DNA from: a virus
Lineage: Duplodnaviria; Heunggongvirae; Uroviricota; Caudoviricetes
Length of the DNA: 64,000 nucleotides
IMG/VR virus record: IMGVR_UViG_3300016476_000468
Coordinates: 39,913 to 103,912 of that record
Reading direction: 5' to 3' (one strand)
Position numbers and translations under genes: made by a program. The notes under the pieces are model-generated. The model ran no database searches. It was given only the letters and a program-made list of their open reading frames with translations, and was not told where the DNA came from. Of this stretch, positions 1-64,000 are shown piece by piece. How positions within the stretch are numbered: position 1 is the first letter of the stretch; every line of letters starts with the position of its first letter.

Positions 1-2
1 GT

Positions 3-371
3 TCACATGGTCACAGTGGTTCGACTGCACCCTATGCACTACGTCTGTTCGATCGTCTTGCAAAGTTTGAGCCAATCGTCCCGCTAACTGGTGAAGACTG
101 GGAGTGGGTTGATCATGGGTACACTAAACAAAACAAGCGTTGTTCATCTGTTTTTAAAGATCCAGACGGTAGCGTGTACGATATCGATGGTCGAGTTTTT
201 TGGGAGTGGCAAGAATTTCAAGGTGAAGCTGTCAAGTCTTACTACACCAACAGTGAGTCTCGTGTACCTGTAACCTTTCCTTATACTAAACCTGAGAAAC
301 CAGAATACGTGTATCGATACTCAGATGCTGATCCACCTGCACCACCACAAACTGAAGCGGGACTGCTATGA
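3..371 (+). CDS. conserved phage hypothetical protein, 5'-truncated by window edge
   Basis: The frame of ORF 174..371 is open back to base 3 (SHGHSGSTAPYALRLFDRLAKFEPIVPLTGEDWEW...QNKRCSSVFK); its stop overlaps the next ATG. Confidence 0.75.
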   Translation, partial: SHGHSGSTAPYALRLFDRLAKFEPIVPLTGEDWEWVDHGYTKQNKRCSSVFKDPDGSVYDIDGRVFWEWQEFQGEAVKSYYTNSESRVPVTFPYTKPEKPEYVYRYSDADPPAPPQTEAGLL

Positions 372-709
372 AAACTATTATTGCAGGTGGTCGTGATTAC
401 CACAACTATGATACCTTACTAGAAGCGATTAAAGAAGCTGGTTGGGATATTACTAGTGTAGTTTCTGGTGGTGCTACTGGTGTAGATGCGCTAGGAGAGC
501 GATACTCTGAAGAGATGAACTTACCCTTACAGATTTATCGTGCAGACTGGGAGACGCATGGTCGTGCAGCTGGTCCAATCCGTAATCGTAAGATGGCAGA
601 GAATGCTAGTGCACTTATCGCAGTCTGGGACGGTGCTTCACGTGGTACAAAGAATATGATTGAAACAGCCCAAAAACGTGGGCTACTTGTTTACGTAAAA
701 AGAATATGA
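368..709 (+). CDS. SLOG-family protein (DUF2493/YspA-like)
   Basis: KTIIAGGRD, VVSGGATGVDALGE, ADWETHGRAAGPIRNRKMA and AVWDGASRGTKNMI motifs. Confidence 0.85.
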   Translation: MKTIIAGGRDYHNYDTLLEAIKEAGWDITSVVSGGATGVDALGERYSEEMNLPLQIYRADWETHGRAAGPIRNRKMAENASALIAVWDGASRGTKNMIETAQKRGLLVYVKRI

Positions 710-996
710 TAGACTATCATACAGCACTCCAAGAGATGCATAAGGGAAATGTAGTCCAGTATATTGGTACAGTAAATGGTCCAGTCTGGAATAGAGGAAA
801 TAAATTCTGTATGCAACGTGGTGTAATTTTTGTCTATAATCCACAGCGTATAGACTACAAAACCTGTGGACACATGGTCTATGATCCAGATTTTCGATAT
901 GAACTAACTGGAGAAACCGTAGAACCCAGAGGCTGGCCAGAGCATCCAAAACGAGAAGTAAAGGGTTATAGTAGAATAGGACTAGGTAACGTATGA
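706..996 (+). CDS. hypothetical protein
   Basis: ORF coupled by ATGA overlaps on both sides. Confidence 0.7.
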   Translation: MIDYHTALQEMHKGNVVQYIGTVNGPVWNRGNKFCMQRGVIFVYNPQRIDYKTCGHMVYDPDFRYELTGETVEPRGWPEHPKREVKGYSRIGLGNV

Positions 997-1178
997 TAGA
1001 TTTAAACAAACTTGCAGCCCAGTCTCTGGTCTATGTGGATACTGGTCTAGCAGACGGAAAAGAACTAATCTTTAGTAAGGAAAAGTTCGCCGAGTTGATT
1101 GTTCGGGAATGTGCCACTCTTGTATGGAACGATAAAGACCAAAAGCGTATCTTAGAACATTTCGGAGTTGAAGAATGA
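993..1178 (+). CDS. hypothetical protein (KFAELIVREC...HFGVEE family)
   Basis: ATGA-coupled; paralogous to the next gene. Confidence 0.7.
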   Translation: MIDLNKLAAQSLVYVDTGLADGKELIFSKEKFAELIVRECATLVWNDKDQKRILEHFGVEE

Positions 1179-1375
1179 ACGAACGAATTCGAGAACTTGC
1201 TGAACAGGCTGGTTATACACCACTACCAGGATTTGATTTTGCCAACGATTTACAAGAAGTATTTTTGAAAAAGTTCGCCGAGTTGATTGTTCGGGAATGT
1301 GCCAATGTTGCGGCAGACCACGATGCGTTGGACATTTACGAGGAAATCAGAGAACATTTCGGAGTTGAAGAATGA
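1081..1375 (+). repeat. two identical direct-repeat blocks shared by tandem paralogues
   Basis: 36 bp 1081-1116 = 1269-1304; 25 bp 1154-1178 = 1351-1375. Confidence 0.9.
1175..1375 (+). CDS. hypothetical protein (MNERIRELAEQAG...HFGVEE family)
   Basis: ATGA-coupled; paralogous to the previous gene. Confidence 0.75.
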   Translation: MNERIRELAEQAGYTPLPGFDFANDLQEVFLKKFAELIVRECANVAADHDALDIYEEIREHFGVEE

Positions 1376-1728
1376 TTCGTTTTCACCCCAGAGATATTGG
1401 AATGTGGCGTGGAGTATTTAACTTTCCACCAAAGATGCTACCACTCCCAGACTATAAGGAATTCGACTCTCCACAAGAATTCCTGGAATTTCTACTTGAA
1501 CATAAGGTAAAGGTCGACGACCCCGATAATAAACTAATGTTCGTAAAAAGAACAGCCAATACAGATTATGATTGTATTACTCTATATGAGTGTATTCAAT
1601 GGTCCAGTATAGGAAGAATCGAAGTATCCTCGGAATATATTATTGAACGTCTGAACAGAATGGTTACTGCTATGCCAGTGGAAGATAAGAAGCAACTAAT
1701 AAAAGACCTATTAGGAGTACAACATTGA
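1372..1728 (+). CDS. hypothetical protein
   Basis: ORF in the coupled gene string. Confidence 0.7.
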   Translation: MIRFHPRDIGMWRGVFNFPPKMLPLPDYKEFDSPQEFLEFLLEHKVKVDDPDNKLMFVKRTANTDYDCITLYECIQWSSIGRIEVSSEYIIERLNRMVTAMPVEDKKQLIKDLLGVQH

Positions 1729-1919
1729 AGACTATCAATAGTCCCTCTGGTCCATACATTACAGTAAAGGAACAAGAGAATACGTTCTCGATACAACTCC
1801 ATCGCTCGGGTAATGTGTCTGTAGTATTAGATAAGAAGGTAATTCCAGAGCTAATAGAGGAATTGAATCGTTATTTAGTTAGTGGTCGAGCAATGGTTAT
1901 GGGTAAGGACAAGGAATGA
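1725..1919 (+). CDS. hypothetical protein
   Basis: TTG start overlapping the previous TGA. Confidence 0.55.
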   Translation: MKTINSPSGPYITVKEQENTFSIQLHRSGNVSVVLDKKVIPELIEELNRYLVSGRAMVMGKDKE

Positions 1920-2188
1920 TCCACTACTACATCCTGTCTGCCGCACTAGAGATCGCAGGTTGCTACTACTGGTCCCGAGGTAACTATCTGATCTCTTTCT
2001 TATCACTAATAGGATTTGCGTGGACTCTGAGTCTACAACCGTATGAACCAGCCAGAGCCTATGTGATCTATGGAGGAATCTATATTCTATGTAGTACAGT
2101 ATTTGCTGCCCTAACAGGTGTAGTGCTAGAGGTTAGAGACTGGATAGGGATAGGGATGATGTTATTGGGCGTAGCGGTGCTTATTTAG
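1916..2188 (+). CDS. ynfA: YnfA/UPF0060-family small membrane protein
   Basis: ALEIAGCY, RAYVIYGGIYI and DWIG motifs with several hydrophobic segments. Confidence 0.75.
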   Translation: MIHYYILSAALEIAGCYYWSRGNYLISFLSLIGFAWTLSLQPYEPARAYVIYGGIYILCSTVFAALTGVVLEVRDWIGIGMMLLGVAVLI

Positions 2189-2242
2189 GTGTGGTGGAGG
2201 AGCTCGGCTAAATAAGGGAATCTGGTGGTATTTTAGTGTAAA

Positions 2243-2533
2243 ATGGCGTACAAAGAAAAAGAGTGTCCTAAGTGTGGCACCAAGCATAACAAACGTGGTC
2301 AATACTGTTCCCGCAGCTGTGGCAATGGTCGTGTATGGTCGCCAGAGATGCGTGAAGTCTTCCGTCAAAAGCAGAGTGAGTTCATTAATAGCGATGATGA
2401 TGTAGCCGAAGAAGCACGATGGCGTATCAATAACTACGACGAAGAAGAGCCACCAACCCCTGTCCGAGATATGTCCACCATCGAGTCCAATCAGTTTGTC
2501 CAAGATGGCGACCTGTGGACTAAGTGCGATTAG
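2243..2533 (+). CDS. zinc-ribbon-containing phage hypothetical protein
   Basis: CPKC...CSRSC; preceded by late-type CTAAATA at 2208-2214. Confidence 0.7.
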   Translation: MAYKEKECPKCGTKHNKRGQYCSRSCGNGRVWSPEMREVFRQKQSEFINSDDDVAEEARWRINNYDEEEPPTPVRDMSTIESNQFVQDGDLWTKCD

Positions 2534-2645
2534 TGCGATCCTATGTGCGAGACTATGTGCGCATCGTGTGTAAACCTGCATCCGATCCGTGTGCGTCGAG
2601 CCTAAATCGCTGTGTTCGTCAAGTGTGCAATATTGCAAAAAAGAC

Positions 2646-2674
2646 TTGACTACTGCTTGACTTTAGGGCATAAT
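2646..2674 (+). promoter_or_regulatory. sigma70-type promoter
   Basis: TTGACT-17-CATAAT. Confidence 0.6.
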
Positions 2675-2687
2675 AACGGAGTAATGG

Positions 2688-2843
2688 ATGATAAAGGTTA
2701 GAGTAACAGACGAGTTCCATACCGTATGGGTATTCGAATCCGAGTCGACCGATGAGGTAATGGCTGTAGTGGATGACTGGTTAAGGTCCAAGGAAATTAC
2801 GCCAATCTATGAAATTGTCATCGAAATTGATCCAGTAAACTAA
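2688..2843 (+). CDS. small hypothetical protein (51 aa, MIKVRVTDEFHTVWVFESES...)
   Basis: GGAG upstream, follows the promoter; below the ORF-track size cut-off. Confidence 0.55.
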   Translation: MIKVRVTDEFHTVWVFESESTDEVMAVVDDWLRSKEITPIYEIVIEIDPVN

Positions 2844-3022
2844 AGTAATACAAAATCCATTAAATCGAATACCAAAGTATTACAGGGGTTTCCCTCTAAG
2901 AAGAAAGTATTCGATTTTTACATTTGAGTAACACTTTCGTTTTCCATCTCAGAAAGTAGTACTTTTCACTCCGAGTAAGTACTTACTTCGCAGTCTATCT
3001 TCCGATTGTTTCTCTCAATCGG
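2842..3022. repeat. AT-rich cluster of AAAGTRNTAC-like motifs and palindromes
   Basis: Copies at 2842, 2874, 2904, 2928 (inverted) and 2953; 14-bp palindrome AGTAAGTACTTACT at 2974-2987; hairpin CCGATTG-N7-CAATCGG at 3002-3022. Confidence 0.7.
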
Positions 3023-3183
3023 TATCAATAACCCCATTGGAAATAAGTTATTGTCGCCGTTGCAAAAATGGAGTAGGATAGTGGGTAGGGCGGGAGGGAA
3101 TGACTTTCATTTTGCTTCCTGCAAAAACCAAACAGGTACTCTCGCCGTCCATCCCAGGTGTCGCCTTTCGAATCGATGCAACA

Positions 3184-3220
3184 ATTATACCCCAGTGGAG
3201 ACGGACGACAACAACTTTTT
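3184..3220 (-). promoter_or_regulatory. leftward sigma70-type promoter
   Basis: Minus strand reads AAAAAGTTG-TTGTCG-16-TATAAT, with the same upstream element as the rightward early promoters. Confidence 0.6.
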
Positions 3221-3226
3221 GGATGA

Positions 3227-3286
3227 CCCCACGGATTGGTAGGGAATGCAAAAAGTTGTTGACTCATTTGCAATTTGCGGTATAAT
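3227..3286 (+). promoter_or_regulatory. early promoter cassette (inverted repeat plus -35/-10)
   Basis: CCCCAC..GTAGGG, AAAAAGTTG, TTGACT (3259)-16-TATAAT (3281), TGCA in the spacer. Confidence 0.85.
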
Positions 3287-3313
3287 TTAGTCATAGTTTG
3301 AAAGGAGATCGAA

Positions 3314-3529
3314 ATGAAAGTTCAAGTTGACGGTGGAATGGTCGGTGTTGGTGATTTTGTTTGCTTCAAGAGCGACTATGAGCAATGCGGTAAAGTGGTG
3401 GCGATGAAGCCTTCACAGTGGGGTCAGGGTTACGATCTGGTGCTGGAAAATCCTAATGGCTTTGGTGGTGATTACCTGCGTTACGCTACCCGCACGGTGG
3501 AGCGAGCAGCTGACTGCTGGGTAGAATAA
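3314..3529 (+). CDS. early hypothetical protein
   Basis: AAAGGAG RBS, own promoter. Confidence 0.8.
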   Translation: MKVQVDGGMVGVGDFVCFKSDYEQCGKVVAMKPSQWGQGYDLVLENPNGFGGDYLRYATRTVERAADCWVE

Positions 3530-3589
3530 CCCCACTGAGTTGAGGGTCAATAAAAAGTTGTTGACTCAGTTGCAACTTTGAGCAATAAT
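3530..3589 (+). promoter_or_regulatory. early promoter cassette
   Basis: CCCCAC-N5-TGAGGG, TTGACT (3561)-17-AATAAT, TGCA in the spacer. Confidence 0.75.
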
Positions 3590-3614
3590 TCGTTATCGTT
3601 TGAAAGGAAACAAA

Positions 3615-3845
3615 ATGCTGATTACCCGTAAATTCCTCCGCTCTATCAATTTCCGTGTTATGACCGATTTTGACCGTCAAGGATTCGCTGGCGCTAATAG
3701 CCCAGTTGCGCTGCTCGGCGAAAACGACAAATACTTGGTGGTGGTTGACGGAAATTATTGTGAGGTTTATGAAGCCGAGCCGACGGGTGACGGCACTTTT
3801 GAGCCGATTGAAACCTGCGAAAACGTTTGCGAATTGCCCTACTAA
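3615..3845 (+). CDS. early hypothetical protein
   Basis: AAAGGA RBS places the start at ATG 3615 rather than TTG 3600. Confidence 0.8.
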   Translation: MLITRKFLRSINFRVMTDFDRQGFAGANSPVALLGENDKYLVVVDGNYCEVYEAEPTGDGTFEPIETCENVCELPY

Positions 3846-3897
3846 CCGTAGGGTTTTTCTAGAAAGTTGTTGACGGATCTGCAAATTGCGGTAGAAT
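3837..3897 (+). promoter_or_regulatory. early promoter cassette
   Basis: CCCTAC-N5-GTAGGG, TTGACG (3870)-16-TAGAAT, TGCA in the spacer. Confidence 0.85.
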
Positions 3898-3924
3898 TCT
3901 TCTATCGTTTGAAAGGAAACAAAA

Positions 3925-4191
3925 ATGCTGATGAAAAGTGACCGTGTCTCGAGCCAATTCCTGGTTGCCCTGAGTTATCTCGAGAAAGCCGAAGCAGCCT
4001 TGCACGCCGTCCGTGAACTTGAGTTGGCTGAGCACGATTCGGTTAGCGAGGAATTTTCAAAGCTAACGGATTTTATAGAGGATCTGCACTACGGCGTTTG
4101 CGCCCCGATGCAGATGGAGGAAGAAGAAACCCTCGAGAAAATTCAAAAAATGGAGGATGAGTTGTTCCAGCTGCGTGCGTCCCTGCGATAA
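3925..4191 (+). CDS. early hypothetical protein (coiled-coil)
   Basis: AAAGGA RBS; leader nearly identical to that of the 3615 gene. Confidence 0.8.
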   Translation: MLMKSDRVSSQFLVALSYLEKAEAALHAVRELELAEHDSVSEEFSKLTDFIEDLHYGVCAPMQMEEEETLEKIQKMEDELFQLRASLR

Positions 4192-4210
4192 CCATGCTGG
4201 CGCTGGGGGC

Positions 4211-4239
4211 TTGACGGATTTGCAAGATTGCTGTAGAAT
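4211..4239 (+). promoter_or_regulatory. early promoter
   Basis: TTGACG-17-TAGAAT, TGCA in the spacer. Confidence 0.8.
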
Positions 4240-4264
4240 TTGTCTTACTGAATCGGAGAACACT

Positions 4265-4996
4265 ATGAAACTGCTGAGCACTGCGAATCCCAAAGTCTTG
4301 AAGGGTCAATCCCAGGGTTACAATACCTTCATTCTCCACCTGTCTCCCGCCAATGTATCTGGTTATGAGACTTGCCCCAAGCGCACTGCTGGCTGCACTG
4401 CTGCCTGTCTGAACACTGCTGGTCACGGTGGTATGTTCAAGAAGGGTGAGACGACCAACATCGTCCAAGAGGCACGTAAGACTCGCACTCGCCTCTTCTT
4501 CGAGAATCGTGCTGCATTCTTCGAGCAGCTGGTGCGTGAGATTAAGAATGCAATCAAACTGTCTGCCAAGCAAGGGATGACTCCAGTCTTCCGTCTGAAT
4601 GGCACTAGCGACTTGGCTTGGGAGAAGTACGAAGTCGCAGATGGTAAAAACATCTTTCAACTGTTCCCTGAGGTACAATTCTATGACTACACTAAAATTC
4701 TTGGTCGCAAAGTTGCGCACATCCCTAACTATCACCTTACATTCTCCGCTGCTGATGGCAATGATGCGGATGTTCTGAAAGCCATCCAGCAGGGTATGAA
4801 TGTGGCGACTGTGTTCGGTCTGAAGAAGACTGAGCCGATGCCTGAGACTTACAATGGTCGAGTCGTGTTCAATGGAGACGAGAGTGACCTGCGATTCTTG
4901 GATCCCAAGGGTGTGGTCGTTGGCTTGTACGCTAAGGGTCGAGCCAAGAAGGATACGTCTGGATTCGTCAAGATGATTCCTATCCGAGCAGCCTAA
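4265..4996 (+). CDS. GP88-family protein
   Basis: GGAG RBS, start MKLLSTANPK; CPKRTAGCTAAC, FRLNGTSD and FYDYTK motifs. Confidence 0.7.
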   Translation: MKLLSTANPKVLKGQSQGYNTFILHLSPANVSGYETCPKRTAGCTAACLNTAGHGGMFKKGETTNIVQEARKTRTRLFFENRAAFFEQLVREIKNAIKLSAKQGMTPVFRLNGTSDLAWEKYEVADGKNIFQLFPEVQFYDYTKILGRKVAHIPNYHLTFSAADGNDADVLKAIQQGMNVATVFGLKKTEPMPETYNGRVVFNGDESDLRFLDPKGVVVGLYAKGRAKKDTSGFVKMIPIRAA

Positions 4997-5013
4997 AACG
5001 AAAGGATTACATT

Positions 5014-5075
5014 CCCCTACTGGGTGTAGGGGATTACAAGAAACCTGTTGACTTTCTTGCAATCTGGAGTAGAAT
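5014..5075 (+). promoter_or_regulatory. early promoter cassette
   Basis: CCCCTAC-N5-GTAGGGG, TTGACT (5048)-16-TAGAAT, TGCA in the spacer. Confidence 0.85.
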
Positions 5076-5111
5076 TCTCTCTATTGTGATTGAGATTGAT
5101 TGGAGATGAAT

Positions 5112-6014
5112 ATGACTCAAGTGACCGCTGTTTCTTTCGATGCCAAGTCTGGCAACTACTTCGCCAAAGTCGGTACTAAGACTATCAAGTCTTACAGCAA
5201 GGCTTACGTCGAACGCAAAGTGAAAGCCATGGTTGGCGACATCGAAGTGGCAGTGGCTGCTGCAACCGAAAAGCAGAATCGATTCTCTATCGATGAGCGA
5301 TTCTCCTTCGTCGAGAAACTGGTGACGATGGTCGCCACTGGTGTTCAGCCTTCTGCCGTGATCACTGGCAGTGGTGGTCTGGGCAAGACTTACACTGTGA
5401 CCAAGACTCTCGAGAACAATGGCTACAAGGACATCTCTGACCTTGCTGAATTCCAAGTTGGCTCTGTCATTAACACTCGCAAGTGTTTCACCACTGTCAA
5501 GGGTTTCTCGACTGCCAAGGGTTTGTATCGTACCCTGTTCGAGAACCAGAAGTCTGTGATTGTGTTCGACGACTGCGATGCAGTGCTCAAGGATCCCGTG
5601 GCTCTGAATCTGCTCAAGGGTGCTCTGGACAGCTACGGCAAGCGCATCATCTCTTGGAATGCCGATATGCGTGACGAAGATCTGCCTCGCTCTTTCAACT
5701 TCGAAGGTCGAGTCATCTTCATCTCGAATATGGACCAGTCGAAAATCGACCAAGCCATCCGCTCTCGTTCGATGTTGATCGACCTCGAGATGACCCTCGA
5801 CCAGAAGATTGACCGTATGGAAACCATCTCCAAGTCGGCTGAATTCCTGCCCGAGTACGATGCCAAGATCAAGGCTGATGCACTGGCGCTGATTCGTGAA
5901 GTCAAGAACGAATGCTCTGAGATCTCCCTGCGTACCCTGATCTCCGTAGCCAAGATTCGTGCCTCTAACCCGAAAGACTTCAAGGATCTGGCTACCTACA
6001 TCCTTACAAACTAA
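5112..6014 (+). CDS. AAA+/P-loop ATPase
   Basis: Walker A GSGGLGKT, Walker B IVFDDCD, FISN sensor; GGAG RBS before ATG 5112. Confidence 0.85.
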   Translation: MTQVTAVSFDAKSGNYFAKVGTKTIKSYSKAYVERKVKAMVGDIEVAVAAATEKQNRFSIDERFSFVEKLVTMVATGVQPSAVITGSGGLGKTYTVTKTLENNGYKDISDLAEFQVGSVINTRKCFTTVKGFSTAKGLYRTLFENQKSVIVFDDCDAVLKDPVALNLLKGALDSYGKRIISWNADMRDEDLPRSFNFEGRVIFISNMDQSKIDQAIRSRSMLIDLEMTLDQKIDRMETISKSAEFLPEYDAKIKADALALIREVKNECSEISLRTLISVAKIRASNPKDFKDLATYILTN

Positions 6015-6031
6015 AGTGTTACTTCGGGATG

Positions 6032-6093
6032 ACCCTACGTCCTGTAGGGTTATTCCAGATAGTTGTTGACATTCTTGCAGACTGATGTATAAT
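6032..6093 (+). promoter_or_regulatory. early promoter cassette
   Basis: ACCCTAC-N5-GTAGGGT, TTGACA (6066)-16-TATAAT, TGCA in the spacer. Confidence 0.9.
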
Positions 6094-6118
6094 AACTACA
6101 GTTGATTAGGAGAATGGA

Positions 6119-6322
6119 ATGAAAAAACTGTCTTATAGCCAGATCCGTGAAGTGCAAGATACCATCGAAAAGTCTGGTATGCAAGGTCATTATGTTCTGG
6201 GTGCTTACGAAGTGATGCTGGCAAACATCATCGCTGACCTGCCGAAACACAAGCAGATGGAAGCGATTCGCACTTTCGAATCTCTGGCTCTGCGTGTCAA
6301 GTCTATTGATTCTGGTTACTGA
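6119..6322 (+). CDS. early hypothetical protein
   Basis: AGGAG RBS. Confidence 0.75.
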   Translation: MKKLSYSQIREVQDTIEKSGMQGHYVLGAYEVMLANIIADLPKHKQMEAIRTFESLALRVKSIDSGY

Positions 6323-6335
6323 AATGGAGAATGCA

Positions 6336-6545
6336 ATGAACACCATCTACAAGAGCAAAGCAGAGCAACGTGTTGAAACCAGTGAGGCTATCCAGCAATT
6401 TTTGGCTAGGGGTGGTTCTATCGAGATCGTCCCTGCCAAGAAGATGCGTCGTCGTACCACACAGAAGATGGCTGGCAAGACCTCTCGTGGTTTCCAGTCT
6501 GGCACCTCTGGTTTCGCCACAGGTTATCCTAGAAAGACCCTTTAA
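6336..6545 (+). CDS. hypothetical protein (FLARGGSI motif, basic)
   Basis: GGAG RBS before ATG 6336. Confidence 0.75.
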   Translation: MNTIYKSKAEQRVETSEAIQQFLARGGSIEIVPAKKMRRRTTQKMAGKTSRGFQSGTSGFATGYPRKTL

Positions 6546-6598
6546 GGGGTGGGGTATCTACTCTACTCCCTTGCCTAGAGAGCAGAATAGAGTATAAT
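6544..6598 (+). promoter_or_regulatory. stem-loop plus promoter
   Basis: G-rich/C-rich hairpin, then TTGCCT-16-TATAAT. Confidence 0.6.
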
Positions 6599-6628
6599 AC
6601 GTCTACACACTGAAATGGAGATTATAGT

Positions 6629-6787
6629 ATGGTTGGTTCTATTCGTAGCTTTCTTGGCTTTATGCTTTGCTGGGGCGCAGTTGGTGGCTTGGATACTGGT
6701 TCTGCCATTCTACCTTGCTTGGCGATTGCGTTGGTTGGTCTTGGTTTGCTGTATAGTGGTGTATCTGTTATGAAGGAGAATGCATAA
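6629..6787 (+). CDS. small two-TM membrane protein (52 aa)
   Basis: MVGSIRSFLGFMLCWGAVGG...; GGAG RBS. Confidence 0.65.
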   Translation: MVGSIRSFLGFMLCWGAVGGLDTGSAILPCLAIALVGLGLLYSGVSVMKENA

Positions 6788-6942
6788 TGTTGCGAATGCT
6801 GATGATTGAGCGTATTCTCTACGCTGTAGACGATGAAACACTTATTTCAGAATACGGTGTTTTCGAGGATGAATTAGAAACAATGAATGACTTAGATCTT
6901 TTTGAATTATTTGAGGATGTAATGGGGATCTTGGCTGATTGA
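6787..6942 (+). CDS. small acidic hypothetical protein (51 aa)
   Basis: TAATG coupling to the previous gene. Confidence 0.55.
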   Translation: MLRMLMIERILYAVDDETLISEYGVFEDELETMNDLDLFELFEDVMGILAD

Positions 6943-7089
6943 GGAAGGGGGTATCCCTTTAATATGAAAATGTATTGAAGGGACTCCTACCGCTAGGACA
7001 AAAAGGCTATAAGCACCGAGACTCTATTTTTACAATTGTGGGACTCCTACACTAATACACAAGGGACTCCTCCCTAAGAAAGGCGATAT

Positions 7090-7296
7090 ATGACTGGTTT
7101 TATCTCTAAGCGTGCAATGGCAGATTCAAGGGACTCCTCCGTGGATACCGAGGATTATTTCTCATATCTCGATGATCTCCGAGACTCTGGCGTCACCAAT
7201 ATGTTTGGGGCTGCACCGTATCTACAGGAAGAATTCGGTCTAGACCGTAATGAGGCTAGGGATATTCTTCGTCAATGGATGGATTCATTTCACTAA
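7090..7296 (+). CDS. conserved phage hypothetical protein
   Basis: YLDDLRDSGVTNMFGAAPYL motif. Confidence 0.75.
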   Translation: MTGFISKRAMADSRDSSVDTEDYFSYLDDLRDSGVTNMFGAAPYLQEEFGLDRNEARDILRQWMDSFH

Positions 7297-7305
7297 GGGA
7301 CTCCT

Positions 7306-7443
7306 ATGGAAGACGAAGATTTGGTTGCTATCTCTAGAGAGCAATGGGACACTATACTATTGCGTGCTCAGGTAGAGTTGCTACAGCGAGTCAATAGGCT
7401 AGTAGAGTTGTTGGAAGCGGACTTGACTAAACCTGCAGATTAG
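7306..7443 (+). CDS. small hypothetical protein (45 aa)
   Basis: AAGGGA upstream; open frame MEDEDLVAISREQW... Confidence 0.45.
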   Translation: MEDEDLVAISREQWDTILLRAQVELLQRVNRLVELLEADLTKPAD

Positions 7444-7451
7444 GGTATAAT
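7423..7451 (+). promoter_or_regulatory. sigma70-type promoter, probably leaderless transcript
   Basis: TTGACT-17-TATAAT with ATG 6 nt after the -10. Confidence 0.75.
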
Positions 7452-7457
7452 AAAACT

Positions 7458-7706
7458 ATGAATTATCGAGATTATTTTCTGCGACGAGATGCGGGACTCC
7501 CCCAACCTAAGTGGGTATATGGCGATCGTGTATTTGCTAGGTATTGTAAGATTCCTACTGTTGGTATGGTAATTCGTGAAACCCTAGACGAGGATGGACG
7601 TAAAGTAGTGCTGATGATGGCTGACTTGCCCGTACGGATTGATGGTGAGAATCGATCGGTATTTTTCGTTAATCCCCGAGATGTAAAACGACTAAAGGAA
7701 CTGTGA
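7458..7706 (+). CDS. hypothetical protein
   Basis: ORF directly after the promoter. Confidence 0.7.
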   Translation: MNYRDYFLRRDAGLPQPKWVYGDRVFARYCKIPTVGMVIRETLDEDGRKVVLMMADLPVRIDGENRSVFFVNPRDVKRLKEL

Positions 7707-7888
7707 TGGAACCGACCCATGCCGAACTGATGGAACTGTGGAAAGTTTGTCAAAACTTTGTGGCTCAACACGAGATTGGTTGCGCCGAGTCGATCTATCA
7801 ATCAGATCGAGTTATGATTGCTGCACCTGAACTGGTAGAGGAAGTTTGTAATGTTGTGGGCTATAAACCCTATGAGGATGAAGAATGA
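7703..7888 (+). CDS. hypothetical protein
   Basis: Coupled ORF. Confidence 0.7.
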   Translation: MMEPTHAELMELWKVCQNFVAQHEIGCAESIYQSDRVMIAAPELVEEVCNVVGYKPYEDEE

Positions 7889-8076
7889 ATCTGTTTAAAA
7901 TTGTACCCATCTTCATTGGTGTAGTCTTTTTCATCATTGTTGCTTGGTGGATCTTTATTGGATTTGTAGTCTATAAGGGTGCCACTGAGGTGCGGGAGAA
8001 TGGTGTTGCTGGTATTGTCCATGATATCTGGTGTGGTAAGAAAACCGATTGCAAAGTTCCTGGAGTTGAGCAGTGA
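7885..8076 (+). CDS. single-TM membrane protein
   Basis: N-terminal hydrophobic helix. Confidence 0.7.
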   Translation: MNLFKIVPIFIGVVFFIIVAWWIFIGFVVYKGATEVRENGVAGIVHDIWCGKKTDCKVPGVEQ

Positions 8077-8381
8077 AAGTCTATTACATCCCCAACATCT
8101 GGGAAAATCAAGAACTTGATATCGAGGATGCGCTAGAGTTCGAGACGAATCGAGACATCCATTCCGCTAGGGGTGGCGGTTACGATGAGTTTGAGGTAGA
8201 GTGGCTTATTGAGGAAATCTCTAAGAAATACTTCTACGATCACGATGGTTGGGAAATTGAACGCACTTGGTCTGGCGAGGGTATCACCTTTGCTCTCTGG
8301 GATGAAGATCAAAACTTTGTTGGTAAGTATTCTTCCACTCTGGAATATGATCCGACTTTCTACTGTAGGAAAATTAAATGA
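8073..8381 (+). CDS. hypothetical protein
   Basis: GTGA-coupled ORF. Confidence 0.7.
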   Translation: MKVYYIPNIWENQELDIEDALEFETNRDIHSARGGGYDEFEVEWLIEEISKKYFYDHDGWEIERTWSGEGITFALWDEDQNFVGKYSSTLEYDPTFYCRKIK

Positions 8382-8706
8382 TTGGCTTGACCTAGACTAC
8401 GAAACAGCAGATCGTATTGTGCGATTGAGTCTGACCGAACATCGAGATTATCTGCAAGGTGAGTTAGATCAATACTACGCTACTCAGGATACCCAGGATC
8501 CGTATTGGCTTCATCCCGAAGATGTAGACAATAACCATCTGTTGATCAAGCGTATCAATTCGTTGTTACAATATTATGGTGGAGAACTATATGGCGAACG
8601 TCAAACAAGGCAATCTAAAACGTCCCCCTCAATGGTGGAAGCATCTGCGAGACTGGAAGCGTATTTTCTGGAAATCGGAACGCAAGGAACACAAGAAGGC
8701 AATTAA
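8347..8706 (+). CDS. hypothetical protein (LDYETADRI...YWLHPEDV family), ends uncertain
   Basis: Protein-like core 8380-8590; the nearest in-frame ATG (8347) and the stop (8706) both overlap neighbours. Confidence 0.5.
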   Translation: MIRLSTVGKLNDWLDLDYETADRIVRLSLTEHRDYLQGELDQYYATQDTQDPYWLHPEDVDNNHLLIKRINSLLQYYGGELYGERQTRQSKTSPSMVEASARLEAYFLEIGTQGTQEGN

Positions 8707-8722
8707 AAATGACTTACCGTAA
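8591..8722 (+). CDS. small basic Trp-rich protein (MANVKQGNLKRPPQWWKHLRDWKR...)
   Basis: GGAG RBS at 8581; 43 aa. Confidence 0.65.
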   Translation: MANVKQGNLKRPPQWWKHLRDWKRIFWKSERKEHKKAIKNDLP

Positions 8723-8849
8723 GTATTACTGGACTCATGCCAAGCGTCAGATCAGCGTGGCGCTAGAGATGATTTGGTTCGGAGTAATACTAGATCGTGG
8801 GCATCACTCAACTTGGAAAAACAAAAATGAACATCGCCGTAGATTTTGA
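8709..8849 (+). CDS. small hypothetical protein (MTYRKYYWTHAKRQ...)
   Basis: 46-aa open frame bridging its neighbours. Confidence 0.5.
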   Translation: MTYRKYYWTHAKRQISVALEMIWFGVILDRGHHSTWKNKNEHRRRF

Positions 8850-9141
8850 TGACACTTATACACGCGACCCTGCAATGTGGAATGACTTTATTCGTCTCGC
8901 ACAACAGTTTGGTCATAACGTGTATTGTGTAACTGCACGTGCCCATGCGCAAGATGCAGAAGTTCTTGGCTCAATCGGCAAGGTTGTTGGTCCACAGAAT
9001 TGTTACTTTACTGCAATGCAAGGTAAGCGAGCATATATGTGGGCTAACAAGGTTCGCATTGATGTATGGATTGACGATATGCCTGATATGATTGTCAACG
9101 GTATCGAGCATGTTAACGATGGACAGATTATTCTCCCATGA
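8827..9141 (+). CDS. HAD-superfamily hydrolase
   Basis: IAVDFDDT, CVTAR and WIDD motifs. Confidence 0.75.
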   Translation: MNIAVDFDDTYTRDPAMWNDFIRLAQQFGHNVYCVTARAHAQDAEVLGSIGKVVGPQNCYFTAMQGKRAYMWANKVRIDVWIDDMPDMIVNGIEHVNDGQIILP

Positions 9142-9302
9142 GTGAACAAGAAATCTTGGATCTGTACGCAGAGCTAGAGGAACACTACGGTGAAAATCTG
9201 GCAAACCCAGAACATTATCCCAGACAGTTTGCTCATCAGATTAAACTTTATCTGTACTACAAGGGTCGGCTAAATAAAGAATCGGACAAGGAGACATCGT
9301 GA
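9138..9302 (+). CDS. small conserved phage protein (54 aa)
   Basis: ATGA-coupled; NPEHYPRQFAHQIKLY. Confidence 0.6.
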   Translation: MSEQEILDLYAELEEHYGENLANPEHYPRQFAHQIKLYLYYKGRLNKESDKETS

Positions 9303-9556
9303 AAAGTTTAACAGGTTGGAAAGTTTACGAATATACTACAAACACTGGTGCAAGTAACACAGTGGTAGTAGGATTTGACGCAGACGATAAAAAGGGTATA
9401 ATTGAACCTGTCATCTCTCATGGTGATGGGATGATTAACGATTACAAGGTTTACGGCACAGCCAACAACCACTGGGCGGGTGCAAAGCAGTTGTGGCTAG
9501 ACTACTGCACTGCGAACAATGTTAATTCTATCAAGGATGTTTCTAGTCAATACTAA
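9299..9556 (+). CDS. hypothetical protein
   Basis: AAGGAG RBS, GTG start. Confidence 0.7.
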   Translation: MKSLTGWKVYEYTTNTGASNTVVVGFDADDKKGIIEPVISHGDGMINDYKVYGTANNHWAGAKQLWLDYCTANNVNSIKDVSSQY

Positions 9557-9570
9557 AATGTGAGTTTATT

Positions 9571-10503
9571 ATGAAAATTGGTGTGTGCTCTGATCTCCAC
9601 TTGGAGTTCGGAGATTTAATGTTAAAGAATGAAGACAATGTAGATGTACTGATCCTTTCAGGCGACATCCTTGTCGAAAACGACCTACAGATCTACGATC
9701 GTCGTCAGATCGATATGGGTTTTATGCAAGCACGTTCAGTTCGTTTCCACGAATTCTTTCAACGTGTTTGTTTCCAATTTCCCCATGTAATCTACGTTGC
9801 TGGTAACCATGAGCACTACCATGGAGACTTTGCGCACACGATCGCTAATCTCAAGCGCAAGCTGGCTCACTACACTAACCTTCACATTCTTGATCGTGAA
9901 GTGTTTGATCTTGGCGATGTTCGTTTTATCGGTTCTACCCTGTGGACTGATATGAACAAAGAGGATCCACTCACTCTGCATGCAATGAAGAAGATGATGA
10001 ACGACTTCCGTTGCGTTCAAAACTCTAACAAGGTTGTTAACTTCAGAACTACTGAACCTGTTGATAAGCCAGTTGGTATGACTGACGCTGAGTGGATTGC
10101 ACAACCTCATGAGAAACGTGTCAAGACAGTCTTTAAGACTCGTCCTGCTACATTCTCTCCAGAGGATGCAGTTGAAGAACACCGTAAGTGTCTTGGTTAC
10201 ATCAAGACTGTGTACGAAGACACGCCTCCTTGGAAGAGCATTGTCGTTGTTGGTCACCATACTCCTTCTCACACATCTTGCCATCCACGTTACAAGGATG
10301 ACCAGATTATGAATGGTGGTTATCACAGCGATCTGTCTGAATTCATTCTTGATCGTCCAGGAATCAAGCTGTGGACTCATGGTCACACGCATGAGTATTT
10401 TGACTATATGATTGGCAGCACTCGTGTTGTTTGCAACCCACGTGGTTACGATGGCTACGAAGATATTGCTGATAATTTTAAATTGAAAGTGGTTGAACTA
10501 TGA
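9571..10503 (+). CDS. calcineurin-like metallophosphoesterase
   Basis: SDLHLEF, GDI, GNHE, GHHTP and HGHTH motifs. Confidence 0.9.
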   Translation: MKIGVCSDLHLEFGDLMLKNEDNVDVLILSGDILVENDLQIYDRRQIDMGFMQARSVRFHEFFQRVCFQFPHVIYVAGNHEHYHGDFAHTIANLKRKLAHYTNLHILDREVFDLGDVRFIGSTLWTDMNKEDPLTLHAMKKMMNDFRCVQNSNKVVNFRTTEPVDKPVGMTDAEWIAQPHEKRVKTVFKTRPATFSPEDAVEEHRKCLGYIKTVYEDTPPWKSIVVVGHHTPSHTSCHPRYKDDQIMNGGYHSDLSEFILDRPGIKLWTHGHTHEYFDYMIGSTRVVCNPRGYDGYEDIADNFKLKVVEL

Positions 10504-10844
10504 GAACATATACACCCGATCATTGGGTTATGCTCAAGCTAACATATAAAGATAAACCTATCTACAAAATCCTTGCGGGATGGAGTGGTAGCTATCTTTA
10601 TGGCGCTTCTTGGAAATTGAACAGTGGGGTTACCCGTGTTGAAGACACTGGTGACTCTTACTTGTTCCATGGTTCCAGCGGCAGCGTCTATGAATGTCGC
10701 AAAAACAGTTACGGTCTTTCTGGTTACACCGCTAGTGTGTTAGATTCTTTCTACAAAGATGCAGAAGATAATGAAGATCTGACAATTGAGTGTCTCCACG
10801 AAGATCAAACCGATTTTATGGGTATTGATTATGGCAACGATTAA
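10500..10844 (+). CDS. conserved phage hypothetical protein
   Basis: YTPDHWV...WSGSYLYGASWKLNSG. Confidence 0.75.
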   Translation: MRTYTPDHWVMLKLTYKDKPIYKILAGWSGSYLYGASWKLNSGVTRVEDTGDSYLFHGSSGSVYECRKNSYGLSGYTASVLDSFYKDAEDNEDLTIECLHEDQTDFMGIDYGND

Positions 10845-11127
10845 GCTAGAGACTGATCCATCAACTGGCGACCTGATTTTACCGCTGTCAGACGAATTAA
10901 TGCGTGAAGTTGGGTGGAAAATTGGTGATACTATTCGTTGGACTGAGCAAAAAGACGGTTCTTGGCACTTAGCTAAGGTCAATCAGCAGTTAGAACTTGA
11001 TTTTGACGAAAAAGATGACGCAATTTTATCACTTTTGACCGAAAATCAGCAACTTAAACACGAAAATGAAAATTTAAAACGTGAAATTAAAGAAATTTCT
11101 CAACGTTTTGAAGATGATTACAAATAA
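10831..11127 (+). CDS. AbrB/SpoVT-like DNA-binding domain plus coiled coil
   Basis: GDLILPLSDELMREVGWKIGDTIRW. Confidence 0.6.
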   Translation: MATIKLETDPSTGDLILPLSDELMREVGWKIGDTIRWTEQKDGSWHLAKVNQQLELDFDEKDDAILSLLTENQQLKHENENLKREIKEISQRFEDDYK

Positions 11128-11138
11128 TTGGAGTAAAA

Positions 11139-11513
11139 ATGAGTAAAACATTCACAGATGTGTCAGTTTTTTTGCGTGCAGTCGGTCAAAACGTGCCAAA
11201 TAAGCCTGTCGGACCAACTTCTCAGTCAGATTTGTACAAAAAATTGATTGATGAAGAGTATCAAGAGTTTCTAGAAGCATTTTACACAAAAGATACCACT
11301 GAAGAAATTGATGCTTGCTTTGATATGATGTGGGTTATCATCGGATATATGAAATCTCGTGGTTGGGATTGTGAAAATATCTGGGATGAGGGTGCAAAAT
11401 CCAATTTATCCAAGATTGACCCCAATACTGGATTGGTTCGTCGTCGTGAAGATGGCAAAATTCTCAAGCCAGAAGGCTGGCAACCGCCAAATTTCACAAA
11501 ATTTACTTCTTGA
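11139..11513 (+). CDS. MazG-like/PRA-PH nucleoside triphosphate pyrophosphohydrolase
   Basis: IDEEYQEF, EEIDACFD, SNLSK and DGKILKPEGW motifs. Confidence 0.85.
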   Translation: MSKTFTDVSVFLRAVGQNVPNKPVGPTSQSDLYKKLIDEEYQEFLEAFYTKDTTEEIDACFDMMWVIIGYMKSRGWDCENIWDEGAKSNLSKIDPNTGLVRRREDGKILKPEGWQPPNFTKFTS

Positions 11514-11517
11514 GGTG

Positions 11518-11546
11518 TTGACTTGCAAGATTTTTCCAGGTATAAT
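11518..11546 (+). promoter_or_regulatory. sigma70-type promoter, probably leaderless
   Basis: TTGACT-17-TATAAT with ATG at 11553. Confidence 0.75.
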
Positions 11547-11552
11547 CCTATT

Positions 11553-12041
11553 ATGATTACACTTTACCTTGATATGGACGGTGTCCTTGCTGACTTCAAC
11601 AAGGAATACACCAAATTTGATCCCCAAAAAGAAGATCGCAAAAAGTTTCGTGATGCTGTGATGAACCACAACATCTTCGAAAAGCTGGATTTTATGCCTG
11701 ATACGCAAGAATTGCTTAATCACGTTTCGAGACTCTCGAATGTTGATATTCAAATTCTTACATCGATGGGTACTCATGAGACTACCCAAGCCACTATGGC
11801 TCAGCTACAAAAGCTAAACTGGCTCAATGCGAAAAATATTCCATATCGTGCCAATTTCGTGCACAACAAACAAGAAAAAGCAAAGTATGCAACTCCAACG
11901 TCAATCCTGATTGACGATTCTATCGGTTGTATTAATCCATTTATTGCTGCAGGTGGTCACGGAATTCTTCATAGTCATGCCGCTGAGACTATTAAGATTC
12001 TAGATACGACTATTCTCCAGATTAGGGCTGTCAATGCTTGA
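11553..12041 (+). CDS. 5'(3')-deoxyribonucleotidase (HAD, NT5C-like)
   Basis: YLDMDGVLADF and ILIDD motifs. Confidence 0.85.
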   Translation: MITLYLDMDGVLADFNKEYTKFDPQKEDRKKFRDAVMNHNIFEKLDFMPDTQELLNHVSRLSNVDIQILTSMGTHETTQATMAQLQKLNWLNAKNIPYRANFVHNKQEKAKYATPTSILIDDSIGCINPFIAAGGHGILHSHAAETIKILDTTILQIRAVNA

Positions 12042-12321
12042 TATTTTCAAACCAACATTACAATGGATTCGTGATGATTTTAAGTCTCACCCAGTTCGCT
12101 TTGCTATTGAGTTGCTTGCTTGGGCTATTAGCATTGGTTGTAGTATTACTATGGCGCTCACAGTCCCGAATCCTCCGCTTCTGGCTCTTTATCCTGTTTG
12201 GATTACTGGTTGTGCCTTGTATGCTTGGGCTGCTTGGACTCGGAAATCTTTTGGCATGTTGGCTAATTACATTTTGTTAACAACTATTGATACTATTGGT
12301 TTGATTAGGATGATTCTGTGA
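12034..12321 (+). CDS. membrane protein
   Basis: Three hydrophobic segments. Confidence 0.75.
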   Translation: MLDIFKPTLQWIRDDFKSHPVRFAIELLAWAISIGCSITMALTVPNPPLLALYPVWITGCALYAWAAWTRKSFGMLANYILLTTIDTIGLIRMIL

Positions 12322-12584
12322 TGCAATTAACTAATAAGAAAATTTATCCACCCCAACCCCAGCTACCTGTTCTGCCTATTGACTTTGTTAAACCTGTTTC
12401 TTATGAGTTTCGTGTGGCAGAAATTGTTGACGAAAACAATAAGATTGAAACTGTTAAACTGCAAATGCAAATTTGGGAACACGACGAGTTTGGTTCAGGT
12501 ACAGTGAAAACTTATTGGCACGATGTGCCTCGTGTCAGATTTAACAAACAAGGTGAACTACTAATCCCAATGAATGCAGTATGA
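12318..12584 (+). CDS. hypothetical protein
   Basis: Coupled ORF. Confidence 0.7.
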   Translation: MMQLTNKKIYPPQPQLPVLPIDFVKPVSYEFRVAEIVDENNKIETVKLQMQIWEHDEFGSGTVKTYWHDVPRVRFNKQGELLIPMNAV

Positions 12585-12775
12585 GATTTTGGTTAATTTG
12601 GGCTAGAGCAACGGGACATCTAATGGGTCGTACTGATGACGACAAACCAGATGTCCCTGTTTTGACTTTACGTGAAGCAAAAGTAGCCTTGCTTTTGAAA
12701 ACTTTTTGGGTAATAATACATGTTATTACCTGCTTTTTTATTATTGCGAACTTTTTCTACACACATATATTATGA
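12581..12775 (+). CDS. small membrane protein
   Basis: C-terminal TM helix, coupled. Confidence 0.65.
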   Translation: MRFWLIWARATGHLMGRTDDDKPDVPVLTLREAKVALLLKTFWVIIHVITCFFIIANFFYTHIL

Positions 12776-13794
12776 CACAAGGTAAAATTGGTTTTGCTTG
12801 CAAGTGGATCGACACAGCAGATCAAGTTGACGGCATTAAACCAAAAGATGACGCACGAAAGTACAGCACTGGAACTACTACTGTTGCTTGGCTCTCTCGT
12901 CAATCTCGTGATGTAGCAGAACAAAAGCTGCTTGATGTCACTAAACAAAACCTGCAGAACACCATCAATCTTGTTAGTAAGGTTGCTTCTCTTCCAGAAG
13001 GCTTGCGCATGGTTCGCCTCAGCAGCGAAATTCTGCCAGTGTACACGCATGCTGACTGGTCTTACTTTTACCAGCAACAACAGATCCAACGCATACTAGA
13101 ACTTGGTTTTGCCAAGATCGGCGAAATTGCACGTAAACACGGTGTGCGTCTTAGTTTCCATCCAGGTCAGTTTTGCGTACTTGCCTCTGAAAATCCTGGT
13201 ATTGTTAACAACTCTATCGCAGAGTTCGAATACCATGCTGACATGGCACGTATGATGGGATATGGCAAAACATTCCAAGACTTTAAGATCAACGTACATA
13301 TCTCTGGCAAACTTGGTCCAGATGGTATCCGTGCAGCGCACAAGCGTCTTTCTCCCGAAGCACGTAACTGGATCACTATCGAAAACGAAGAAAACGCATG
13401 GGGTCTTGACGATGCTCTTGAGCTATCAGACTTGCTACCGATTGTTCTAGACGTTCACCATCACTGGTGTCGTGAAGGCGAGTGGCTTGACGCAGACGAC
13501 GTTCGAGTAAAACGTGTTATTGACAGCTGGCGTGGTGTTCGTCCTGTGCTGCATTACTCTATGAGCCGTGAAGATTATCTGGTTGATCACTGCCCCAACA
13601 CCAAGCCAGACTACACGAAACTGCTAGAGAATGGCTACAAAAAAGCTAAGCTACGTGCACATTCTGATTTCTATTGGAATAATGCAGCCAACGATTGGGT
13701 TCTTTCGTATACTAAAACGCACGATATTATGTGCGAGAGCAAAGCCAAAAATTTGGCAAGTTTTGCTCTTTACGAAACACTAAACAGTCGTTAA
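12772..13794 (+). CDS. uvsE: UV damage endonuclease (UvsE/UVDE)
   Basis: GFACK, RLSSEILP, LSFHPGQFCVLAS, TIENEE and LDVHHH motifs. Confidence 0.9.
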   Translation: MTQGKIGFACKWIDTADQVDGIKPKDDARKYSTGTTTVAWLSRQSRDVAEQKLLDVTKQNLQNTINLVSKVASLPEGLRMVRLSSEILPVYTHADWSYFYQQQQIQRILELGFAKIGEIARKHGVRLSFHPGQFCVLASENPGIVNNSIAEFEYHADMARMMGYGKTFQDFKINVHISGKLGPDGIRAAHKRLSPEARNWITIENEENAWGLDDALELSDLLPIVLDVHHHWCREGEWLDADDVRVKRVIDSWRGVRPVLHYSMSREDYLVDHCPNTKPDYTKLLENGYKKAKLRAHSDFYWNNAANDWVLSYTKTHDIMCESKAKNLASFALYETLNSR

Positions 13795-13822
13795 AAGCAT
13801 AAATACAAGGTAAGGAGATATT

Positions 13823-14065
13823 ATGCCGACGTATGAATTCCGCAACAAAGTAACAGGCGAAGTTACCGAGCACTTTATGAAGATGAGTGCTAAGGATGAT
13901 TTTCTCGCCGCAAATCCCCATCTTGAACAGACACTAACGCAAGCACCTGCGTTTGCTGGTGATCACATCACGCTCAAGAAAGATACGGGATTTAAGGAGG
14001 TGCTACAAAAAATCAAGGAACGAAACCCTCGCAACGATTTACACAAAACTTCATCACAACTATAA
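13823..14065 (+). CDS. FmdB-like small phage protein
   Basis: MPTYEF start; late-type ATAAATA at 13799-13805; AAGGAG RBS. Confidence 0.7.
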   Translation: MPTYEFRNKVTGEVTEHFMKMSAKDDFLAANPHLEQTLTQAPAFAGDHITLKKDTGFKEVLQKIKERNPRNDLHKTSSQL

Positions 14066-14075
14066 AGGGGTTTAA

Positions 14076-14849
14076 ATGGCTCGAAAAGCAGCAGTTGCTG
14101 TAAAGGCAGTAAAAGATAATGAACAATGTGAGCCAAAAGTAAAAACAGTGAATAATCATTTGAAACTAAGAATAGATGACTTAGAGACATTTGATCCGTT
14201 AACAGAAAATCAAAAATTATTTTTTGATGCGTATAAAAGAGGAGATTATTTCGTAGCACTCCATGGAGTTGCTGGAACAGGTAAGACTTTTTGTGCGTTA
14301 TATAAAGCCATTGAAGAAGTCCTAGATAAATCAAATCCATTCAACAAGATTATCGTGGTTCGTTCTGCGGTTCAATCTCGTGAGATTGGTCATCTTCCAG
14401 GAGACGTTAATGAGAAGATGGAAATTTATGAACAACCATATCGTCAAATTTGCGAAACTTTATTCAGACGCAAAGACGCATGGGATAGATTAGAAGAACA
14501 AGGTCACATTACATTTATTTCTACATCATTTATTCGTGGTATGAGTTTCGATGACGCTATCATCATTGTTGATGAGATGCAAAACTTGACCTATGAAGAG
14601 ATTGATACCGTTATGACTCGTGTCGGTTATCGATCTAAGATTATTTGGTGTGGCGATTATCGTCAGACAGACTTGAACAAAAGAAAGAATGATGTCACAG
14701 GTATTTTGAAATTCTTTGACATCGCTCAACACATGAGTGCGTTTACTCGTATTGAGTTTACTGTTGACGATATCGTGAGAAGTTCTCTCGTGAAAGACTA
14801 TATTTTGGCTAAACTTAAATATGAGGATTACCATGAGAAGAAACAATGA
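14076..14849 (+). CDS. phoH: PhoH-family ATPase
   Basis: GVAGTGKT, IGHLPG, FIRGMSF, IVDEMQN, GDYRQTD and DIVRS motifs. Confidence 0.95.
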   Translation: MARKAAVAVKAVKDNEQCEPKVKTVNNHLKLRIDDLETFDPLTENQKLFFDAYKRGDYFVALHGVAGTGKTFCALYKAIEEVLDKSNPFNKIIVVRSAVQSREIGHLPGDVNEKMEIYEQPYRQICETLFRRKDAWDRLEEQGHITFISTSFIRGMSFDDAIIIVDEMQNLTYEEIDTVMTRVGYRSKIIWCGDYRQTDLNKRKNDVTGILKFFDIAQHMSAFTRIEFTVDDIVRSSLVKDYILAKLKYEDYHEKKQ

Positions 14850-15466
14850 TCACAGCGGAGCAATTTCACAAACTATTCCCACGTAATCCTGAGCCAGCTG
14901 TTTGGGCAGAGGCAATGGCAAATGTCTTTCCAACATACGAGATTAATACACCACAACGTGTTGCAGCTTTCTTAGCTCAATGTGGTCACGAATCTGGTGG
15001 ATGGACTACGTTTGAAGAAAACCTTAACTATTCAGCGCAAGGTTTGAGAAAAATTTTTGGTAAGTATTTCCCTAACGATGAGTTAGCTTTGGCTTACCAA
15101 CGTCAACCACAAAAGATTGCGAATCGTATCTATGCTAACCGCATGGGTAATGGACCAGAGGAATCTGGTGATGGATTCAAATATCGTGGTCGTGGACCAA
15201 TTCAGTTAACTGGAAAATCGAACTATACTGCATTTGCTAAGGATATGTTCGAAGACTGGCAAAACGTAGTTGAGAATCCAGACTGGGTGACGTATGATAA
15301 AGATTTCGCATTGATGTCTGCTATTTGGTTCTGGAACAAAAACGGATTAAACAAAGAAGCAGACGCAGGTGATATCAAGACGATGACTCGCAAGATCAAT
15401 GGTGGTTACATTGGACTTGAAGATCGAATTAAACATTATAATGAGTGTATCCACGAACTGACTTAA
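14846..15466 (+). CDS. glycoside hydrolase family 19 endolysin
   Basis: FLAQCGHESG, ENLNYS, YRGRGPIQLTG and TRKINGG motifs. Confidence 0.9.
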   Translation: MITAEQFHKLFPRNPEPAVWAEAMANVFPTYEINTPQRVAAFLAQCGHESGGWTTFEENLNYSAQGLRKIFGKYFPNDELALAYQRQPQKIANRIYANRMGNGPEESGDGFKYRGRGPIQLTGKSNYTAFAKDMFEDWQNVVENPDWVTYDKDFALMSAIWFWNKNGLNKEADAGDIKTMTRKINGGYIGLEDRIKHYNECIHELT

Positions 15467-16119
15467 TGAAAACTTTTATACATCATGATTTCCCCAAACT
15501 GGAACGTGACACAAGCCCCGATGGCACTAGAGTCTACAAGACGCCATCGGGTCGAGCCTATCCTTCCGTCACAACCGTCACCTCACTCCACAACGCAGAA
15601 GGAATCGCAAAGTGGCGAGCAAGAGTTGGCGCAGAAGAAGCAAACAGAATCTCATCAAAAGCAAGCGCACGTGGAACAAGAATCCACTCTCTCTGCGAGG
15701 CATACCTCCGCAATGAGAGATGTGAGCCTGACATCTTCGATAAAGAGTTATTTGGAAGTATTGAACAATGGCTCGGAGACATAGACAACATCCACGCACT
15801 AGAAGATCCTCTGTATTCAGATTATCTACAAGTTGCAGGAACTGTTGACTGTATTGCTGAGTTTCAGGGGAAACTTTCGATCATCGATTTCAAGACAGCC
15901 AGCAAGCCAAAAGACAGAGACGATATCTACAACTACTTTATGCAAACTGCAGCGTATTCGGTTGCATTTGAAGAACGTACTGGAATCCCTGTTGGTAGAC
16001 TTGTTATCATTATGGCAGTCGAAAATGACGATCCTCGTCTGTTTATCGAAAAGCGTGATAACTGGATCGGTGGTTTTAGAAAATTAAGACTTGACTACAA
16101 GAACAAGTTCGGGGTATAA
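15466..16119 (+). CDS. PD-(D/E)xK exonuclease (MGME1/Cas4-like)
   Basis: YPSVTTV, RGTRIH, AGTVDCI, IIDFKT and QTAAY motifs. Confidence 0.85.
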   Translation: MKTFIHHDFPKLERDTSPDGTRVYKTPSGRAYPSVTTVTSLHNAEGIAKWRARVGAEEANRISSKASARGTRIHSLCEAYLRNERCEPDIFDKELFGSIEQWLGDIDNIHALEDPLYSDYLQVAGTVDCIAEFQGKLSIIDFKTASKPKDRDDIYNYFMQTAAYSVAFEERTGIPVGRLVIIMAVENDDPRLFIEKRDNWIGGFRKLRLDYKNKFGV

Positions 16120-16124
16120 TAAAT
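16091..16124 (+). promoter_or_regulatory. overlapping sigma70 and late-type promoters for tmRNA
   Basis: TTGACT-18-TATAAT running into ATAAATA. Confidence 0.7.
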
Positions 16125-16126
16125 AC

Positions 16127-16476
16127 AGTTATTGCTGTATGAAGCAAAGAGAAAAGTGTTCTGGACGGGAGTTCGATTCTCCCCACCTCCACCAAAAGCA
16201 GACTAGAGACAGATAGGCAGTGTAACATATTCTAGACCATTTGTTACATACCTAGAAAAAGGCTGTTACTGGTAGTCAGACTCTAATGTTACCCATGAGT
16301 CTGCTTTTGATGGGGGTGACTAGGTTTCGACAGGGCAAAGAGTAACAGAGTGGACAGCACGACAGGAGTAGTCGTTAAAAGCAAACCAAAGTAAATGCAA
16401 ATGACTCTGTCTACGCATTAGCAGCCTAAACGCTGCTTAGGGTTTCGGTGGTTTCCTCGTAACAGAATAACCACCA
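16127..16476 (+). ncRNA. ssrA: circularly permuted (two-piece) tmRNA
   Basis: T-arm GGGAG-TTCGATT-CTCCC plus CACCTCC-A-CCA ending at 16194 lies upstream of the 5' end GGGGGTG (16312), pairing with a G3:U70 wobble; tag ORF 16397-16429 reads ANDSVYALAA*; outer ends approximate. Confidence 0.92.
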
Positions 16477-16495
16477 CTTTACAAAAGGAGATTCT

Positions 16496-16672
16496 ATGAA
16501 AAAGATGTTAGTTTTAGTCGCTCTGGCTTTCTCATTTAGCGCATTCGCTGCTGAACCTGCTAAGAAAGAACCAGCAAAAGCTGAGAAGAAGGTTGAAAAG
16601 AAGGAAGTCAAGCCTAAATCACCTCCATCTGACAAGAAACCTACTCCGAAGAAAAAACCAGAAGCTAAATAA
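16496..16672 (+). CDS. secreted Lys/Pro/Glu-rich small protein (58 aa)
   Basis: AAGGAG RBS; signal peptide MKKMLVLVALAFSFSAFA followed by a low-complexity charged tail. Confidence 0.75.
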   Translation: MKKMLVLVALAFSFSAFAAEPAKKEPAKAEKKVEKKEVKPKSPPSDKKPTPKKKPEAK

Positions 16673-16690
16673 TATTATCCAGTAATGGAT

Positions 16691-16710
16691 CGTGGTTGGA
16701 GGCAACCACG
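16691..16710 (+). other. intergenic hairpin
   Basis: CGTGGTTG-GAGG-CAACCACG downstream of CTAAATA (16665). Confidence 0.5.
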
Positions 16711-16755
16711 TTAAAAACCTTCATCACACATAACACAACACAAAGGAGAAAACCT

Positions 16756-17031
16756 ATGTCAAATATGACTCCGTTCGAGATCAGACTTGAACTTTTGAAA
16801 ATGGCTCAAACTATGCTTGAGCAAGATTATTATGGTAAACGTGAGCAAATTTCTAACGACTGGCAAGTCAAAGTAGAAAATGCTCGTCATGCGGGTTCTG
16901 CGCCTCCAGAACATCCTGGGTTTCCATCATACCCAACTGAAGCCGAAGTTATTGCGAAAGCAGCTACACTGAACGGTTTCGTCTCACAAATCCCAATTAC
17001 ACAAGAAAAGACTAGCAAAAAGTCCACCTGA
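16756..17031 (+). CDS. conserved T4-like hypothetical protein
   Basis: TPFEIRLELLKMA...YPTEAEVIAKA; AAAGGAG RBS. Confidence 0.8.
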   Translation: MSNMTPFEIRLELLKMAQTMLEQDYYGKREQISNDWQVKVENARHAGSAPPEHPGFPSYPTEAEVIAKAATLNGFVSQIPITQEKTSKKST

Positions 17032-17039
17032 TAGGGATT

Positions 17040-17066
17040 GGGTGCATTCGTGCACCCTTCTAATTT
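17040..17066 (+). terminator. intrinsic terminator
   Basis: GGGTGCA-TTCG-TGCACCC followed by a T-rich tail. Confidence 0.65.
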
Positions 17067-17078
17067 AAGGAGATCAAT

Positions 17079-17585
17079 ATGCGAAGTATATACTTACCTC
17101 TCATATCTGCAGCTATTTGTTTCGCCATATTAATAGGTGTGACAGATCAAACTGATAAGCTGCTAGAAATACATTATACACAATTAACAAAAGAAACGCA
17201 AAAACAAATAGATTGTTTAGCAGCAAACATTTATCACGAAGCTGGCAATGAACCCCATGATGGTAAAGTTGCTGTTGCTTTAGTAACTCTTAACAGAACT
17301 CAAGACCCAAGGTTTCCAAAAGATATTTGCTCTGTAGTGAAACAAAAGGTAAACTCTACTTGTCAGTTTTCTTGGTTCTGTATGCCCGTAACAATTAAGG
17401 CTAGAGAAGTATATGACAAAGCCAGAGATGTTGCTGTTCACGTATACGTGAACTACGAAAAGATTCCTGACATAACAGGTGGTGCATTATTTTACCATGC
17501 TGATTATGTAAATCCAAGATGGAAACTGGAAAAGACTACTGTTATTGGTAGACACATTTTTTATAAAGACAAGGATCGTATATGA
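17079..17585 (+). CDS. SleB-like cell wall hydrolase (Hydrolase_2)
   Basis: CLAANIYHEA, VALVTLNR, CQFSW, ALFYHADYV and IGRHIFY motifs; N-terminal anchor. Confidence 0.9.
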   Translation: MRSIYLPLISAAICFAILIGVTDQTDKLLEIHYTQLTKETQKQIDCLAANIYHEAGNEPHDGKVAVALVTLNRTQDPRFPKDICSVVKQKVNSTCQFSWFCMPVTIKAREVYDKARDVAVHVYVNYEKIPDITGGALFYHADYVNPRWKLEKTTVIGRHIFYKDKDRI

Positions 17586-18139
17586 TGAACAAACTAAACC
17601 TCCAATTAAAAGAAGAGACATCTCGTCATTCGTTTTTGTTGTTGATGGAGGAAATTAGTTTACAGTCAGTTAAAACTGCTGTTGAATGGATTTTCGAAGC
17701 CAACTTTACCGAAGAACGACCAGAGATGCTTAATATGATTGTGACATCTCCAGGTGGCGATTTAAATGCAGCATTTGCGCTAATTGACGTTATGCGTGGT
17801 TCTGCTATCCCAATTAGAACTATTGGTCTTGGACAGATTGCTTCTGCTGGCTTGATGATCTTTATCGCTGGTGATGCTGGTATGCGTATCCTTACGCCAA
17901 ATACTTCTATCCTTTCTCACCAATATTCTTGGGGTGCGATTGGTAAGGAACACGAACTTTTTGCTACTGTTCGTGAATTCGATCTAACGACCAAAAAGAT
18001 GATTCAACATTATAAGAAGTGCACTGGTCTTTCTGAAGCAAAAATTAGAGAAGTATTGCTTCCACCGCAAGACGTTTGGTTAAGCCCACAAGAAGCTAAA
18101 AAACTAGGATTGTGCGATGATGTCAAAGATCTTGCCTAA
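17582..18139 (+). CDS. clpP: ClpP-like serine protease
   Basis: TSPGGD, IASAG (catalytic Ser), SHQ (catalytic His) and DVWLSPQEA motifs. Confidence 0.8.
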   Translation: MMNKLNLQLKEETSRHSFLLLMEEISLQSVKTAVEWIFEANFTEERPEMLNMIVTSPGGDLNAAFALIDVMRGSAIPIRTIGLGQIASAGLMIFIAGDAGMRILTPNTSILSHQYSWGAIGKEHELFATVREFDLTTKKMIQHYKKCTGLSEAKIREVLLPPQDVWLSPQEAKKLGLCDDVKDLA

Positions 18140-18374
18140 AATTAAGGAATTTTTTACCGTGAAAACTGAAAACATTTTTATTATTTCTGCAACCATTTCT
18201 CTTCTTGCAATTGTTGGTGCAATCACTTATCACAATCAAACTGCTGTAAAATCTATGGAGAGAAACATTGAAAGTGCAATTGTAAAGGGTATTGATCCGA
18301 TTGCAGTTAAATGTGCTTACGAGAACAATTCCTCGAATCTCTGTATCGCTTACGCTACTAGCCAGAAGCGTTAA
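18117..18374 (+). CDS. single-TM hypothetical protein
   Basis: Hydrophobic helix, DPIAVKCAY. Confidence 0.7.
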   Translation: MMSKILPKIKEFFTVKTENIFIISATISLLAIVGAITYHNQTAVKSMERNIESAIVKGIDPIAVKCAYENNSSNLCIAYATSQKR

Positions 18375-18380
18375 AAAAGA

Positions 18381-18443
18381 CCCCACCCAGAGTGGGGTTT
18401 TTAGCATTTAGTTGTTGACTTTTTTCTGGATCTGGAGTATAAT
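18381..18443 (+). promoter_or_regulatory. stem-loop/terminator plus sigma70 promoter cassette
   Basis: CCCCAC-N5-GTGGGG followed by Ts, then TTGACT (18415)-17-TATAAT. Confidence 0.8.
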
Positions 18444-18451
18444 AAAATCCT

Positions 18452-18799
18452 ATGCAGATGATATACACCTCAACTCGTTCGAAAAAGAAGCGCAAGCCCA
18501 ACGCCAAGCAACGTGAGTTGCAATCTGATTGGGAGAAGTTGCTTAAGAAGTATGAACCCAAGAAACCTGTGGCAAAGCCTAAGGATGAGGGTTTCACATA
18601 CTCACTTGGTACACCTGCTTGTCGTGAGACACCTAAGATTCCAAGTCTTCCATTCACAGCTGGTCCATGCACAAAAGCGCCAGACAAGGTGTATACTGGT
18701 ACTGCAATTAAAGGTATTGGAACTATGCACAAGTCTAATGCTGTTCCAGTCTTTAGCGATGAGGAAGCTATTGAAATTTCAAGAATGCGAAGAGGTTAA
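18452..18799 (+). CDS. conserved T4-like hypothetical protein
   Basis: YTGTAIKGIGTMHKSNAVPVF motif. Confidence 0.8.
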   Translation: MQMIYTSTRSKKKRKPNAKQRELQSDWEKLLKKYEPKKPVAKPKDEGFTYSLGTPACRETPKIPSLPFTAGPCTKAPDKVYTGTAIKGIGTMHKSNAVPVFSDEEAIEISRMRRG

Positions 18800-18800
18800 T

Positions 18801-19166
18801 ATGAAACCTTATCTACATGGAAAAATTCATGCCAAAAAATACGGTGGAAACCCAGATGACTACGCAGACATCGATGACTTCATCGATAGTTCCAAAGCAG
18901 CCTTACCTGATGTGCGGCACCGAGCAATTCTGCACTCTGCGTTCGGGTGTTTTCTCGTCGAAAGAACTTTTGGTCGTACACGCATCAACTCGGACGGGAA
19001 GGAGTATTCTCCAAGAGATGTTGCAGAAGACCACATCATCCAAGATTTAGGTTTCCTGCCTACAATGGAGCAGTACCTAAACAACATGACGATCCAGCCA
19101 TGGATGTCAGGAACCGAAAAGAAGAACACTGGTTCTTCTCGTAAATTTATCAAACTTGAGGATTAA
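18801..19166 (+). CDS. DUF6915-like protein
   Basis: HAKKYGG, DSSKA, RHRAILHS and AEDHIIQD motifs. Confidence 0.7.
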   Translation: MKPYLHGKIHAKKYGGNPDDYADIDDFIDSSKAALPDVRHRAILHSAFGCFLVERTFGRTRINSDGKEYSPRDVAEDHIIQDLGFLPTMEQYLNNMTIQPWMSGTEKKNTGSSRKFIKLED

Positions 19167-19172
19167 TATATC

Positions 19173-19679
19173 ATGAGCGCACTCCAAGAAAAATTTGACC
19201 AACTGCTGAATGAGCAAGAAGAACTCCGTCGTAAATTCCAAGTTACGGCGCAAGAACTTTTCAAAGAAACTACAAAGGAATTCTTTGATGGTAATCCTGG
19301 TGTTAAAGCAGTTGTTTGGGCGCAGTATACACCTTACTTCAATGATGGTGACACTTGCACATTCAGCGTAAACTCTCCTACGTTTACCAACGCACCTGAT
19401 CCTGAGAATGTTCGTTGGGGCGAATATAACGGCGATGAAGAAGGTGTATTTGCTGTTGAAAATATGCAGTACACTATGAAGTCTGACAGTCATTATTACA
19501 AAGCAGACCAAGAAGCCATTCGTAAAGCTGGTGGTGTTGATGTTGACTCTTGTGAAGCGTTTGAGCGTATGATCACTTCTTCTGCTATGGAAGATGTTAT
19601 GCTTGCGATGTTCGGAGATCACGTTCAGGTTATCGCAACTCGTGAGGGTTTCGAAGTGAATGATTACGACCACGATTAA
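19173..19679 (+). CDS. hypothetical protein
   Basis: WAQYTPYFNDGDTCTF; strong codon bias. Confidence 0.8.
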   Translation: MSALQEKFDQLLNEQEELRRKFQVTAQELFKETTKEFFDGNPGVKAVVWAQYTPYFNDGDTCTFSVNSPTFTNAPDPENVRWGEYNGDEEGVFAVENMQYTMKSDSHYYKADQEAIRKAGGVDVDSCEAFERMITSSAMEDVMLAMFGDHVQVIATREGFEVNDYDHD

Positions 19680-19692
19680 TTGAAGGATACCT

Positions 19693-19878
19693 ATGGAACC
19701 TAAAAAGTATTACAGTAGCATAAGTTATACATACACTCTTCCTAAAGATTCTGGATTTATTGAATTGAATCCTGAGCAACTTGCAAGTCTTTATGAACCT
19801 GGAGTTGATATTGTTGAGAAACTCTTAGAGTATTCAGAATATAAAGATGCAAAAGAGTTAATTGCGAGGATCAAATGA
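19693..19878 (+). CDS. hypothetical protein
   Basis: AAGGA RBS. Confidence 0.7.
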   Translation: MEPKKYYSSISYTYTLPKDSGFIELNPEQLASLYEPGVDIVEKLLEYSEYKDAKELIARIK

Positions 19879-20063
19879 GCGATTTCTGTTCTAAATGTGT
19901 TGAAAAAGAAGCACAGATGGAAATTGTCATCAGTAAATTCCATCAAGAAATAGAAGCATTAAAACAAAGAATCCAAAAGCTGGAATCTGAAAATGAAGCA
20001 CTAGTGATGGATGTTGCTTTCTACGGTGGCAATATGATTAACTTGTCTTGCGAAGATAAATGA
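19875..20063 (+). CDS. coiled-coil hypothetical protein
   Basis: Coupled ORF. Confidence 0.7.
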   Translation: MSDFCSKCVEKEAQMEIVISKFHQEIEALKQRIQKLESENEALVMDVAFYGGNMINLSCEDK

Positions 20064-20077
20064 TGTATAATACTGAT

Positions 20078-20299
20078 ATGACTCTGATTGAAAAACGCAA
20101 CTTTCTATTTTCAGAACGAATGAAGATGGACAAATTCTTTACTATGTTCTTGGACAAATTTGAACGCAAGATGGATCCAGAAAAGCCGAACACGCCTATT
20201 TGGAAACTTTATCGGCAAAAGCATGCAGAGTACTGCAAGCTAAATCAAGAAATTCGCAATGTAGAGTATTGGATTGCAAAGGAAAGAGCTAGTGTTTAA
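20078..20299 (+). CDS. hypothetical protein
   Basis: TTGTCT (20043)-17-TATAAT (20066) with ATG 6 nt later. Confidence 0.7.
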   Translation: MTLIEKRNFLFSERMKMDKFFTMFLDKFERKMDPEKPNTPIWKLYRQKHAEYCKLNQEIRNVEYWIAKERASV

Positions 20300-20507
20300 A
20301 ACAGCGAATGAATTTTCACTGCATATCGAAAGTATCGTTAAAGAAAAACGATTGAGTTATATGGATGCAGTGTTAGAATATTGTAAAGAAAATTATCTTG
20401 AACCTGAAGATGTTTCTTCACTTATCAATAAGTCTTTGAAAGATAAACTTGAGATGGATTTTCGTGAAGCGAATTACTTACCTAAACAAGCAAAGCTAGA
20501 TGTCTGA
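20292..20507 (+). CDS. gp33: late transcription coactivator gp33
   Basis: FSLHIESIV...YMDAVLEYC...INKSLKDKLE...NYLPK; GTG start inferred from the RBS. Confidence 0.85.
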   Translation: MFKTANEFSLHIESIVKEKRLSYMDAVLEYCKENYLEPEDVSSLINKSLKDKLEMDFREANYLPKQAKLDV

Positions 20508-20697
20508 AAACAAACTTGCTATTATTGGAATCATTGTTTTTATATGCGCTCAGGTGGTGTTCTTTGTGTATGCTGCAGAATCTCTAAAGGGTAGAACTGT
20601 TAGATATGATTGTAGTATAGCTGAAATTTCTCCAGATTATCCACCACAGGTAAAAGAAGATTGTAGAAAATTGAGAGCACAACGTGGACGGATTTAA
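20500..20697 (+). CDS. single-TM hypothetical protein
   Basis: TM helix plus YDCSIAEISPDYP. Confidence 0.7.
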   Translation: MSENKLAIIGIIVFICAQVVFFVYAAESLKGRTVRYDCSIAEISPDYPPQVKEDCRKLRAQRGRI

Positions 20698-21286
20698 AGC
20701 ATATCGTTATTATCTTGCAATTAAATTACACTTCACTACCGAAAAGTTTAACGTCTTCGAAAATCGAGGAAATGTTAAAGGCACACGTGAAACATTTAAT
20801 GCTAGAAACGACAGATACATTTTTGAGAAGTTAGCGAACAAATACGAAACGGACAGAGAAATTATCCAGTTCTTTGTTGCAAATTTTGCCTATGGTAGTG
20901 ATACAGCAATTTATGAAGGCAAAGAAGCTGCAGATAATTTTTTACTTTGGAATAAACGTAAACAAAGTATAACACAAATTTTCATCGATGACTTGGCCAA
21001 TATACTCAACTACATCGAAGCTAATAAAACATCCGTGTTTTCTTTTGAAAATGATAAATACCCCGCCCTTATGCAACTTTATATCGGCAACAAAGTAACA
21101 ATCGAAACACTTAGAATTATTGACGATGTTTATCCATTTTTAGAATCTTGGTCGCAACAAAATTCCATTAAGTATATGTGGGCTGCAGAACTTTTGCGAA
21201 TTAAAAAGTTGACTGGGTTCGTGAAATACGATAAAATTAAAATCGAAAAAATCTTCAAGCACTTTTTAGAAGAAATCACAGTTTAA
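20684..21286 (+). CDS. gp59: helicase loader gp59
   Basis: YLAIKLHF and FFVANF motifs; position before gp32. Confidence 0.85.
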   Translation: MDGFKAYRYYLAIKLHFTTEKFNVFENRGNVKGTRETFNARNDRYIFEKLANKYETDREIIQFFVANFAYGSDTAIYEGKEAADNFLLWNKRKQSITQIFIDDLANILNYIEANKTSVFSFENDKYPALMQLYIGNKVTIETLRIIDDVYPFLESWSQQNSIKYMWAAELLRIKKLTGFVKYDKIKIEKIFKHFLEEITV

Positions 21287-21291
21287 TTATC

Positions 21292-21519
21292 ATGGGCAAG
21301 ACCTATCAAAAGAATTCTCGTCGTTTCGACGATGAAGTTTCCTCTGGTCGTTCGGGGAAACACGCTAAACATTCGAACAATCGAAAAAGTGGCGGAATGA
21401 GAACGCTAAATAGTTATGTTGAAGAAGATTATGATGACTATGACTTGAACGACGATGCGTTCGATGACGAGTTTGAACTTGATGATGAAATTTCTATACA
21501 ACGTAACAATACTCCGTAA
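21292..21519 (+). CDS. small hypothetical protein (basic N-terminus, acidic C-terminus)
   Basis: ORF between gp59 and gp32. Confidence 0.7.
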   Translation: MGKTYQKNSRRFDDEVSSGRSGKHAKHSNNRKSGGMRTLNSYVEEDYDDYDLNDDAFDDEFELDDEISIQRNNTP

Positions 21520-21536
21520 ATATAAAGGAAATACAA

Positions 21537-22448
21537 ATGGATATTCAAACACTCCGTAAAATGCGCAACTCTGACTTCGGTAGCATTGCCAATGCTTTCG
21601 AAAAGATCGCAAATCCCCAAACTGAATCTAAGTCATACAACGACGACCGTATGTGGCGTCTTGAAGGTGACAAGGCTGGTAACGGCACTGCAACGATTCG
21701 TTTCCTCCCACGTGTTGAAGGCGATGAACTCCCATGGGTTCGTATCTTCTCTCACGGTTTCCAAGGTCCAACTGGTAAATGGTACATCGAAAATTCTCTG
21801 ACCACTCTTGGCGAGAATGATCCTGTCGGTGAACTGAACACCCAGCTGTGGAACTCTGGTTCTGAAGCCAACAAAGAAATTGCACGTAAACAAAAGCGTA
21901 AGCTGGCGTTCATCTGTAACATCTTGGTTGTTTCTGATCCCAAGCATCCTGAAAATGAAGGTAAAGTATTCTTGTTCAAATTCGGTAAGAAGATTTTTGA
22001 CAAGATTATGGACAAGGCTCGTCCTACTTTCGAAGATGAGAAACCAGTCAACGTGTTTGACTTCTGGGAAGGTGCTAACTTCAAACTGCGTATGCGTAAG
22101 AAGGATGGCTATGCGAACTATGATGAGTCTGCATTTATGGAACCATCTGCTATTACCGACGATGAAGATCGTCTGTTGCAGATCGCTAACTCTCAGTACA
22201 AACTGTCTGAGTTCTTGGATCGTAAGAACTTCAAGTCTTATGACGAGTTGAAGAAAAAGCTGAACGATGTTCTGTCTGGTGATTCTTACGTTGGTAAGTC
22301 TGCTGCACAGATGGATGATGACGATGAACCTGTTTCTGCGCCAGCACCATCTATCAAGTCAAAACCTGCTCCTGCTCCAAAGGTAGCGAACAATGATGAT
22401 GACGATGATGTGATGTCATACTTCCAAAAGATTGCTAAGGAAGACTAA
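21537..22448 (+). CDS. gp32: single-stranded DNA-binding protein gp32
   Basis: AGNGTATIRFLP, HGFQGPTGKWYIENSLTT, FKFGKKIFDKI; acidic tail. Confidence 0.95.
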   Translation: MDIQTLRKMRNSDFGSIANAFEKIANPQTESKSYNDDRMWRLEGDKAGNGTATIRFLPRVEGDELPWVRIFSHGFQGPTGKWYIENSLTTLGENDPVGELNTQLWNSGSEANKEIARKQKRKLAFICNILVVSDPKHPENEGKVFLFKFGKKIFDKIMDKARPTFEDEKPVNVFDFWEGANFKLRMRKKDGYANYDESAFMEPSAITDDEDRLLQIANSQYKLSEFLDRKNFKSYDELKKKLNDVLSGDSYVGKSAAQMDDDDEPVSAPAPSIKSKPAPAPKVANNDDDDDVMSYFQKIAKED

Positions 22449-22478
22449 AAAGAAAGGGGACTGAAAAGTCCCCTTTTT
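22449..22478. terminator. bidirectional intrinsic terminator
   Basis: AAAGGGGACT-GAAA-AGTCCCCTTTTT between convergent genes. Confidence 0.85.
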
Positions 22479-22480
22479 CA

Positions 22481-24130
22481 TTATGTGGCGTATCTGCCTC
22501 GCATATAATTTCCAGCTGAAGAATCTTGGTTTCTGATTGGAGCACGAATAACCTGATTCTGTGTAGTGTTGTTAACAACTGGAGCATTAACAACACTGGT
22601 ATTATTTGCACCAGCAGAATCTGGGATAGCAGCTGCAGCGTTATCTGCAGACTTTTTATCCACTGCATTAGCAGAAGTTGGTGTCGCAGCTTCTGGTTTA
22701 GCTCCACCGCCACCACTTGGTGCAGCATCCTTGAATGGATAGAATGGACCAATTGAAATTTCTTTATCAATTACTGGGATCTTGAATTTAATTTCTGGAA
22801 TACCAATCTTAGAGATAAAGCCTAAGAAACTATCTTTCATTTCACCGAAGAATGTTGACACAGGTTTAACGATGTGGTCATCGACCCAAGTAGCCATATC
22901 ACCGATAACTTCTTTGATCTTTTCTTTGTCGAATAATCCAAACGTTAAGAAGTCTACGATACCAGCAAGACCAGCTACGATTGCCTTACCAATATCGCCT
23001 GTCTTCATAAATTCATCGAAACCATCAGTAAGACCTTCCCAGAGTGCACCAATTAGTGCGCCGATGGCAAACACTTTACCTAGAGTCTTTAGCAAGTTTT
23101 TAGGACTAAAGATACTTTTAACAGCTTTCATAAAACCGTCACCGAGGAAACTGAAGATAGTATCCAACAAACCCCCACCCTCTGCTGGTTTAACTTTTTC
23201 TGGTGTTGGACCACCTGCTGGCTTACCACTGCGAGTGTTTTCTTCAATTTTCTTTAGAAGGTCAGCATTAGCTGCAGACATTCTTTGAGCTTCTAGTGCA
23301 ACTTCTTCGTTTTGTGTTTCTTTTGCAGCAGTTGCAGTAGGTGTTTTAATTGCGCTTGGATTGACATTGCCGACGACTGTTGGGTCAACACGTTGTGCAC
23401 CACGATCGTATTTGGTTAGTTCATCACCTAAGGCGGTGCGTTTGTCTAGTAGAGCAGCGCCAGCTGGAGTGCGACGCATCTCAGCTTCATCAGTGATACC
23501 AGTTTTCTTTTGAAACTTTTCGACTTCTTTGCTATGCTCTTGCATAGCTTTGCTAGCATTGTAAGCGCCCTCAGCGTCTTCTTTAGACGGATTGAACCCC
23601 ATCGCTCGCTGTTTAGAAGACCATTCAGATTTAGCGATAGCTTTGTTGAAAATCCCACCAACGTTAAGAGCGCCAAGAACAGTTCGCTTTAAACCACCAT
23701 CTTTGATGCTAGTCTTTTCTTTGACGTTTTGCACCTTTTCTCTGAATGACTTACCCATTTCCTGGAACATATTACCAGTGGTGTTCATAGACTTGGCAAT
23801 CTCTTCTAGCTTTTTCGACTCACCATCTGTTCGTTCGATTAGTTCTTTGAACTGCTGTTCGTCGCTTTTGCGATGACGTTTGCCCGTCTCAGAGTGTTCT
23901 TTCATCACTTTGAGCATTTCCATCTGCATTTTCACAGCGTCGGCATTACCAGAAGATACCTGCTGATTCTTCTGGTACTCTTTGGATAGCTGTAGAAGTT
24001 GTCTGATAGAAGACAGCTCACCTAATGATGCTTTTTGCGTTTCAAGCAAGTTACCCAATCCCTCCTCATTAGACTTTGTCTGCTGACGGATGCTAGAGTT
24101 AACTGAACTGTTGCTGGTTCTTTTAGGCAT
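22481..24130 (-). CDS. baseplate hub/tape-measure protein (gp29-like)
   Basis: 549 aa helical protein with a hydrophobic Gly/Ala segment, following gp26 and gp51. Confidence 0.6.
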   Translation of the reverse strand: MPKRTSNSSVNSSIRQQTKSNEEGLGNLLETQKASLGELSSIRQLLQLSKEYQKNQQVSSGNADAVKMQMEMLKVMKEHSETGKRHRKSDEQQFKELIERTDGESKKLEEIAKSMNTTGNMFQEMGKSFREKVQNVKEKTSIKDGGLKRTVLGALNVGGIFNKAIAKSEWSSKQRAMGFNPSKEDAEGAYNASKAMQEHSKEVEKFQKKTGITDEAEMRRTPAGAALLDKRTALGDELTKYDRGAQRVDPTVVGNVNPSAIKTPTATAAKETQNEEVALEAQRMSAANADLLKKIEENTRSGKPAGGPTPEKVKPAEGGGLLDTIFSFLGDGFMKAVKSIFSPKNLLKTLGKVFAIGALIGALWEGLTDGFDEFMKTGDIGKAIVAGLAGIVDFLTFGLFDKEKIKEVIGDMATWVDDHIVKPVSTFFGEMKDSFLGFISKIGIPEIKFKIPVIDKEISIGPFYPFKDAAPSGGGGAKPEAATPTSANAVDKKSADNAAAAIPDSAGANNTSVVNAPVVNNTTQNQVIRAPIRNQDSSAGNYMRGRYAT

Positions 24131-24131
24131 T

Positions 24132-24317
24132 TTACATTCTCTTCTTAGATTCTAATCTTTGTTTTTCTTCTTCCAAGTACTGAATCAACATATGGACATA
24201 TACTTCTCGTTCAAACGGAATCATGTCCTCTAATTCCGAAAGAGAGTATTTGTGATACTGCATCAAAGCGAAATTCATTTTATAGTAATTCGCCAAACTC
24301 TCGTGACACAGATTCAT
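24132..24317 (-). CDS. gp51: baseplate hub assembly protein gp51
   Basis: NFALMQYHKYSLSELEDMIPFEREVY. Confidence 0.85.
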   Translation of the reverse strand: MNLCHESLANYYKMNFALMQYHKYSLSELEDMIPFEREVYVHMLIQYLEEEKQRLESKKRM

Positions 24318-25039
24318 TAAAAAAAACTTTGCATTCCTTCTAACGTAACAGAGTGATGCTTAGCGCAGATTGGACAATTATACTCAACTGTCTTAGAGAT
24401 CTTAGGCATCTTTGTAAAGAATTTTTGCAGACTCTGAAATTGTTCGTTTGTTAGGTTATACAAGAATTCAAGTAATTCTTCTTTGGATTGTTCTTTGGCA
24501 TAATGAATTTCATCACCTTCATAGATGATGTCGATGCAAGATGCGATAATATCAAAGATAGTATCAACATCTTCAACGTTTATGTTTTCCATCTTCGACA
24601 TCAGGTCAAACGAAGGATACTTCATAATGACACCAACATCTCCGAATAATGGAATCTTTTTGATGCTTCCTTCTGGAAACTCAACCTGTAAATTAGTCAG
24701 GTCGATAGAAATTTTTAGCTTGGCTTTGTCGTTGTCTTCGCCATGGTCTTCACTGCATGGAAAAAGCAGTTCAACGATTTCACCAACAGATTTGGCACGA
24801 ATTTGCGTGAAGATGTATTCAATGTCGAATGTCGCTAGGTTGTCAACATCAATTTTATCTAGAACGCAACCACGGATAACTTGTTTAAGACTATCTACCA
24901 TAACCTCAACATCTTCTGATTGTTGGGCTATCAGCAGCGCCTTTTCTTCTTTAACTAAGAATGGTCGGTATTTAACTTTTTCGCCAGTTGATGGAACTAC
25001 AAGATTGTAGATGGGCGTATTCATCATAGGTAAAGCCAT
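24317..25039 (-). CDS. gp26: baseplate hub subunit gp26
   Basis: YRPFLVKEEKALL, DIEYIFTQIRAKSVGE and MKYPS motifs. Confidence 0.9.
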   Translation of the reverse strand: MALPMMNTPIYNLVVPSTGEKVKYRPFLVKEEKALLIAQQSEDVEVMVDSLKQVIRGCVLDKIDVDNLATFDIEYIFTQIRAKSVGEIVELLFPCSEDHGEDNDKAKLKISIDLTNLQVEFPEGSIKKIPLFGDVGVIMKYPSFDLMSKMENINVEDVDTIFDIIASCIDIIYEGDEIHYAKEQSKEELLEFLYNLTNEQFQSLQKFFTKMPKISKTVEYNCPICAKHHSVTLEGMQSFF

Positions 25040-25041
25040 AA

Positions 25042-25461
25042 TTAATCTCCTTTAGACATATTCTTTAACATTTTGTTCAAATCAGCGGTGCTACCTGTAA
25101 AGATAACATTATTGTTCGTCACTTCTTTTTTCGATACTTCCTTTGGTCCATCCAGTTTTTGCTTTTGTTGATGGATATCCATAAGTTGTTGGTTAACATC
25201 AGCCAACTGTTTCATCAAGTTACCAACAACTTCAAATGCTCTTGGGTGCTCAGAAGATTTAGCAACTTCTAGCGCATGCTCAAGAGCAGCCTTTCCAGTG
25301 GTCAATAATTCACGAAGGTTTGTTCTGGCTGTGTCATAATCATTCTCCACCTTTTGGTTAGGTGGAGTTATGATTTCGCCATCTTTCGTAATCACTTCAG
25401 TGCTTTGAGATGGCATAGGTGCCACCCCAAACGCATTTGATAAAGAATCATCTACTTTCAT
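25042..25461 (-). CDS. gp16: terminase small subunit gp16
   Basis: DYDTARTNL, SEHPRAFEV and FTGSTADL motifs. Confidence 0.85.
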   Translation of the reverse strand: MKVDDSLSNAFGVAPMPSQSTEVITKDGEIITPPNQKVENDYDTARTNLRELLTTGKAALEHALEVAKSSEHPRAFEVVGNLMKQLADVNQQLMDIHQQKQKLDGPKEVSKKEVTNNNVIFTGSTADLNKMLKNMSKGD

Positions 25462-25464
25462 TGT

Positions 25465-25983
25465 TTAGTCGTTTCTTGTGTTTCTCACTGGTGGATCGTC
25501 TGGATGTAGATCATCTACCAGAGAGGTAGCAGGTGCTACTGGTTTTGGGATTGGTGTTGGCGTTGGTCTGATTGCTGGCGTTGAACCAGATAAGCCTCCA
25601 ACGCTGCTTGGTGTAGCACCTGGGACGGATGCTCCGACTGGCGCAGATAAGCTAGGTGCTGTTGTGCCGCTAGCTGGTAATTGTAAGCCTCCATTATTGG
25701 CTCCTCCTAGTTTTTCTTGTGTACGACCATAAGCTGCGATACCTAGAACAGCACCCATAGCGATGTGGTAGAGACCAGCACCTTGTAGGGTTAGCGGTTG
25801 CCACTGAGTAACAGGTTGTTTTAGCGCAGCTTGTAGCAGAGACCAAAGGATAGGGAATAGAACAAAGTCAGCAAAACAAGTGCCCATATAGATCCAACCC
25901 ATCATTGGACGCCATTTACTATTCATCCAATCTTCTTTTTTCTTCTCACTTTCGCTCATTTTAGAGTAATCTTTTTCTGACAT
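25465..25983 (-). CDS. 3-TM holin-like membrane protein with Pro/Ser-rich tail
   Basis: KWRPMMGWIY and LGIAAYGRTQEK motifs. Confidence 0.6.
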   Translation of the reverse strand: MSEKDYSKMSESEKKKEDWMNSKWRPMMGWIYMGTCFADFVLFPILWSLLQAALKQPVTQWQPLTLQGAGLYHIAMGAVLGIAAYGRTQEKLGGANNGGLQLPASGTTAPSLSAPVGASVPGATPSSVGGLSGSTPAIRPTPTPIPKPVAPATSLVDDLHPDDPPVRNTRND

Positions 25984-25993
25984 TTCGGTTCCT

Positions 25994-26737
25994 TTAAAAT
26001 CTAATTTTTGGTATTTTAGATGTCAAAGAAGGAATCTTAGTCACAGCCCAGCTTCCAGCTGCGCCAACTGCAAAGTTCATTAATTTGTCTTTAGTAGAAT
26101 TCTTAGGAACAGAGCTAAAACCAATATCTGGAACTTCAACTCTTGTTTCAAACCACTTGTAAGCCATAGAAACAGATAACTTCATAACATCTTTTGAAGC
26201 ATAATCTAGTTGCACAGCGCCTACACTCTTTGGATAGCATTCGTGTAGAGTAACGTAGTAATGTGGTGCATCTTTTTGGTCCTGCACCTCAATAGTCATA
26301 TCAGTAATATAATTATTGTAATAGTTAAATACTCTAGTGTATGGATCGTAGATAGAACTTTGCCATTGGTCAAACAGGTCTTTTACCTGCATATTTCTAT
26401 CAACGTAGAAAGACATAGTGATGTCTTCGTATAACTTTTCATAAGGCACGTCTCTGAATTCACCAAATGTTCTATTTTGCGCAGTAGAAAAGTTAGTTCC
26501 AGGAAGCTGAATCTGATCACAGAACATCAGCGCCTTTTTGGTTGTGTTGCTGTTGAACACGAATGGTAAGGTCATAATGACAGCGTAACGATTAGTTCTA
26601 GCCAGACCCCCACTTTTCACTTGAGACACAAAGTCCTTGATGGGGTTCTTTCTGGCTGGACCAGCTGGATCTCCAGGTTTTTTGAAACCCAGAGCATTAC
26701 CTAAGTTGCCACCTATTGGTAGATTTCTAATATCCAT
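25994..26737 (-). CDS. tail tube initiator (gp54-like)
   Basis: GLARTNRY, CDQIQLPG and YPKSVGAVQLDY (gp19/gp54-type fold). Confidence 0.65.
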   Translation of the reverse strand: MDIRNLPIGGNLGNALGFKKPGDPAGPARKNPIKDFVSQVKSGGLARTNRYAVIMTLPFVFNSNTTKKALMFCDQIQLPGTNFSTAQNRTFGEFRDVPYEKLYEDITMSFYVDRNMQVKDLFDQWQSSIYDPYTRVFNYYNNYITDMTIEVQDQKDAPHYYVTLHECYPKSVGAVQLDYASKDVMKLSVSMAYKWFETRVEVPDIGFSSVPKNSTKDKLMNFAVGAAGSWAVTKIPSLTSKIPKIRF

Positions 26738-26738
26738 T

Positions 26739-27347
26739 TTATGCTCTTCTTATTTTTCTTTGTGATTCTGCCCAAACTTCTTGTTTAGACGCACCAACGA
26801 ATCTCTCAACTGGAAGTAACATAGCAGTCGCCCAATCTTCAGACGAAACTTTTCTGAACTGGGTTTTTACGTGTCCTGAGAGATACTGTTTCACACAAGG
26901 AATGGCAGCATTAAATTTCGAGATACCATCAATAGTCGCCCAAGAATACTTTAGGCGAGTAGTTTCATCCATTCTGTTGTTAGATCTAAATACCATCAAT
27001 TTGTCCAATAAAGCGATTCTTAGATGGTATGGTAAATAGTGCATATTCAACCCAATGAATCCGTCTGGAGTCTTTCTGAAAGGAAAGACGAGAGGAAACC
27101 TGTCGTAATATGGCAGTTCTTTCTTCAACTTAGGGTCATAACCGTAAAGGTATAGATTCCCTGGAATCAAAGTAGTTGTTAAGTCTTCTGGCACACCACT
27201 GATAACTTTTTGTGGGGTGAGGTTCTGCTTGGTCAGCGTAGCGACCTGCTGTTCGAACCAACCACGTGATTTCCTAACCGCAGTAGGTAGGTCATACTTG
27301 TTTCGTTCGAAAACGTCTTGCAGAGATTTAGGTTTAGGTGTAGCCAT
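26739..27347 (-). CDS. gp2: DNA end protector gp2
   Basis: YDPKLKKELPYYDRFPLV, GLNMHYLP and CVKQYL motifs. Confidence 0.9.
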   Translation of the reverse strand: MATPKPKSLQDVFERNKYDLPTAVRKSRGWFEQQVATLTKQNLTPQKVISGVPEDLTTTLIPGNLYLYGYDPKLKKELPYYDRFPLVFPFRKTPDGFIGLNMHYLPYHLRIALLDKLMVFRSNNRMDETTRLKYSWATIDGISKFNAAIPCVKQYLSGHVKTQFRKVSSEDWATAMLLPVERFVGASKQEVWAESQRKIRRA

Positions 27348-27355
27348 TAAATTAT

Positions 27356-27784
27356 TTAGGACTTAAGACCAAGTTCATATTCAGTTATAATCTTGAATTC
27401 CCAGCGTCTATCTTTGCAGTATTCCCTTGCTGCAGCCCACTTTGCTTGGTTTTTAATATAGGTCATAGACTCAGTTAGGTATTTCTGCGTGTTACGACCA
27501 GGATAAACTGGAGGTTCTGTTTGCTTGTGTGGTTTGACTTCTACCAAGTAAGTCTTGCCGTCAACCGTTGTTATCTTAAAATCTACAAAATAACGATGTA
27601 CTCTACCGTCTGTTGGACAACGATACGGAATAACAGTCTCTTCAGAACTCCATTTTACAATAGAAGGGTTCTTATCACACCAGTTTGCAAATGTGCGTTC
27701 CCAAGAAGACCTACAGATGATGTTAGTGTGGTCTCCGACATACTTTTCAGGGAATACTGGAACGAACTTTGATTTATGGAACAT
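27356..27784 (-). CDS. gp4: head completion nuclease gp4
   Basis: RSSWE, WSSEE, HRYFVDF, EVKP, NQAKW and ITEYEL motifs. Confidence 0.9.
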   Translation of the reverse strand: MFHKSKFVPVFPEKYVGDHTNIICRSSWERTFANWCDKNPSIVKWSSEETVIPYRCPTDGRVHRYFVDFKITTVDGKTYLVEVKPHKQTEPPVYPGRNTQKYLTESMTYIKNQAKWAAAREYCKDRRWEFKIITEYELGLKS

Positions 27785-27826
27785 AAATAACTATTTGGAA
27801 GTATAAATAACACCCCACTTATTTAG
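27783..27826. promoter_or_regulatory. divergent T4-type late promoters
   Basis: ATAAATA (27783) and TATAAATA (27802) on +; CTAAATA on - at 27820-27826. Confidence 0.75.
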
Positions 27827-27833
27827 AGAAACT

Positions 27834-29033
27834 ATGGGACTATTAGACAACATCTCCTCAGCGTATTCTGGCGCAAAAACAGCAGTTACTGGAGTTATAG
27901 ATCAGGTAAAAACTGATGCAAGTAAAGCCAAGTCGACTGTAAACCCACCAAACCTATGGACTCCCAGAGGCACTAAATCTCCACTAGATGGCGGTAAGTA
28001 TGACATCAAAAATCACTCTTATCCTAGCGACTTGATGGCAGCTGACGGAAGATATGGCGGTAACTATGTTATGTTCTATATCAATGTAGCTACTGATTCT
28101 AAACTGTTAAAAGGACCAAACGCCGCAAAGACGTTAAACGTTGGAGACTACCCGCCAAGAGATCGAGGTGATCTTATTGGTATGAATATGTCTAAAACGG
28201 GGTTAGTTGCTTCTGGTGCTGGTGTTGCTGCTATTGAGGGTTTAATTGCTGGTGGTGTTTTGGCTGGTGGTAAAGGTGTTAAGGATACTGTTAAAACTGC
28301 AGGTAAAGTTGCTGGTGCGGCTGCTGCAGTTCCAGGTGTTGGTTTGGGTGTTACTGCTACAATGGCTCCAGACGCTCAAAGATCTCAGAAAAGACTAAAA
28401 ACTGCTATTGCTCTACACGTACCAAATCAGCTTTCTGTTCGTTATGGTGTTCAATGGTCTGAAGACGACACTTCTGCGCTCGCTATGGTTAACGCAGGTG
28501 GCACAGAAATTATGAAAGCTCTTTCTGGAAACAAAAATTCTGACGTAACAGGTACTGGTGCGGCGATTATCGCTAACCTTTCTCTATCAAAACTTCCACA
28601 GAACATCGCAGGTGGTGCTTCTGCAGCTATGGGTCTTGCAGCAAACCCTAAAAAGGAACAGGTATTCAAGGGTGTCGATTTTAGAACATTTAGCTTTGAA
28701 TATCAATTCTTCCCAAGAGATATCGGTGAAGCCAGTAACGTTCTAAGAATCATAGAAGAATTTAAGTATCATATGCACCCAGAGTTTAAGGACACAAATA
28801 ACTTTGTGTACATTTATCCTTCTGAGTTTGACATTATGTACTTTGCTAATGGAAAAGAAAACAGAAACCTACATCGCCACACATCTTGTGTGTTGACGAG
28901 TATGAGCGTTAATTATACACCAAACGGTATGTTTTCAACATTCGCTAATGGTATGCCTACCCAAATCAATATGACTCTAGAATTCCGTGAATTGGCTCTA
29001 TTGACTAAAGATAAAGTTAAGGACGGTCTATAA
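27834..29033 (+). CDS. gp48: baseplate tail tube cap gp48
   Basis: NPKKEQVFKGVDFRTFSFEYQFFPR and YPSEFDI motifs. Confidence 0.85.
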   Translation: MGLLDNISSAYSGAKTAVTGVIDQVKTDASKAKSTVNPPNLWTPRGTKSPLDGGKYDIKNHSYPSDLMAADGRYGGNYVMFYINVATDSKLLKGPNAAKTLNVGDYPPRDRGDLIGMNMSKTGLVASGAGVAAIEGLIAGGVLAGGKGVKDTVKTAGKVAGAAAAVPGVGLGVTATMAPDAQRSQKRLKTAIALHVPNQLSVRYGVQWSEDDTSALAMVNAGGTEIMKALSGNKNSDVTGTGAAIIANLSLSKLPQNIAGGASAAMGLAANPKKEQVFKGVDFRTFSFEYQFFPRDIGEASNVLRIIEEFKYHMHPEFKDTNNFVYIYPSEFDIMYFANGKENRNLHRHTSCVLTSMSVNYTPNGMFSTFANGMPTQINMTLEFRELALLTKDKVKDGL

Positions 29034-29034
29034 A

Positions 29035-29790
29035 ATGTATTTTAAAGAATTTCCTACTATCCTTTATGATTTTGATGTTAATGTAACATCAAGCAAAGGA
29101 AGACAAGCTACTGCTACGGCTAGTCTTTCTGCCGATGGTGTCGGTTCTGTTTCTATCACAGATCAAGGTTCAGGATACACCACAGCTTCTGTTACTTTCT
29201 CAGAGCCAGAAAACACAGGGGTTACTGCATCTGCGTATGCAGTAATCAACGATGGCAAAATAACTAATATCATTATGAAGAATGCGGGTGGTGGATATAT
29301 TCAACCACCAACTGTTGTTATCACCCCACCATACGGCAACATCAAAAAACAAACAAGAGCGTACGCATTAACTGACATTAGTCGAAACATTCGTTTCCGT
29401 AAGGAACTTCTTTCTAATGTAACTGTTTATGATGAGTATGATATTGTAGATGGTGAAACTCCAGAAATCATTGCTGAAAAACTTTATGAGAATCCAGAAT
29501 ATCACTGGATTATTATGTTAGCTAATGATATCTACGATTACAGAAAAGACTTTCCGCTAACACAGTTGCAGTTAGAAAAATTTGTTTCTGACAAATACGG
29601 CGAGGACGCCGATGCTACTCATCATTATGAAGATGAAAATGGGTTCGTCGTTAATTCTAATGCACCAGGTGCAGTGTCAGTGTCTAATAGACAATATGAA
29701 GAAAAAGTTAACGAATCGAAACGCAGAATTAAGGTTATTTCCAGAGAATTACTCAACGTAATCTTAAACAACTTTAAAGAACAGTTATAA
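29035..29790 (+). CDS. gp53: baseplate wedge gp53 with an internal beta-repeat insertion
   Basis: MYFKEFP, DGETPEIIA..LY and HWIIML motifs. Confidence 0.8.
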   Translation: MYFKEFPTILYDFDVNVTSSKGRQATATASLSADGVGSVSITDQGSGYTTASVTFSEPENTGVTASAYAVINDGKITNIIMKNAGGGYIQPPTVVITPPYGNIKKQTRAYALTDISRNIRFRKELLSNVTVYDEYDIVDGETPEIIAEKLYENPEYHWIIMLANDIYDYRKDFPLTQLQLEKFVSDKYGEDADATHHYEDENGFVVNSNAPGAVSVSNRQYEEKVNESKRRIKVISRELLNVILNNFKEQL

Positions 29791-31064
29791 TGCAATCGTC
29801 TCAAAAAGCAGCCAGATTTGCTGGTGACGTATCAATCGATAAGGTAAGAATCACAACTAGAAGCGGTCTTTCCCAAGACATCGCTGCTCAGGTTATTGCA
29901 ATTCAAATTTTTGAAGATTTATTTTCTCCATTCATCAGCGGTTCTTTGATCGTTAAAGAATCTTTAGATCTTATTAATTTGTTCCCATTCGCTGGTGAAG
30001 AAAGACTAGAACTAGAAATCAATACGCCATCTTTAGAAAAGGGTAACATTAAGTCTAACTTTTATATCTACAAATTAACAGACAGAGAGTTGATCGGCGA
30101 CAAGAGTGTTGTTTACCAACTACACTTTATCTCTGAAGAAGCAATTGTTGATATGAACAAAAAGGTTAGTCGTGTATTCGGCGACAAGCCAGAAGTTATT
30201 ATCGATTATCTGACCAAAGACGAGATAAATGGTCTACAGACGAAAAAGAACGTCAACAAAGAAGAGTCGTCAAGAGCCATAAAATTTATTTCTAATTTCT
30301 GGTCTCCAACAAGAGCTATTGAGTTCGTCACTAATGGTTCAACCAATAAAAACAATTCACCAAGTTATTTGTTTTTTGAAAATAGAGATGGATTTAATTT
30401 TGTAACTCTTGAATCCCTGTACTCAAATCAAGTTTATCAAGAATTTGTTTATGACAAATACACCCGTGACAAGTTACCGAATGGTGGTGACGCTAGAAAC
30501 GTGGGGCAAGACTACAAGAGAATCAATACTCTAAGTATACCTTTCGGTTTTGACTATATTGACAGAATCAAGAGTGGTATGTTTGCTTCTAAAATTATTT
30601 CTTATGATTTAACAAAGAAGCAATATAACGTAAAACCTTTCAATATGTTTGAATATTTTGCTGGTTCGCCACATCTGAACCAGTACAACATCGCTTCTGA
30701 AAAGTCTATTTTTAGAACAAATTCTACTCTAATAAATTATCCGAGAGCTAACTCTAATTTTAGTGGTTTCGGCGATGCAACTAACTATCGCAATGAACAA
30801 AAGCGTTTGTCTCTGATTAAAGCAGCAGAAGCTAATAAAATTCAGATTGTAGTTCCAGGTCGCTGCGATTACACAGTTGGTCAAAAAGTTAATGTTAAGC
30901 TGTACAAGATTGAACCTCTAAGTAGCAGAGATGAAGATAACTTAGACAAGATGTTCTCTGGTAATTATATCATAGCAGCTGTAAACCATTATATTAACAG
31001 AGACGGTCATGAATGTAATATGGAATTGATTAAAGACTCCCTAATGATGAAGGTTGGAGAATAA
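29790..31064 (+). CDS. baseplate hub protein (gp27-like)
   Basis: IFEDLFSPFISG, YLFFEN and SGNYIIAAVNHY motifs; directly before gp5. Confidence 0.55.
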   Translation: MQSSQKAARFAGDVSIDKVRITTRSGLSQDIAAQVIAIQIFEDLFSPFISGSLIVKESLDLINLFPFAGEERLELEINTPSLEKGNIKSNFYIYKLTDRELIGDKSVVYQLHFISEEAIVDMNKKVSRVFGDKPEVIIDYLTKDEINGLQTKKNVNKEESSRAIKFISNFWSPTRAIEFVTNGSTNKNNSPSYLFFENRDGFNFVTLESLYSNQVYQEFVYDKYTRDKLPNGGDARNVGQDYKRINTLSIPFGFDYIDRIKSGMFASKIISYDLTKKQYNVKPFNMFEYFAGSPHLNQYNIASEKSIFRTNSTLINYPRANSNFSGFGDATNYRNEQKRLSLIKAAEANKIQIVVPGRCDYTVGQKVNVKLYKIEPLSSRDEDNLDKMFSGNYIIAAVNHYINRDGHECNMELIKDSLMMKVGE

Positions 31065-34000
31065 ATGTTTTATACTGGTGTTGTTGAAAATAGAATTGAT
31101 CCACTACAACTTGGTCGTTGCCAAGTCCGTATTGTAGGATTACACACTCACGATAAGACGCAACTTCCGACAGAACAGTTGCCATGGGCTACACCTGTTC
31201 AACCAGTAATTTCTGCTGCGATGAACGGTATTGGTCTCACACCTATTGGTCCAGTAGAAGGCACCACAGTCATTATATTGTTCGCTGACCCAGATCAGCA
31301 ACAACCAATTATTCTTGGTACTGTTGGCGGTATTCCAACAACACCTAAAAATATTGAAGATGATGACAGTGTCTTGCCTATTGATGGTGAACCAAGAACT
31401 AAAGACATTGTCTTAAGAACTATTGTTGGTCCAGTTACTGGTAAACAACTAACCTTCTATGACCCAGAAGAAGGTAAAACTAACTTAACTAGAAGCCTAA
31501 AAGCCAATATGCGAATTGTTGGTTTTGGTTTGTCTGACGATTGTTATATTGTCAGCATCGACAGCCCATCGCAGATTACAATTAGCGAGCATGTCTCTGG
31601 CTACGGGGAGAACATCTTAACATTTAAAGATCCACCAACAAACCTAGATGCGGTTAATCGTGGCAATTTAATTGGTGTGTTGGTAGATGGTAGCGGTAAA
31701 CCAGTAACGGATGGCAGCGGAAAGCCGATCAAAGCAGGAGCAGAACCACCTTCTGCAACTACTGCGGCGACCCCAACACAAAATTCAACAAATACATCTA
31801 TTCCGATTATTCCTCCGCCAAAATCATCTTCTAATGCAAGCAAAGCATCTGAAGGTATTAAGGCACTTATCGCTGCTTGCGATAAAGTTGGTTTGACTAC
31901 TAAAGAACAGAAATGTGCATTACTTGGTATCGCTGGTGGTGAGTCTGGGTGGATTCCGCAGAACGAATCTTTTAACTATTCAAAATCTCGTATCAAACAG
32001 ATCTTTTCTTTCCTGACTGATGAAGAAGCTGAAAAGTATTCTGATGCTTCTAAGAAAGGCATCACACGTGAACAATTCTTTACTGTCATTTATGGACCAA
32101 CAAAGCGTGGTAAAGGTTTCTTGGGCAACCTAACAGACGCTGACGGTGGTAAGTATTATGGTCGAGGTTTCATTCAGTTAACTGGTCGTGCCAACTATAA
32201 AAAGTATCAAGATATGGCAAACAAGATGGGGTTAAACCTAGACCTCATCAATAATCCAGACTCTCTTGATAATGACATTAACGTATCTGCTTTAGTCGCT
32301 GCTCTGTATATTAAAGATCGTGTACCAAAGGGCACTAAAGAAACTGATCATCCTGGATACTTCTATGCAGCCAAAAAGGCAGTTGGTGTTAACTCACCAG
32401 ACATTGCTGCACGTAAGTTAGCATACTACGAATATTTTTATGGATACCAAGCTACTGGATCTGTAGATAAAGATGCAGCTGCTCCACCAGCATCTCCTCC
32501 CCCAGAGTTTAAGGGTACTCCTGGTCCATCTGCAGAGTCTATCAAACGTGGCACGGATAATACTGGTTTCCGTGACCCTAACAACAAGTATCCTCTAAAA
32601 GATTACATTAACGAGCCAGACACCAACCGTTTGGCACGTGGTATCATTGAAGGAACTATTGTTCAGAAAAAAGACGCTAACGTCAAGAAGGGTATTCCCA
32701 AGGCTTATGGTATTGGTTCTTGGGATCAACCTATGCCACCCTATGGAGCAAAGTACCCATTCAACAAGGTTTTTGAAACTGAGTCTGGACATATTCAAGA
32801 GTTTGACGACACTCCTGGACAAGAACGTATCCACACATACCATCGTTCTGGAACTTACACTGAGATTGATGCTAATGGAACTCAGGTAAATTACATTGTT
32901 GGTGATAGTTTCACTTTGATGGAACGTAATGGATGTATCCACGTTGCTGGTGAATGTAATATTACTGTTGAGGGTAATACTAACATTTTCGCTAGAACAG
33001 ACGCAAATATCGAAGTTGCTCAGAATGCTAACGTTAAAGTTGGAAACAACTTAGACATCGGCGCTGCTCAAGACCTTTATATTGCTGTAGGTGGTGATAT
33101 CAGTATTAAAGCTGCTGGAGATTTTAGCGTTCAAGCTGCAAACATAAACCAAAAGGCTGAGGGAGTTAATATTGAATCTACTTCAGATATGAATATTAAA
33201 GCAGCTGGAACTCTATACGCAGATTACTCTGAGGGTCAGTTCGGTAATGGGGCTGCTGGTGCAGTAGATGTTGATTTAACACCACCACCAGCTGGCGATC
33301 CGCAAAACCCAATCGTCCCATATTTAATCCCACCAGAGCGTCAATCTGAAGCACTAGCTGCAAACGAAACACCAGAGGATTATGAGACACCAGAGGGTCG
33401 TAGAAATTCCAAGGAACAAGAAATCGTTGGCGTTCCTAATGCTCCTGCTCCAGTGGCTACTGAAGAAGCCAAACCAACTAAAGGTGCAGCTGGTAAAGAA
33501 GTTCCTGTTGATTGTAAGATCATCTATACTACTAAGAATTTTACTAATGACTACACCATCTCCAAGAATTTCTCTCTTGGTATGATGATGGACGGTGGCG
33601 TCAACGGCAAGCATAAACTGGTAGATCAGATCTTACGAGATGGTCCAAACTCTGGTGAGCGTGTTTATACAGTACAAGAAGTTGTATGTAACTTGGCGAT
33701 GTCTGCGCAGAACATCTTAGAGCCTTATGCTGAAATTATGCCTGGAGGTATTGGTGGGTACGGTAAGCAGTGGAAAATCACTTCTGGTTATCGTCTAAAG
33801 GGTGTTGTTCCTACAGAGTCTCCATTCTCTGATCACTGTAAAGGTCACTGTTTCGACGTGGCACTTCTATTACCAGACAGAAACAATAAGACGTTCCAAT
33901 TGGTTCAGCAGTTAGAAAAGGCTGTGAAATACGATCAGATTATCTTAGAGTATCGCGCGCCAGAGGCTGTATGGATTCACACTGGTTATAAACCACAAGG

Positions 34001-34118
34001 TAATCGTGGTATGGCATTTACTATGGTTAATGACTCTACATATAAGAGAGATGCTAAAGGACAGCCAGCTGGATTCTTCTTGTTGGACACTATTCCACCA
34101 AAAGCTAAGAAAGTATAA
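31065..34118 (+). CDS. gp5: gp5 baseplate spike with GH19-like and peptidase M15-like domains
   Basis: OB fold (GVVENRIDPLQLGRCQVRI); GESG..YYGRGFIQLTG; YPFNKVFETESGHIQEFDDTP; ITSGYR..SDHCKGHCFD..WIH. Confidence 0.85.
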   Translation: MFYTGVVENRIDPLQLGRCQVRIVGLHTHDKTQLPTEQLPWATPVQPVISAAMNGIGLTPIGPVEGTTVIILFADPDQQQPIILGTVGGIPTTPKNIEDDDSVLPIDGEPRTKDIVLRTIVGPVTGKQLTFYDPEEGKTNLTRSLKANMRIVGFGLSDDCYIVSIDSPSQITISEHVSGYGENILTFKDPPTNLDAVNRGNLIGVLVDGSGKPVTDGSGKPIKAGAEPPSATTAATPTQNSTNTSIPIIPPPKSSSNASKASEGIKALIAACDKVGLTTKEQKCALLGIAGGESGWIPQNESFNYSKSRIKQIFSFLTDEEAEKYSDASKKGITREQFFTVIYGPTKRGKGFLGNLTDADGGKYYGRGFIQLTGRANYKKYQDMANKMGLNLDLINNPDSLDNDINVSALVAALYIKDRVPKGTKETDHPGYFYAAKKAVGVNSPDIAARKLAYYEYFYGYQATGSVDKDAAAPPASPPPEFKGTPGPSAESIKRGTDNTGFRDPNNKYPLKDYINEPDTNRLARGIIEGTIVQKKDANVKKGIPKAYGIGSWDQPMPPYGAKYPFNKVFETESGHIQEFDDTPGQERIHTYHRSGTYTEIDANGTQVNYIVGDSFTLMERNGCIHVAGECNITVEGNTNIFARTDANIEVAQNANVKVGNNLDIGAAQDLYIAVGGDISIKAAGDFSVQAANINQKAEGVNIESTSDMNIKAAGTLYADYSEGQFGNGAAGAVDVDLTPPPAGDPQNPIVPYLIPPERQSEALAANETPEDYETPEGRRNSKEQEIVGVPNAPAPVATEEAKPTKGAAGKEVPVDCKIIYTTKNFTNDYTISKNFSLGMMMDGGVNGKHKLVDQILRDGPNSGERVYTVQEVVCNLAMSAQNILEPYAEIMPGGIGGYGKQWKITSGYRLKGVVPTESPFSDHCKGHCFDVALLLPDRNNKTFQLVQQLEKAVKYDQIILEYRAPEAVWIHTGYKPQGNRGMAFTMVNDSTYKRDAKGQPAGFFLLDTIPPKAKKV

Positions 34119-34417
34119 TGGCTAAACTAACGTACAAGGGTGCTATGAGTAAGGGGCAGGACGGTGGATCACCGACTGCTCTTACTGCTAAGATCCAATG
34201 CACAAAAAGTTATGTTGGTGGAGTTTTGATCGGAGTTGTAGGTGACCAATTTGAATCACACGTTGTAGGAAAAATTACACACGCAGGTGGTTTGAGAGAG
34301 ATAACAGCAGGGGCGTCTAAAACGTATTTTGAAGGTAAAGCAGCAGCTAGGGTGGACGATCCGATAGCAGACGGTGATGCAGTGGCTGACGGAAATGCAA
34401 AAACTAATGTAGAGTAA
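34118..34417 (+). CDS. PAAR-like spike tip protein
   Basis: GDQFESH and KAAARVDD motifs; after gp5. Confidence 0.75.
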   Translation: MAKLTYKGAMSKGQDGGSPTALTAKIQCTKSYVGGVLIGVVGDQFESHVVGKITHAGGLREITAGASKTYFEGKAAARVDDPIADGDAVADGNAKTNVE

Positions 34418-34431
34418 CCTAAATAACTAAT

Positions 34432-34824
34432 ATGGCAAGAAATACAAGAACATTCTCCGACCTAGACTTCAACTTCACCGCTCACCCTGTGACTGGGGAT
34501 ATTGTGCGCCGATTTGACGAGCAGGCTATCAAAAATGCTCTTAAAAATCTAATTTTAACTGCTAACTACGAAAGACCATTTCATAGTGAGATCGGTAGCC
34601 CCATCAAAAGATTGCTGTTCGAACCAGCAACACCTATGTTACAGGTTATGATGGAAAGAGCTATAACTGATACAGTAAATAACTTCGAGCCAAGAGTAGA
34701 GTTATTAAACGTAGAAGTTGTTGTTAGTGAAGACGACTATTATGTCTACGTAACTATTGAGTTTAGAATCGTCAACACTTCCCAACCTCTAACTCTTGAT
34801 CTAACTCTAGAGAGAACACGATAA
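34432..34824 (+). CDS. gp25: baseplate wedge gp25
   Basis: FSDLD, AIKNALKNLILT..ERPF and FEPRV motifs; CTAAATA at 34419. Confidence 0.9.
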   Translation: MARNTRTFSDLDFNFTAHPVTGDIVRRFDEQAIKNALKNLILTANYERPFHSEIGSPIKRLLFEPATPMLQVMMERAITDTVNNFEPRVELLNVEVVVSEDDYYVYVTIEFRIVNTSQPLTLDLTLERTR

Positions 34825-36662
34825 TGGCAAATAACAAAAAGATCAATGTCACAGAACTAGACTTTGATAATATCAAACAAAACCTTAAAGACTTTTTAAG
34901 CGGTCAGAGCGAGTTTCAAGACTACAACTTTGAAGGTTCTGCAATGTCTGTATTGCTAGACGTTCTGGCATACAACACTCACTACAACGCCCTATACAAT
35001 AATATGGCGATTAACGAGATGTTCTTGGACTCTGCAAGAAAGCGTAATAATATCGTTTCTCTGGCTAAGATGCTTGGTTACACCCCACGTTCTGCTAGGG
35101 CTGCTCGTGCGATCGTAAACTTAGTTGTTTCTGGTGGAACTTCCGCTCCTTCTAATATCACTATCCCAGCGTTTTCTCCGTTTACTACTCTTATTGATGG
35201 CACTCAATATACGTTCTATAACACAGGTTCCATCACAGTAAACCGTTCTACCACTACTGGAACTTATGTCGTTTCAGACGTTGAATTGATCGAGGGTACT
35301 CCGCTAAATTTCAAATACACCGCAGCAGAAGGTATTCGCTATATCATCCCTAACGCTAACGTAGATATCGATACACTAAGAGTTCGTGTTCAGCAATCTG
35401 CAACATCTTCTGTGTATGAGGCTTGGACTAGATCTGATAGCGTAGTTACAGCTTCTAGCACAACTAAAGCGTATTGGGTTAAAGAGATTGACGATGGGTT
35501 GTACGAGATAAACTTCGGCGATGGTCTAGTCGGTCGTGCTCTAGACAACGGTAATATTGTACACTTGGATTATTTTGTTACAAATATGGGTGCAGCCAAT
35601 GGCGCTTCTCAATTCACATACAATGGTCCAACAATTCTTTCTGGTGCAAACGTGGCAGTAGTAACCACAATGGCTGCAGCTAACGGTGATGATAAAGAAT
35701 CTAATGACAGCATTCGTTTCAATGCGCCAAAATTCTATGCTGCGCAAAACCGTGCAGTTACACCAGACGACTATAAAGCACTAATTTATGCTAATGTGCC
35801 AGAAGCATACTCTGTTTCTGTATGGGGTGGTGAGGACAATAACCCACCAGTGTACGGTAAAACATATGTGTGCATCAAACCAAAGAACGCTTCCAAGCTA
35901 ACCACTGTTGAAAAGGCTAATATTATTTCTACAGTGTTGACTCAGCGCAACGTTGTTTCTGTTATTCCAGAAATTGTCGATCCAGAGTATATCAATATTG
36001 CTTTAGAAGTTAACGTATACTACAACGAACAAGAAACCACTAAAACTGCTTCTGAGATTGCTACTCTAGTTCGTCAATCTATTCTTTCATATAATGACTC
36101 AGACTTACAAAAGTTTGACGGTATCTTCCGTTTTTCTAAGTTGAGTAAAATTATCGACGAAACAGATCCAGCTATTGTTAGCAACATCACGAACGTTTTA
36201 TTGCGCCGTAGCTTACAACCAAGATACAACGTTTCCGCCCAATACTTACTGAACGTTATTAACCCAATTTACTATTCTGGTGTTTCTGAACAAGCATTCA
36301 CTAGCACTGGATTCTATATTTCTGGATCTCCAGACATTCATTACCTAGAAGACGATGGCGTTCAATACGTACGTCTTTATAAGTTTGGCAGCAACGCAAC
36401 TAAGATTTATGTAGATGAACAGTTGGGTACTATTGACTATGCTAAAGGAATTGTTGATATTAGAAACCTAAACATTGTTGCGCTGGCTGATGTTGATTTT
36501 GAAGTTGCGATAAAACCACAGTCTTATGATGTTGTGTCAGCTTTGACGCAAATCGCTCAGATTGCAGTCGATCACCTAACAGTTAATGCTATTGCAGACA
36601 AGACAGCTTCTGGTGATCTGCGTGGCGGTTATAACTACGTATTTTCTAACAGCAGATCATAA
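34824..36662 (+). CDS. gp6: baseplate wedge gp6
   Basis: LDFDNIKQNL, LDVLAYNTHY and AQNRAVT..DY motifs. Confidence 0.9.
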   Translation: MANNKKINVTELDFDNIKQNLKDFLSGQSEFQDYNFEGSAMSVLLDVLAYNTHYNALYNNMAINEMFLDSARKRNNIVSLAKMLGYTPRSARAARAIVNLVVSGGTSAPSNITIPAFSPFTTLIDGTQYTFYNTGSITVNRSTTTGTYVVSDVELIEGTPLNFKYTAAEGIRYIIPNANVDIDTLRVRVQQSATSSVYEAWTRSDSVVTASSTTKAYWVKEIDDGLYEINFGDGLVGRALDNGNIVHLDYFVTNMGAANGASQFTYNGPTILSGANVAVVTTMAAANGDDKESNDSIRFNAPKFYAAQNRAVTPDDYKALIYANVPEAYSVSVWGGEDNNPPVYGKTYVCIKPKNASKLTTVEKANIISTVLTQRNVVSVIPEIVDPEYINIALEVNVYYNEQETTKTASEIATLVRQSILSYNDSDLQKFDGIFRFSKLSKIIDETDPAIVSNITNVLLRRSLQPRYNVSAQYLLNVINPIYYSGVSEQAFTSTGFYISGSPDIHYLEDDGVQYVRLYKFGSNATKIYVDEQLGTIDYAKGIVDIRNLNIVALADVDFEVAIKPQSYDVVSALTQIAQIAVDHLTVNAIADKTASGDLRGGYNYVFSNSRS

Positions 36663-38908
36663 TGATTACTAAACCTAAGCTGTCTTCTTTAGTAGCATCT
36701 CAGGTACCAGAGTTTGTACGCTCTGACTACCAGGGATTTGTTGCATTCTTAGAAGCATACTATGAGTATTTGGAGTCTACTCAGCAAAACTTAGAAGATC
36801 TTAGAGATCTAGACAAAACATTAGACTCTTTTGTTCGCTACTTCAAAAACGAATTGGCGAACAAACTGCCGTATACAACTATAGACCAACGATTCTTGAT
36901 GCAGCACATCAAGGAACATTATGGCGCTAAGGGTTCTGAGTCTTCTTATAAACTTCTGTTCCGTATTTTATTCGGAAAGGAAGTTTCTATTGATTACCCA
37001 GCCCGTCAAATGCTTCGTGCGTCAGACGGTAAGTGGAACCAAGACGTTTCTATTTTCTGTAAGATTCTAACTGGCAACCCGAATGATCCTATTGGTAAGA
37101 TGGTTGACGTTGTCACTCCAACCAAAATTATCCGTGTTCTAGTTGATAGACGTCAGTACGTTGAACTTGAAGTAGACCGTGCAGTTAAAGTTGTAGACGG
37201 AATCTATGAATACTTCATCGACAGAAGATTCTTCGGTAACATTGCAGTCGGCGACAGAATCAGATATCGTGATGATGTAGAAGGCATCTATTTCACTGCT
37301 GAAATTTTATCTACAACTTCTACATTAGAAGTTCAAAAGCCTGGATCTGGTTTTAGAGTAGGTGATCTGTACAACATTAAGAACTTCGATGGTTATGGTT
37401 CCATTATGAAGGTTGTTCGTGTTGACAGTAATGGTGGTATCCAACAAGCGCAGTTTATTAAGTACGGTATCGGATATACCACAGACTTCACAACAACTAT
37501 TTCTGCTGTTTCTGGACAAGATGTTGCAGGGACTGCAGGAACTACAATCCAGCGTGTTGATCAACCTCAAGGCAATGGCAATACTTTAATTAACCTTTCT
37601 ATCACAGATAGAATGGATGGCTTCTCAGAGTCTGGTACAATTAATATGACAGACTACTGGACAACATACGCTGATGGCGCTTATGTTGGTCAAGTTATGC
37701 GAGAGTTTGGTATCAGTAACATTGATGCTGCAGCTGTTTTAACAGATCCAGCTATTATTAAGTGTTCTCTTGGACCGCTGGCTAAGTATCCTGGATACTA
37801 CGTTAACAACGATGGTTTCCTAGACGATGCAATCTATATTCAGGACAGCCGTTATTATCAAGCGTTCTCATACGTTGTTAAGATCGACGAGGCTCTAGAC
37901 TCTTATAAGACTGCAGTTAAAAACCTTATTCACCCAGCTGGTATGGCGATCTTCGGTGAGTATGACATTCGTAACGAATTCGATATCAGCGAGCAGCTAG
38001 AGTGTCTGATTAAGATCCTTAACATCAATGCAAAGGACTCTGTAGTAACACAGGAAATTGGTTTGGCTCTGGACTTGACCAGAACTATGCCTTACTTAGA
38101 TATCACTAAGTATTTCGACGACCAGTCTTTGAACGGTGATGGTGTTGCAGAAGGAAACTTTGTAACTATTCAAGAAATTGGTTTGGCTCTGGATAACACC
38201 AGAACTATGCCATATTTGAGTATAACTAAACCAATCAGCAATACTTCGTTAAACTTCGATGGCGTTGCAGAACTACATCAAGTCTCATTGTCTGACGGTG
38301 GTGACGTTACCGATTCTACTAGAACTATGCCATATTTGGCAGTTTCTAAACAGCTGGATGTAAATCACGTTATTAATGACGGTGTCACGCAAGACTCTGA
38401 ATCTGTGTTCACGCTGGACGAGACAGGATCTGGATTAACCAGAACTATGCCGTATTTCGACCAGACAAAGACTCTTGGTTATGTTGATGGCATTAATACA
38501 CACTTGAATTTTAACGGCGCTTTTGATACTGAGTCTATTTCTCTAGTTGAAAACGCCATCGGTTATGGATATGGTGGGTTAGTCCGAACAGGATTAGACA
38601 CATGGTCTATGACTAAAACGTTGTCTGCTGGTCACTTAATTAATGACAATGTTACAGCAGACCCAGAGAGTGTTACACCTCTCGACACAGATGCATCTAG
38701 TGCATCTGACCTAAATAGAACGACACCCGCAATTTCTTTAACCACAACATTCGGTGTGCTTTTAAACGATGGTGTTACTCCCGACACCAACGTTGCTACT
38801 GCTACAGATAGCGGTGGTACTATGGATTTAAACCCATACGCAGAAGCTGGTTGGTTCTTGAATGATGGTGGGTTGTTTGTAGGCAACCCAATCGTATTCT
38901 CGGGTTAA
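36662..38908 (+). CDS. baseplate wedge initiator (gp7-like) with C-terminal 40-aa repeats
   Basis: FLEAYYEY, KGSESSYKLLFRILF, IQDSRYYQAFSYV and HPAG motifs. Confidence 0.65.
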   Translation: MITKPKLSSLVASQVPEFVRSDYQGFVAFLEAYYEYLESTQQNLEDLRDLDKTLDSFVRYFKNELANKLPYTTIDQRFLMQHIKEHYGAKGSESSYKLLFRILFGKEVSIDYPARQMLRASDGKWNQDVSIFCKILTGNPNDPIGKMVDVVTPTKIIRVLVDRRQYVELEVDRAVKVVDGIYEYFIDRRFFGNIAVGDRIRYRDDVEGIYFTAEILSTTSTLEVQKPGSGFRVGDLYNIKNFDGYGSIMKVVRVDSNGGIQQAQFIKYGIGYTTDFTTTISAVSGQDVAGTAGTTIQRVDQPQGNGNTLINLSITDRMDGFSESGTINMTDYWTTYADGAYVGQVMREFGISNIDAAAVLTDPAIIKCSLGPLAKYPGYYVNNDGFLDDAIYIQDSRYYQAFSYVVKIDEALDSYKTAVKNLIHPAGMAIFGEYDIRNEFDISEQLECLIKILNINAKDSVVTQEIGLALDLTRTMPYLDITKYFDDQSLNGDGVAEGNFVTIQEIGLALDNTRTMPYLSITKPISNTSLNFDGVAELHQVSLSDGGDVTDSTRTMPYLAVSKQLDVNHVINDGVTQDSESVFTLDETGSGLTRTMPYFDQTKTLGYVDGINTHLNFNGAFDTESISLVENAIGYGYGGLVRTGLDTWSMTKTLSAGHLINDNVTADPESVTPLDTDASSASDLNRTTPAISLTTTFGVLLNDGVTPDTNVATATDSGGTMDLNPYAEAGWFLNDGGLFVGNPIVFSG
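38078..38452 (+). repeat. 120-bp periodic coding repeat (TRTMPY)
   Basis: AC(C/T)AGAACTATGCC at 38078, 38198, 38318 and 38438. Confidence 0.9.
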
Positions 38909-38929
38909 TTAAACGAATAGGAGATTTTT

Positions 38930-39391
38930 ATGGAATTTCAAGATACTGGCATTAAAATGATCGGCGACGTCAACATCAAAGTTTTTGGTGCAGACGGTTC
39001 TCTAAAAGAAGAGAAACAGGTTAAGAACCTTGTCGTTAGCGTCGGTAAGACTTATATCGCTAACCGTATGCAGGCTAACAGCGTACAGGGTGTTATGAAC
39101 ACTATGGCTATCGGTACTAGCTCTGCAACCCCAGCAGTCGGTAATACGACTCTAGGTGTTGAAGCTGGTCGTGTCGCATTGGCATCTTTCTCTGCTTCTG
39201 GTAACCAAGTTACTGCGACAGCTACTTTCCCAGCTGGTACAGGCACTGGTGCTATCACTGAAGCAGGTATTTTCAACCCAGCTACTGCGGGTGGTTCTGG
39301 CGGTAATATGCTTTGTCGTACTACTTTCCCAGTTGTTAACAAGGCAGCTGGTGACTCTATTGCTGTTACTTGGGTTATTACAGTAAGTTAA
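38930..39391 (+). CDS. virion structural protein (tail-fibre/collar-type domain)
   Basis: NLVVSVGK, MAIGT, TATFPAG and ITEAGIF motifs; AGGAG RBS. Confidence 0.7.
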   Translation: MEFQDTGIKMIGDVNIKVFGADGSLKEEKQVKNLVVSVGKTYIANRMQANSVQGVMNTMAIGTSSATPAVGNTTLGVEAGRVALASFSASGNQVTATATFPAGTGTGAITEAGIFNPATAGGSGGNMLCRTTFPVVNKAAGDSIAVTWVITVS

Positions 39392-39407
39392 TTTTCAGGG
39401 CTATTAA

Positions 39408-41984
39408 ATGGCAACTTCAGCGCTATTGAAGTCTCCACTTCATAATTCTGTTGCTCAGGCGTTATACGACGAGATTCAGAATAGAAATGCGAGATATTAT
39501 TACTTCCTAGGTAGAACTCTAACTTGGGAGGATGATAGTACACCACCATATCCTATCGACAGTTTCGATTACGAGTTAAAGACTCGTAACGAGATTATCA
39601 CTATGAAGGAAATTAAGTCTACCGATGTTGCATTCGTAACAAATCGAGTAGACTGGGTCACTGGTCAGGTCTGGGATATGTATGATGACCAATATAGCGA
39701 TGAAGTACAAGGTATTAACTTAATTTCTGGTGGATACGGTTATTCCGATCCACCGACTGTCACAATCTCTGGCGGTGGCGGTACTGGTGCAGTAGCTGTT
39801 CCAGTCATCGATAATGGTGTTATTGTTTCTATCGAAATGGTAAATCGTGGTAGAGGCTATACTTCTGTGCCAACTGTAACTATTACAGGCGGTGGCGGTG
39901 AAGGCGCTTCTGCGACTGCCAGCGTTAGAATTGCATATTCTGGTGCGCAAAAATTAGAAGACATTAGATCTATCGTTATGACCGATGAGTATAACGTTTA
40001 CAAGTGTCTTGACAACAACAATAACGCAATTTCTACATACAAACCTATCGGTACTGTTGTAGATCCAGTTATTATGCCAGACGGATATATGTGGAAATAC
40101 TTGTATAGTATTCCAATCGCTCTGCGCAATAAATTCTTGACTGACGTTTATATGCCTGTCGTTAATGCTCTGCGTGGGCAGTTTTACTCTGGCGGAGAAA
40201 TTTTAAACGTTGTTCTTGAGAACAATGGACAGAATTACACATTCGCTAACATCGTAGTTTCTGGAGATGGATACAGAGCTAGTGATCCACTAGTTTTGCA
40301 GAACGTTCAAATTAGCGCTCCAGGCACAGGCTACAATAGTGGTGCTACTTGTACGATCGAACCTCCATTCTCTGGTGCTAACGTTTGGACATCTGGTGTT
40401 GCCATTCTTATGGGTCAAAAGGTTGAGTATAACAACAACCTTTACGAAGCAACAATGTCTGGTACTATGGCTGCTCCAGCGCCAACGCACAAGTATGGAA
40501 TTGTTACAAATGGAACAGCAGCACTAAAGTATATCGGTACTCGTGCTACAGGAACTGTTGTTACTAGTGGCGGACAGGTAACAGGCATCACGTTAAACGG
40601 ATCCATTTATGAGATTCTTGTCACAAACCCAGGATCTGGATATACATCTGCGCCCACAGTAAATCTTTCTGGTGGTGCAGGTTCTGGTTTTGTTGGTCAA
40701 TCTGTTATGCGTGGAACAGGTGTTGCGAGAGTAACTGTTTTAGATTCTGGTAACAACTATACTAGCGTTCCTACTGTAACTTTTGGTACAGCTTGGTCTG
40801 CTTCTACTGCGTATACAGTAGGACAACAGATTTATGCCTCTAACAGACTATACACAGTGACTACTGCAGGAACTTCTGGTTCTACTGCTCCAACACACGT
40901 TACAGGCGCTGCTTCTAACGGAACTGCTACACTAACTTATGTCGGCTCCCCAGCTACTGGCACTGCATCTTTAAAATATGGCTCTGGCTACTCTGTGTTA
41001 CCAGCTATCACTATTCAAGCTACTAGTGGTGGCTCTGGCGCTAAGGCATATTTTGTAGGTGTTAAATCTGAAGCTAAACTTATTCCCATTCTTTCTAATG
41101 GGCAGATTGTTGGTGTACAGATTGATGACGGCGGTGTTGGCTATACATATGCTAATATAACTGTAACAGGCGACGGAACTGATGCATCTTTAAGAGCAGA
41201 CCTTTCTCCAGGTGACATCAATACTCTACAGGCTAACACAGAACTATTGACTATTGATGGTAGAATTATGGCGTTTGACGTCATTTCTGGTGGTTATGGA
41301 TATGGAACTAACCCAACTATTACAATCGAAGGTGATGGTACAGGCGCAACAGCCCATGCAGTTGTAGTTGGTGGAGCCATTAAGAAAATTGTAGTAGATA
41401 CATACGGACAAGGCTATCGTTGGGCTACTGTTACTGTTACAGGCGGTGGTAATGGTGCTAAAGTCAGAGCTATTATGGCTCCATACGGTGGACACGGAAA
41501 GGATCCTATCGTTGGTTCTTTTGCAAGAACTCTTATGTTCTATACCAATATCTCTAAAGATACCAACCAAGGATTTAACGTTAACAACGACTTCCGTCAG
41601 TTGGGTATTATCAAAAACCCACGACAGTTTGGCTCTTATGGTAACCTTAAGACTTCTTTAGCATCAGCTTGTTATGTTTTGATTGGAACTGTTTCCGAGT
41701 CCTTTGAACCTGATATGTTAATCAGACTAGGTGATGCAGAAGGACCACGTTTTAGAATTGTTTCTAAAACAACTAATGGGATGTTGGTGCAGTCTATTGA
41801 TAATGCTGTGCCGCAAGTAGGTAATATTTTCTTAAATCCAAACTCAGTAACTTTCTCAGCTTCTGGAGTAACTCCTCCAACAGCAGATAAATATTCTGGT
41901 CAATTGCTGTTCATTGACAATAAACAAGCGTTTACACCGACAGCAGACCAGACAGTTACGCTGAGAACTGTCATCAAGTTCTAA
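39408..41984 (+). CDS. gp8: baseplate wedge gp8 with GxGY repeat and carbohydrate-binding-like insertions
   Basis: YYFLGR, YNVYKCLDN, DGYMWKYLY and NDFRQLGIIKNP motifs. Confidence 0.75.
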   Translation: MATSALLKSPLHNSVAQALYDEIQNRNARYYYFLGRTLTWEDDSTPPYPIDSFDYELKTRNEIITMKEIKSTDVAFVTNRVDWVTGQVWDMYDDQYSDEVQGINLISGGYGYSDPPTVTISGGGGTGAVAVPVIDNGVIVSIEMVNRGRGYTSVPTVTITGGGGEGASATASVRIAYSGAQKLEDIRSIVMTDEYNVYKCLDNNNNAISTYKPIGTVVDPVIMPDGYMWKYLYSIPIALRNKFLTDVYMPVVNALRGQFYSGGEILNVVLENNGQNYTFANIVVSGDGYRASDPLVLQNVQISAPGTGYNSGATCTIEPPFSGANVWTSGVAILMGQKVEYNNNLYEATMSGTMAAPAPTHKYGIVTNGTAALKYIGTRATGTVVTSGGQVTGITLNGSIYEILVTNPGSGYTSAPTVNLSGGAGSGFVGQSVMRGTGVARVTVLDSGNNYTSVPTVTFGTAWSASTAYTVGQQIYASNRLYTVTTAGTSGSTAPTHVTGAASNGTATLTYVGSPATGTASLKYGSGYSVLPAITIQATSGGSGAKAYFVGVKSEAKLIPILSNGQIVGVQIDDGGVGYTYANITVTGDGTDASLRADLSPGDINTLQANTELLTIDGRIMAFDVISGGYGYGTNPTITIEGDGTGATAHAVVVGGAIKKIVVDTYGQGYRWATVTVTGGGNGAKVRAIMAPYGGHGKDPIVGSFARTLMFYTNISKDTNQGFNVNNDFRQLGIIKNPRQFGSYGNLKTSLASACYVLIGTVSESFEPDMLIRLGDAEGPRFRIVSKTTNGMLVQSIDNAVPQVGNIFLNPNSVTFSASGVTPPTADKYSGQLLFIDNKQAFTPTADQTVTLRTVIKF

Positions 41985-42015
41985 TAAATAAGAAATAACA
42001 TAGAAGAGTAGAAGA

Positions 42016-45000
42016 ATGATCGATTTCAACACAGAACCGTATAATGACGATTACGACGAGAATAAAAAATTCTATCGTATTCTCTATCGTCCTTCGTTCG
42101 CTGTACAGGCTCGTGAACTTACTCAGATGCAGACGCTTCTGCAGAAGCAAATTTCTCGTCACGGGTCTGCAATTTTCAAACAAGGTGCGATGGTTATTCC
42201 AGGACAGTGTTCTGTTGAGACCGTTACACAACCAAACCAAGGTGCTGACTACGTTAAGCTACAGGTTAGCTACAACGGCGTAGCAGTTCAGACATTTATT
42301 TCTGCGCTAGAAGGCGCATCAATCGTTGGTACTAGTGGTGTTACTGCTACTGTTATTAAGGCACAAGACGCAGAAGGTACAGACCCAACAACTCTGTATG
42401 TTCGCTATACAAGCAGCGGTTCTAATAACTCAACAAAAACTTTCTCTAATAACGAAGTTATTCAAACTGAGGATGGAATCTACACTTTCCAAGCTGCAAC
42501 AACAGATGCAACTGGTAAGGGTTCTCTTGCCACTATTCAGCGTGGTGTTTACTACGTCAACGAACATTTCTGCTTGGTCGAAGAACAATCTATCGTTCTA
42601 GACAAGTATTCTAATACTCCTACATACCGTATTGGATTGCACGTTTCTGAGGGTGTCGTAACACCAGAGCAAGATGAAACTTTGCTTGATAATGCACAGA
42701 ACAGCTACAACTTTGCTGCTCCAGGCGCTCACCGTTACTACATTGACCTAACTCTGACTAAAATTGCAGTTGATGCAACTGCAGACTTAAACTTCATCGA
42801 ACTAATTCGTGTTGACGATGGTAGAATCAAAACAATCGTAGACAAAACAGAATACTCTCTATTGGCTGATGAGTTGGCTCGACGCACATACGACGAGTCT
42901 GGTGATTACACTGTTCGTGATTTTGCTATTGATATTCGTGAGCATCGCAACAACAATCGTGGTCAATGGTTGCAAAATACAGCTTACATCTCTGGTGACG
43001 TAGTAACAAACGCTGGTAACATTTATGTAGCTAGAACATCTGGTTCTTCTGTTACTACTGCACCAACACATACTACTGGCACCGCATATGACGGTCCAGG
43101 TTCTACTGGTATTAAGTGGGAGTGGACTAACGCTCCAGTTTACAATCGTGGTATCTACCGTCCAGAAGATGGCGGCGACGAAGCTAAACTTGCTATCGGT
43201 CTAGAGCCAGGAAAAGCATACGTTCGTGGCTACGAGATTCAAAAAGATTCTACTACATATATTGCAGTTGAGAAGGCACGTGACTATGACCAACAAACAG
43301 GCGCTATTATTCAACCTACTGTTGGTAATTATTTACTTATCACTAACGTTAATAACTTACCTCCAGTAGACACATACGATATCGTTAAGTTGTATGATCA
43401 AGTTACTGGTTCATCTGTAGGTACACCTGTAGGTACTCAAGTTGGTACTGCTCGTGTGCGTTTTATGGAATGGTCTGGTGGCGCTTCTTTTGGATCTGGT
43501 GCTATCTACAAACTAGGTTTATTTGATGTTCAGATGAATGCTGGTAAAGACTTTAACAGAAGCGTTAAATCTTTCTATTACAGCAACGGTGGAGATCCAA
43601 ATCTATCCTTCACTGCAGACATCAATCCTGTTTCAACCGCACTGATTGGTTCTATTACAGCTTCTTCTGGTTCTGTTACTGGAACTGGAACTTCTTTCCA
43701 GACTGATTTAGTTTCTGGAGATTACATTTTAGTTGATGGTGTTATGTATCGTGTTACTGCATCACCATCTTCACAAAACGCACTAACTTTAAATACTGGA
43801 ACATTTACTGGTAAAGCATTCGCTCTAGCAACTACTCAGTTACTAGAAACACAAAATACTGGTATGGTGTTCCCACAACCAAACTATGCTATTCGTTCTA
43901 ATAGATCTGCTGGAACTTCTGGTATCAACAACACAACATATGTTTGCTACCAAAAATTCACACAGAATGCTTCTGGAACATCTCTTTCTCTAAGTACTTC
44001 TGGCACATTTATGCCAGCAAGTGGTGTTACAAACTATATCGTGGTTGATAACGATGCTGCAGCTGGTGGTGCAGTGATTCAACCAGTAAGTATCGTACCA
44101 TTAGGTTCTTCTGTAACTATTACACTACCACCAGCACAGTCTGGTCGTTCTATCACAGTTATTGCAGCTGTACAGCGTAATGGTTCTGGTTACGAAAAGA
44201 ACAAAACTTTGACAACTGTTACAGAGCAATTCAACACTGCATCTCTTGCACAACAAGCGTCATTGATTCTAGATAAAGCCGACGTATTCCGTATCACTAG
44301 CGTTAAGATGGCTGCTGGCACTGCATTCCAAGCATCTAATACAACACTAGCTTCTAATCTTTATACTCTTGATATCTCTGATCGTTTTGACTTTGATAAT
44401 GGTCAGCGCACTACTCACTACGACTGGGGTCGTCTGAACCTAAAACCATCGTTCACAATCCCATCTGGTCCAGTTCAAGTTACTTACGAATACTTTGAGC
44501 ACAGCGTTGGTGATTATTTCGATGTGAACTCTTACAGCACTATTGACTATAACAAGATCCCAGCTGTGTTGCGTGACTCTCTTGACTTCCGCCCACGTGT
44601 TGCTAACAGATCAGCTAATGCAAACAAGAGCTTTGTTGGAACTGGCGCTTCTTTGACTTCTGTTCCAAAACGTGGAGAAAACGTTTCTTCTGACTACAGC
44701 TACTACTTCTCTCGTAAAGACAAGATTGCTGTAGACTTTAACGGCAAGTTCTTTAACATCAAGGGCGTTCCATCTATCGATCCAGGTGAGCCACAAGACC
44801 CAGCATTGGGTATGGTTCTTTACACTCTGGCTCTTGAACCGTACACTTACTCTACTAACTCTGTATCAGTTTCTAAAGTAGAGAACAAACGTTATACAAT
44901 GCGTGATATCGGTAAACTAGAAAACCGAATCAATAACTTAGAATACTATACTTCTCTTTCTCTACTAGAGCAAGAGACACAATCTCTTAAGATCACTGAT

Positions 45001-48000
45001 TCTAAGGGTCTGGATAGAATGAAAAACGGATTTATCGTTGATAACTTCAGCGGTAACAACGTCGGTAACTCTAAGTCTCCAGATTATTTCTGCTCTGTTG
45101 ATATGGAGAACAACCAGCTTCGTCCATATTACACAATGCACAACGTTAACTTGATCGAGAAAAACTCTAACGATAGTCAACGAACATCTTCTAAGTATCA
45201 ATTAAACGGCGACATTATCACTCTGCCGATTATTGAAACTCCTGTTCTAATCAAACAAGAGTACGCCTCTCGTTTGGAGAACATTAACCCATTTGCAATC
45301 TACACCTTCTTGGGTAATGTAGATATTAACCCACCTTCTGACGACTGGTTTGAGACTAGTCGTTTGCCTGACATCGTTCAGCAGACTGAGGGTAACTACA
45401 GCATGATCCGTGATCTGGCTATCCGTGCTGGTATTATCGGTGAGGGTGGTTTCGGCACTCTATGGAACCCATGGGAAACAGAGTGGATCGGTAAACCAGT
45501 TACTGTTGGTAACAATACATACTCTGCGGATCGTCGCACTGGTGACGGTGGTGCTGCTCTTGATGCCGCTTTCGGTCTTGGACCAGATGCTCCAGGATGG
45601 GCATTCCGTGTAGTTACAACTGAAGTCCAAGCTACTGCTATCGGACAGTCTCGTACTGGTGTTCGTTCTACTCTTCAAACTAAGACAGACTACGAGCAAG
45701 TTGCAGACCGTACAGTTTCCACTGCAGTTATCCCATATATCCGTTCTAGAAACGTCTTAGTGCAAGTCAAGGGACTGAAGCCACAAACTCGTTTCTACAG
45801 CTACTTCGATGACATTGATGTTAACTCTTACATCACTCCAGCAACTAAGATCGTTTACACTGCTGGAACTGGTACATTCGACGTTGAAACTAACGTTGGT
45901 GGTTCTGCTTCTGAAACCAAGCGTCGTATCGCTGGTGACTCTCAGATCTGCTTGAACCGTGGTGACGTTATTACTACTTCTAACAACTCTGGTTCTGCAG
46001 TTGTTGTTGGTAAATCTGTTGATCCAGATACTGGTGCGTTAACTCTTGATGTTGTCAACGTTATTGGTACTATTACTAATGGACAGTCTTTCACTGGATC
46101 TGTTTCTGGTGCTACTGGAACAGTAGTTTCTGTTACGACTGCAAGCACTCTTGTCACAAATAAACAAGGTGCAGTTAACTTCTTGTTCTATATTCCTAAC
46201 ACAGAAGCAATTCGTTTCCGCACTGGCGCACGTGAACTGAAGTTGATCGACGCATCTACTTCTACTGGTCAGTGGACTAGTCGTGGTCGTGGAATCTACC
46301 GTGCAGAAGGTATTTTAGAAACTAAACAAGCCACTATTAACGCTGTGCGTAATGCAGAAATCGTTAAAGAAGTTATTGGTCCAAATGATGATCCTGCTGC
46401 TCGTCAGACAATTTATCAGACTTCTGAGCGTGTTGTTTCTGATACTGGTTGGTATGATCCACTTGCTCAATCTTTCTTGGTTCAGCAAAAGGGTGGCGCA
46501 TTCCTAACTGGCGTGGATATCTTCTTTGCTACTAAGGATGACCGTATCCCTGTTACTCTAGAAATCCGTGAGATGGTAAACGGAACTCCAGGTAAAAATG
46601 TTCTGCCATTTAGTCGTGTTACATTAGATCCTTCTCAGGTTAACCTTTCTACTAATTTGGTAACTATCGGCGAAGATCCTGCACAGTATCCTAAGTTTGA
46701 TACTCCAACGCACTTCAAGTTTAAGACTCCAGTCTACGTACAAGACAACGGAGAATACTGTTTTGTGCTACAATCAGATTCTAACAATTACAAGGTTTGG
46801 ATCTCTCAAGTTGGTGATGAAATCCCAGGAACTTCTGGTAGAACAATTTCTCAGCAGCCATATGCTGGCGTGATGTTCAAGTCCCAGAATGCTTCTACTT
46901 GGACTGCAGATCAAAACCAAGATATTAAGTTCACAATCTACCGTGCCAAGTTCGACACTAGCGTTGTTGGTAATATTGAATTCGTGAACGACGTCTTACC
47001 ATACGATAAGATTGAAAGCGATCCTATCCAGACTGTTGCTGGCTCTAACACTGTTCGTGTGTGGCACTATGCCCATGGTATGTACGCTGGTTCTCGCGTT
47101 AACATCAAGGGAATTGCTTCTGATGTTAATGGTATCCCAGCTTCAGAACTGAATGGTGAGAAGGTTATCGTAGCTATGGATCCAAACAGCTACACCTTTA
47201 CAACCAGCACTAGTGCTACTGGTAGTGGTTACGGCGGTGGCTCTGCAGTCTATGCAACTAGAAACGTAACATTCGATCTAGTTAACCCTTCTGTTCAGAT
47301 GCAATCTTTCTCTGACACTAAGGCTAACTTCTCTATCAAGACTACTTCTGGTAAGTCTATCGATGGGTCTCAAACACCTTATGTTGCAGAAACATCTTTC
47401 GTGCCATGCTTGATCAAACAGAACAATATTTTCCAATCTCCAAGAGTTATTGCCTCTGAGATCAACGAAAATACTTCTATGGGTGGAGCTAAGTCTATTA
47501 CGTTCTCTGCTCAGATTTCTACTACTAACGATGCAGTTTCCCCAGTTATCGACACTGCTCGTGCTAGTTTGATTGCTGTTTCTAACAAGCTAAATGCTCC
47601 AACTGAAGCTAACACAAACATTGCTGCATTGGATCAGAAACAACTGTTCACTGGCGCTACTGGAGCATTCTCGTTCACTACTACTGGCTTCAATTCTACA
47701 AACGCCGCTGTTCGTGGATTTATGGCTGGTATCGGTATCGGACGCTACGTAACTATCGCTTCTGCTACAACAGCTGGAAACAACGGAACATTCCTAGTGA
47801 CTGGCTACACAGATGATGGTACAACTGGAACTATTACTCTGGGTAGTTTCAGTGGCACTGCTGAAGCAGCTGTTTCTGGAACTTCTGTTGCTGTTCGTGA
47901 GCAGTTCTTCGACGAAATTACTCCAGAAGGTAGCTCTACACTGAGCAAGTATGTAACTGCACCAGTTAAGTTTGCTAACCCATCTACTTTCTTGAGAGTT

Positions 48001-48279
48001 AGATTCGCAGCAAACATTCCTTCAGAGTCTGATGTTCAGGTCTACTACAAGACTTGCACTGGAGACACTAAGCAGTTGCAGACCACTAAATATACACTGT
48101 TGAACCCAGATTCTGCTATTCCAAAGGTAGAACTAGGCAATACAGCGTTCTCTGACGTTAACTATACTCTAACAGGTATGGCTGCGTTTGACAGTATTGT
48201 TGTTAAGATCGTAATGCGTTCTACTAACAGCAGCGCTGTACCACTAATCAAAGACTTAAGAATTATCGCTTGCCCGTAA
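42016..48279 (+). CDS. large virion structural protein (DUF4815-type)
   Basis: PYNDDYDENKKFYRILYRP..QARELTQMQ, APGAHR, LARRTYDESGDY, GFIVDNF and YDPLAQSF motifs. Confidence 0.75.
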   Translation: MIDFNTEPYNDDYDENKKFYRILYRPSFAVQARELTQMQTLLQKQISRHGSAIFKQGAMVIPGQCSVETVTQPNQGADYVKLQVSYNGVAVQTFISALEGASIVGTSGVTATVIKAQDAEGTDPTTLYVRYTSSGSNNSTKTFSNNEVIQTEDGIYTFQAATTDATGKGSLATIQRGVYYVNEHFCLVEEQSIVLDKYSNTPTYRIGLHVSEGVVTPEQDETLLDNAQNSYNFAAPGAHRYYIDLTLTKIAVDATADLNFIELIRVDDGRIKTIVDKTEYSLLADELARRTYDESGDYTVRDFAIDIREHRNNNRGQWLQNTAYISGDVVTNAGNIYVARTSGSSVTTAPTHTTGTAYDGPGSTGIKWEWTNAPVYNRGIYRPEDGGDEAKLAIGLEPGKAYVRGYEIQKDSTTYIAVEKARDYDQQTGAIIQPTVGNYLLITNVNNLPPVDTYDIVKLYDQVTGSSVGTPVGTQVGTARVRFMEWSGGASFGSGAIYKLGLFDVQMNAGKDFNRSVKSFYYSNGGDPNLSFTADINPVSTALIGSITASSGSVTGTGTSFQTDLVSGDYILVDGVMYRVTASPSSQNALTLNTGTFTGKAFALATTQLLETQNTGMVFPQPNYAIRSNRSAGTSGINNTTYVCYQKFTQNASGTSLSLSTSGTFMPASGVTNYIVVDNDAAAGGAVIQPVSIVPLGSSVTITLPPAQSGRSITVIAAVQRNGSGYEKNKTLTTVTEQFNTASLAQQASLILDKADVFRITSVKMAAGTAFQASNTTLASNLYTLDISDRFDFDNGQRTTHYDWGRLNLKPSFTIPSGPVQVTYEYFEHSVGDYFDVNSYSTIDYNKIPAVLRDSLDFRPRVANRSANANKSFVGTGASLTSVPKRGENVSSDYSYYFSRKDKIAVDFNGKFFNIKGVPSIDPGEPQDPALGMVLYTLALEPYTYSTNSVSVSKVENKRYTMRDIGKLENRINNLEYYTSLSLLEQETQSLKITDSKGLDRMKNGFIVDNFSGNNVGNSKSPDYFCSVDMENNQLRPYYTMHNVNLIEKNSNDSQRTSSKYQLNGDIITLPIIETPVLIKQEYASRLENINPFAIYTFLGNVDINPPSDDWFETSRLPDIVQQTEGNYSMIRDLAIRAGIIGEGGFGTLWNPWETEWIGKPVTVGNNTYSADRRTGDGGAALDAAFGLGPDAPGWAFRVVTTEVQATAIGQSRTGVRSTLQTKTDYEQVADRTVSTAVIPYIRSRNVLVQVKGLKPQTRFYSYFDDIDVNSYITPATKIVYTAGTGTFDVETNVGGSASETKRRIAGDSQICLNRGDVITTSNNSGSAVVVGKSVDPDTGALTLDVVNVIGTITNGQSFTGSVSGATGTVVSVTTASTLVTNKQGAVNFLFYIPNTEAIRFRTGARELKLIDASTSTGQWTSRGRGIYRAEGILETKQATINAVRNAEIVKEVIGPNDDPAARQTIYQTSERVVSDTGWYDPLAQSFLVQQKGGAFLTGVDIFFATKDDRIPVTLEIREMVNGTPGKNVLPFSRVTLDPSQVNLSTNLVTIGEDPAQYPKFDTPTHFKFKTPVYVQDNGEYCFVLQSDSNNYKVWISQVGDEIPGTSGRTISQQPYAGVMFKSQNASTWTADQNQDIKFTIYRAKFDTSVVGNIEFVNDVLPYDKIESDPIQTVAGSNTVRVWHYAHGMYAGSRVNIKGIASDVNGIPASELNGEKVIVAMDPNSYTFTTSTSATGSGYGGGSAVYATRNVTFDLVNPSVQMQSFSDTKANFSIKTTSGKSIDGSQTPYVAETSFVPCLIKQNNIFQSPRVIASEINENTSMGGAKSITFSAQISTTNDAVSPVIDTARASLIAVSNKLNAPTEANTNIAALDQKQLFTGATGAFSFTTTGFNSTNAAVRGFMAGIGIGRYVTIASATTAGNNGTFLVTGYTDDGTTGTITLGSFSGTAEAAVSGTSVAVREQFFDEITPEGSSTLSKYVTAPVKFANPSTFLRVRFAANIPSESDVQVYYKTCTGDTKQLQTTKYTLLNPDSAIPKVELGNTAFSDVNYTLTGMAAFDSIVVKIVMRSTNSSAVPLIKDLRIIACP

Positions 48280-48503
48280 TGGAATACTTGAAAGTTCGAG
48301 GACACAGTGGCTTGGTTAGAGATATCTCTAGCGGAGCCATTGTCAACACGAACCGAACAGAATATGAGGAATATATGGAAAGAGTAAGGTTAGCCGAAGA
48401 AAAGGAAAACCTACTTTCTCAACATACGGCTGAGATAAATAATATAAAGAATGAGTTGCAAGATATTAAAACCCTGCTATTGCAACTCGTTAATAAAGGT
48501 TGA
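48279..48503 (+). CDS. conserved small protein (LVRD..SGAIVNTN)
   Basis: TAATG-coupled; C-terminal coiled coil. Confidence 0.75.
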   Translation: MEYLKVRGHSGLVRDISSGAIVNTNRTEYEEYMERVRLAEEKENLLSQHTAEINNIKNELQDIKTLLLQLVNKG

Positions 48504-48516
48504 CAAAGGATCCTAA

Positions 48517-49713
48517 ATGGCAAACATTTCAGCACCTTCAATCACGTTAAGAGCTACCAAAGGTAGCCCTTTAACGAACGCCGAAGTTGATGCTAACTTT
48601 ACTAATATTAGTAATGCACTACAAACTGGCTTAACCGCAGCTTCCTACACTGCAGCCGACGTTTTAGACAAACTTAAAACTGTTGACGGCTCTGGTTCTG
48701 GATTGGATGCCGATTTACTAGACGGATGGACGCAGGACACTGCTAACACGGTAAACACTATTGTTCGTCGTGATGCCTCTGGTAATTTTGCTGCTAACAA
48801 CATTACAGCTGCTACGTTTTCTGGCACTTTTTCTGGCGTAGCTGCAATCACTAGCGGTTCTATCACATTAACAACTGCTCTAGCAATTGGCTCTGGTGGT
48901 ACTGGTGCAACTACCGCTGCTGGCGCTAGAACAAACTTAGGTCTAGCTATTGGATCAGACGTTCAAGCATATGATAAAGAGTTGGCTGCTCTTGCAAGCG
49001 TAACTTCTGCTGCTGATAAACTTCCTTATTTTACTGGTGATGGTACTGCCGCAGTTACAGACTTTACATCTTTTGGTAGATCTCTAGTTGATGATGCTAA
49101 TGCTGGCGCTGCACGAACAACTTTAGGATTAGTCATTGGTACAGACGTACAAGGTTATAGTGCTAACTTAACTGCTATTTCTGGTCTAACTGCAACCACT
49201 GATAAAGGTCTCTATACTAGAACAGGTTCTGGTACTGCTGTTGTTCGAACAATCGCTGGTACTGCAAGCAGAATTGTAGTGACAAATGGATCTGGAGAGT
49301 CTGGTAACCCAACAATCGACTTAGGTTCTGACGTTCCTTCGCTTTCTGGTAATAATACCTTTGCTGGAACTTGCTCGTTCACTGCAGCTACGACTACTCT
49401 TAAAGCTGTGGTTGCTGACTCTTTCACCCAGGCTTCTGACGCTCGCTTAAAGGAAAACGTTCAGACACTAAATAATGCTGTAAACGTTGTTAATAGTCTA
49501 AGAGGCGTTTCTTACACCAGAGATGGAAAACAAGAGATCGGTCTTATTGCCCAGGAAGTTGAAAAACACCTACCACAAGTTGTTTCTACAACAGAAAGTG
49601 GTATGATGGGTATTTCATATTCTAACATGGTCGGTTTGTTAGTTGAAGCTATTAAAGAACAACAAAAGACTATTGACGAGCTAAATGCTCGACTAATTAA
49701 ACTGGAGAATTAA
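48517..49713 (+). CDS. tail fibre protein with C-terminal S74 intramolecular chaperone
   Basis: [15 protein letters not shown]-terminus; [22 protein letters not shown]. Confidence 0.85.
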
Positions 49714-49715
49714 AC

Positions 49716-50102
49716 ATGGCTTATCACGGCGCAACTGGTTTTAGACGTTCTGACGGTACAGACGTTGTAAACTTATTCTGGAATTATTACGACGCTGGAA
49801 ATAGAGACTATACCGAACCAAACGCTAACTGCGCTTGGAACTGTGCTTGTAACGCTTGTAACTCTGCATGTAACTGTAACTGCGGTAACTGTGATGCTGG
49901 CGACTTAGGTTTTGGTGTTACTACTGACCGTCGTATCAATATCTTCCGTAACACTTCTGTTGGTGGTGCGATCTCAGCATCTACAGACGGTATTCGTCAC
50001 GATAACCAAGACAACACTATGGGCGGATTCCAGTGGGCTAGAGTAAACTGTAACTGTAACTGTGCTTGCAACTGTAACTGTGCTTGCAACTGTAACTGTT
50101 AA
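49716..50102 (+). CDS. Cys/Asn-rich protein (17 Cys in two clusters), candidate radical SAM substrate
   Basis: NCAWNCACNACNSACNCNCGNC and C-terminal NCNCNCACNCNCACNCNC; GGAG RBS. Confidence 0.85.
   Translation: MAYHGATGFRRSDGTDVVNLFWNYYDAGNRDYTEPNANCAWNCACNACNSACNCNCGNCDAGDLGFGVTTDRRINIFRNTSVGGAISASTDGIRHDNQDNTMGGFQWARVNCNCNCACNCNCACNCNC
50046..50099 (+). repeat. tandem 18-bp/6-bp coding repeat
   Basis: AACTGTAACTGTGCTTGC at 50052 and 50070, plus a partial copy at 50088. Confidence 0.9.
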
Positions 50103-50113
50103 GGAATTGTATA

Positions 50114-51262
50114 ATGTTAAAAATTTTTAAAAGTATCATTAAAGGTAACTTAGATACAGAAACTTATGCTCGTGACACTAATCACAGAGTAACGATGGGT
50201 TATGACGCAGAAACTCAGACTATCAAAGTTAAAGTAGAAAAAGTTTTACCACCAAATCCAGATCTTTCTGAAGATCTTCCAGAGGATACACCTACTGTTT
50301 TGAGAGAACCTCACACAAGTGCAGATTTTGTTTTAATAGTAGAACGTGAGTTTAGCGCTACTGATTTTGTCTTTAAAAATGATAACACTAAGTGGCTGAT
50401 TGAGTATGATTCAAAAACTAAAACAATTAGTGACCCTATCGACGTTTACGAACTAGCTAAACAATATATTAATGGTAGTGCTTCTCACGAAAAGATTTAT
50501 TATAATCTAAACCAGTATCGTTATCAAGTAGACCCATCACTAACACCTTGTTTTATGTTGGATTGTTTTTATAAGTCTTTGGGGTTTGATGGATCTACTG
50601 TTCAATTCTTCGTTGAAGACTTACAGTTGGACTTCCTTGACACTGTTTTAGAAGTTCATGATAACCAAGAAATCACTGAAGTTACCCCAAAAGAATATGA
50701 ATTCTGGTGCCAGTATAACGCTAGAGTCGCAGTGACATTTGAGGTTCTAGACGAACAGGGTAAAATTGTTTCTTCTGCTATTCCAACTGTTAAACAAGAA
50801 GCTAAATCACCATTATTCCGAACACTACAGCAAAAGTCTCCAGTTGATTTAACTGATGTTTCTGACAATTTAGGAATTCAACCAACTGGCGCAGCAAATG
50901 GTAATCGTTTTTACGTTAAACTTCCTGCTACCGATATTCATAATATTCGTGTCCTGTTCGGTAGTAGAATTCATAATTTGATCGGACAACGACCATTCGT
51001 CACTTTTGATGTATCAACTGTTAATGGAGTTTCTAATAAATCTAGAATTTCTAATAGTTATAACCCAGAAGAACCAAACGTTTACGTTCAGGAATTTATA
51101 CAAAACCACAACCATCCTGCTGAAAAAATGAATACTGTGTTTTCTGGAGTTGAAGGTGTTATCATTAATACCACAGGATTAATTAGTGGTGATTTCTTTA
51201 AATTTAAGTTAAATTTGGGCGAATTCGTTTCTTGGGCGGAACTTTGGGTTGAGATTGAGTAA
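50114..51262 (+). CDS. hypothetical protein (382 aa)
   Basis: Long ORF with AAGGA RBS; no motif recognised. Confidence 0.8.
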   Translation: MLKIFKSIIKGNLDTETYARDTNHRVTMGYDAETQTIKVKVEKVLPPNPDLSEDLPEDTPTVLREPHTSADFVLIVEREFSATDFVFKNDNTKWLIEYDSKTKTISDPIDVYELAKQYINGSASHEKIYYNLNQYRYQVDPSLTPCFMLDCFYKSLGFDGSTVQFFVEDLQLDFLDTVLEVHDNQEITEVTPKEYEFWCQYNARVAVTFEVLDEQGKIVSSAIPTVKQEAKSPLFRTLQQKSPVDLTDVSDNLGIQPTGAANGNRFYVKLPATDIHNIRVLFGSRIHNLIGQRPFVTFDVSTVNGVSNKSRISNSYNPEEPNVYVQEFIQNHNHPAEKMNTVFSGVEGVIINTTGLISGDFFKFKLNLGEFVSWAELWVEIE

Positions 51263-51298
51263 CTAAATACTTTGTATTCTATATTATAAGGATTTTTA

Positions 51299-52762
51299 AT
51301 GAGTAAATTTACGCTAGTGTTGCAAGGCGCTAATGATGTGACGCTTAATATGATTTATGACCCAATGACATCTGAGATGTACTGGGAACATAACCACGAA
51401 AAACCCTCACTGGAACATATCAGTAAGGGTCTTCAATATCAAATGAATGCTAAGGTCTGGGAACCTGCGAATATTACAAACCCGCATGACCCAGAACTAC
51501 ACGGCAAAAAATCAAGAAAGCCAGTTACACTTAAGATCACAATGGGTCTAAAGTGTAACTACGCTTGTTCTTATTGCAACCAAGCCCACCAACCACACGA
51601 CCCAGTCGGCGGTCCAGATGACGCTGAGGAATTAGTGCGCAAGATGAAAGAGAACTTTTCTTTCAGCACGTATGATAACTTCCGTTTAGAATTTTGGGGC
51701 GGTGAACCTCTGGTTTATTGGAAGACTCTAAAACCACTAGCTGAGAAAGTTAAAAAGGTTTATCCTAACGCTCAGTTTATGATGGTTACCAATGGCTCTC
51801 TTTTGACAAGAGACAAAGTTGATTGGTTTAACCGTATGGGGTTTTCAATCGGTATGTCACACGATGGTCCATTGCACGCACAAAACCGTGGTCCAGATCC
51901 GTTGGACGAACCAGTAGCCAAAGACGCTATCGTGTACGCTCTGAAAACTATGGGCACTATGAGATTCACATTCAACTGTGTATTGACTAGAGAAAACGTA
52001 TCTCTGCCTGCGGTTCGTGAATTTATTATTAAGAAACTCAACAGAAAAGATGTAGGTTTTGATAATCCAGGAATCGAGCAGCGTGAGATTCAAGTCACAA
52101 CAGAAGAGCTAATGCTTCCTTACGATGACTCTGGTATGGCACATTCTCTTCAAACAACTGACGAGAAGAAAGAAATTCTACACACTTTATTTGAAGAAAC
52201 TATTGATGGCAAAAACCAGTTCAGCTGGACAGTTTATCAAAAGGTCAAGGGTTTCTTCGAGTCTATTGTATATGGTCGCCCAGCTGAAGCTGTTGGCCAA
52301 AAGTGTGGCATGGACAGAGAAGACAACATCGCCATCGATATGAAGGGTAATGTCACTACTTGCCAAAACACTTCTTCGCTAACTAAGCACAATATCGGTA
52401 ATATCGAAGACTTCGATAATATCCGTTTGACTAACTCTTACCATTGGTCTACTCGTAAGGAATGCCCTTCTTGCCCAGTAGTTCAGCTATGTCAAGGCGC
52501 TTGTTTGTTCTTAGAAGACCAATATTGGGAACAGGCGTGTGAAAACCTATTCTGGTATAACTTAGCTATGTTGAGTGCGGCATTGTTCAAGATGACTGAT
52601 GGTCTAGTATTGACTGAGATTCGAGGCGATCGTATTCGTTTTGACGGAGTTACTAGCATTCCAGTAATCGACATCGAATATATGAAGACTGGTAAAAAGA
52701 GTTGGAAGGTTCGTAAGCCACTAAACATCCCAGTAGTGCAAGTTCCAGTAGAACCTAAATAA
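51299..52762 (+). CDS. radical SAM/SPASM-domain protein
   Basis: CNYACSYC, FWGGEPL, VTNGSLL, SHDG; SPASM C..GNVTTC and CPSCPVVQLCQGAC; CTAAATA at 51263. Confidence 0.95.
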   Translation: MSKFTLVLQGANDVTLNMIYDPMTSEMYWEHNHEKPSLEHISKGLQYQMNAKVWEPANITNPHDPELHGKKSRKPVTLKITMGLKCNYACSYCNQAHQPHDPVGGPDDAEELVRKMKENFSFSTYDNFRLEFWGGEPLVYWKTLKPLAEKVKKVYPNAQFMMVTNGSLLTRDKVDWFNRMGFSIGMSHDGPLHAQNRGPDPLDEPVAKDAIVYALKTMGTMRFTFNCVLTRENVSLPAVREFIIKKLNRKDVGFDNPGIEQREIQVTTEELMLPYDDSGMAHSLQTTDEKKEILHTLFEETIDGKNQFSWTVYQKVKGFFESIVYGRPAEAVGQKCGMDREDNIAIDMKGNVTTCQNTSSLTKHNIGNIEDFDNIRLTNSYHWSTRKECPSCPVVQLCQGACLFLEDQYWEQACENLFWYNLAMLSAALFKMTDGLVLTEIRGDRIRFDGVTSIPVIDIEYMKTGKKSWKVRKPLNIPVVQVPVEPK

Positions 52763-52763
52763 G

Positions 52764-53096
52764 ATGTCTGAAGCGTTTCTAGATTGTTATATTTGGGACG
52801 TCAATAGATACCCGAGATATGGTTCTATTGACTCCAACCTGAACAAAAGGACTTTGGCTGATATATTTCACCACAATTCCTTGACAGGTTCGTTCCAGAA
52901 TAACAATGTAAGCATACAAATACCAGACTTTTTGTTAAATGCAACGCAGGAACAAAAAGAATTTGTTTATAAATATAAAGAGAGAATCGTAAGGTTAAAG
53001 CTCCCAATTATGGTCTTAGAAACGACCAGCAAGGGCGAAGAACGCTGGGGTTTAGATCTTAGATGCGCAGAACACCTTAGGTATTTAAGGAAATAA
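52764..53096 (+). CDS. hypothetical protein
   Basis: ORF in the operon; CTAAATA at 52755. Confidence 0.65.
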   Translation: MSEAFLDCYIWDVNRYPRYGSIDSNLNKRTLADIFHHNSLTGSFQNNNVSIQIPDFLLNATQEQKEFVYKYKERIVRLKLPIMVLETTSKGEERWGLDLRCAEHLRYLRK

Positions 53097-53108
53097 GGAG
53101 AAATATAA

Positions 53109-54056
53109 ATGGAAAAGAAGCACGTAAAGTGGGTTATCGCCCATGAGCCAATCGGTTTGTTTCTAAAGGTTGCAGAAAGTTTCGCCAAAGAAGTCAATGA
53201 AAAGACTGGCGGCAAGTTTGATATCGAAGTTCTTTCTTTGTCTGACTACTCTACCAAGTACAACGGCGGCAAGAAAATCACTAAGAACGAATTGATGGCA
53301 TTGGTTGATACTGGCGCTATCGAAATGAGCCATATCTACACTACTTGGCTTGCAGATTACAACAAGGATCTACACGCTCTAGATCTACCATTCCTGTTCC
53401 GTGACCACGCTCACGCTGATGCAGTTTTGGAAGGCGAAGTTGGTACAGAGTTGCTAGCTGGCGTTGCTAAGAACAGCAACATCCACGCTATGTCTTTCAC
53501 TTACTCTGGTGGCTACCGTGTTGTTCCAGCTAACTTCAAGGCTGACACTGTTGACGCTTGGAAAGGTCAAACAGTTCGTACTAGCCGTTCTCCAGTTGCT
53601 GTTGAAACATTCAAGCTACTTGGCGCTGAACCAAAAGAGCACATCGCTCTAGAAGAAATGAACGAAGCAGCTGACGCTGGCGTTATTTCTGCTGGTGAAT
53701 CTACTTACGTTCGTATCTTCCCGCTAGATCAACATAAGTCTTTCAAGGTTGTTAACGATACAGCCCACAGCTTGTTCTTGACTTCTATCATCGTCAACCA
53801 AGACTTCATGAAGCAGTTCGATCAAGAAACTCAAGAGATTATGGCTACTGCAGCATTCAACGCTGCTCGTAAAGAGCGTCGTGAATCTGTTGCGGATATT
53901 CCTAACATTCTTGCAGAGTGCGAGCAAAAGGGCGTTGAAGTTGTGCGTATGAGCGAAACTGAACAGAAGAAATTCAAAGAAGTTACTTCTGCAGTTTACG
54001 AGAAGTTCGCTGACTACTTCACTCCAGGTCTTGTTCAGAAGATTCAGCTACACTAA
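53109..54056 (+). CDS. DctP/TRAP-type substrate-binding protein lacking a signal peptide
   Basis: FAKEVNEKTGGKFDIEV, LDLPFLFRD, VRTSRSP..FKLLGAEP; AAGGAG RBS. Confidence 0.85.
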   Translation: MEKKHVKWVIAHEPIGLFLKVAESFAKEVNEKTGGKFDIEVLSLSDYSTKYNGGKKITKNELMALVDTGAIEMSHIYTTWLADYNKDLHALDLPFLFRDHAHADAVLEGEVGTELLAGVAKNSNIHAMSFTYSGGYRVVPANFKADTVDAWKGQTVRTSRSPVAVETFKLLGAEPKEHIALEEMNEAADAGVISAGESTYVRIFPLDQHKSFKVVNDTAHSLFLTSIIVNQDFMKQFDQETQEIMATAAFNAARKERRESVADIPNILAECEQKGVEVVRMSETEQKKFKEVTSAVYEKFADYFTPGLVQKIQLH

Positions 54057-54067
54057 TTAAGTTAGTG

Positions 54068-54097
54068 CTAAATAAAAGGGAGCTTAGGCTCCCTTTT
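54068..54097 (+). terminator. intrinsic terminator overlapping a late-promoter motif
   Basis: CTAAATA, then AAAAGGGAGC-TTAG-GCTCCCTTTT. Confidence 0.8.
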
Positions 54098-54113
54098 CAT
54101 TTTTGAGGATATT

Positions 54114-55217
54114 ATGAAACACCTGCTATATTACAATGTCGGCTTAATTAGATCACTAGACTTGATTAACACCATGCAAGAACCTATCGAAGAGTATCTT
54201 GCGCCGAATAGCAAAGAACTTTATGCATTCTTCGAGAAGCATAAGATGAACCTGAATGCTGTATACGACAGAACAGGCAGCACACCTCACTTTTTAAACA
54301 TCAAGCCTGGGCTATTACGCATCCCTAGCATTGATCCATCATTCAATAAGTCATTTAGACAGTGTGTAGAAGAAAGATGTAAAGAATTGGTGGAATTAGA
54401 CAAACCAATCACTGTTGTTTGGAGTGGTGGTATTGATAGTACACTGGCGCTATTCGCACTAATGCGTTATGTAGATGACCCTAGCCAGATTACAGTTTAC
54501 GGAACATATAGTTCTATTTTAGAATCTGGTCCATTATTTGACAACAAGATTAAAAACTCTGGTGTTAAGTACACGTTCAAAGTTTCTTCTACTAGAGATT
54601 TTGATGATGGTGACCCAAATAGTATCTTTGTGACTGGATTCTATGGTAACCAGCTATTTGGTCCAGTAGATGACTTCATCACTGGCAAGATCAAGACACC
54701 AATCTCATTTTTCCACCATCAGTTCAATAACGACGATCCATTAATCGACTACACCAAGTGTATCGATGATGAGCTACACGAATTCCTGCTGCCTTCTATC
54801 AAGGCTAGCCCTAAGAAAATCGAAACTTTAAGAGATCTTCGTTGGTGGTTAATTTTCAATTATGACTGGTACACGGCAGAGTACTCTAGTAGAGTTGCTA
54901 CTAAACAGCAGCATAACCAGTATCACTTCTATAATACAGACGATTTTCAACGTTATGTTATCACAACAAAAGAACCGTTTACAAAAGAAGTTGGTAAACC
55001 TCTAACTCATCGTTGGGTTATGCGAGAGTTGATTGAAGAGTATAGCGGCGACAGTTATTATGCATGGAATAAACCAAAAGGGGTTTCCGCACTTGGAAAC
55101 CCCATATCTTCTTGGTTATTTTTGCTAGAAGACTTTTCAGTCTATCATGCAAATAAAACTATCTTACGTGATCATCAAGAAATTTACTCGCACGTTAATC
55201 AACACATGGGTTTCTGA
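54114..55217 (+). CDS. PP-loop ATP pyrophosphatase (adenine nucleotide alpha hydrolase, asparagine synthase-like)
   Basis: VVWSGGIDST PP-loop; TGFYGNQLFG. Confidence 0.75.
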   Translation: MKHLLYYNVGLIRSLDLINTMQEPIEEYLAPNSKELYAFFEKHKMNLNAVYDRTGSTPHFLNIKPGLLRIPSIDPSFNKSFRQCVEERCKELVELDKPITVVWSGGIDSTLALFALMRYVDDPSQITVYGTYSSILESGPLFDNKIKNSGVKYTFKVSSTRDFDDGDPNSIFVTGFYGNQLFGPVDDFITGKIKTPISFFHHQFNNDDPLIDYTKCIDDELHEFLLPSIKASPKKIETLRDLRWWLIFNYDWYTAEYSSRVATKQQHNQYHFYNTDDFQRYVITTKEPFTKEVGKPLTHRWVMRELIEEYSGDSYYAWNKPKGVSALGNPISSWLFLLEDFSVYHANKTILRDHQEIYSHVNQHMGF

Positions 55218-55841
55218 TTCCATGTTAGTCTCTACATAACGCTGTGCATAGCCTGGAGAAACATAGATTTCACCAGGACGGCTCTTGATACCAAAACTAG
55301 TACTAACTAGGTTTTGCGCAGCCATTTTACGAATAGCCTGAACGCCGCCACGTGGGTCTGGGAAATAAGTCATAGGCGCTTGGTCGCCAGCGTTTGCAAC
55401 AAAGGTAAACACTAGAGTAGAAAACTCGTAGTTGTGCGGTGGGATATGTTCACCACGTTGTTGGAACAATGTGTTAGAACCAACAATAACTGGTGTTCTA
55501 CCCATATCGTCTCTAGAAAGCTGGATCGATTCGCAGATTTCGTAAATTACTTCTTTCAAGCGATTAACTGCTGGGTGATCTAGCTCCATAATATCTTTAG
55601 CGTTGCCGCCATCTAAAGCCTCGGAATCGTTAGATAAGTCGATTAGAGGTTGAGCGATCTGCTCCCAATCCGTGAATTTATAACTAGCAAAAAGAGTTGG
55701 GAATAGGTGTCTCTGGAATGTTTCTTCTACAGGAGAATAATCAAAGTTGTATTCTTCTGTCTTAGTTTCACCGATAATAGGTGATGGGATTGGTTCTACG
55801 TTTGTAATAGTACCATTTTGTGGTGGTTGAGTATTTTCCAT
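55164..55841 (-). CDS. 2OG-Fe(II) oxygenase-like protein (TIGR02466-type), degenerate
   Basis: LFPT, YFPDPRGG, PGEIYVSPG..VETN; TATAAATA on the minus strand near 55890. Confidence 0.55.
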   Translation of the reverse strand: MENTQPPQNGTITNVEPIPSPIIGETKTEEYNFDYSPVEETFQRHLFPTLFASYKFTDWEQIAQPLIDLSNDSEALDGGNAKDIMELDHPAVNRLKEVIYEICESIQLSRDDMGRTPVIVGSNTLFQQRGEHIPPHNYEFSTLVFTFVANAGDQAPMTYFPDPRGGVQAIRKMAAQNLVSTSFGIKSRPGEIYVSPGYAQRYVETNMESETHVLINVRVNFLMIT

Positions 55842-55965
55842 ATTATCTCCATAAAAGTGATGTTATCTGTCGCTTCGCAGCTAAGAAGTATTTATACAAC
55901 TTCTATCCCACAAAATCCCTTCGTTTATAAATAAGAAGTATAAAAATAGTTTTTCGGGGAATTGG

Positions 55966-56301
55966 ATGGCAACTGTTAGTAACCTTTTTGTTGACGCTGG
56001 TGCTAGTTATAGCAACATTATCTCAGTTGCAGCGACCAATGGTCAACCTCTAAATTTAACAGGGTATACTGTGGCTTCTCAGATGAGAAAGTCATATCAG
56101 TCCAGCACAGCCTATAACTTTACTGCATCTGTGTTCAACGCAGAACAAGGTAAAGTTCGCCTACAACTAACTCCCCAACAGTCAGAAGTTATTCCAGCTG
56201 GAAGATGGCTTTATGACGTAGAAATAACTTCACCTTCTGGCTCTAAAACTAGAGTTGTTGAAGGTATCGTAACAGTAAATCCTCAGATTACCCAAATTTA
56301 A
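55966..56301 (+). CDS. virion structural protein (BppU-like)
   Basis: NLTGYTVASQMRKSY..GRWLYDVEI..RVVEG; late promoter TATAAATA near 55926. Confidence 0.75.
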   Translation: MATVSNLFVDAGASYSNIISVAATNGQPLNLTGYTVASQMRKSYQSSTAYNFTASVFNAEQGKVRLQLTPQQSEVIPAGRWLYDVEITSPSGSKTRVVEGIVTVNPQITQI

Positions 56302-56302
56302 A

Positions 56303-56554
56303 ATGTCTGATACAATTGCTATTGTACAATCCGATGAAGCTCTTCAGGTCGCAGTATCCGAAGGTGTTCTTACACTTGCGTCATCAACCGTGTCCAATCC
56401 AGCAGTAGTAGAATCTCTTGATAGCGTCGCAGACGTAGATACAACTACTAATGGTAAGATAGATGGGTCGATTTTAGTATACAGAACAGTAACAAATAGA
56501 TGGACTTCCACAACTACGCTAGATGCGCAGAATATGGAAGGCGGCGAATTTTAA
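56303..56554 (+). CDS. small virion structural protein
   Basis: LDSVADVD..DGSILVY..W..DAQNMEGGEF. Confidence 0.7.
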   Translation: MSDTIAIVQSDEALQVAVSEGVLTLASSTVSNPAVVESLDSVADVDTTTNGKIDGSILVYRTVTNRWTSTTTLDAQNMEGGEF

Positions 56555-56566
56555 CGGAGAACATAG

Positions 56567-58948
56567 ATGGCTTCTATTATTAGAATTAAACGTTCTAGCA
56601 CATCTGGCAACCCAGCAACGCTGGGCGCTGGTGAGTTAGCGTACTCAGCATTAGCTGACAATGGATCAAACGGTGGTGATCGTTTATACATTGGTATGGG
56701 CACAGAGACTGCAGGTAATGCAGTCAACCACGTTATTATCGGTGGTAAATACTACACTGGTTTAGTAGACGCTGGTGGATCTGGTGGTACACTTAATACT
56801 TCTGCTAAGTCTATTCCAGTTCTTTCTGCAACTGGTTCTATCGACAAGTGGTTAGTTGGCAATTTACAACTAACTGGTAGCACTCTTTCTTCTACTAATA
56901 CCAACGGTGATATTAACATCACTCCTAATGGTACTGGTAAGACTATCATCAGCAACCTATACACAGACGCAACTACTAGTCTGACTGAGTTCATCCAGGA
57001 CGTTGCTGGCGGTGGTATCGTTGACTCTGCTGAGATTGATGCAACTTACGATGATGCAGCTGGCACTACATCATTAGCTCTTAAGACCACAGGTGTAACA
57101 GCAGGTTCTTACGGTTCCGCAACTGCTATTCCAACATTCACTGTTGATAGTAAAGGTCGTTTGACTGCAGCTGGATCTGTTTCTGTTGCAACAACGCTGA
57201 ATCTAACAGGCGACACTGGCTCTGATGGCATTTCTCTGCTAACAGAAACGCTAGCCATCGTTGGTGGTGAGGGTATCGATACTGCTATTACAGCAAATAC
57301 CCTAACAATCTCTGCAGAAGACGCAAGCACTACTAACAAGGGTGTCGCTTCTTTTGACACAGCTAACTTTACTGTAACTGCTGGTGCTGTCTCTGCAAAG
57401 ACAATCACTTTGGGTTCTTCTACCTTAGCCCTTGGTTCTACAACTACTGGTCTTGCTGGTCTTTCATCTCTTGGTGTAACTGGTAATGCTACTGTTGGTG
57501 GCACTCTTGGTGTTACTGGCGCAACCACTCTAAGTTCTACGCTTGGCGTTACTGGTAATACAACGCTAGGTGGAACATTAGGCGTTACTGGTGCAGCTAC
57601 CCTAAGTTCTACTCTTGGTGTTGCGGGCGACTTTGCTGTTAATACTAACAAATTCACAGTTGCTGCTACTTCTGGTAACACTAGCGTTGGTGGTACATTA
57701 AGTGTTACTGGAAACAGTACTCTTGCTGGTACACTAGCAGTAACAAATGATTTGAGCGTTAATACTAACAAGTTTAATGTTGCAGCTTCTACTGGTAACA
57801 CTTCTATCGCTGGAACTCTTGGTGTAACAGGAGCAGCTATTCTATCCAGCACATTAGATGTGACTGGTAACCTTTCTGTTAATAGCAACAAATTTACAGT
57901 CGCAGCAGGTTCTGGTAACACTTCTATCGCTGGAACATTGGCAGTAACTGGTGCTGCTACATTTAGCTCTGCCGTGAATATGAGTGGTCAGAAGATCACT
58001 AACTTGGCAGAACCAACTGATGATTCTGACGCAGCTACAAAGTACTACGTTGACGCTGCTCGCTCTGGTCTTGATATCAAGAACTCTGTTAAAGCTGCTA
58101 CAACTGGTAACATTACCCTTTCTGGCACACAGGTTATTGACGGTGTAACTCTGTCTGTTGGTGATCGTGTTCTTGTTAAAGATCAAAGCACTGCTTCTCA
58201 AAACGGTATTTACGTTGTTGCCGCTGGTGCATGGTCTCGTTCTACTGACGCAGACGCTCCAGCAGAACTAAACCCAGGAACTTTCGTATTCGTTGAACAA
58301 GGTACTGTTAACGATAACACTGGTTTCGTTGTTGTTTCTGACACTGTTGTCACTATTGGTACTGATGCCATTAACTGGACTCTGTTCTCTGCTTCTGGTA
58401 CTCTAATCGCTGGTGCTGGTCTTATCAAGAACGGTTACACTCTAGAAGTTCAAGTTGGTAACGGCGTAACTATTGCAAACGATACTGTTCAACTGGCATC
58501 TTCTGTTGCTGGCGCAGGTTTGACTTATACTTCTGGTGTATTGGATATCGTTGGAACTGCAAACCGAATCACAGTTAATGCAGACAGTATTGATATCGCA
58601 TCTACATACGTAGGTCAGACATCTATCACTACTCTAGGTACTATCACTACTGGTACTTGGAATGGTTCTGTAATTGCTGACGCCTATATTGCCGACGATC
58701 TAACTATCAGTGGCGGTACAGTTAATAACACTCCAATCGGTGCGACTACTCGTTCTACTGGCGCGTTCACAACTCTTGCAGCAAACGGCGCTACTACACT
58801 GACTTCTACTCTAGCAGTTTCTGGATCTACTACTTTATCTTCTACTCTAGGTGTTGCGGGTAACGTTACTCTAGCTGCTAACTTAACTGGTGCAGGTGCA
58901 TCTACTTCTACTATCGATGGTTTCACTATCGACGGTGGAACTTATTAA
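56567..58948 (+). CDS. tail fibre protein
   Basis: IRIKRS..LGAGELAY N-terminus, GTLGVTGA repeats, GDRVLVKDQ..QNGIY domain. Confidence 0.8.
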   Translation: MASIIRIKRSSTSGNPATLGAGELAYSALADNGSNGGDRLYIGMGTETAGNAVNHVIIGGKYYTGLVDAGGSGGTLNTSAKSIPVLSATGSIDKWLVGNLQLTGSTLSSTNTNGDINITPNGTGKTIISNLYTDATTSLTEFIQDVAGGGIVDSAEIDATYDDAAGTTSLALKTTGVTAGSYGSATAIPTFTVDSKGRLTAAGSVSVATTLNLTGDTGSDGISLLTETLAIVGGEGIDTAITANTLTISAEDASTTNKGVASFDTANFTVTAGAVSAKTITLGSSTLALGSTTTGLAGLSSLGVTGNATVGGTLGVTGATTLSSTLGVTGNTTLGGTLGVTGAATLSSTLGVAGDFAVNTNKFTVAATSGNTSVGGTLSVTGNSTLAGTLAVTNDLSVNTNKFNVAASTGNTSIAGTLGVTGAAILSSTLDVTGNLSVNSNKFTVAAGSGNTSIAGTLAVTGAATFSSAVNMSGQKITNLAEPTDDSDAATKYYVDAARSGLDIKNSVKAATTGNITLSGTQVIDGVTLSVGDRVLVKDQSTASQNGIYVVAAGAWSRSTDADAPAELNPGTFVFVEQGTVNDNTGFVVVSDTVVTIGTDAINWTLFSASGTLIAGAGLIKNGYTLEVQVGNGVTIANDTVQLASSVAGAGLTYTSGVLDIVGTANRITVNADSIDIASTYVGQTSITTLGTITTGTWNGSVIADAYIADDLTISGGTVNNTPIGATTRSTGAFTTLAANGATTLTSTLAVSGSTTLSSTLGVAGNVTLAANLTGAGASTSTIDGFTIDGGTY

Positions 58949-58954
58949 TTATTG

Positions 58955-58992
58955 CTAAATAAGTGATAATGGGTGGGTGAGATTCCCACCCA
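58955..58992 (+). promoter_or_regulatory. late promoter followed by a hairpin
   Basis: CTAAATA (58955); TGGGTGGG-N7-CCCACCCA (58970-58992). Confidence 0.6.
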
Positions 58993-59038
58993 GTAGTTCT
59001 TACTACTAGGTTGTTGTTCTTTTTAGAATAAAGAAATA

Positions 59039-59569
59039 ATGTCAAATAAGATTATCCTTAAAAAATCGTCAGTAACGACAAAGAAACCCCTTGTCACTGA
59101 CTTAGAATACGGCGAAGTTGCTCTTAACTACGCTGACGGCTTTCTTTATTTTAAAAATTCTAACAACGAAATCGAAGCATTTGCTTCTCGTGGTTTTACA
59201 CAACCCTCCTCTAATAGTGCGGTCACTTTTACGACCGACGCCCAAAACAATACCATTCTTCAGTTCCAAGTAGGCGGTACTGTCATCGCTAGATTCGGCG
59301 GTGGTCAGATCACATTCGATGTGCCGCTTTCTATGAATGGTAACCTAATTACCGCTCTATCTGCTCCAATCGGAAATACTGACGCTGTTAATAAAGCGTA
59401 TGCCGATGGCGCAGCATCAGCCTCTGGTTACCCAAAGGGTGACTACGGCGATATCGTTTCTGCCGCAGCATATGATGCGTTCGGCGTCCCTATTGTTGCG
59501 ATTATCACGTATGATAATATGGAACCTGTTGGGGTATTTAATACTGTAGATTTTGGAGCACTTGCTTAA
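59039..59569 (+). CDS. tail-fibre-associated structural protein
   Basis: IILKKSS..LEYGEVALNYADG N-terminus. Confidence 0.75.
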   Translation: MSNKIILKKSSVTTKKPLVTDLEYGEVALNYADGFLYFKNSNNEIEAFASRGFTQPSSNSAVTFTTDAQNNTILQFQVGGTVIARFGGGQITFDVPLSMNGNLITALSAPIGNTDAVNKAYADGAASASGYPKGDYGDIVSAAAYDAFGVPIVAIITYDNMEPVGVFNTVDFGALA

Positions 59570-59578
59570 GGATAAGAA

Positions 59579-62500
59579 ATGCCAACACAAATTCAATTAA
59601 GACGTGGTACTTACGACCAACACAAAACATTCACTGGCGCTAACGCCGAGCCGACTTTTGATACGTCAAATAGAGTAATGCGTCTGCACGATGGATCTAC
59701 CCCAGGCGGTAGTGAAATCGTTATGGGTAATACTCTTTACAAGAGTTTGCCAGTTAGAGTAATCTCTACTTCTAATATTACACTGGCTGGTGTTCAGACT
59801 GTTGACGGCGTTTCTCTGTCTGTTGGTGATCGTGTCTTAGTCGCAGGTCAGACTGATCAGTCTAAGAACGGTATCTACACTGTTGTAGATCTACCAGGAA
59901 CATGGGTTCGTGCTTTCGATTTTGATAAGATTTATAACATTCAAAAAGGAATGTTTGTTTATGTAGCAGAAGGTTCTACACATAACGAAACTGTTTGGAA
60001 GTTAACTTCACAACCAACAACTCTAGATTTACACGCAATCACTTTTGAAAAATGGCTTGGTGTAGAAACACGTGGTCTGGCTCAGAACACTGTAGCAGGT
60101 ATGGTGGTTCGCCAGTCTAAAGGCACATTTACTAGCCGAGCAATCACAGTTTCTGGTCAAGGTATCACTGTCACTAACGGTGATGGTATCTCTGGTAATC
60201 CTCTGCTATCTCTTAACTCTACACCAAACAATACAGTTAGCGCTATTATGGCTCGTGATGCCAATGGCGACTTTGCTGCAAATAATGCAACACTAGCTGG
60301 TGATATCGCAGTTAACGGTGGTGATGTAACTACTACTGCAACAACTGCAACTCTATTCAATACCAATGCTACTACTTTGAACATTGGTAACGCAGCTACT
60401 ACTGTTTCTATCGGTGCTGCTACTGGTACTACTACAGTTCGTAATGACTTGGTTGTTAACGGAACTTTTACAGTCAACGGTACTACTGAAACGATCAATG
60501 CAGTTACGGTCACAGTAGACGACAAGAACATTGAGTTGGGCTCAGTTGCATCACCAACTAATACGACAGCTGACGGTGGTGGTATCACTCTGAAAGGTAC
60601 TACTGATAAGACTATTATTTGGCTGAACTCTAATAATTCTTGGAATTCTTCTGAAGACTTTAGTGTTGCTAGTGGTAAAGTGTTTGAAGTTAACGGTGTT
60701 CCAGTATTGACTGCAAACTCTGTTCTAAATGATGCGTCTCAAACATCTATCACTGTAGGTGGTTCTGCTAGTGCAATCACTATGGGTGCTTCTGGTGGCA
60801 CTACTACTCTGCGATCTGGTACTCTGGTTGGTTCAGACGCAACCCAGAACGTATACAACACTGTTGCTACAACTGTTAATGCCTTCGGTGCAGCTACTTC
60901 ACTAAACATCGGCACTACAACGACTGGTGCCCAAACAACAAACATTGGAACTGGTGCAACTGCAAGCGCAACAACCAAGACTTTAAACTTGGCTACTGGT
61001 GGATTGACAGGTTCTACAACTAACGTAAACATCGGTTCTACTGCTGGTGGATTGTTAACAATTAGCAACCCTAACGTAACATTCGATAACGGTATTGTTA
61101 CATTCACTAACGCAACCGACGCAACTACTTCTGCCAATGGTTCTGTTCGTTTCGCTGGTGGTATTAGCGTTGTTAAGAATATCGTCTGTGATGGAACTTT
61201 CTCTATCTTCGGTGACATCTCTGTCAACGGTGGAGACATCTTAACTAACCAGACAACAGTTTCTGTATTCAACGATACTGCAACTACAGCTAACTTGCTG
61301 GCTGCAGCAAGCACTATCGCTATGGGTGCTTCTGGTGGTACTACAACTCTACGTTCTGGCACTCTCGTTGGTAGCGATGCTACCCAAAACCTTTACAACA
61401 CTGTTGCCACTACTCTGAACATCGGTGGTGCAGCAACTACAATTAACTTGGGTAACGCTACTAGCGCAACTCTATTGGCACGACCAGGAACTATCGTTGG
61501 TTCTAACAGCACACAAAACGTATATGATACTGTTGCTACTACTGTTAACGCTTTCGGCGCAGCTACTACTTTAAATATCGGTAACGCAACAACTGCTACT
61601 TTGACATTACGACCAGGAACTATCGTTGGTTCTAACAGTACACAAAACGTATATGATACTGTTGCTACTACTGTTAACGCTTTCGGCGCAGCTACTAGTA
61701 TTGTTCTTGGCGCAACTTCTGGAACTACCAACGTTCGCAATAACTTGGACGTCGATGGTGACGTTAATATCGACGGCGGCGATCTAACAGTTTCTACTGC
61801 TACATTTAACCTAGCAAATACTACTGCTACTACCCTAAACATTGGTGGCGCAGCGACTACTGTTTCTATCGGTGCAGGAACTGGTAACACAACTGTTAAT
61901 AATAACTTGATTGTGTCTGGTAACTTGACTGTTAACGGAACAACAACTACAATTAACTCAACAACTCTTTCTGTTGATGACCTAAACATCGTTCTTGCTG
62001 ATGGTGCTGCTACTGCCGCTGCAGCAAACGGTGCTGGTTTGACTGTTGCTGGTGCGAACGCTACATTGACTTATGCATCCGCAAACGATCGTTGGGAAAT
62101 GAACAAACCACTAAGCGTAAATGGAACTGCTACAGTTTCTAGCAACGCATCTGTTGGTGGTACTCTTGGTGTTACTGGTGCTACTACTCTAAGCAGCACA
62201 CTTGCAGTGACTTCTAACACTACTGTTGGTGGTACTCTAGGCGTTACTGGTGCGACTACTCTAAGCAGCACTCTAAACGTATCTGGTTCAACAACCCTTG
62301 CTGCGCTTTCAGCAACAACTGGTTCTTTCTCTAGCACATTAGGCGTTACTGGCGCTACTACACTTTCTAGTACTCTAAACGTATCTGGTGCAGTAACTCT
62401 TTCTAGCAGCTTATCTGCTGGTTCTACTACTCTGTCTTCTTTGAGTTTGACTAATGCGCTGGGTATTGGATCAGGTGGTACTGGTGCAACTACCGCTCAA

Positions 62501-63223
62501 GGAGCAAGAACTAACTTGCTGCCGCCACAGTCTGCTCCACAAAACGGATACGTTCTGACTACAAATGGAACTGACGTATTCTGGAACTATCTTGGTAATG
62601 CGATGGTTACTTCTTTCAACGGAAGAACTAACGTTGTTACTTTGACTTCTGGTGACGTAACTGGTGCTCTTGGTTTCACGCCACTGAATAAAGCTGGCGA
62701 TACTATTAACGGTAACCTATCTTTAGCTGCTGGTACTGCTCTTATCGGTAACGCTGGTAACTGGATTGGTGAAAACAACAAACTACAGTGGCACTCTTCT
62801 CACCTATACTTTGGTTTGATTAACGGTGGTTCTTGGATCTTTAGAACTAACGGCGGTGAACCTGCTTACATCACTAACGGTGGTGTTGTTTTTGGCTCTG
62901 GTCACCAAGTTACTTCTGACATTTCCCTAAAAGAAAATGTTGAAACTATTGGCAATGCAAGCCATTTGTTGAGTAACCTACGTGGTGTTACATTCGACTG
63001 GAAAAAGACTAAGAAACGTGCTTATGGTTTCATCGCTCAAGAAATCGAACAGACTGTTCCTGAACTGGTTGAAGAAATGCAAACTAATTCTATGGAACCA
63101 GAAAAAACAGTTAAAACTGTTGACTACGATAAGGTTGTAGCTATCCTAGTCGAAGGCTGGAAAGAACAACAAGCTAGAATCGAAGCACTTGAGGCTGAAG
63201 TAAAAGCACTGAAAGGCGAATAA
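59579..63223 (+). CDS. long tail fibre protein with Mtd-like N-terminus and S74 chaperone
   Basis: QIQLRRGT..HDGSTPGG; Thr/Gly repeats; SDISLKEN..LRGVTF..GFIAQEIE. Confidence 0.85.
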   Translation: MPTQIQLRRGTYDQHKTFTGANAEPTFDTSNRVMRLHDGSTPGGSEIVMGNTLYKSLPVRVISTSNITLAGVQTVDGVSLSVGDRVLVAGQTDQSKNGIYTVVDLPGTWVRAFDFDKIYNIQKGMFVYVAEGSTHNETVWKLTSQPTTLDLHAITFEKWLGVETRGLAQNTVAGMVVRQSKGTFTSRAITVSGQGITVTNGDGISGNPLLSLNSTPNNTVSAIMARDANGDFAANNATLAGDIAVNGGDVTTTATTATLFNTNATTLNIGNAATTVSIGAATGTTTVRNDLVVNGTFTVNGTTETINAVTVTVDDKNIELGSVASPTNTTADGGGITLKGTTDKTIIWLNSNNSWNSSEDFSVASGKVFEVNGVPVLTANSVLNDASQTSITVGGSASAITMGASGGTTTLRSGTLVGSDATQNVYNTVATTVNAFGAATSLNIGTTTTGAQTTNIGTGATASATTKTLNLATGGLTGSTTNVNIGSTAGGLLTISNPNVTFDNGIVTFTNATDATTSANGSVRFAGGISVVKNIVCDGTFSIFGDISVNGGDILTNQTTVSVFNDTATTANLLAAASTIAMGASGGTTTLRSGTLVGSDATQNLYNTVATTLNIGGAATTINLGNATSATLLARPGTIVGSNSTQNVYDTVATTVNAFGAATTLNIGNATTATLTLRPGTIVGSNSTQNVYDTVATTVNAFGAATSIVLGATSGTTNVRNNLDVDGDVNIDGGDLTVSTATFNLANTTATTLNIGGAATTVSIGAGTGNTTVNNNLIVSGNLTVNGTTTTINSTTLSVDDLNIVLADGAATAAAANGAGLTVAGANATLTYASANDRWEMNKPLSVNGTATVSSNASVGGTLGVTGATTLSSTLAVTSNTTVGGTLGVTGATTLSSTLNVSGSTTLAALSATTGSFSSTLGVTGATTLSSTLNVSGAVTLSSSLSAGSTTLSSLSLTNALGIGSGGTGATTAQGARTNLLPPQSAPQNGYVLTTNGTDVFWNYLGNAMVTSFNGRTNVVTLTSGDVTGALGFTPLNKAGDTINGNLSLAAGTALIGNAGNWIGENNKLQWHSSHLYFGLINGGSWIFRTNGGEPAYITNGGVVFGSGHQVTSDISLKENVETIGNASHLLSNLRGVTFDWKKTKKRAYGFIAQEIEQTVPELVEEMQTNSMEPEKTVKTVDYDKVVAILVEGWKEQQARIEALEAEVKALKGE
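61481..61697 (+). repeat. near-identical 88-bp direct repeat, 129-bp period
   Basis: 61481-61568 vs 61610-61697, one mismatch. Confidence 0.85.
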
Positions 63224-63225
63224 AA

Positions 63226-64000
63226 ATGGCAGTCAATTCAAGAGAAAGTCTTAAACAGTATGCGCTGAGAGCACTTGGCGCTCCTGTGGTAGAAATTAAC
63301 GTAGACGATGATCAACTGGAAGATCGTCTAGACGAAGCCATTGATTACTGGCGTCTATACCACTACGATGGTATCGAAGAAATGTATATGAAGCAACAGA
63401 TTCGTGCTTCAGAAATGACGCTAACGACAAATAACGCAGCATCTTTTAATCTTGGAGACATTGTTACTGGTCTATCTTCTGGCGCTAAAGCAACTGTAAC
63501 AAAAGACCACAGAACTTCTAGTGGCAACCTTTTGTTGGTTAGAGATGTAAAAGGGACATTCCAAGGCGGAGAAGTTTTAGCTGGTACAACCATCACAGCA
63601 ACTTTAGATACTAACACACCAATCACACTGCGTGAGTATGATAACAAGTACATCAATATTCCAGACCACGTATTCGGTGTAACAGAAGTTCTTTCTATCG
63701 GATCAGCGTCATCTTCTAGAAACATCTTCGACTTACAGTATCAACTACGTTTGAACGACTTGTATGACTTGACTTCTACGTCTATCATCTACTATCAAAC
63801 TGTTATGAATCACCTGTCTCTATTAGACTTCACTCTAAACGGTAAAGACAGCTTTAGATACAACAGACTACAAGATCGCCTATATCTGGACATAAATTGG
63901 AAACAGAACGTAGTCTTGGGTGATTATATGATCATTAAAGGTTATCGTGCTATGGATCCAAATCAATGGTCTAAAGTTTGGAACGACAACTGGTTGAAAG
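63226..64000 (+). CDS. gp13: neck protein gp13, 3'-truncated by window edge
   Basis: LKQYALRALGAPVVEINVDDDQLEDRLDEA, NIFDLQYQLRLND; missing from the ORF track because it runs off the end. Confidence 0.9.
   Translation, partial: MAVNSRESLKQYALRALGAPVVEINVDDDQLEDRLDEAIDYWRLYHYDGIEEMYMKQQIRASEMTLTTNNAASFNLGDIVTGLSSGAKATVTKDHRTSSGNLLLVRDVKGTFQGGEVLAGTTITATLDTNTPITLREYDNKYINIPDHVFGVTEVLSIGSASSSRNIFDLQYQLRLNDLYDLTSTSIIYYQTVMNHLSLLDFTLNGKDSFRYNRLQDRLYLDINWKQNVVLGDYMIIKGYRAMDPNQWSKVWNDNWLK

Follow-up and report, generated by a model that had tools for sequence, protein, structure and literature searches.

Two-piece tmRNAs encoded by circularly permuted ssrA genes have been described in both bacteria and phages. 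For the permuted gene of Caulobacter, experiments are reported to have shown that it gives rise to two RNA pieces functional in trans-translation (Keiler et al. 2000, as cited in PMC3985003 and PMC9004378). Permuted precursors are processed by RNase P plus tRNase Z, and within the tag peptide ClpX and ClpA recognize the C-terminal ALAA, with SspB binding to the N-terminal part (PMC3985003). Phage ssrA genes have appeared in listings since at least 2014 (PMC4131195), and the 2025 tmRNA database holds 79 phage sequences. A two-piece phage tmRNA was reported in 2022 for the Methylophilales phage Melnitz, in a paper that discusses the same functional ideas as those considered below and tallies 53 permuted tmRNAs called by ARAGORN in published phage genomes, of which 50 are of aquatic origin (PMC9004378). 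Phage two-piece tmRNAs are already published, and the gene analyzed here is a well-supported further example.

The gene was found in a window of 64,000 nucleotides (the whole stretch of DNA that was analyzed) belonging to the IMG/VR record IMGVR_UViG_3300016476_000468. This record comprises 170,571 bp with a G+C content of 41.6%, carries direct terminal repeats and has an IMG/VR completeness rating of 100%. It encodes T4-type gp6, gp32 and gp21, and on sequence grounds the source is classified as a T4-like myophage. Its gp6 baseplate protein shares 42% identity with those of Pelagibacter phages Mosig and HTVC008M, 39% with that of Melnitz and approximately 37% with those of cyanophages; its gp32 DNA matches cyanomyophages, and no psbA-type gene was identified in the phage. 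Near-identical DNA, i.e. with at least half of the sampled words in common, was present in runs of nine other studies, covering freshwater, aquatic, estuary, sediment, riverine and aquaculture metagenomes.

The permuted tmRNA is the single RNA gene that ARAGORN identified in the window; a cluster of 31 tRNA genes is located elsewhere in the phage genome, outside the window. Upstream of the tmRNA, the gene order is UvdE endonuclease, PhoH, GH19 endolysin and PD-(D/E)XK nuclease (ending at 16119). Downstream there are a 58-aa ORF with a signal peptide, a 111-aa ORF, and genes for a SleB-type cell-wall hydrolase and a ClpP-family protease (17582-18139). A tmRNA gene occupies the syntenic place in four further complete relatives and in one relative that is 72% complete, and the six related phage genomes with the tmRNA at the same place show 73-81% DNA identity where aligned.

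ARAGORN placed a tmRNA at 16102-16520 on the plus strand, labeled it ‘Permuted’, reported both tRNA domains and predicted the tag ANDSVYALAA*. The Rfam model tmRNA_permuted (RF04321) matched over its full length (model positions 1-213) at 16133-16429, with 129.8 bits (cut-off 47, E 4e-25), and the beta_tmRNA model (RF01850) matched at 16082-16481 with 118.3 bits (cut-off 84, E 2e-35). The alpha tmRNA model also exceeded its cut-off (64.8 bits vs 50), and the cyano model, at 39.8 bits, stayed under its cut-off of 70. As the beta model scored best of the three lineage models, the gene is beta-like. Aligned to RF01850, the gene has a deletion in place of the model's terminal hairpin, and a portion of P2 is marked non-canonical. 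An earlier note, made from the bases alone, had claimed a phage-encoded, circularly permuted two-piece tmRNA with this tag and had named ARAGORN and the Rfam models as a check; the claim is upheld by ARAGORN, by the two covariance models, by covariation among 59 homologues (see below) and by the completeness of the phage genome with its terminal repeats.

The permutation is seen in the order of the two halves: the 3′ acceptor/T-arm half precedes the 5′ half, both being on the plus strand. The acceptor piece (16127-16194) was delimited by the Rfam alignment, the ARAGORN 3′ tRNA domain and covariation, and its start is placed at about 16127 on the basis of the promoter and the onset of similarity to relatives. 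It contains one strand of the outer P2 helix (16133-16138), the P2a strand TGTTCTG (16157-16163), the T-arm (16167-16183, loop TTCGATT, of the GUUCGAnUC type), the acceptor 3′ strand CACCTCC (16184-16190, read from the bases), the discriminator A (16191) and an encoded CCA (16192-16194). It is followed by an intervening segment of 117 nt (16195-16311), predicted to be excised.

The coding piece (16312-16477, the 3′ end being approximate) was defined by Rfam, ARAGORN and covariation of all its helices. It starts with the acceptor 5′ strand GGGGGTG (16312-16318, G1 at 16312), which completes a 7-bp acceptor stem with the alanine identity pair G3:U70 (16314:16188). It continues with the P2a strand CAGGGCA (16331-16337), pairing with TGTTCTG of the acceptor piece, the other strand of the outer P2 helix (16354-16359), and a hairpin after P2 (16360-16374). 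The tag frame defined by ARAGORN (16397-16429) begins with the resume codon GCA at 16397 and ends with TAA at 16427-16429. A 3′ hairpin with a conserved 17-nt loop (16447-16476) closes the piece; no U-run follows it, and co-transcription of the tmRNA with the downstream 58-aa ORF is possible. The details given in the earlier note agree with this layout: the CCA end at 16194 and G1 at 16312 were both confirmed from the bases, the G3:U70 pair, the discriminator A and the CAGGGCA/TGTTCTG pairing can all be read in the sequence, and the limits 16127-16476 coincide with the onset and the end of conservation among relatives.

Of the described systems, the betaproteobacterial (Rhodocyclaceae) tmRNAs of RF01850 share with the phage gene the permuted order, a score above the cut-off, the P2 layout and a homologous 3′ hairpin. 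They also have a hairpin directly after CCA, then a leader of 3-4 nt before G1, and tags of the AND..A[LIV]AA type. Bacterial two-piece genes were recovered from Azonexus, Dechloromonas, Accumulibacter, Thauera, Azoarcus and a Cupriavidus MAG. They score 228-313 bits on RF01850, compared with 118.3 for the phage gene, which lacks the last hairpin of the model, has the 117-nt segment and resides in a phage; they match it solely in the tRNA-like core. Identity of the phage gene to bacterial Rhodocyclaceae copies is approximately 57%, and to phage copies approximately 76% (median). A tree built from the mature parts groups the 17 bacterial genes in a clade (SH-like support 0.98) and leaves the phage gene outside it. 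Two viral loci, L032 and L051, which may be host flanks, are nested within this Rhodocyclaceae clade, and all other phage genes are excluded from it. Judged by these comparisons, the gene is best described as belonging to a phage sister radiation of the beta type.

The two-piece ssrA genes of Melnitz and Mosig are likewise permuted, belong to the same T4-like myophage branch (gp6 39-42%), are aquatic and have an early-type promoter upstream. However, the Melnitz gene is reported as alpha-type, is associated with a glutamine riboswitch and lies upstream of a gene for a late-transcription coactivator (PMC9004378), whereas the present gene is of the beta type, lies between the PD-(D/E)XK nuclease and ClpP genes and comes from freshwater. 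No glutamine (glnA-type) riboswitch was detected in the window at the gathering cut-off, nor in 15900-16800 at E ≤1. The Caulobacter tmRNA differs in belonging to the alpha lineage (whose model gives the 64.8 bits mentioned above), in being encoded by a bacterial chromosomal gene and in having its own SmpB. The one-piece phage tmRNAs of Bxz1-group mycobacteriophages and Bacillus phage G, and the form reduced to the tRNA-like domain in DS6A, likewise represent ssrA genes carried by phages that encode no SmpB (PMC4131195), but they are non-permuted, with other tags and other hosts.

A further comparison is provided by Synechococcus phage BUCT-ZZ01 (ON615601, Kyanoviridae), a lake isolate obtained on S. 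elongatus PCC 7942 and the sole cultured phage in which we found a beta-type permuted gene. Its tmRNA, which is unannotated, scores 94.5 bits on RF01850 and has an intervening segment of approximately 111 nt and the tag ANDETFSMALAA; the phage also encodes a tRNA with a CUA anticodon, and its ClpP shares 53.5% identity with that of the source phage. Unlike the present gene, this tmRNA (approximately 66% identical) has a tag two residues longer and is located among tRNA genes, approximately 41 kb from clpP, and its phage has a cyanobacterial host; in the present phage, as noted above, psbA-type genes were not detected.

When IMG/VR was searched with a motif from the 5′ piece, at least 119 viral contigs matched. 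ARAGORN called 89 of the 119 fetched viral loci permuted, most of them with AND..ALAA-type tags. The detailed set comprised 59 distinct phage genes, whose two conserved blocks were aligned separately and folded together. Compensatory changes were found in every helix of the tRNA-like domain. In the outer P2 helix, pair 16135:16357 is split evenly between CG (29 genes) and UA (29), whereas at pair 16134:16358 there are 50 genes with GC and nine with AU. At the P2a pair 16158:16336, GC was seen in 39 genes and AU in nine; acceptor pair 5:68 is CG in 28, UA in 22 and GC in eight, and the T-arm pair 16168:16182 occurs in four types (GC, CG, UA and AU). G1:C72, G2:C71 and G3:U70 are invariant, the last being present in 59/59 genes. 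Covariation extends to the hairpin after P2 (16360-16374) and to the 3′ hairpin (16447-16476), the 17-nt loop of which is near-constant among the phage homologues. The RNAalifold consensus fold of the coding piece is weak, and its helices were read off the alignment together with that made separately for the blocks.

The tag shows a different kind of conservation. Among 45 distinct tag ORFs of 10 codons, the consensus is A-N-D-x-x-[F/Y/W]-A-L-A-A, with synonymous codon turnover. Ala1, Asn2, Ala9 and Ala10 are invariant, Asp3, Ala7 and Leu8 are near-invariant, position 6 is always aromatic, and positions 4-5 are free to vary; four codons are in use for Leu8 and four for Ala10. Conservation extends to the sequence around the resume codon, GUAAA[C/U]|GCA, and to the stop codon. 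The tag is conserved as a peptide rather than as RNA, a pattern that is expected for a translated and recognized tag.

The intervening segment (16195-16311) folds with -29.1 kcal/mol. It contains no ORF, with stops throughout all frames, and no Rfam match. Its ends form a closing helix of 10 bp (16195-16204/16298-16307), after which a leader, TGAT (16308-16311), abuts G1. A closing helix of at least 5 bp, starting from the first base past CCA, is present in 59/59 phage homologues. Its sequence differs between phages, and therefore the helix covaries. The TGAT (UGAU) leader precedes G1 in nearly all of the 59 homologues, and UGAU lies opposite ACCA, where pairing is possible at three of the four positions. 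In the precursor, the acceptor stem, ACCA/UGAU and the closing helix can therefore together form a single stem of approximately 21 bp or more. The conserved helix and leader are compatible with two-piece processing. The segment is 53-200 nt long in phage copies, compared with approximately 25-30 nt in most bacterial beta-type copies and just 3-4 nt in three Accumulibacter-type bacterial copies. The phage segments represent an apical expansion by unrelated sequence, while the bacterial ones are simple hairpins.

Assembled contigs of four RNA-library runs were compared with 15800-16800. They matched only at approximately 16127-16200, 16302-16369 and 16387-16493, and two of them span the segment gap with a different, 55-nt insert. 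The restriction to conserved mature blocks and the foreign insert indicate an origin from relatives. An interpretation of these contigs as expression or cleavage of the present gene was rejected; they derive from relatives, either as DNA or as uncut precursor. Neither the flanks without coverage nor the small shares of words in the RNA runs were counted as evidence.

Upstream of the tmRNA, a promoter scan identified a plus-strand motif of the sigma-70 type (-35 TTGACT at 16091-16096, an 18-nt spacer and -10 TATAAT at 16115-16120; 11/12 consensus), which overlaps the 3′ end of the upstream nuclease gene. TTGAC-N17-TATAAT occurs in about half of the 59 relatives, at a constant distance from the conserved 5′ boundary; in others the tmRNA directly follows an ORF or a tRNA and may be co-transcribed with it. 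Overlapping the -10 hexamer, ATAAATA (16119-16125, plus strand) resembles a T4 late promoter, matching 7/8 of TATAAATA; this is weak evidence, and the motif is present in 15/59 relatives at variable positions. The earlier note had claimed both promoter types: the sigma-70-type one is real as a motif (11/12, in about half of the relatives), and the late one amounts only to a 7/8 match whose position is not conserved.

The same note had taken the ALAA-ending tag as a hint at the host. This proposal is unreliable, since BUCT-ZZ01, a cyanophage, carries a beta-type gene, a phage tmRNA can differ in type from that of its host, as published for Melnitz (PMC9004378), and no GTDB representative has the tag; the first two cases show that a host cannot be identified from the type or tag of a tmRNA. 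A counter-defence role, which the note had also raised, is speculative. The pattern ANDSV[Y/F]ALAA gave no match in 185,579 GTDB species representatives, and a literature search for tag sequences gave none either. The 5′-piece motif also picks up non-permuted genes: of 120 bacterial matches, 103 were one-piece tmRNAs from other phyla. Among 401 sampled Burkholderiales genomes, only two (G070 and G250) had a permuted gene matching past the T-arm. That of G070 (2.0 Mb) is chromosomal, beside ispH, and has the tag ANDENFALAA. The G250 copy adjoins an ORF of viral appearance, so that phage DNA may have ended up in this MAG through binning.

Across the complete 170,571-bp phage genome, no match was found to SmpB (PF01668) and no ATPase of the ClpX/ClpA type (AAA_2) was detected, so rescue and unfolding must use host proteins. 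A ClpP-family protease of 185 aa is encoded on the plus strand at 17582-18139 (Pfam CLP_protease PF00574, 99.9 bits). Residues Ser88, His113 and Asp164 are aligned with the catalytic residues of solved ClpPs, so by sequence the catalytic triad is intact. Since a gp21-type prohead protease is encoded separately in the genome, ClpP is not needed for head maturation.

The clpP gene lies 1.2 kb downstream of the tmRNA in the source phage. In the source phage and four of five related genomes it is found 1.2-2.5 kb downstream on the same strand, and in the fifth it lies 8 kb upstream. In loci anchored on the tmRNA, clpP was located downstream on the same strand in 28; approximately 16 tmRNA loci with at least 4 kb of downstream sequence have no clpP there. 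Conversely, 43 loci of close relatives anchored on clpP were informative, i.e. had at least 4.5 kb of upstream sequence, and 42 of these contain a tmRNA 1.0-4.0 kb upstream, a spacing which indicates that the intervening genes turn over. In two loci, L109 and L070, a different, one-piece phage tmRNA is located 340-390 nt upstream of a ClpP gene whose product is only 27% identical. Locus L109 has PhoH and PD-(D/E)XK neighbors in common with the source phage, so the independence of this pairing is uncertain. A terminator-like hairpin (17040-17057) is situated between the tmRNA and clpP. Taken together, a functional link between tmRNA and ClpP is suggestive; a literature search found no paper on such a pairing in phages.

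A tRNA with a CUA anticodon is encoded by the source phage (56.2 bits), by relatives G406 and G407 (ARAGORN on their full genomes) and by BUCT-ZZ01. BLAST with the source-phage tRNA(CUA) gave zero matches in five relatives, which is a false negative, as ARAGORN finds CUA tRNAs in G406 and G407. TAG terminates only four of 133 long ORFs of the source phage. Recoding of TAG was considered and rejected: reading TAG as sense lengthens ORFs no more than does reading TGA or TAA as sense. An apparent internal TAG in the ClpP match of relative G410 proved to be only its stop codon. Suppressor tRNAs are reported to give rise to substrates of tmRNA (Ueda 2002, as cited in PMC3985003).

We consider it very probable that the locus is a working ssrA gene of the phage, whose product is a two-piece tmRNA from a beta-like lineage carried by phages. 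A single precursor would be transcribed, most likely from the sigma-70-type motif at 16091-16120, and within it the acceptor stem would be extended by ACCA/UGAU and the 10-bp closing helix. We infer that host RNase P cleaves 5′ of G1 (16312) and that a 3′ endo/exonuclease pathway trims to CCA (16194), with the 117-nt hairpin discarded, as suggested by the conserved architecture and by established tmRNA and permuted-precursor processing. The resulting acceptor piece (approximately 68 nt) and coding piece (approximately 165 nt) would be held together by the 7-bp acceptor stem and the P2 helices, a pairing backed by covariation. Assuming compatibility with SmpB, AlaRS and ClpX of the host, host AlaRS would charge the RNA via G3:U70 and the discriminator A, and host SmpB and EF-Tu would bring it to stalled ribosomes. 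Translation would resume at GCA (16397), adding A-ANDSVYALAA. Because the tag retains the published SspB- and ClpX/ClpA-recognition residues, tagged products should reach ClpXP/ClpAP, possibly including the phage ClpP. The net effect would be an added capacity for ribosome rescue and tagging during infection.

Three other readings of the locus were weighed against this one. In the most far-reaching, the tmRNA, ClpP and tRNA(CUA) constitute a phage-run system of protein turnover, in which read-through of TAG-ended host mRNAs creates non-stop complexes, tmRNA tags their products, and ClpP with a host unfoldase degrades them, leading to shut-off of host proteins and recycling of amino acids. The recurrent placement of clpP downstream of the tmRNA (28 tmRNA-anchored and 42/43 ClpP-anchored loci), its proximity to a one-piece tmRNA in L109 and L070, the intact triad of ClpP, which is distinct from the head protease, the CUA tRNAs of the four phages, the rarity of TAG at ORF ends (4/133) and the cited report on suppressor tRNAs are all in its favor. 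However, synteny among related phages may be just an inherited backbone, the L109 pairing is perhaps not independent given the shared PhoH and PD-(D/E)XK genes, approximately 16 tmRNA loci lack a downstream clpP, and the distance between the two genes grows to 8 kb in G410 and approximately 41 kb in BUCT-ZZ01. The terminator-like hairpin at 17040-17057 separates the two genes, and with 27-33 tRNAs per phage the CUA tRNA may be a mere member of a large translation set. We regard this proposal as unlikely.

It is very doubtful that the RNA serves chiefly as a decoy, titrating SmpB of the host to block its trans-translation, without tagging proteins. DS6A carries little beyond the tRNA-like domain of tmRNA, a similar molecule inhibits tmRNA (PMC4131195; PMC11915505), and the source phage has no SmpB of its own, but the conservation of the tag frame, resume context and stop codon together with synonymous turnover is unexpected for a tag that is never translated. 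Hardly credible, finally, is an origin of the locus as a passenger with no role in the phage, whether recently captured from a host, left over from an attachment site or introduced as bacterial DNA through mis-assembly of a viral contig. Frequent use of ssrA as an integration site and the position of L032 and L051, possible host flanks, within the Rhodocyclaceae clade would fit such an origin; against it, both halves are complete, six related phage genomes carry the gene at one and the same site, the phage radiation excludes the bacterial clade (SH-like 0.98), the tag occurs in no species representative, and structure and tag are under purifying selection.

The reading as a functional phage two-piece tmRNA adds a complete, comparatively validated example from a freshwater phage, and places it in a large phage radiation of beta-like two-piece tmRNAs that is distinct from the bacterial Rhodocyclaceae lineage. 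What is new is modest: how large and distinct this radiation is, the conservation of the precursor helix and the expansion of its apex, the nearly constant site upstream of ClpP and the unannotated copy in a cultured cyanophage. BUCT-ZZ01 could serve as an experimental system. For phages, tmRNA type or tag is an unreliable predictor of the host. The near-invariant order of tmRNA and then ClpP, together with a suppressor-type tRNA, suggests a concrete, testable hypothesis for the presence of ssrA in large lytic phages; if the turnover proposal were true, these genes would amount to a phage-directed device for host shut-off and amino-acid recycling.

Both sides of the phage tmRNA are occupied by lysis-type genes. 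A GH19 endolysin gene (window positions 14846-15466) lies upstream. Directly downstream, behind the ribosome-binding site AAGGAG, is an ORF (16496-16672) whose lysine-rich product of 58 aa carries a Sec-type signal peptide, and a gene encoding a SleB/Hydrolase_2 cell-wall hydrolase is found at 17079-17585. A signal-peptide-like ORF begins directly after the tmRNA in relatives too, as the loose end of an RNA-library contig shows. Other genes distinguished in the window encode a UvdE-type UV endonuclease (12706-13794), a 487-aa radical-SAM domain protein (51299-52762) and, within the structural region, an ORF product of 2087 aa (42016-48279).

Outside the window, the 31-tRNA cluster of the phage ends with a tRNA of the amber-suppressor type (anticodon CTA; G000:C1:25178-25253 of the full genome record, equal to L005:2301-2376; Rfam tRNA model, 56.2 bits). 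A tRNA with the anticodon CTA is also present in the related genomes G406 and G407 and in the cultured Synechococcus phage BUCT-ZZ01. Among the 133 phage ORFs of at least 150 aa, TAA is the stop codon in 94, TGA in 35 and TAG in four, and no sign of in-frame TAG recoding was seen.

BUCT-ZZ01 also carries a permuted beta-type tmRNA (locus L273:2286-2704, i.e. approximately 116.9-117.3 kb on the minus strand of record ON615601.1; RF01850, 94.5 bits) with the tag ANDETFSMALAA. The GenBank entry lacks an annotation for this tmRNA, which overlaps a CDS annotated as hypothetical at the 3′ end of that CDS.

The tmRNAs on two nominally viral IMG/VR contigs, L032 and L051, have short hairpins (25-29 nt) and nest within the bacterial Rhodocyclaceae clade. 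Rather than phage genes, they probably represent host DNA flanking prophages that had integrated at ssrA. Further viral contigs matched by the same 5′-piece motif (L013, L022, L026, L077, L081, L082, L087, L108 and others) encode cyano-type permuted tmRNAs with spacers of 5-8 nt; their tags are long and include ANNIVAF. A ClpP homologue is absent from all of these loci. In a different phage group (L109:1435-2758 and L070), a one-piece tmRNA with the tag ANDNVEVDYALAA is followed, 340-390 nt downstream, by a gene for a ClpP 27% identical to the window ClpP, and then by genes encoding a trypsin-like peptidase, a PIN-PhoH fusion and a PD-(D/E)XK nuclease.

A phage-like permuted tmRNA (tag ANDESYALAA, leader UGAU) was found in a 2.3-Mb Burkholderiales species representative (locus L258, G250:C5:26739-29864). 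The nearest Atlas clusters of the adjoining ORF are all viral, and the locus may represent a prophage or phage DNA binned into a MAG.

Follow-up and report, generated by a model that had tools for sequence, protein, structure and literature searches.

Tail-fibre tips determine which bacteria a phage infects and, to our knowledge, they are thought to mature only through folding, chaperones, self-cleavage and metal binding. The locus analysed here, from a freshwater T4-like phage, raises the question of what a radical SAM/SPASM enzyme does beside a tail-fibre gene and a Cys-rich protein that ends in alternating Asn and Cys residues. The 64,000-nt stretch of DNA that was analysed (hereafter, the window) contains the following features at this locus:

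48517..49713, + strand: S74-chaperoned tail fibre, 398 aa, with matches to PF13884 and 36 tail-fibre PHROGs
49716..50102, + strand: Asn-Cys tip protein, 128 aa, 17 Cys, a detached fibre-tip domain by alignment
49830..49892, + strand: central Cys cluster C39-C59, nine Cys, mostly in N/A-C pairs (tip-protein alignment)
50046..50099, + strand: C-terminal run NCNCNCACNCNCACNCNC, nine x-Cys pairs up to the stop codon
50114..51262, + strand: M protein, 382 aa, between the tip gene and the enzyme gene (profile-profile match, AlphaFold2 model)
51263..51269, + strand: CTAAATA heptamer, a possible T4-type late promoter element, unproven
51299..52762, + strand: radical SAM/SPASM enzyme, 487 aa, phrog_1802 family (family profiles, AlphaFold2 model)
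51554..51577, + strand: CX3CX2C motif (C86, C90, C93) for the radical SAM [4Fe-4S] cluster
52304..52540, + strand: SPASM region with seven invariant Cys (NCBIfam profile, alignments)

In the whole 170.6-kb genome there is a single radical SAM gene and a single ORF with genuinely alternating Cys. Residues 307-356 of the fibre form a C-terminal intramolecular chaperone domain of the Peptidase_S74 type (PF13884; E 2.6e-13, with 50.5 bits where 22 is the cut-off), and the fibre stop codon is separated by 2 nt, as read from the sequence, from the ATG of the tip-protein gene. The ORF list, the sequence and the PF13884 match together confirm the arrangement given in a preliminary description of this DNA, in which a 128-aa protein with 17 Cys starts 2 nt past an S74-chaperoned fibre. 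This adjacency is shared by 20 relatives and also by L080 and L035, two loci of the sister lineage nearest to the window. The CTAAATA heptamer lies 29 nt 5' of the enzyme ATG, and had been proposed to be a late promoter motif. The element is indeed present, but the window holds 17 such heptamers against 11.7 +/- 3.4 expected; since this is not an enrichment, the heptamer alone lends no support to a promoter. A blastn search of the region against 50,697 phage records returned no match.

The Cys residues of the tip protein fall into the central cluster and the C-terminal run (N111-C128). A comparison of 15 relatives shows synonymous variation in the run's codons for Asn, Cys and Ala, with every Cys retained, indicating that the run is a selected protein feature and arguing against a DNA microsatellite or repeat artefact. 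The central cluster is kept in 18 relatives and mostly missing from the aligned tips of longer run-carrying proteins, and on this alignment it is an expansion specific to the lineage of the window phage. An antisense gene over the tip ORF was also considered and rejected, the minus strand offering only a 48-aa ORF there.

The tip protein had no match in Pfam, PHROGs or NCBIfam, no usable match in the ESM Atlas and no tblastn match in the 50,697 phage records, a search in which the low-complexity filter may mask such runs. It is nevertheless collinear in alignment with the last ~135 residues of single-chain fibres from 9 other loci, and an N-terminal motif common to the tip protein and these fibre C-termini was recovered by hhalign (probability 96.3 %, E 1.8e-9). 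The alignment identifies the 128-aa protein as the C-terminal tip domain of other phages' single-chain fibres, here detached as a separate polypeptide, and we infer that it is probably present in the virion.

To characterize the run beyond this locus, we compiled 124 unique run carriers with the enzyme downstream. The first three pairs of the run are nearly invariant (NCNCNC), and its non-Cys positions are occupied by N (70 %), A (17 %) and D (7 %). In 61 of the 124 carriers the run extends to the stop codon, in 53 it finishes at most 7 residues short of it, and the remaining 10, which include the carrier of Achromobacter phage 2-1 (PF05203, E 5e-12), have it directly before a Hint domain. Hint domains are typically self-cleaving, and self-removal would be expected to leave the run as an exposed C-terminus. 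Carriers have a median length of 205 aa and a maximum of 730 aa. When 10 of them were scanned, 8 matched PHROG families, 7 of these being tail-fibre families (in proteins of up to 726 aa), so that, as far as family matches can tell, the run carriers are tail fibres.

To determine how closely the run and the enzyme are associated, loci were collected from both directions. When the enzyme was the anchor, 63 unique IMG/VR loci offered at least 3 kb upstream, and 60 of them have, upstream of the enzyme on the same strand, an ORF of 80 aa or more that contains an NCNC(xC)n run. The run is slightly shorter in two of the three misses, and in the locus L055 no run was found within 7 kb of the enzyme. 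Anchoring instead on the run, with a DNA pattern that makes no reference to the enzyme and ORFs with at least 3.5 kb downstream, the enzyme was found downstream of 43 of 45 run ORFs, at a median gap of 1.2 kb and a minimum of 22 nt. The same arrangement, with the run upstream of the enzyme on the same strand, is found in 56 of 60 prophage loci from bacterial genomes. Enzyme identity across these loci drops to about 33-38 %. Among isolates, Achromobacter phage 2-1 presents NCNCDCNCSC in a fibre-like protein encoded two genes ahead of the enzyme, and the side tail fibre of Ralstonia phage RSP15 ends in NCQCGN. In L080 and L035 unrelated genes separate the enzyme from the tip gene by about 4.8 kb, indicating that linkage is by module rather than by strict adjacency. 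Furthermore, neither the 110-aa ORF, nor DctP, nor the 367-aa ORF, all downstream genes that were considered as possible module parts and rejected, lies beside the enzyme in these two loci; the 110-aa ORF has no match in Pfam, PHROGs or NCBIfam.

Absence of co-occurrence in other phages would have refuted the association put forward in the preliminary description. It instead holds in both directions, in three independent collections and in unrelated phage types. Together with the fusion of the same run to the C-terminus of tail-fibre-family proteins in most other phages, this supports the proposal that the enzyme acts on the Cys-rich protein as a fibre-associated substrate, in a RiPP-like modification of part of the virion. 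The trio of carrier, M and enzyme occurs in more than a hundred unrelated phages and prophages, which makes enzymatic modification of fibre tips very probable, and we infer with considerable confidence, in the absence of any observed chemistry, that the enzyme acts on the Asn-Cys run.

The enzyme meets the membership thresholds of both the radical SAM superfamily (Radical_SAM PF04055, 41 bits against a cut-off of 29.5) and the SPASM subfamily (TIGR04085, 37.5 bits against a cut-off of 27). Its CX3CX2C cysteines are invariant in alignments A1 and A4. The SPASM criterion (CX9-15GX4C ... CX2CX5CX3C ... C) comprises seven Cys for two auxiliary [4Fe-4S] clusters, and is matched by C336-x13-G350-x4-C355, C389-x2-C392-x5-C398-x3-C402 and C414, all of them invariant in 24 sequences. 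The enzyme is thus a complete radical SAM enzyme with SPASM cysteines, as had been claimed. It is also a member of phrog_1802 (E 1.7e-64, with enzyme residues 60-417 aligned to positions 28-391 of the 556 in the profile), for which the only annotation is 'radical SAM domain-containing protein', and its family comprises more than 570 viral relatives and 195 relatives in bacterial genomes.

The best of 48 weak NCBIfam matches is the PapB ranthipeptide maturase (NF047865), with 75.8 bits against a cut-off of 340. Membership is likewise not met for anSME (TIGR03942, 59.9 bits against 349) or the SCIFF maturase (TIGR03974, 45.9 bits against 425), and the QhpD model matches weakly (E 6.9e-16, 57.9 bits against 453). 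Judged by these scores, PapB is a relative and the phage enzyme is not a member of its family. All NCBIfam maturase scores fall far below their cut-offs, and the enzyme therefore constitutes a distinct family whose reaction cannot be read from homology. The AlphaFold2 model of the enzyme (pLDDT 89.3) has CteB as its best fold match (E 3e-15), followed by anSME (E 4e-13), with EpeE also among the matches (E about 2e-6). Its N-terminus is modelled as a three-stranded sheet and an ordered coil without helices, so that the suggestion of a RiPP recognition element in the N-terminal extension is not supported: the canonical winged-helix element, with which SCIFF maturases bind a leader peptide, is missing from the model.

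The ORF between the tip and enzyme genes had been regarded as optional, a view overturned by profile comparison, which shows its product, M, to be a conserved third component. As a single sequence, M matches its partner family only weakly by hhalign (probability 21 %) and a profile of its relatives is required; in the profile-profile comparison the match reaches a probability of 98.1 % and an E-value of 9.5e-14 over 278 columns. The family includes gp047 of Ralstonia phage RSP15, and membership is met by the position of M directly after the Asn-Cys carrier, shared by the window and 18 other loci. M is the least conserved gene in 13 of 14 relatives. Its AlphaFold2 model (pLDDT 87.7) has as best viral fold match a 271-aa phage protein (E 3.2e-14, TM-score 0.70 normalised to target length), and its ESM Atlas matches are unnamed viral clusters. 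The C-terminal half of the model is an Ig-like beta-sandwich: for residues 205-382 VIA-align returned only generic Ig-like sandwiches (Z 5-7.4), and residues 1-204 gave no clear match. A reading of M as a PapD-like chaperone was hinted at and could not be established, given that fold searches yield only these generic sandwiches. Foldseek against the PDB found no match at E <= 0.001, a search against solved structures and Pfam found nothing significant, and tblastn against the 50,697 phage records found no match; M has no Pfam, PHROGs or NCBIfam match and no named homolog. The predicted complex of M with the tip protein scored 0.00, in a calculation without controls that speaks neither for binding nor against it.

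Taken together, these data make it rather probable that the three genes form a maturation module for the phage tail-fibre tip, with thioether cross-linking of the run as the most likely chemistry. The 128-aa protein would be the distal tip of the fibre, supplied as a separate polypeptide here and as the last ~135 fibre residues in most other phages, and its extreme C-terminus, the (Asn/Ala/Asp-Cys)n run, would be the substrate of the enzyme. Produced in the infected cell, the enzyme would modify the run post-translationally by taking an H atom from the C-alpha or C-beta of Asn, Asp or Ala, the carbon then bonding the neighbouring Cys sulfur, in the manner of sactipeptide and ranthipeptide maturases, NxxcB and QhpD; the outcome would be a ladder of reduction-resistant thioethers that stiffens and locks the tip. 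M, in an inferred role as tip partner, may be a terminal adhesin or an assembly chaperone, and its fast evolution resembles that of host-range determinants. Precedents exist in NxxcA/NxxcB, which forms a Cys-to-Asn C-beta thioether at N-x-x-C spacing, in freyrasin, with six Cys-Asp thioethers installed by PapB, and in QhpD, which links Cys to Asp and to Glu through thioethers within a protein subunit (PMC8326336, PMC12373016). An (NC)n run offers the N-x-x-C spacing along its whole length, and thioethers are known to form on N, D and A alike (PMC8326336). We lean only modestly towards a thioether cross-link as the product, which is an unproven inference.

Several points run counter to the thioether model: anSME, which converts Cys to formylglycine, is structurally nearly as close to the enzyme as CteB; the modelled N-terminus of the enzyme shows no canonical RiPP recognition element; alternating Cys could bind metals; the low NCBIfam scores leave the reaction unpredicted; enzyme and tip gene lie apart in L080 and L035; and L055 has the enzyme with no run within 7 kb. 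The first of these bears on the alternative that survives best, although we regard it as unlikely, in which the enzyme modifies the run without cross-linking it, either by converting Cys to formylglycine as anSME does or by epimerising alternate residues to D-forms, giving a beta-helix-like tip. EpeE/YydG and PoyD are radical SAM epimerases, and the strict two-residue periodicity of the run would suit a regular alternating modification, for which the EpeE fold match offers some support, just as the anSME fold match and the 59.9-bit anSME score do for formylglycine. Both sets of matches are nevertheless weaker than that to CteB, the anSME motif C/S-x-P/A-x-R is missing from the 128-aa tip protein, and the invariance of the Cys suggests sulfur chemistry. 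The acceptor competence of all three common non-Cys residues (PMC8326336) also speaks against it.

A more elaborate form of the thioether model, which we likewise hold to be improbable, has the enzyme staple the three chains of a trimeric tip through inter-chain Cys-to-Asn/Asp thioethers, producing a covalently locked, reduction- and protease-proof receptor-binding needle on which M would dock as the adhesin. If true, phage tails would have their first example of a covalent cross-link put in by an enzyme, a radical SAM enzyme would for the first time be known to target a virion protein, and the system would be widespread among phages of freshwater and soil Proteobacteria.

It is less likely still that the run is a metal-binding or disulfide-forming tip and that the enzyme acts elsewhere, be it on M, another fibre residue or a small molecule. 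The T4 gp37 needle has His-x-His iron sites along its trimer axis, Cys-x-Cys repeats are classic metal ligands, and a beta-strand would put all Cys of the run on one face, fitting axial metal sites in a trimer; moreover, no enzyme chemistry has been observed. Metal binding would, however, make a dedicated radical SAM enzyme unnecessary, and it leaves unexplained why, in 159 of 168 informative loci across unrelated phages, run and enzyme co-occur whichever of the two serves as the anchor.

The suggestion that the Cys-rich protein is the precursor of a RiPP or bacteriocin freed at lysis, and no part of the virion, finds some footing in the RiPP-cluster-like layout of a small Cys-rich ORF with a SPASM maturase and in the few loci where a carrier of about 100 aa abuts the enzyme (gaps of 22-200 nt), but is very hard to reconcile with the tail-fibre matches and lengths of the carriers (up to 730 aa of fibre), the homology of the tip protein to their C-terminal tip domain, the lack of a conserved leader protease or exporter in the module, and the location of the gene within the structural region, between the fibre and its fast-evolving partner.

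To place the favoured thioether module among known systems, we compared it with radical SAM systems and with phage tips. CteB/CteA (SCIFF, PDB 5WGG/5WHY), PapB/PapA and NxxcB/NxxcA likewise pair a seven-Cys SPASM radical SAM enzyme with an adjacent Cys-rich substrate, and the acceptors of NxxcB and PapB are Asn and Asp (PMC8326336, PMC12373016), residues that stand beside Cys in the phage run. In contrast to CteA, PapA and NxxcA, the phage substrate is the C-terminal tip of a fibre rather than a short leader-plus-core peptide. The phage module also differs from ranthipeptide and sactipeptide systems in lacking a modelled winged-helix element, a protease and an exporter, in its strict (x-Cys)n alternation, third partner M and structural-region location, and in HMM scores far under every equivalog cut-off. 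The phage module falls outside the general definition of a RiPP cluster, in which a short leader-plus-core precursor and its maturase are joined by a leader protease and/or exporter: it has a maturase and a Cys-rich C-terminal 'core', but the 'leader' is a tip domain or a whole fibre, and no protease or transporter is conserved. The module works like a RiPP system, and is not a RiPP system in the usual sense.

Another comparable system is QhpD/QhpC, in which a SPASM enzyme puts several Cys-to-Asp/Glu thioethers into a structural subunit and not into a secreted peptide (PMC8326336). QhpC differs from the phage tip in being a small periplasmic subunit of a bacterial enzyme, with another motif and no virion link. 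In anSME, eight Cys ligate both auxiliary clusters, whereas only seven are conserved in the phage enzyme. Like the proposed enzyme, anSME (PDB 4K36-4K39) targets Cys in a folded protein rather than in a RiPP.

Among phage tips, the gp37 of T2- and S16-type phages has a self-cleaving C-terminal chaperone, and gp38 then binds to the new tip. The module resembles this layout in that small genes for would-be tip products come after a fibre gene that encodes an S74-type chaperone domain, the fastest-evolving gene of the region standing directly after the tip. In contrast, gp38 is not known to have any sequence or fold relation to M or to the tip protein, and we know of no radical SAM enzyme or Cys run in tip systems of the T2 and S16 type.

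We found no description of this module in literature on radical SAM and SPASM enzymes, ranthipeptides, Hint domains and phage tail fibres; in one cyanophage study a radical SAM maturase is entered as an 'antibiotic synthesis gene' and analysed no further (PMC12801897). Should the enzyme act on the tip, enzymatic post-translational chemistry would be added to virion assembly. If thioethers are indeed formed, RiPP-type thioether chemistry would extend to large structural proteins, and a 10-20-residue (Asn-Cys)n tail with its enzyme would provide a compact tag-plus-enzyme pair for reduction-proof cross-linked protein ends. The module is testable in culturable phages, namely Achromobacter phages JWF and 2-1 and Ralstonia phage RSP15; the enzyme homolog of JWF is annotated as an anSME in one GenBank record.

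The gene layout given for this locus in the preliminary description was borne out, four genes being found, all on the plus strand:

48517-49713, +: fibre gene, 398 aa, with a Peptidase_S74 intramolecular chaperone (PF13884, E 2.6e-13) and matches to many tail-fibre PHROGs
49716-50102, +: tip protein, 128 aa with 17 Cys, its ATG 2 nt past the fibre stop codon
50114-51262, +: ORF M, 382 aa
51299-52762, +: radical SAM/SPASM enzyme, 487 aa (PF04055, TIGR04085 and phrog_1802 [E 1.7e-64])

The cysteines of the tip protein fall into a central cluster (C39-C59) and a C-terminal run of x-Cys pairs, NCNCNCACNCNCACNCNC, with the stop codon directly after the run. The source genome, a complete virus record of 170.6 kb with terminal repeats, is that of a T4-like myovirus and encodes a VrlC-type structural protein of 2087 aa; several metagenome studies of fresh water and estuaries contain near-identical DNA. 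Only one radical SAM gene and only one genuine alternating-Cys ORF exist in the whole genome.

In tblastn searches, Ralstonia phage RSP15 and the Achromobacter phages JWF and 2-1 each proved to encode an enzyme homolog (34-38 % identity) immediately 3' of tail genes. A fibre-like protein encoded two genes 5' of the enzyme in phage 2-1 contains NCNCDCNCSC, and the C-terminal end of the RSP15 'side tail fibre' reads NCQCGN. IMG/VR scans returned at least 576 relatives, 21 of them close. Of the unique loci, 63 extend 3 kb or more upstream of the enzyme, and in 60 of these an ORF of 80 aa or longer, lying 5' of the enzyme and in the same orientation, carries an NCNC(xC)n run. Two of the remaining three have shorter runs, which leaves L055 as the only one of the 63 without one. 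A scan blind to the enzyme, based on a DNA pattern for NCNCNCxCxC, gave 45 ORFs followed by 3.5 kb or more of sequence, and 43 of them have the enzyme 3' on the same strand (median distance 1.2 kb, minimum 22 nt). Where the enzyme was missing, the run was either a microsatellite-like stretch in a tiny ORF or internal to an unrelated protein. Bacterial genomes yielded 195 enzyme relatives, mainly in freshwater Alpha- and Betaproteobacteria (e.g. Limnohabitans, Polynucleobacter, Ferrovibrio), with the run present at 56 of 60 informative loci. The gene pairing proposed for survey thus holds from both the enzyme and the motif side and, judged from sequence, is conserved well outside the window's own lineage. 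Gene calls in the survey were plain stop-to-stop ORFs, and many loci derive from related prophage lineages, so that the counts do not represent independent events.

In 124 unique carriers (proteins bearing the run) with the enzyme downstream, the run comprises 4-11 x-Cys pairs (median 6), opens with a nearly invariant NCNCNC, and has non-Cys residues that are predominantly N (70 %), A (17 %) and D (7 %). It ends at the stop codon in 61/124 carriers, at most 7 residues before it in 53/124 and against an abutting Hint domain in 10/124. The codons of Asn, Cys and Ala differ synonymously among 15 relatives of the window with the residues unchanged, indicating protein-level selection on the run. 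PHROG matches were obtained for 8 of 10 carriers scanned, to tail-fibre families in 7, and several carriers contain collagen-like repeats. Pfam puts the Hint domain of phage 2-1 (PF05203, E 5e-12) where the run has its last Cys, and self-cleavage there would expose the run as the mature C-terminus. Hint is also fused straight onto the Asn-Cys run in fibres of L002 (3853-5295), L038, L043, L063, L103, L118, L165 and other loci, its first Cys being the last of the run or coming just after, and this intein-like domain appears to fill the role held by the S74 chaperone domain of other fibres.

The tip protein is collinear with the C-terminal ~135 residues of long single-chain carriers, sharing with them an ATGF-x-x-x-DGTD start (hhalign probability 96.3 %, E 1.8e-9), YYD, N-x-NC, LGF, R-H/R-D/N, GGF and the terminal run. 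On this sequence evidence, it is a fibre tip domain split off as its own polypeptide behind an S74-chaperoned fibre, which gives this T4-like myovirus a split-tip architecture. The central Cys cluster is a second one, gained in the window's lineage.

In 18 of the loci that were clustered, the carrier is followed at once by a member of a single gene family, which includes RSP15 gp047. A profile of the relatives of M matched this family over 278 columns (probability 98.1 %, E 9.5e-14), proof at the level of profile comparison that M is a member. AlphaFold2 modelled M with good confidence (pLDDT 87.7, pTM 0.84). In BFVD the model matches nothing but phage proteins that are themselves uncharacterised (best E 3.2e-14), and in the PDB its C-terminal half alone finds matches, all of them generic Ig-like sandwiches (Z 5-7.4). 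M shows the lowest conservation in 13 of 14 related loci, with a median identity of 32 % compared to 61 % for the tip and 79 % for the enzyme, a pattern typical of host-range determinants. We infer, without having shown it, that M is a partner of the tip, acting as adhesin or chaperone.

The CX3CX2C motif (C86/C90/C93) and seven SPASM cysteines of the enzyme are invariant in 24 sequences. All NCBIfam maturase models score weakly and far under their cut-offs (top PapB, 75.8 bits), indicating a distinct family. The structures nearest its AlphaFold2 model (pLDDT 89.3) are CteB (E 3e-15) and anSME (E 4e-13), followed by ChlB, TigE, SuiB and SkfB. Residues 1-75 are modelled as a small three-stranded sheet and ordered coil, with no winged-helix recognition element, and this model lends no support to the suggestion that the N-terminal extension recognizes the peptide. 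The heptamer named as a late-promoter motif of the enzyme is not enriched in the window and supports nothing by itself.

The run is very likely a substrate of the enzyme, given their two-way co-occurrence across unrelated phages, their 1:1 pairing in the genome studied and the enzyme's peptide/protein-maturase fold. This supports the core proposal of the preliminary description that the enzyme modifies a fibre-associated Cys-rich protein. The chemistry is unproven without mass spectrometry. Thioether formation is best supported: Cys thioethers are the products of the nearest structural and HMM relatives, each of Asn, Asp and Ala is an established acceptor, the N-x-x-C spacing of NxxcB is inherent in the run, and QhpD provides a precedent for modification of protein subunits (PMC8326336, PMC12373016). 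Without such data, neither formylglycine formation nor epimerisation nor a metal-binding tip can be ruled out. Full-text literature searches turned up no account of a module combining run, M and enzyme.

Four further features of the window were noted:

16082-16481, +: permuted (two-piece) tmRNA of betaproteobacterial type (Rfam RF01850, 118 bits; RF04321, 130 bits)
53109-54056, +: DctP-type TRAP-transporter solute-binding protein (PF03480, E 4e-43)
54114-55217, +: 367-aa ORF with only faint PP-loop matches (asparagine synthase or QueC-like)
55164-55841, -: 2OG-Fe(II) oxygenase (phrog_81, E 3.6e-12)

The phage-encoded tmRNA, with tag peptide ANDSVYALAA predicted by ARAGORN, suggests a betaproteobacterial host, in agreement with the module's prophage relatives in Limnohabitans and Polynucleobacter. 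A 110-aa ORF, DctP and the 367-aa ORF, all 3' of the enzyme, were rejected as module genes because their conservation does not reach beyond the closest lineage and they are missing beside the enzyme in the sister lineage (L080 and L035). DctP, which at 76-91 % identity is better conserved among relatives than any other gene of this neighbourhood, is probably an auxiliary metabolic gene. The 367-aa ORF and the oxygenase are convergent, overlap by ~50 nt and are both kept in the close lineage.

The sister lineage, whose enzyme is 65-71 % identical to that of the window, carries two tandem fatty-acid-desaturase-like genes (L080:4078-5585 and L035; PF00487, E ~1e-16) and a homolog of RSP15 gp046 between M and the radical SAM gene, so there is room in the module for additional, possibly modifying, enzymes. 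Immediately 5' of the main enzyme, some loci (e.g. L036:5977-6984 and L040:5966-6982) encode a second, shorter radical SAM paralog (~335 aa), and seven loci (e.g. L046:6308-6976) a putative 2OG-Fe(II) oxygenase (PF13759, weak). Ralstonia jumbo phage RP12 (L003, 400-7125) has three radical SAM genes in tandem. Before them lie the genes of a 295-aa protein that resembles M (by a weak fold match in BFVD, E 1.2e-3) and of a Cys-free 125-aa protein with His-x-His and Tyr/Trp-rich motifs, which may represent another substrate chemistry for the same enzyme family.
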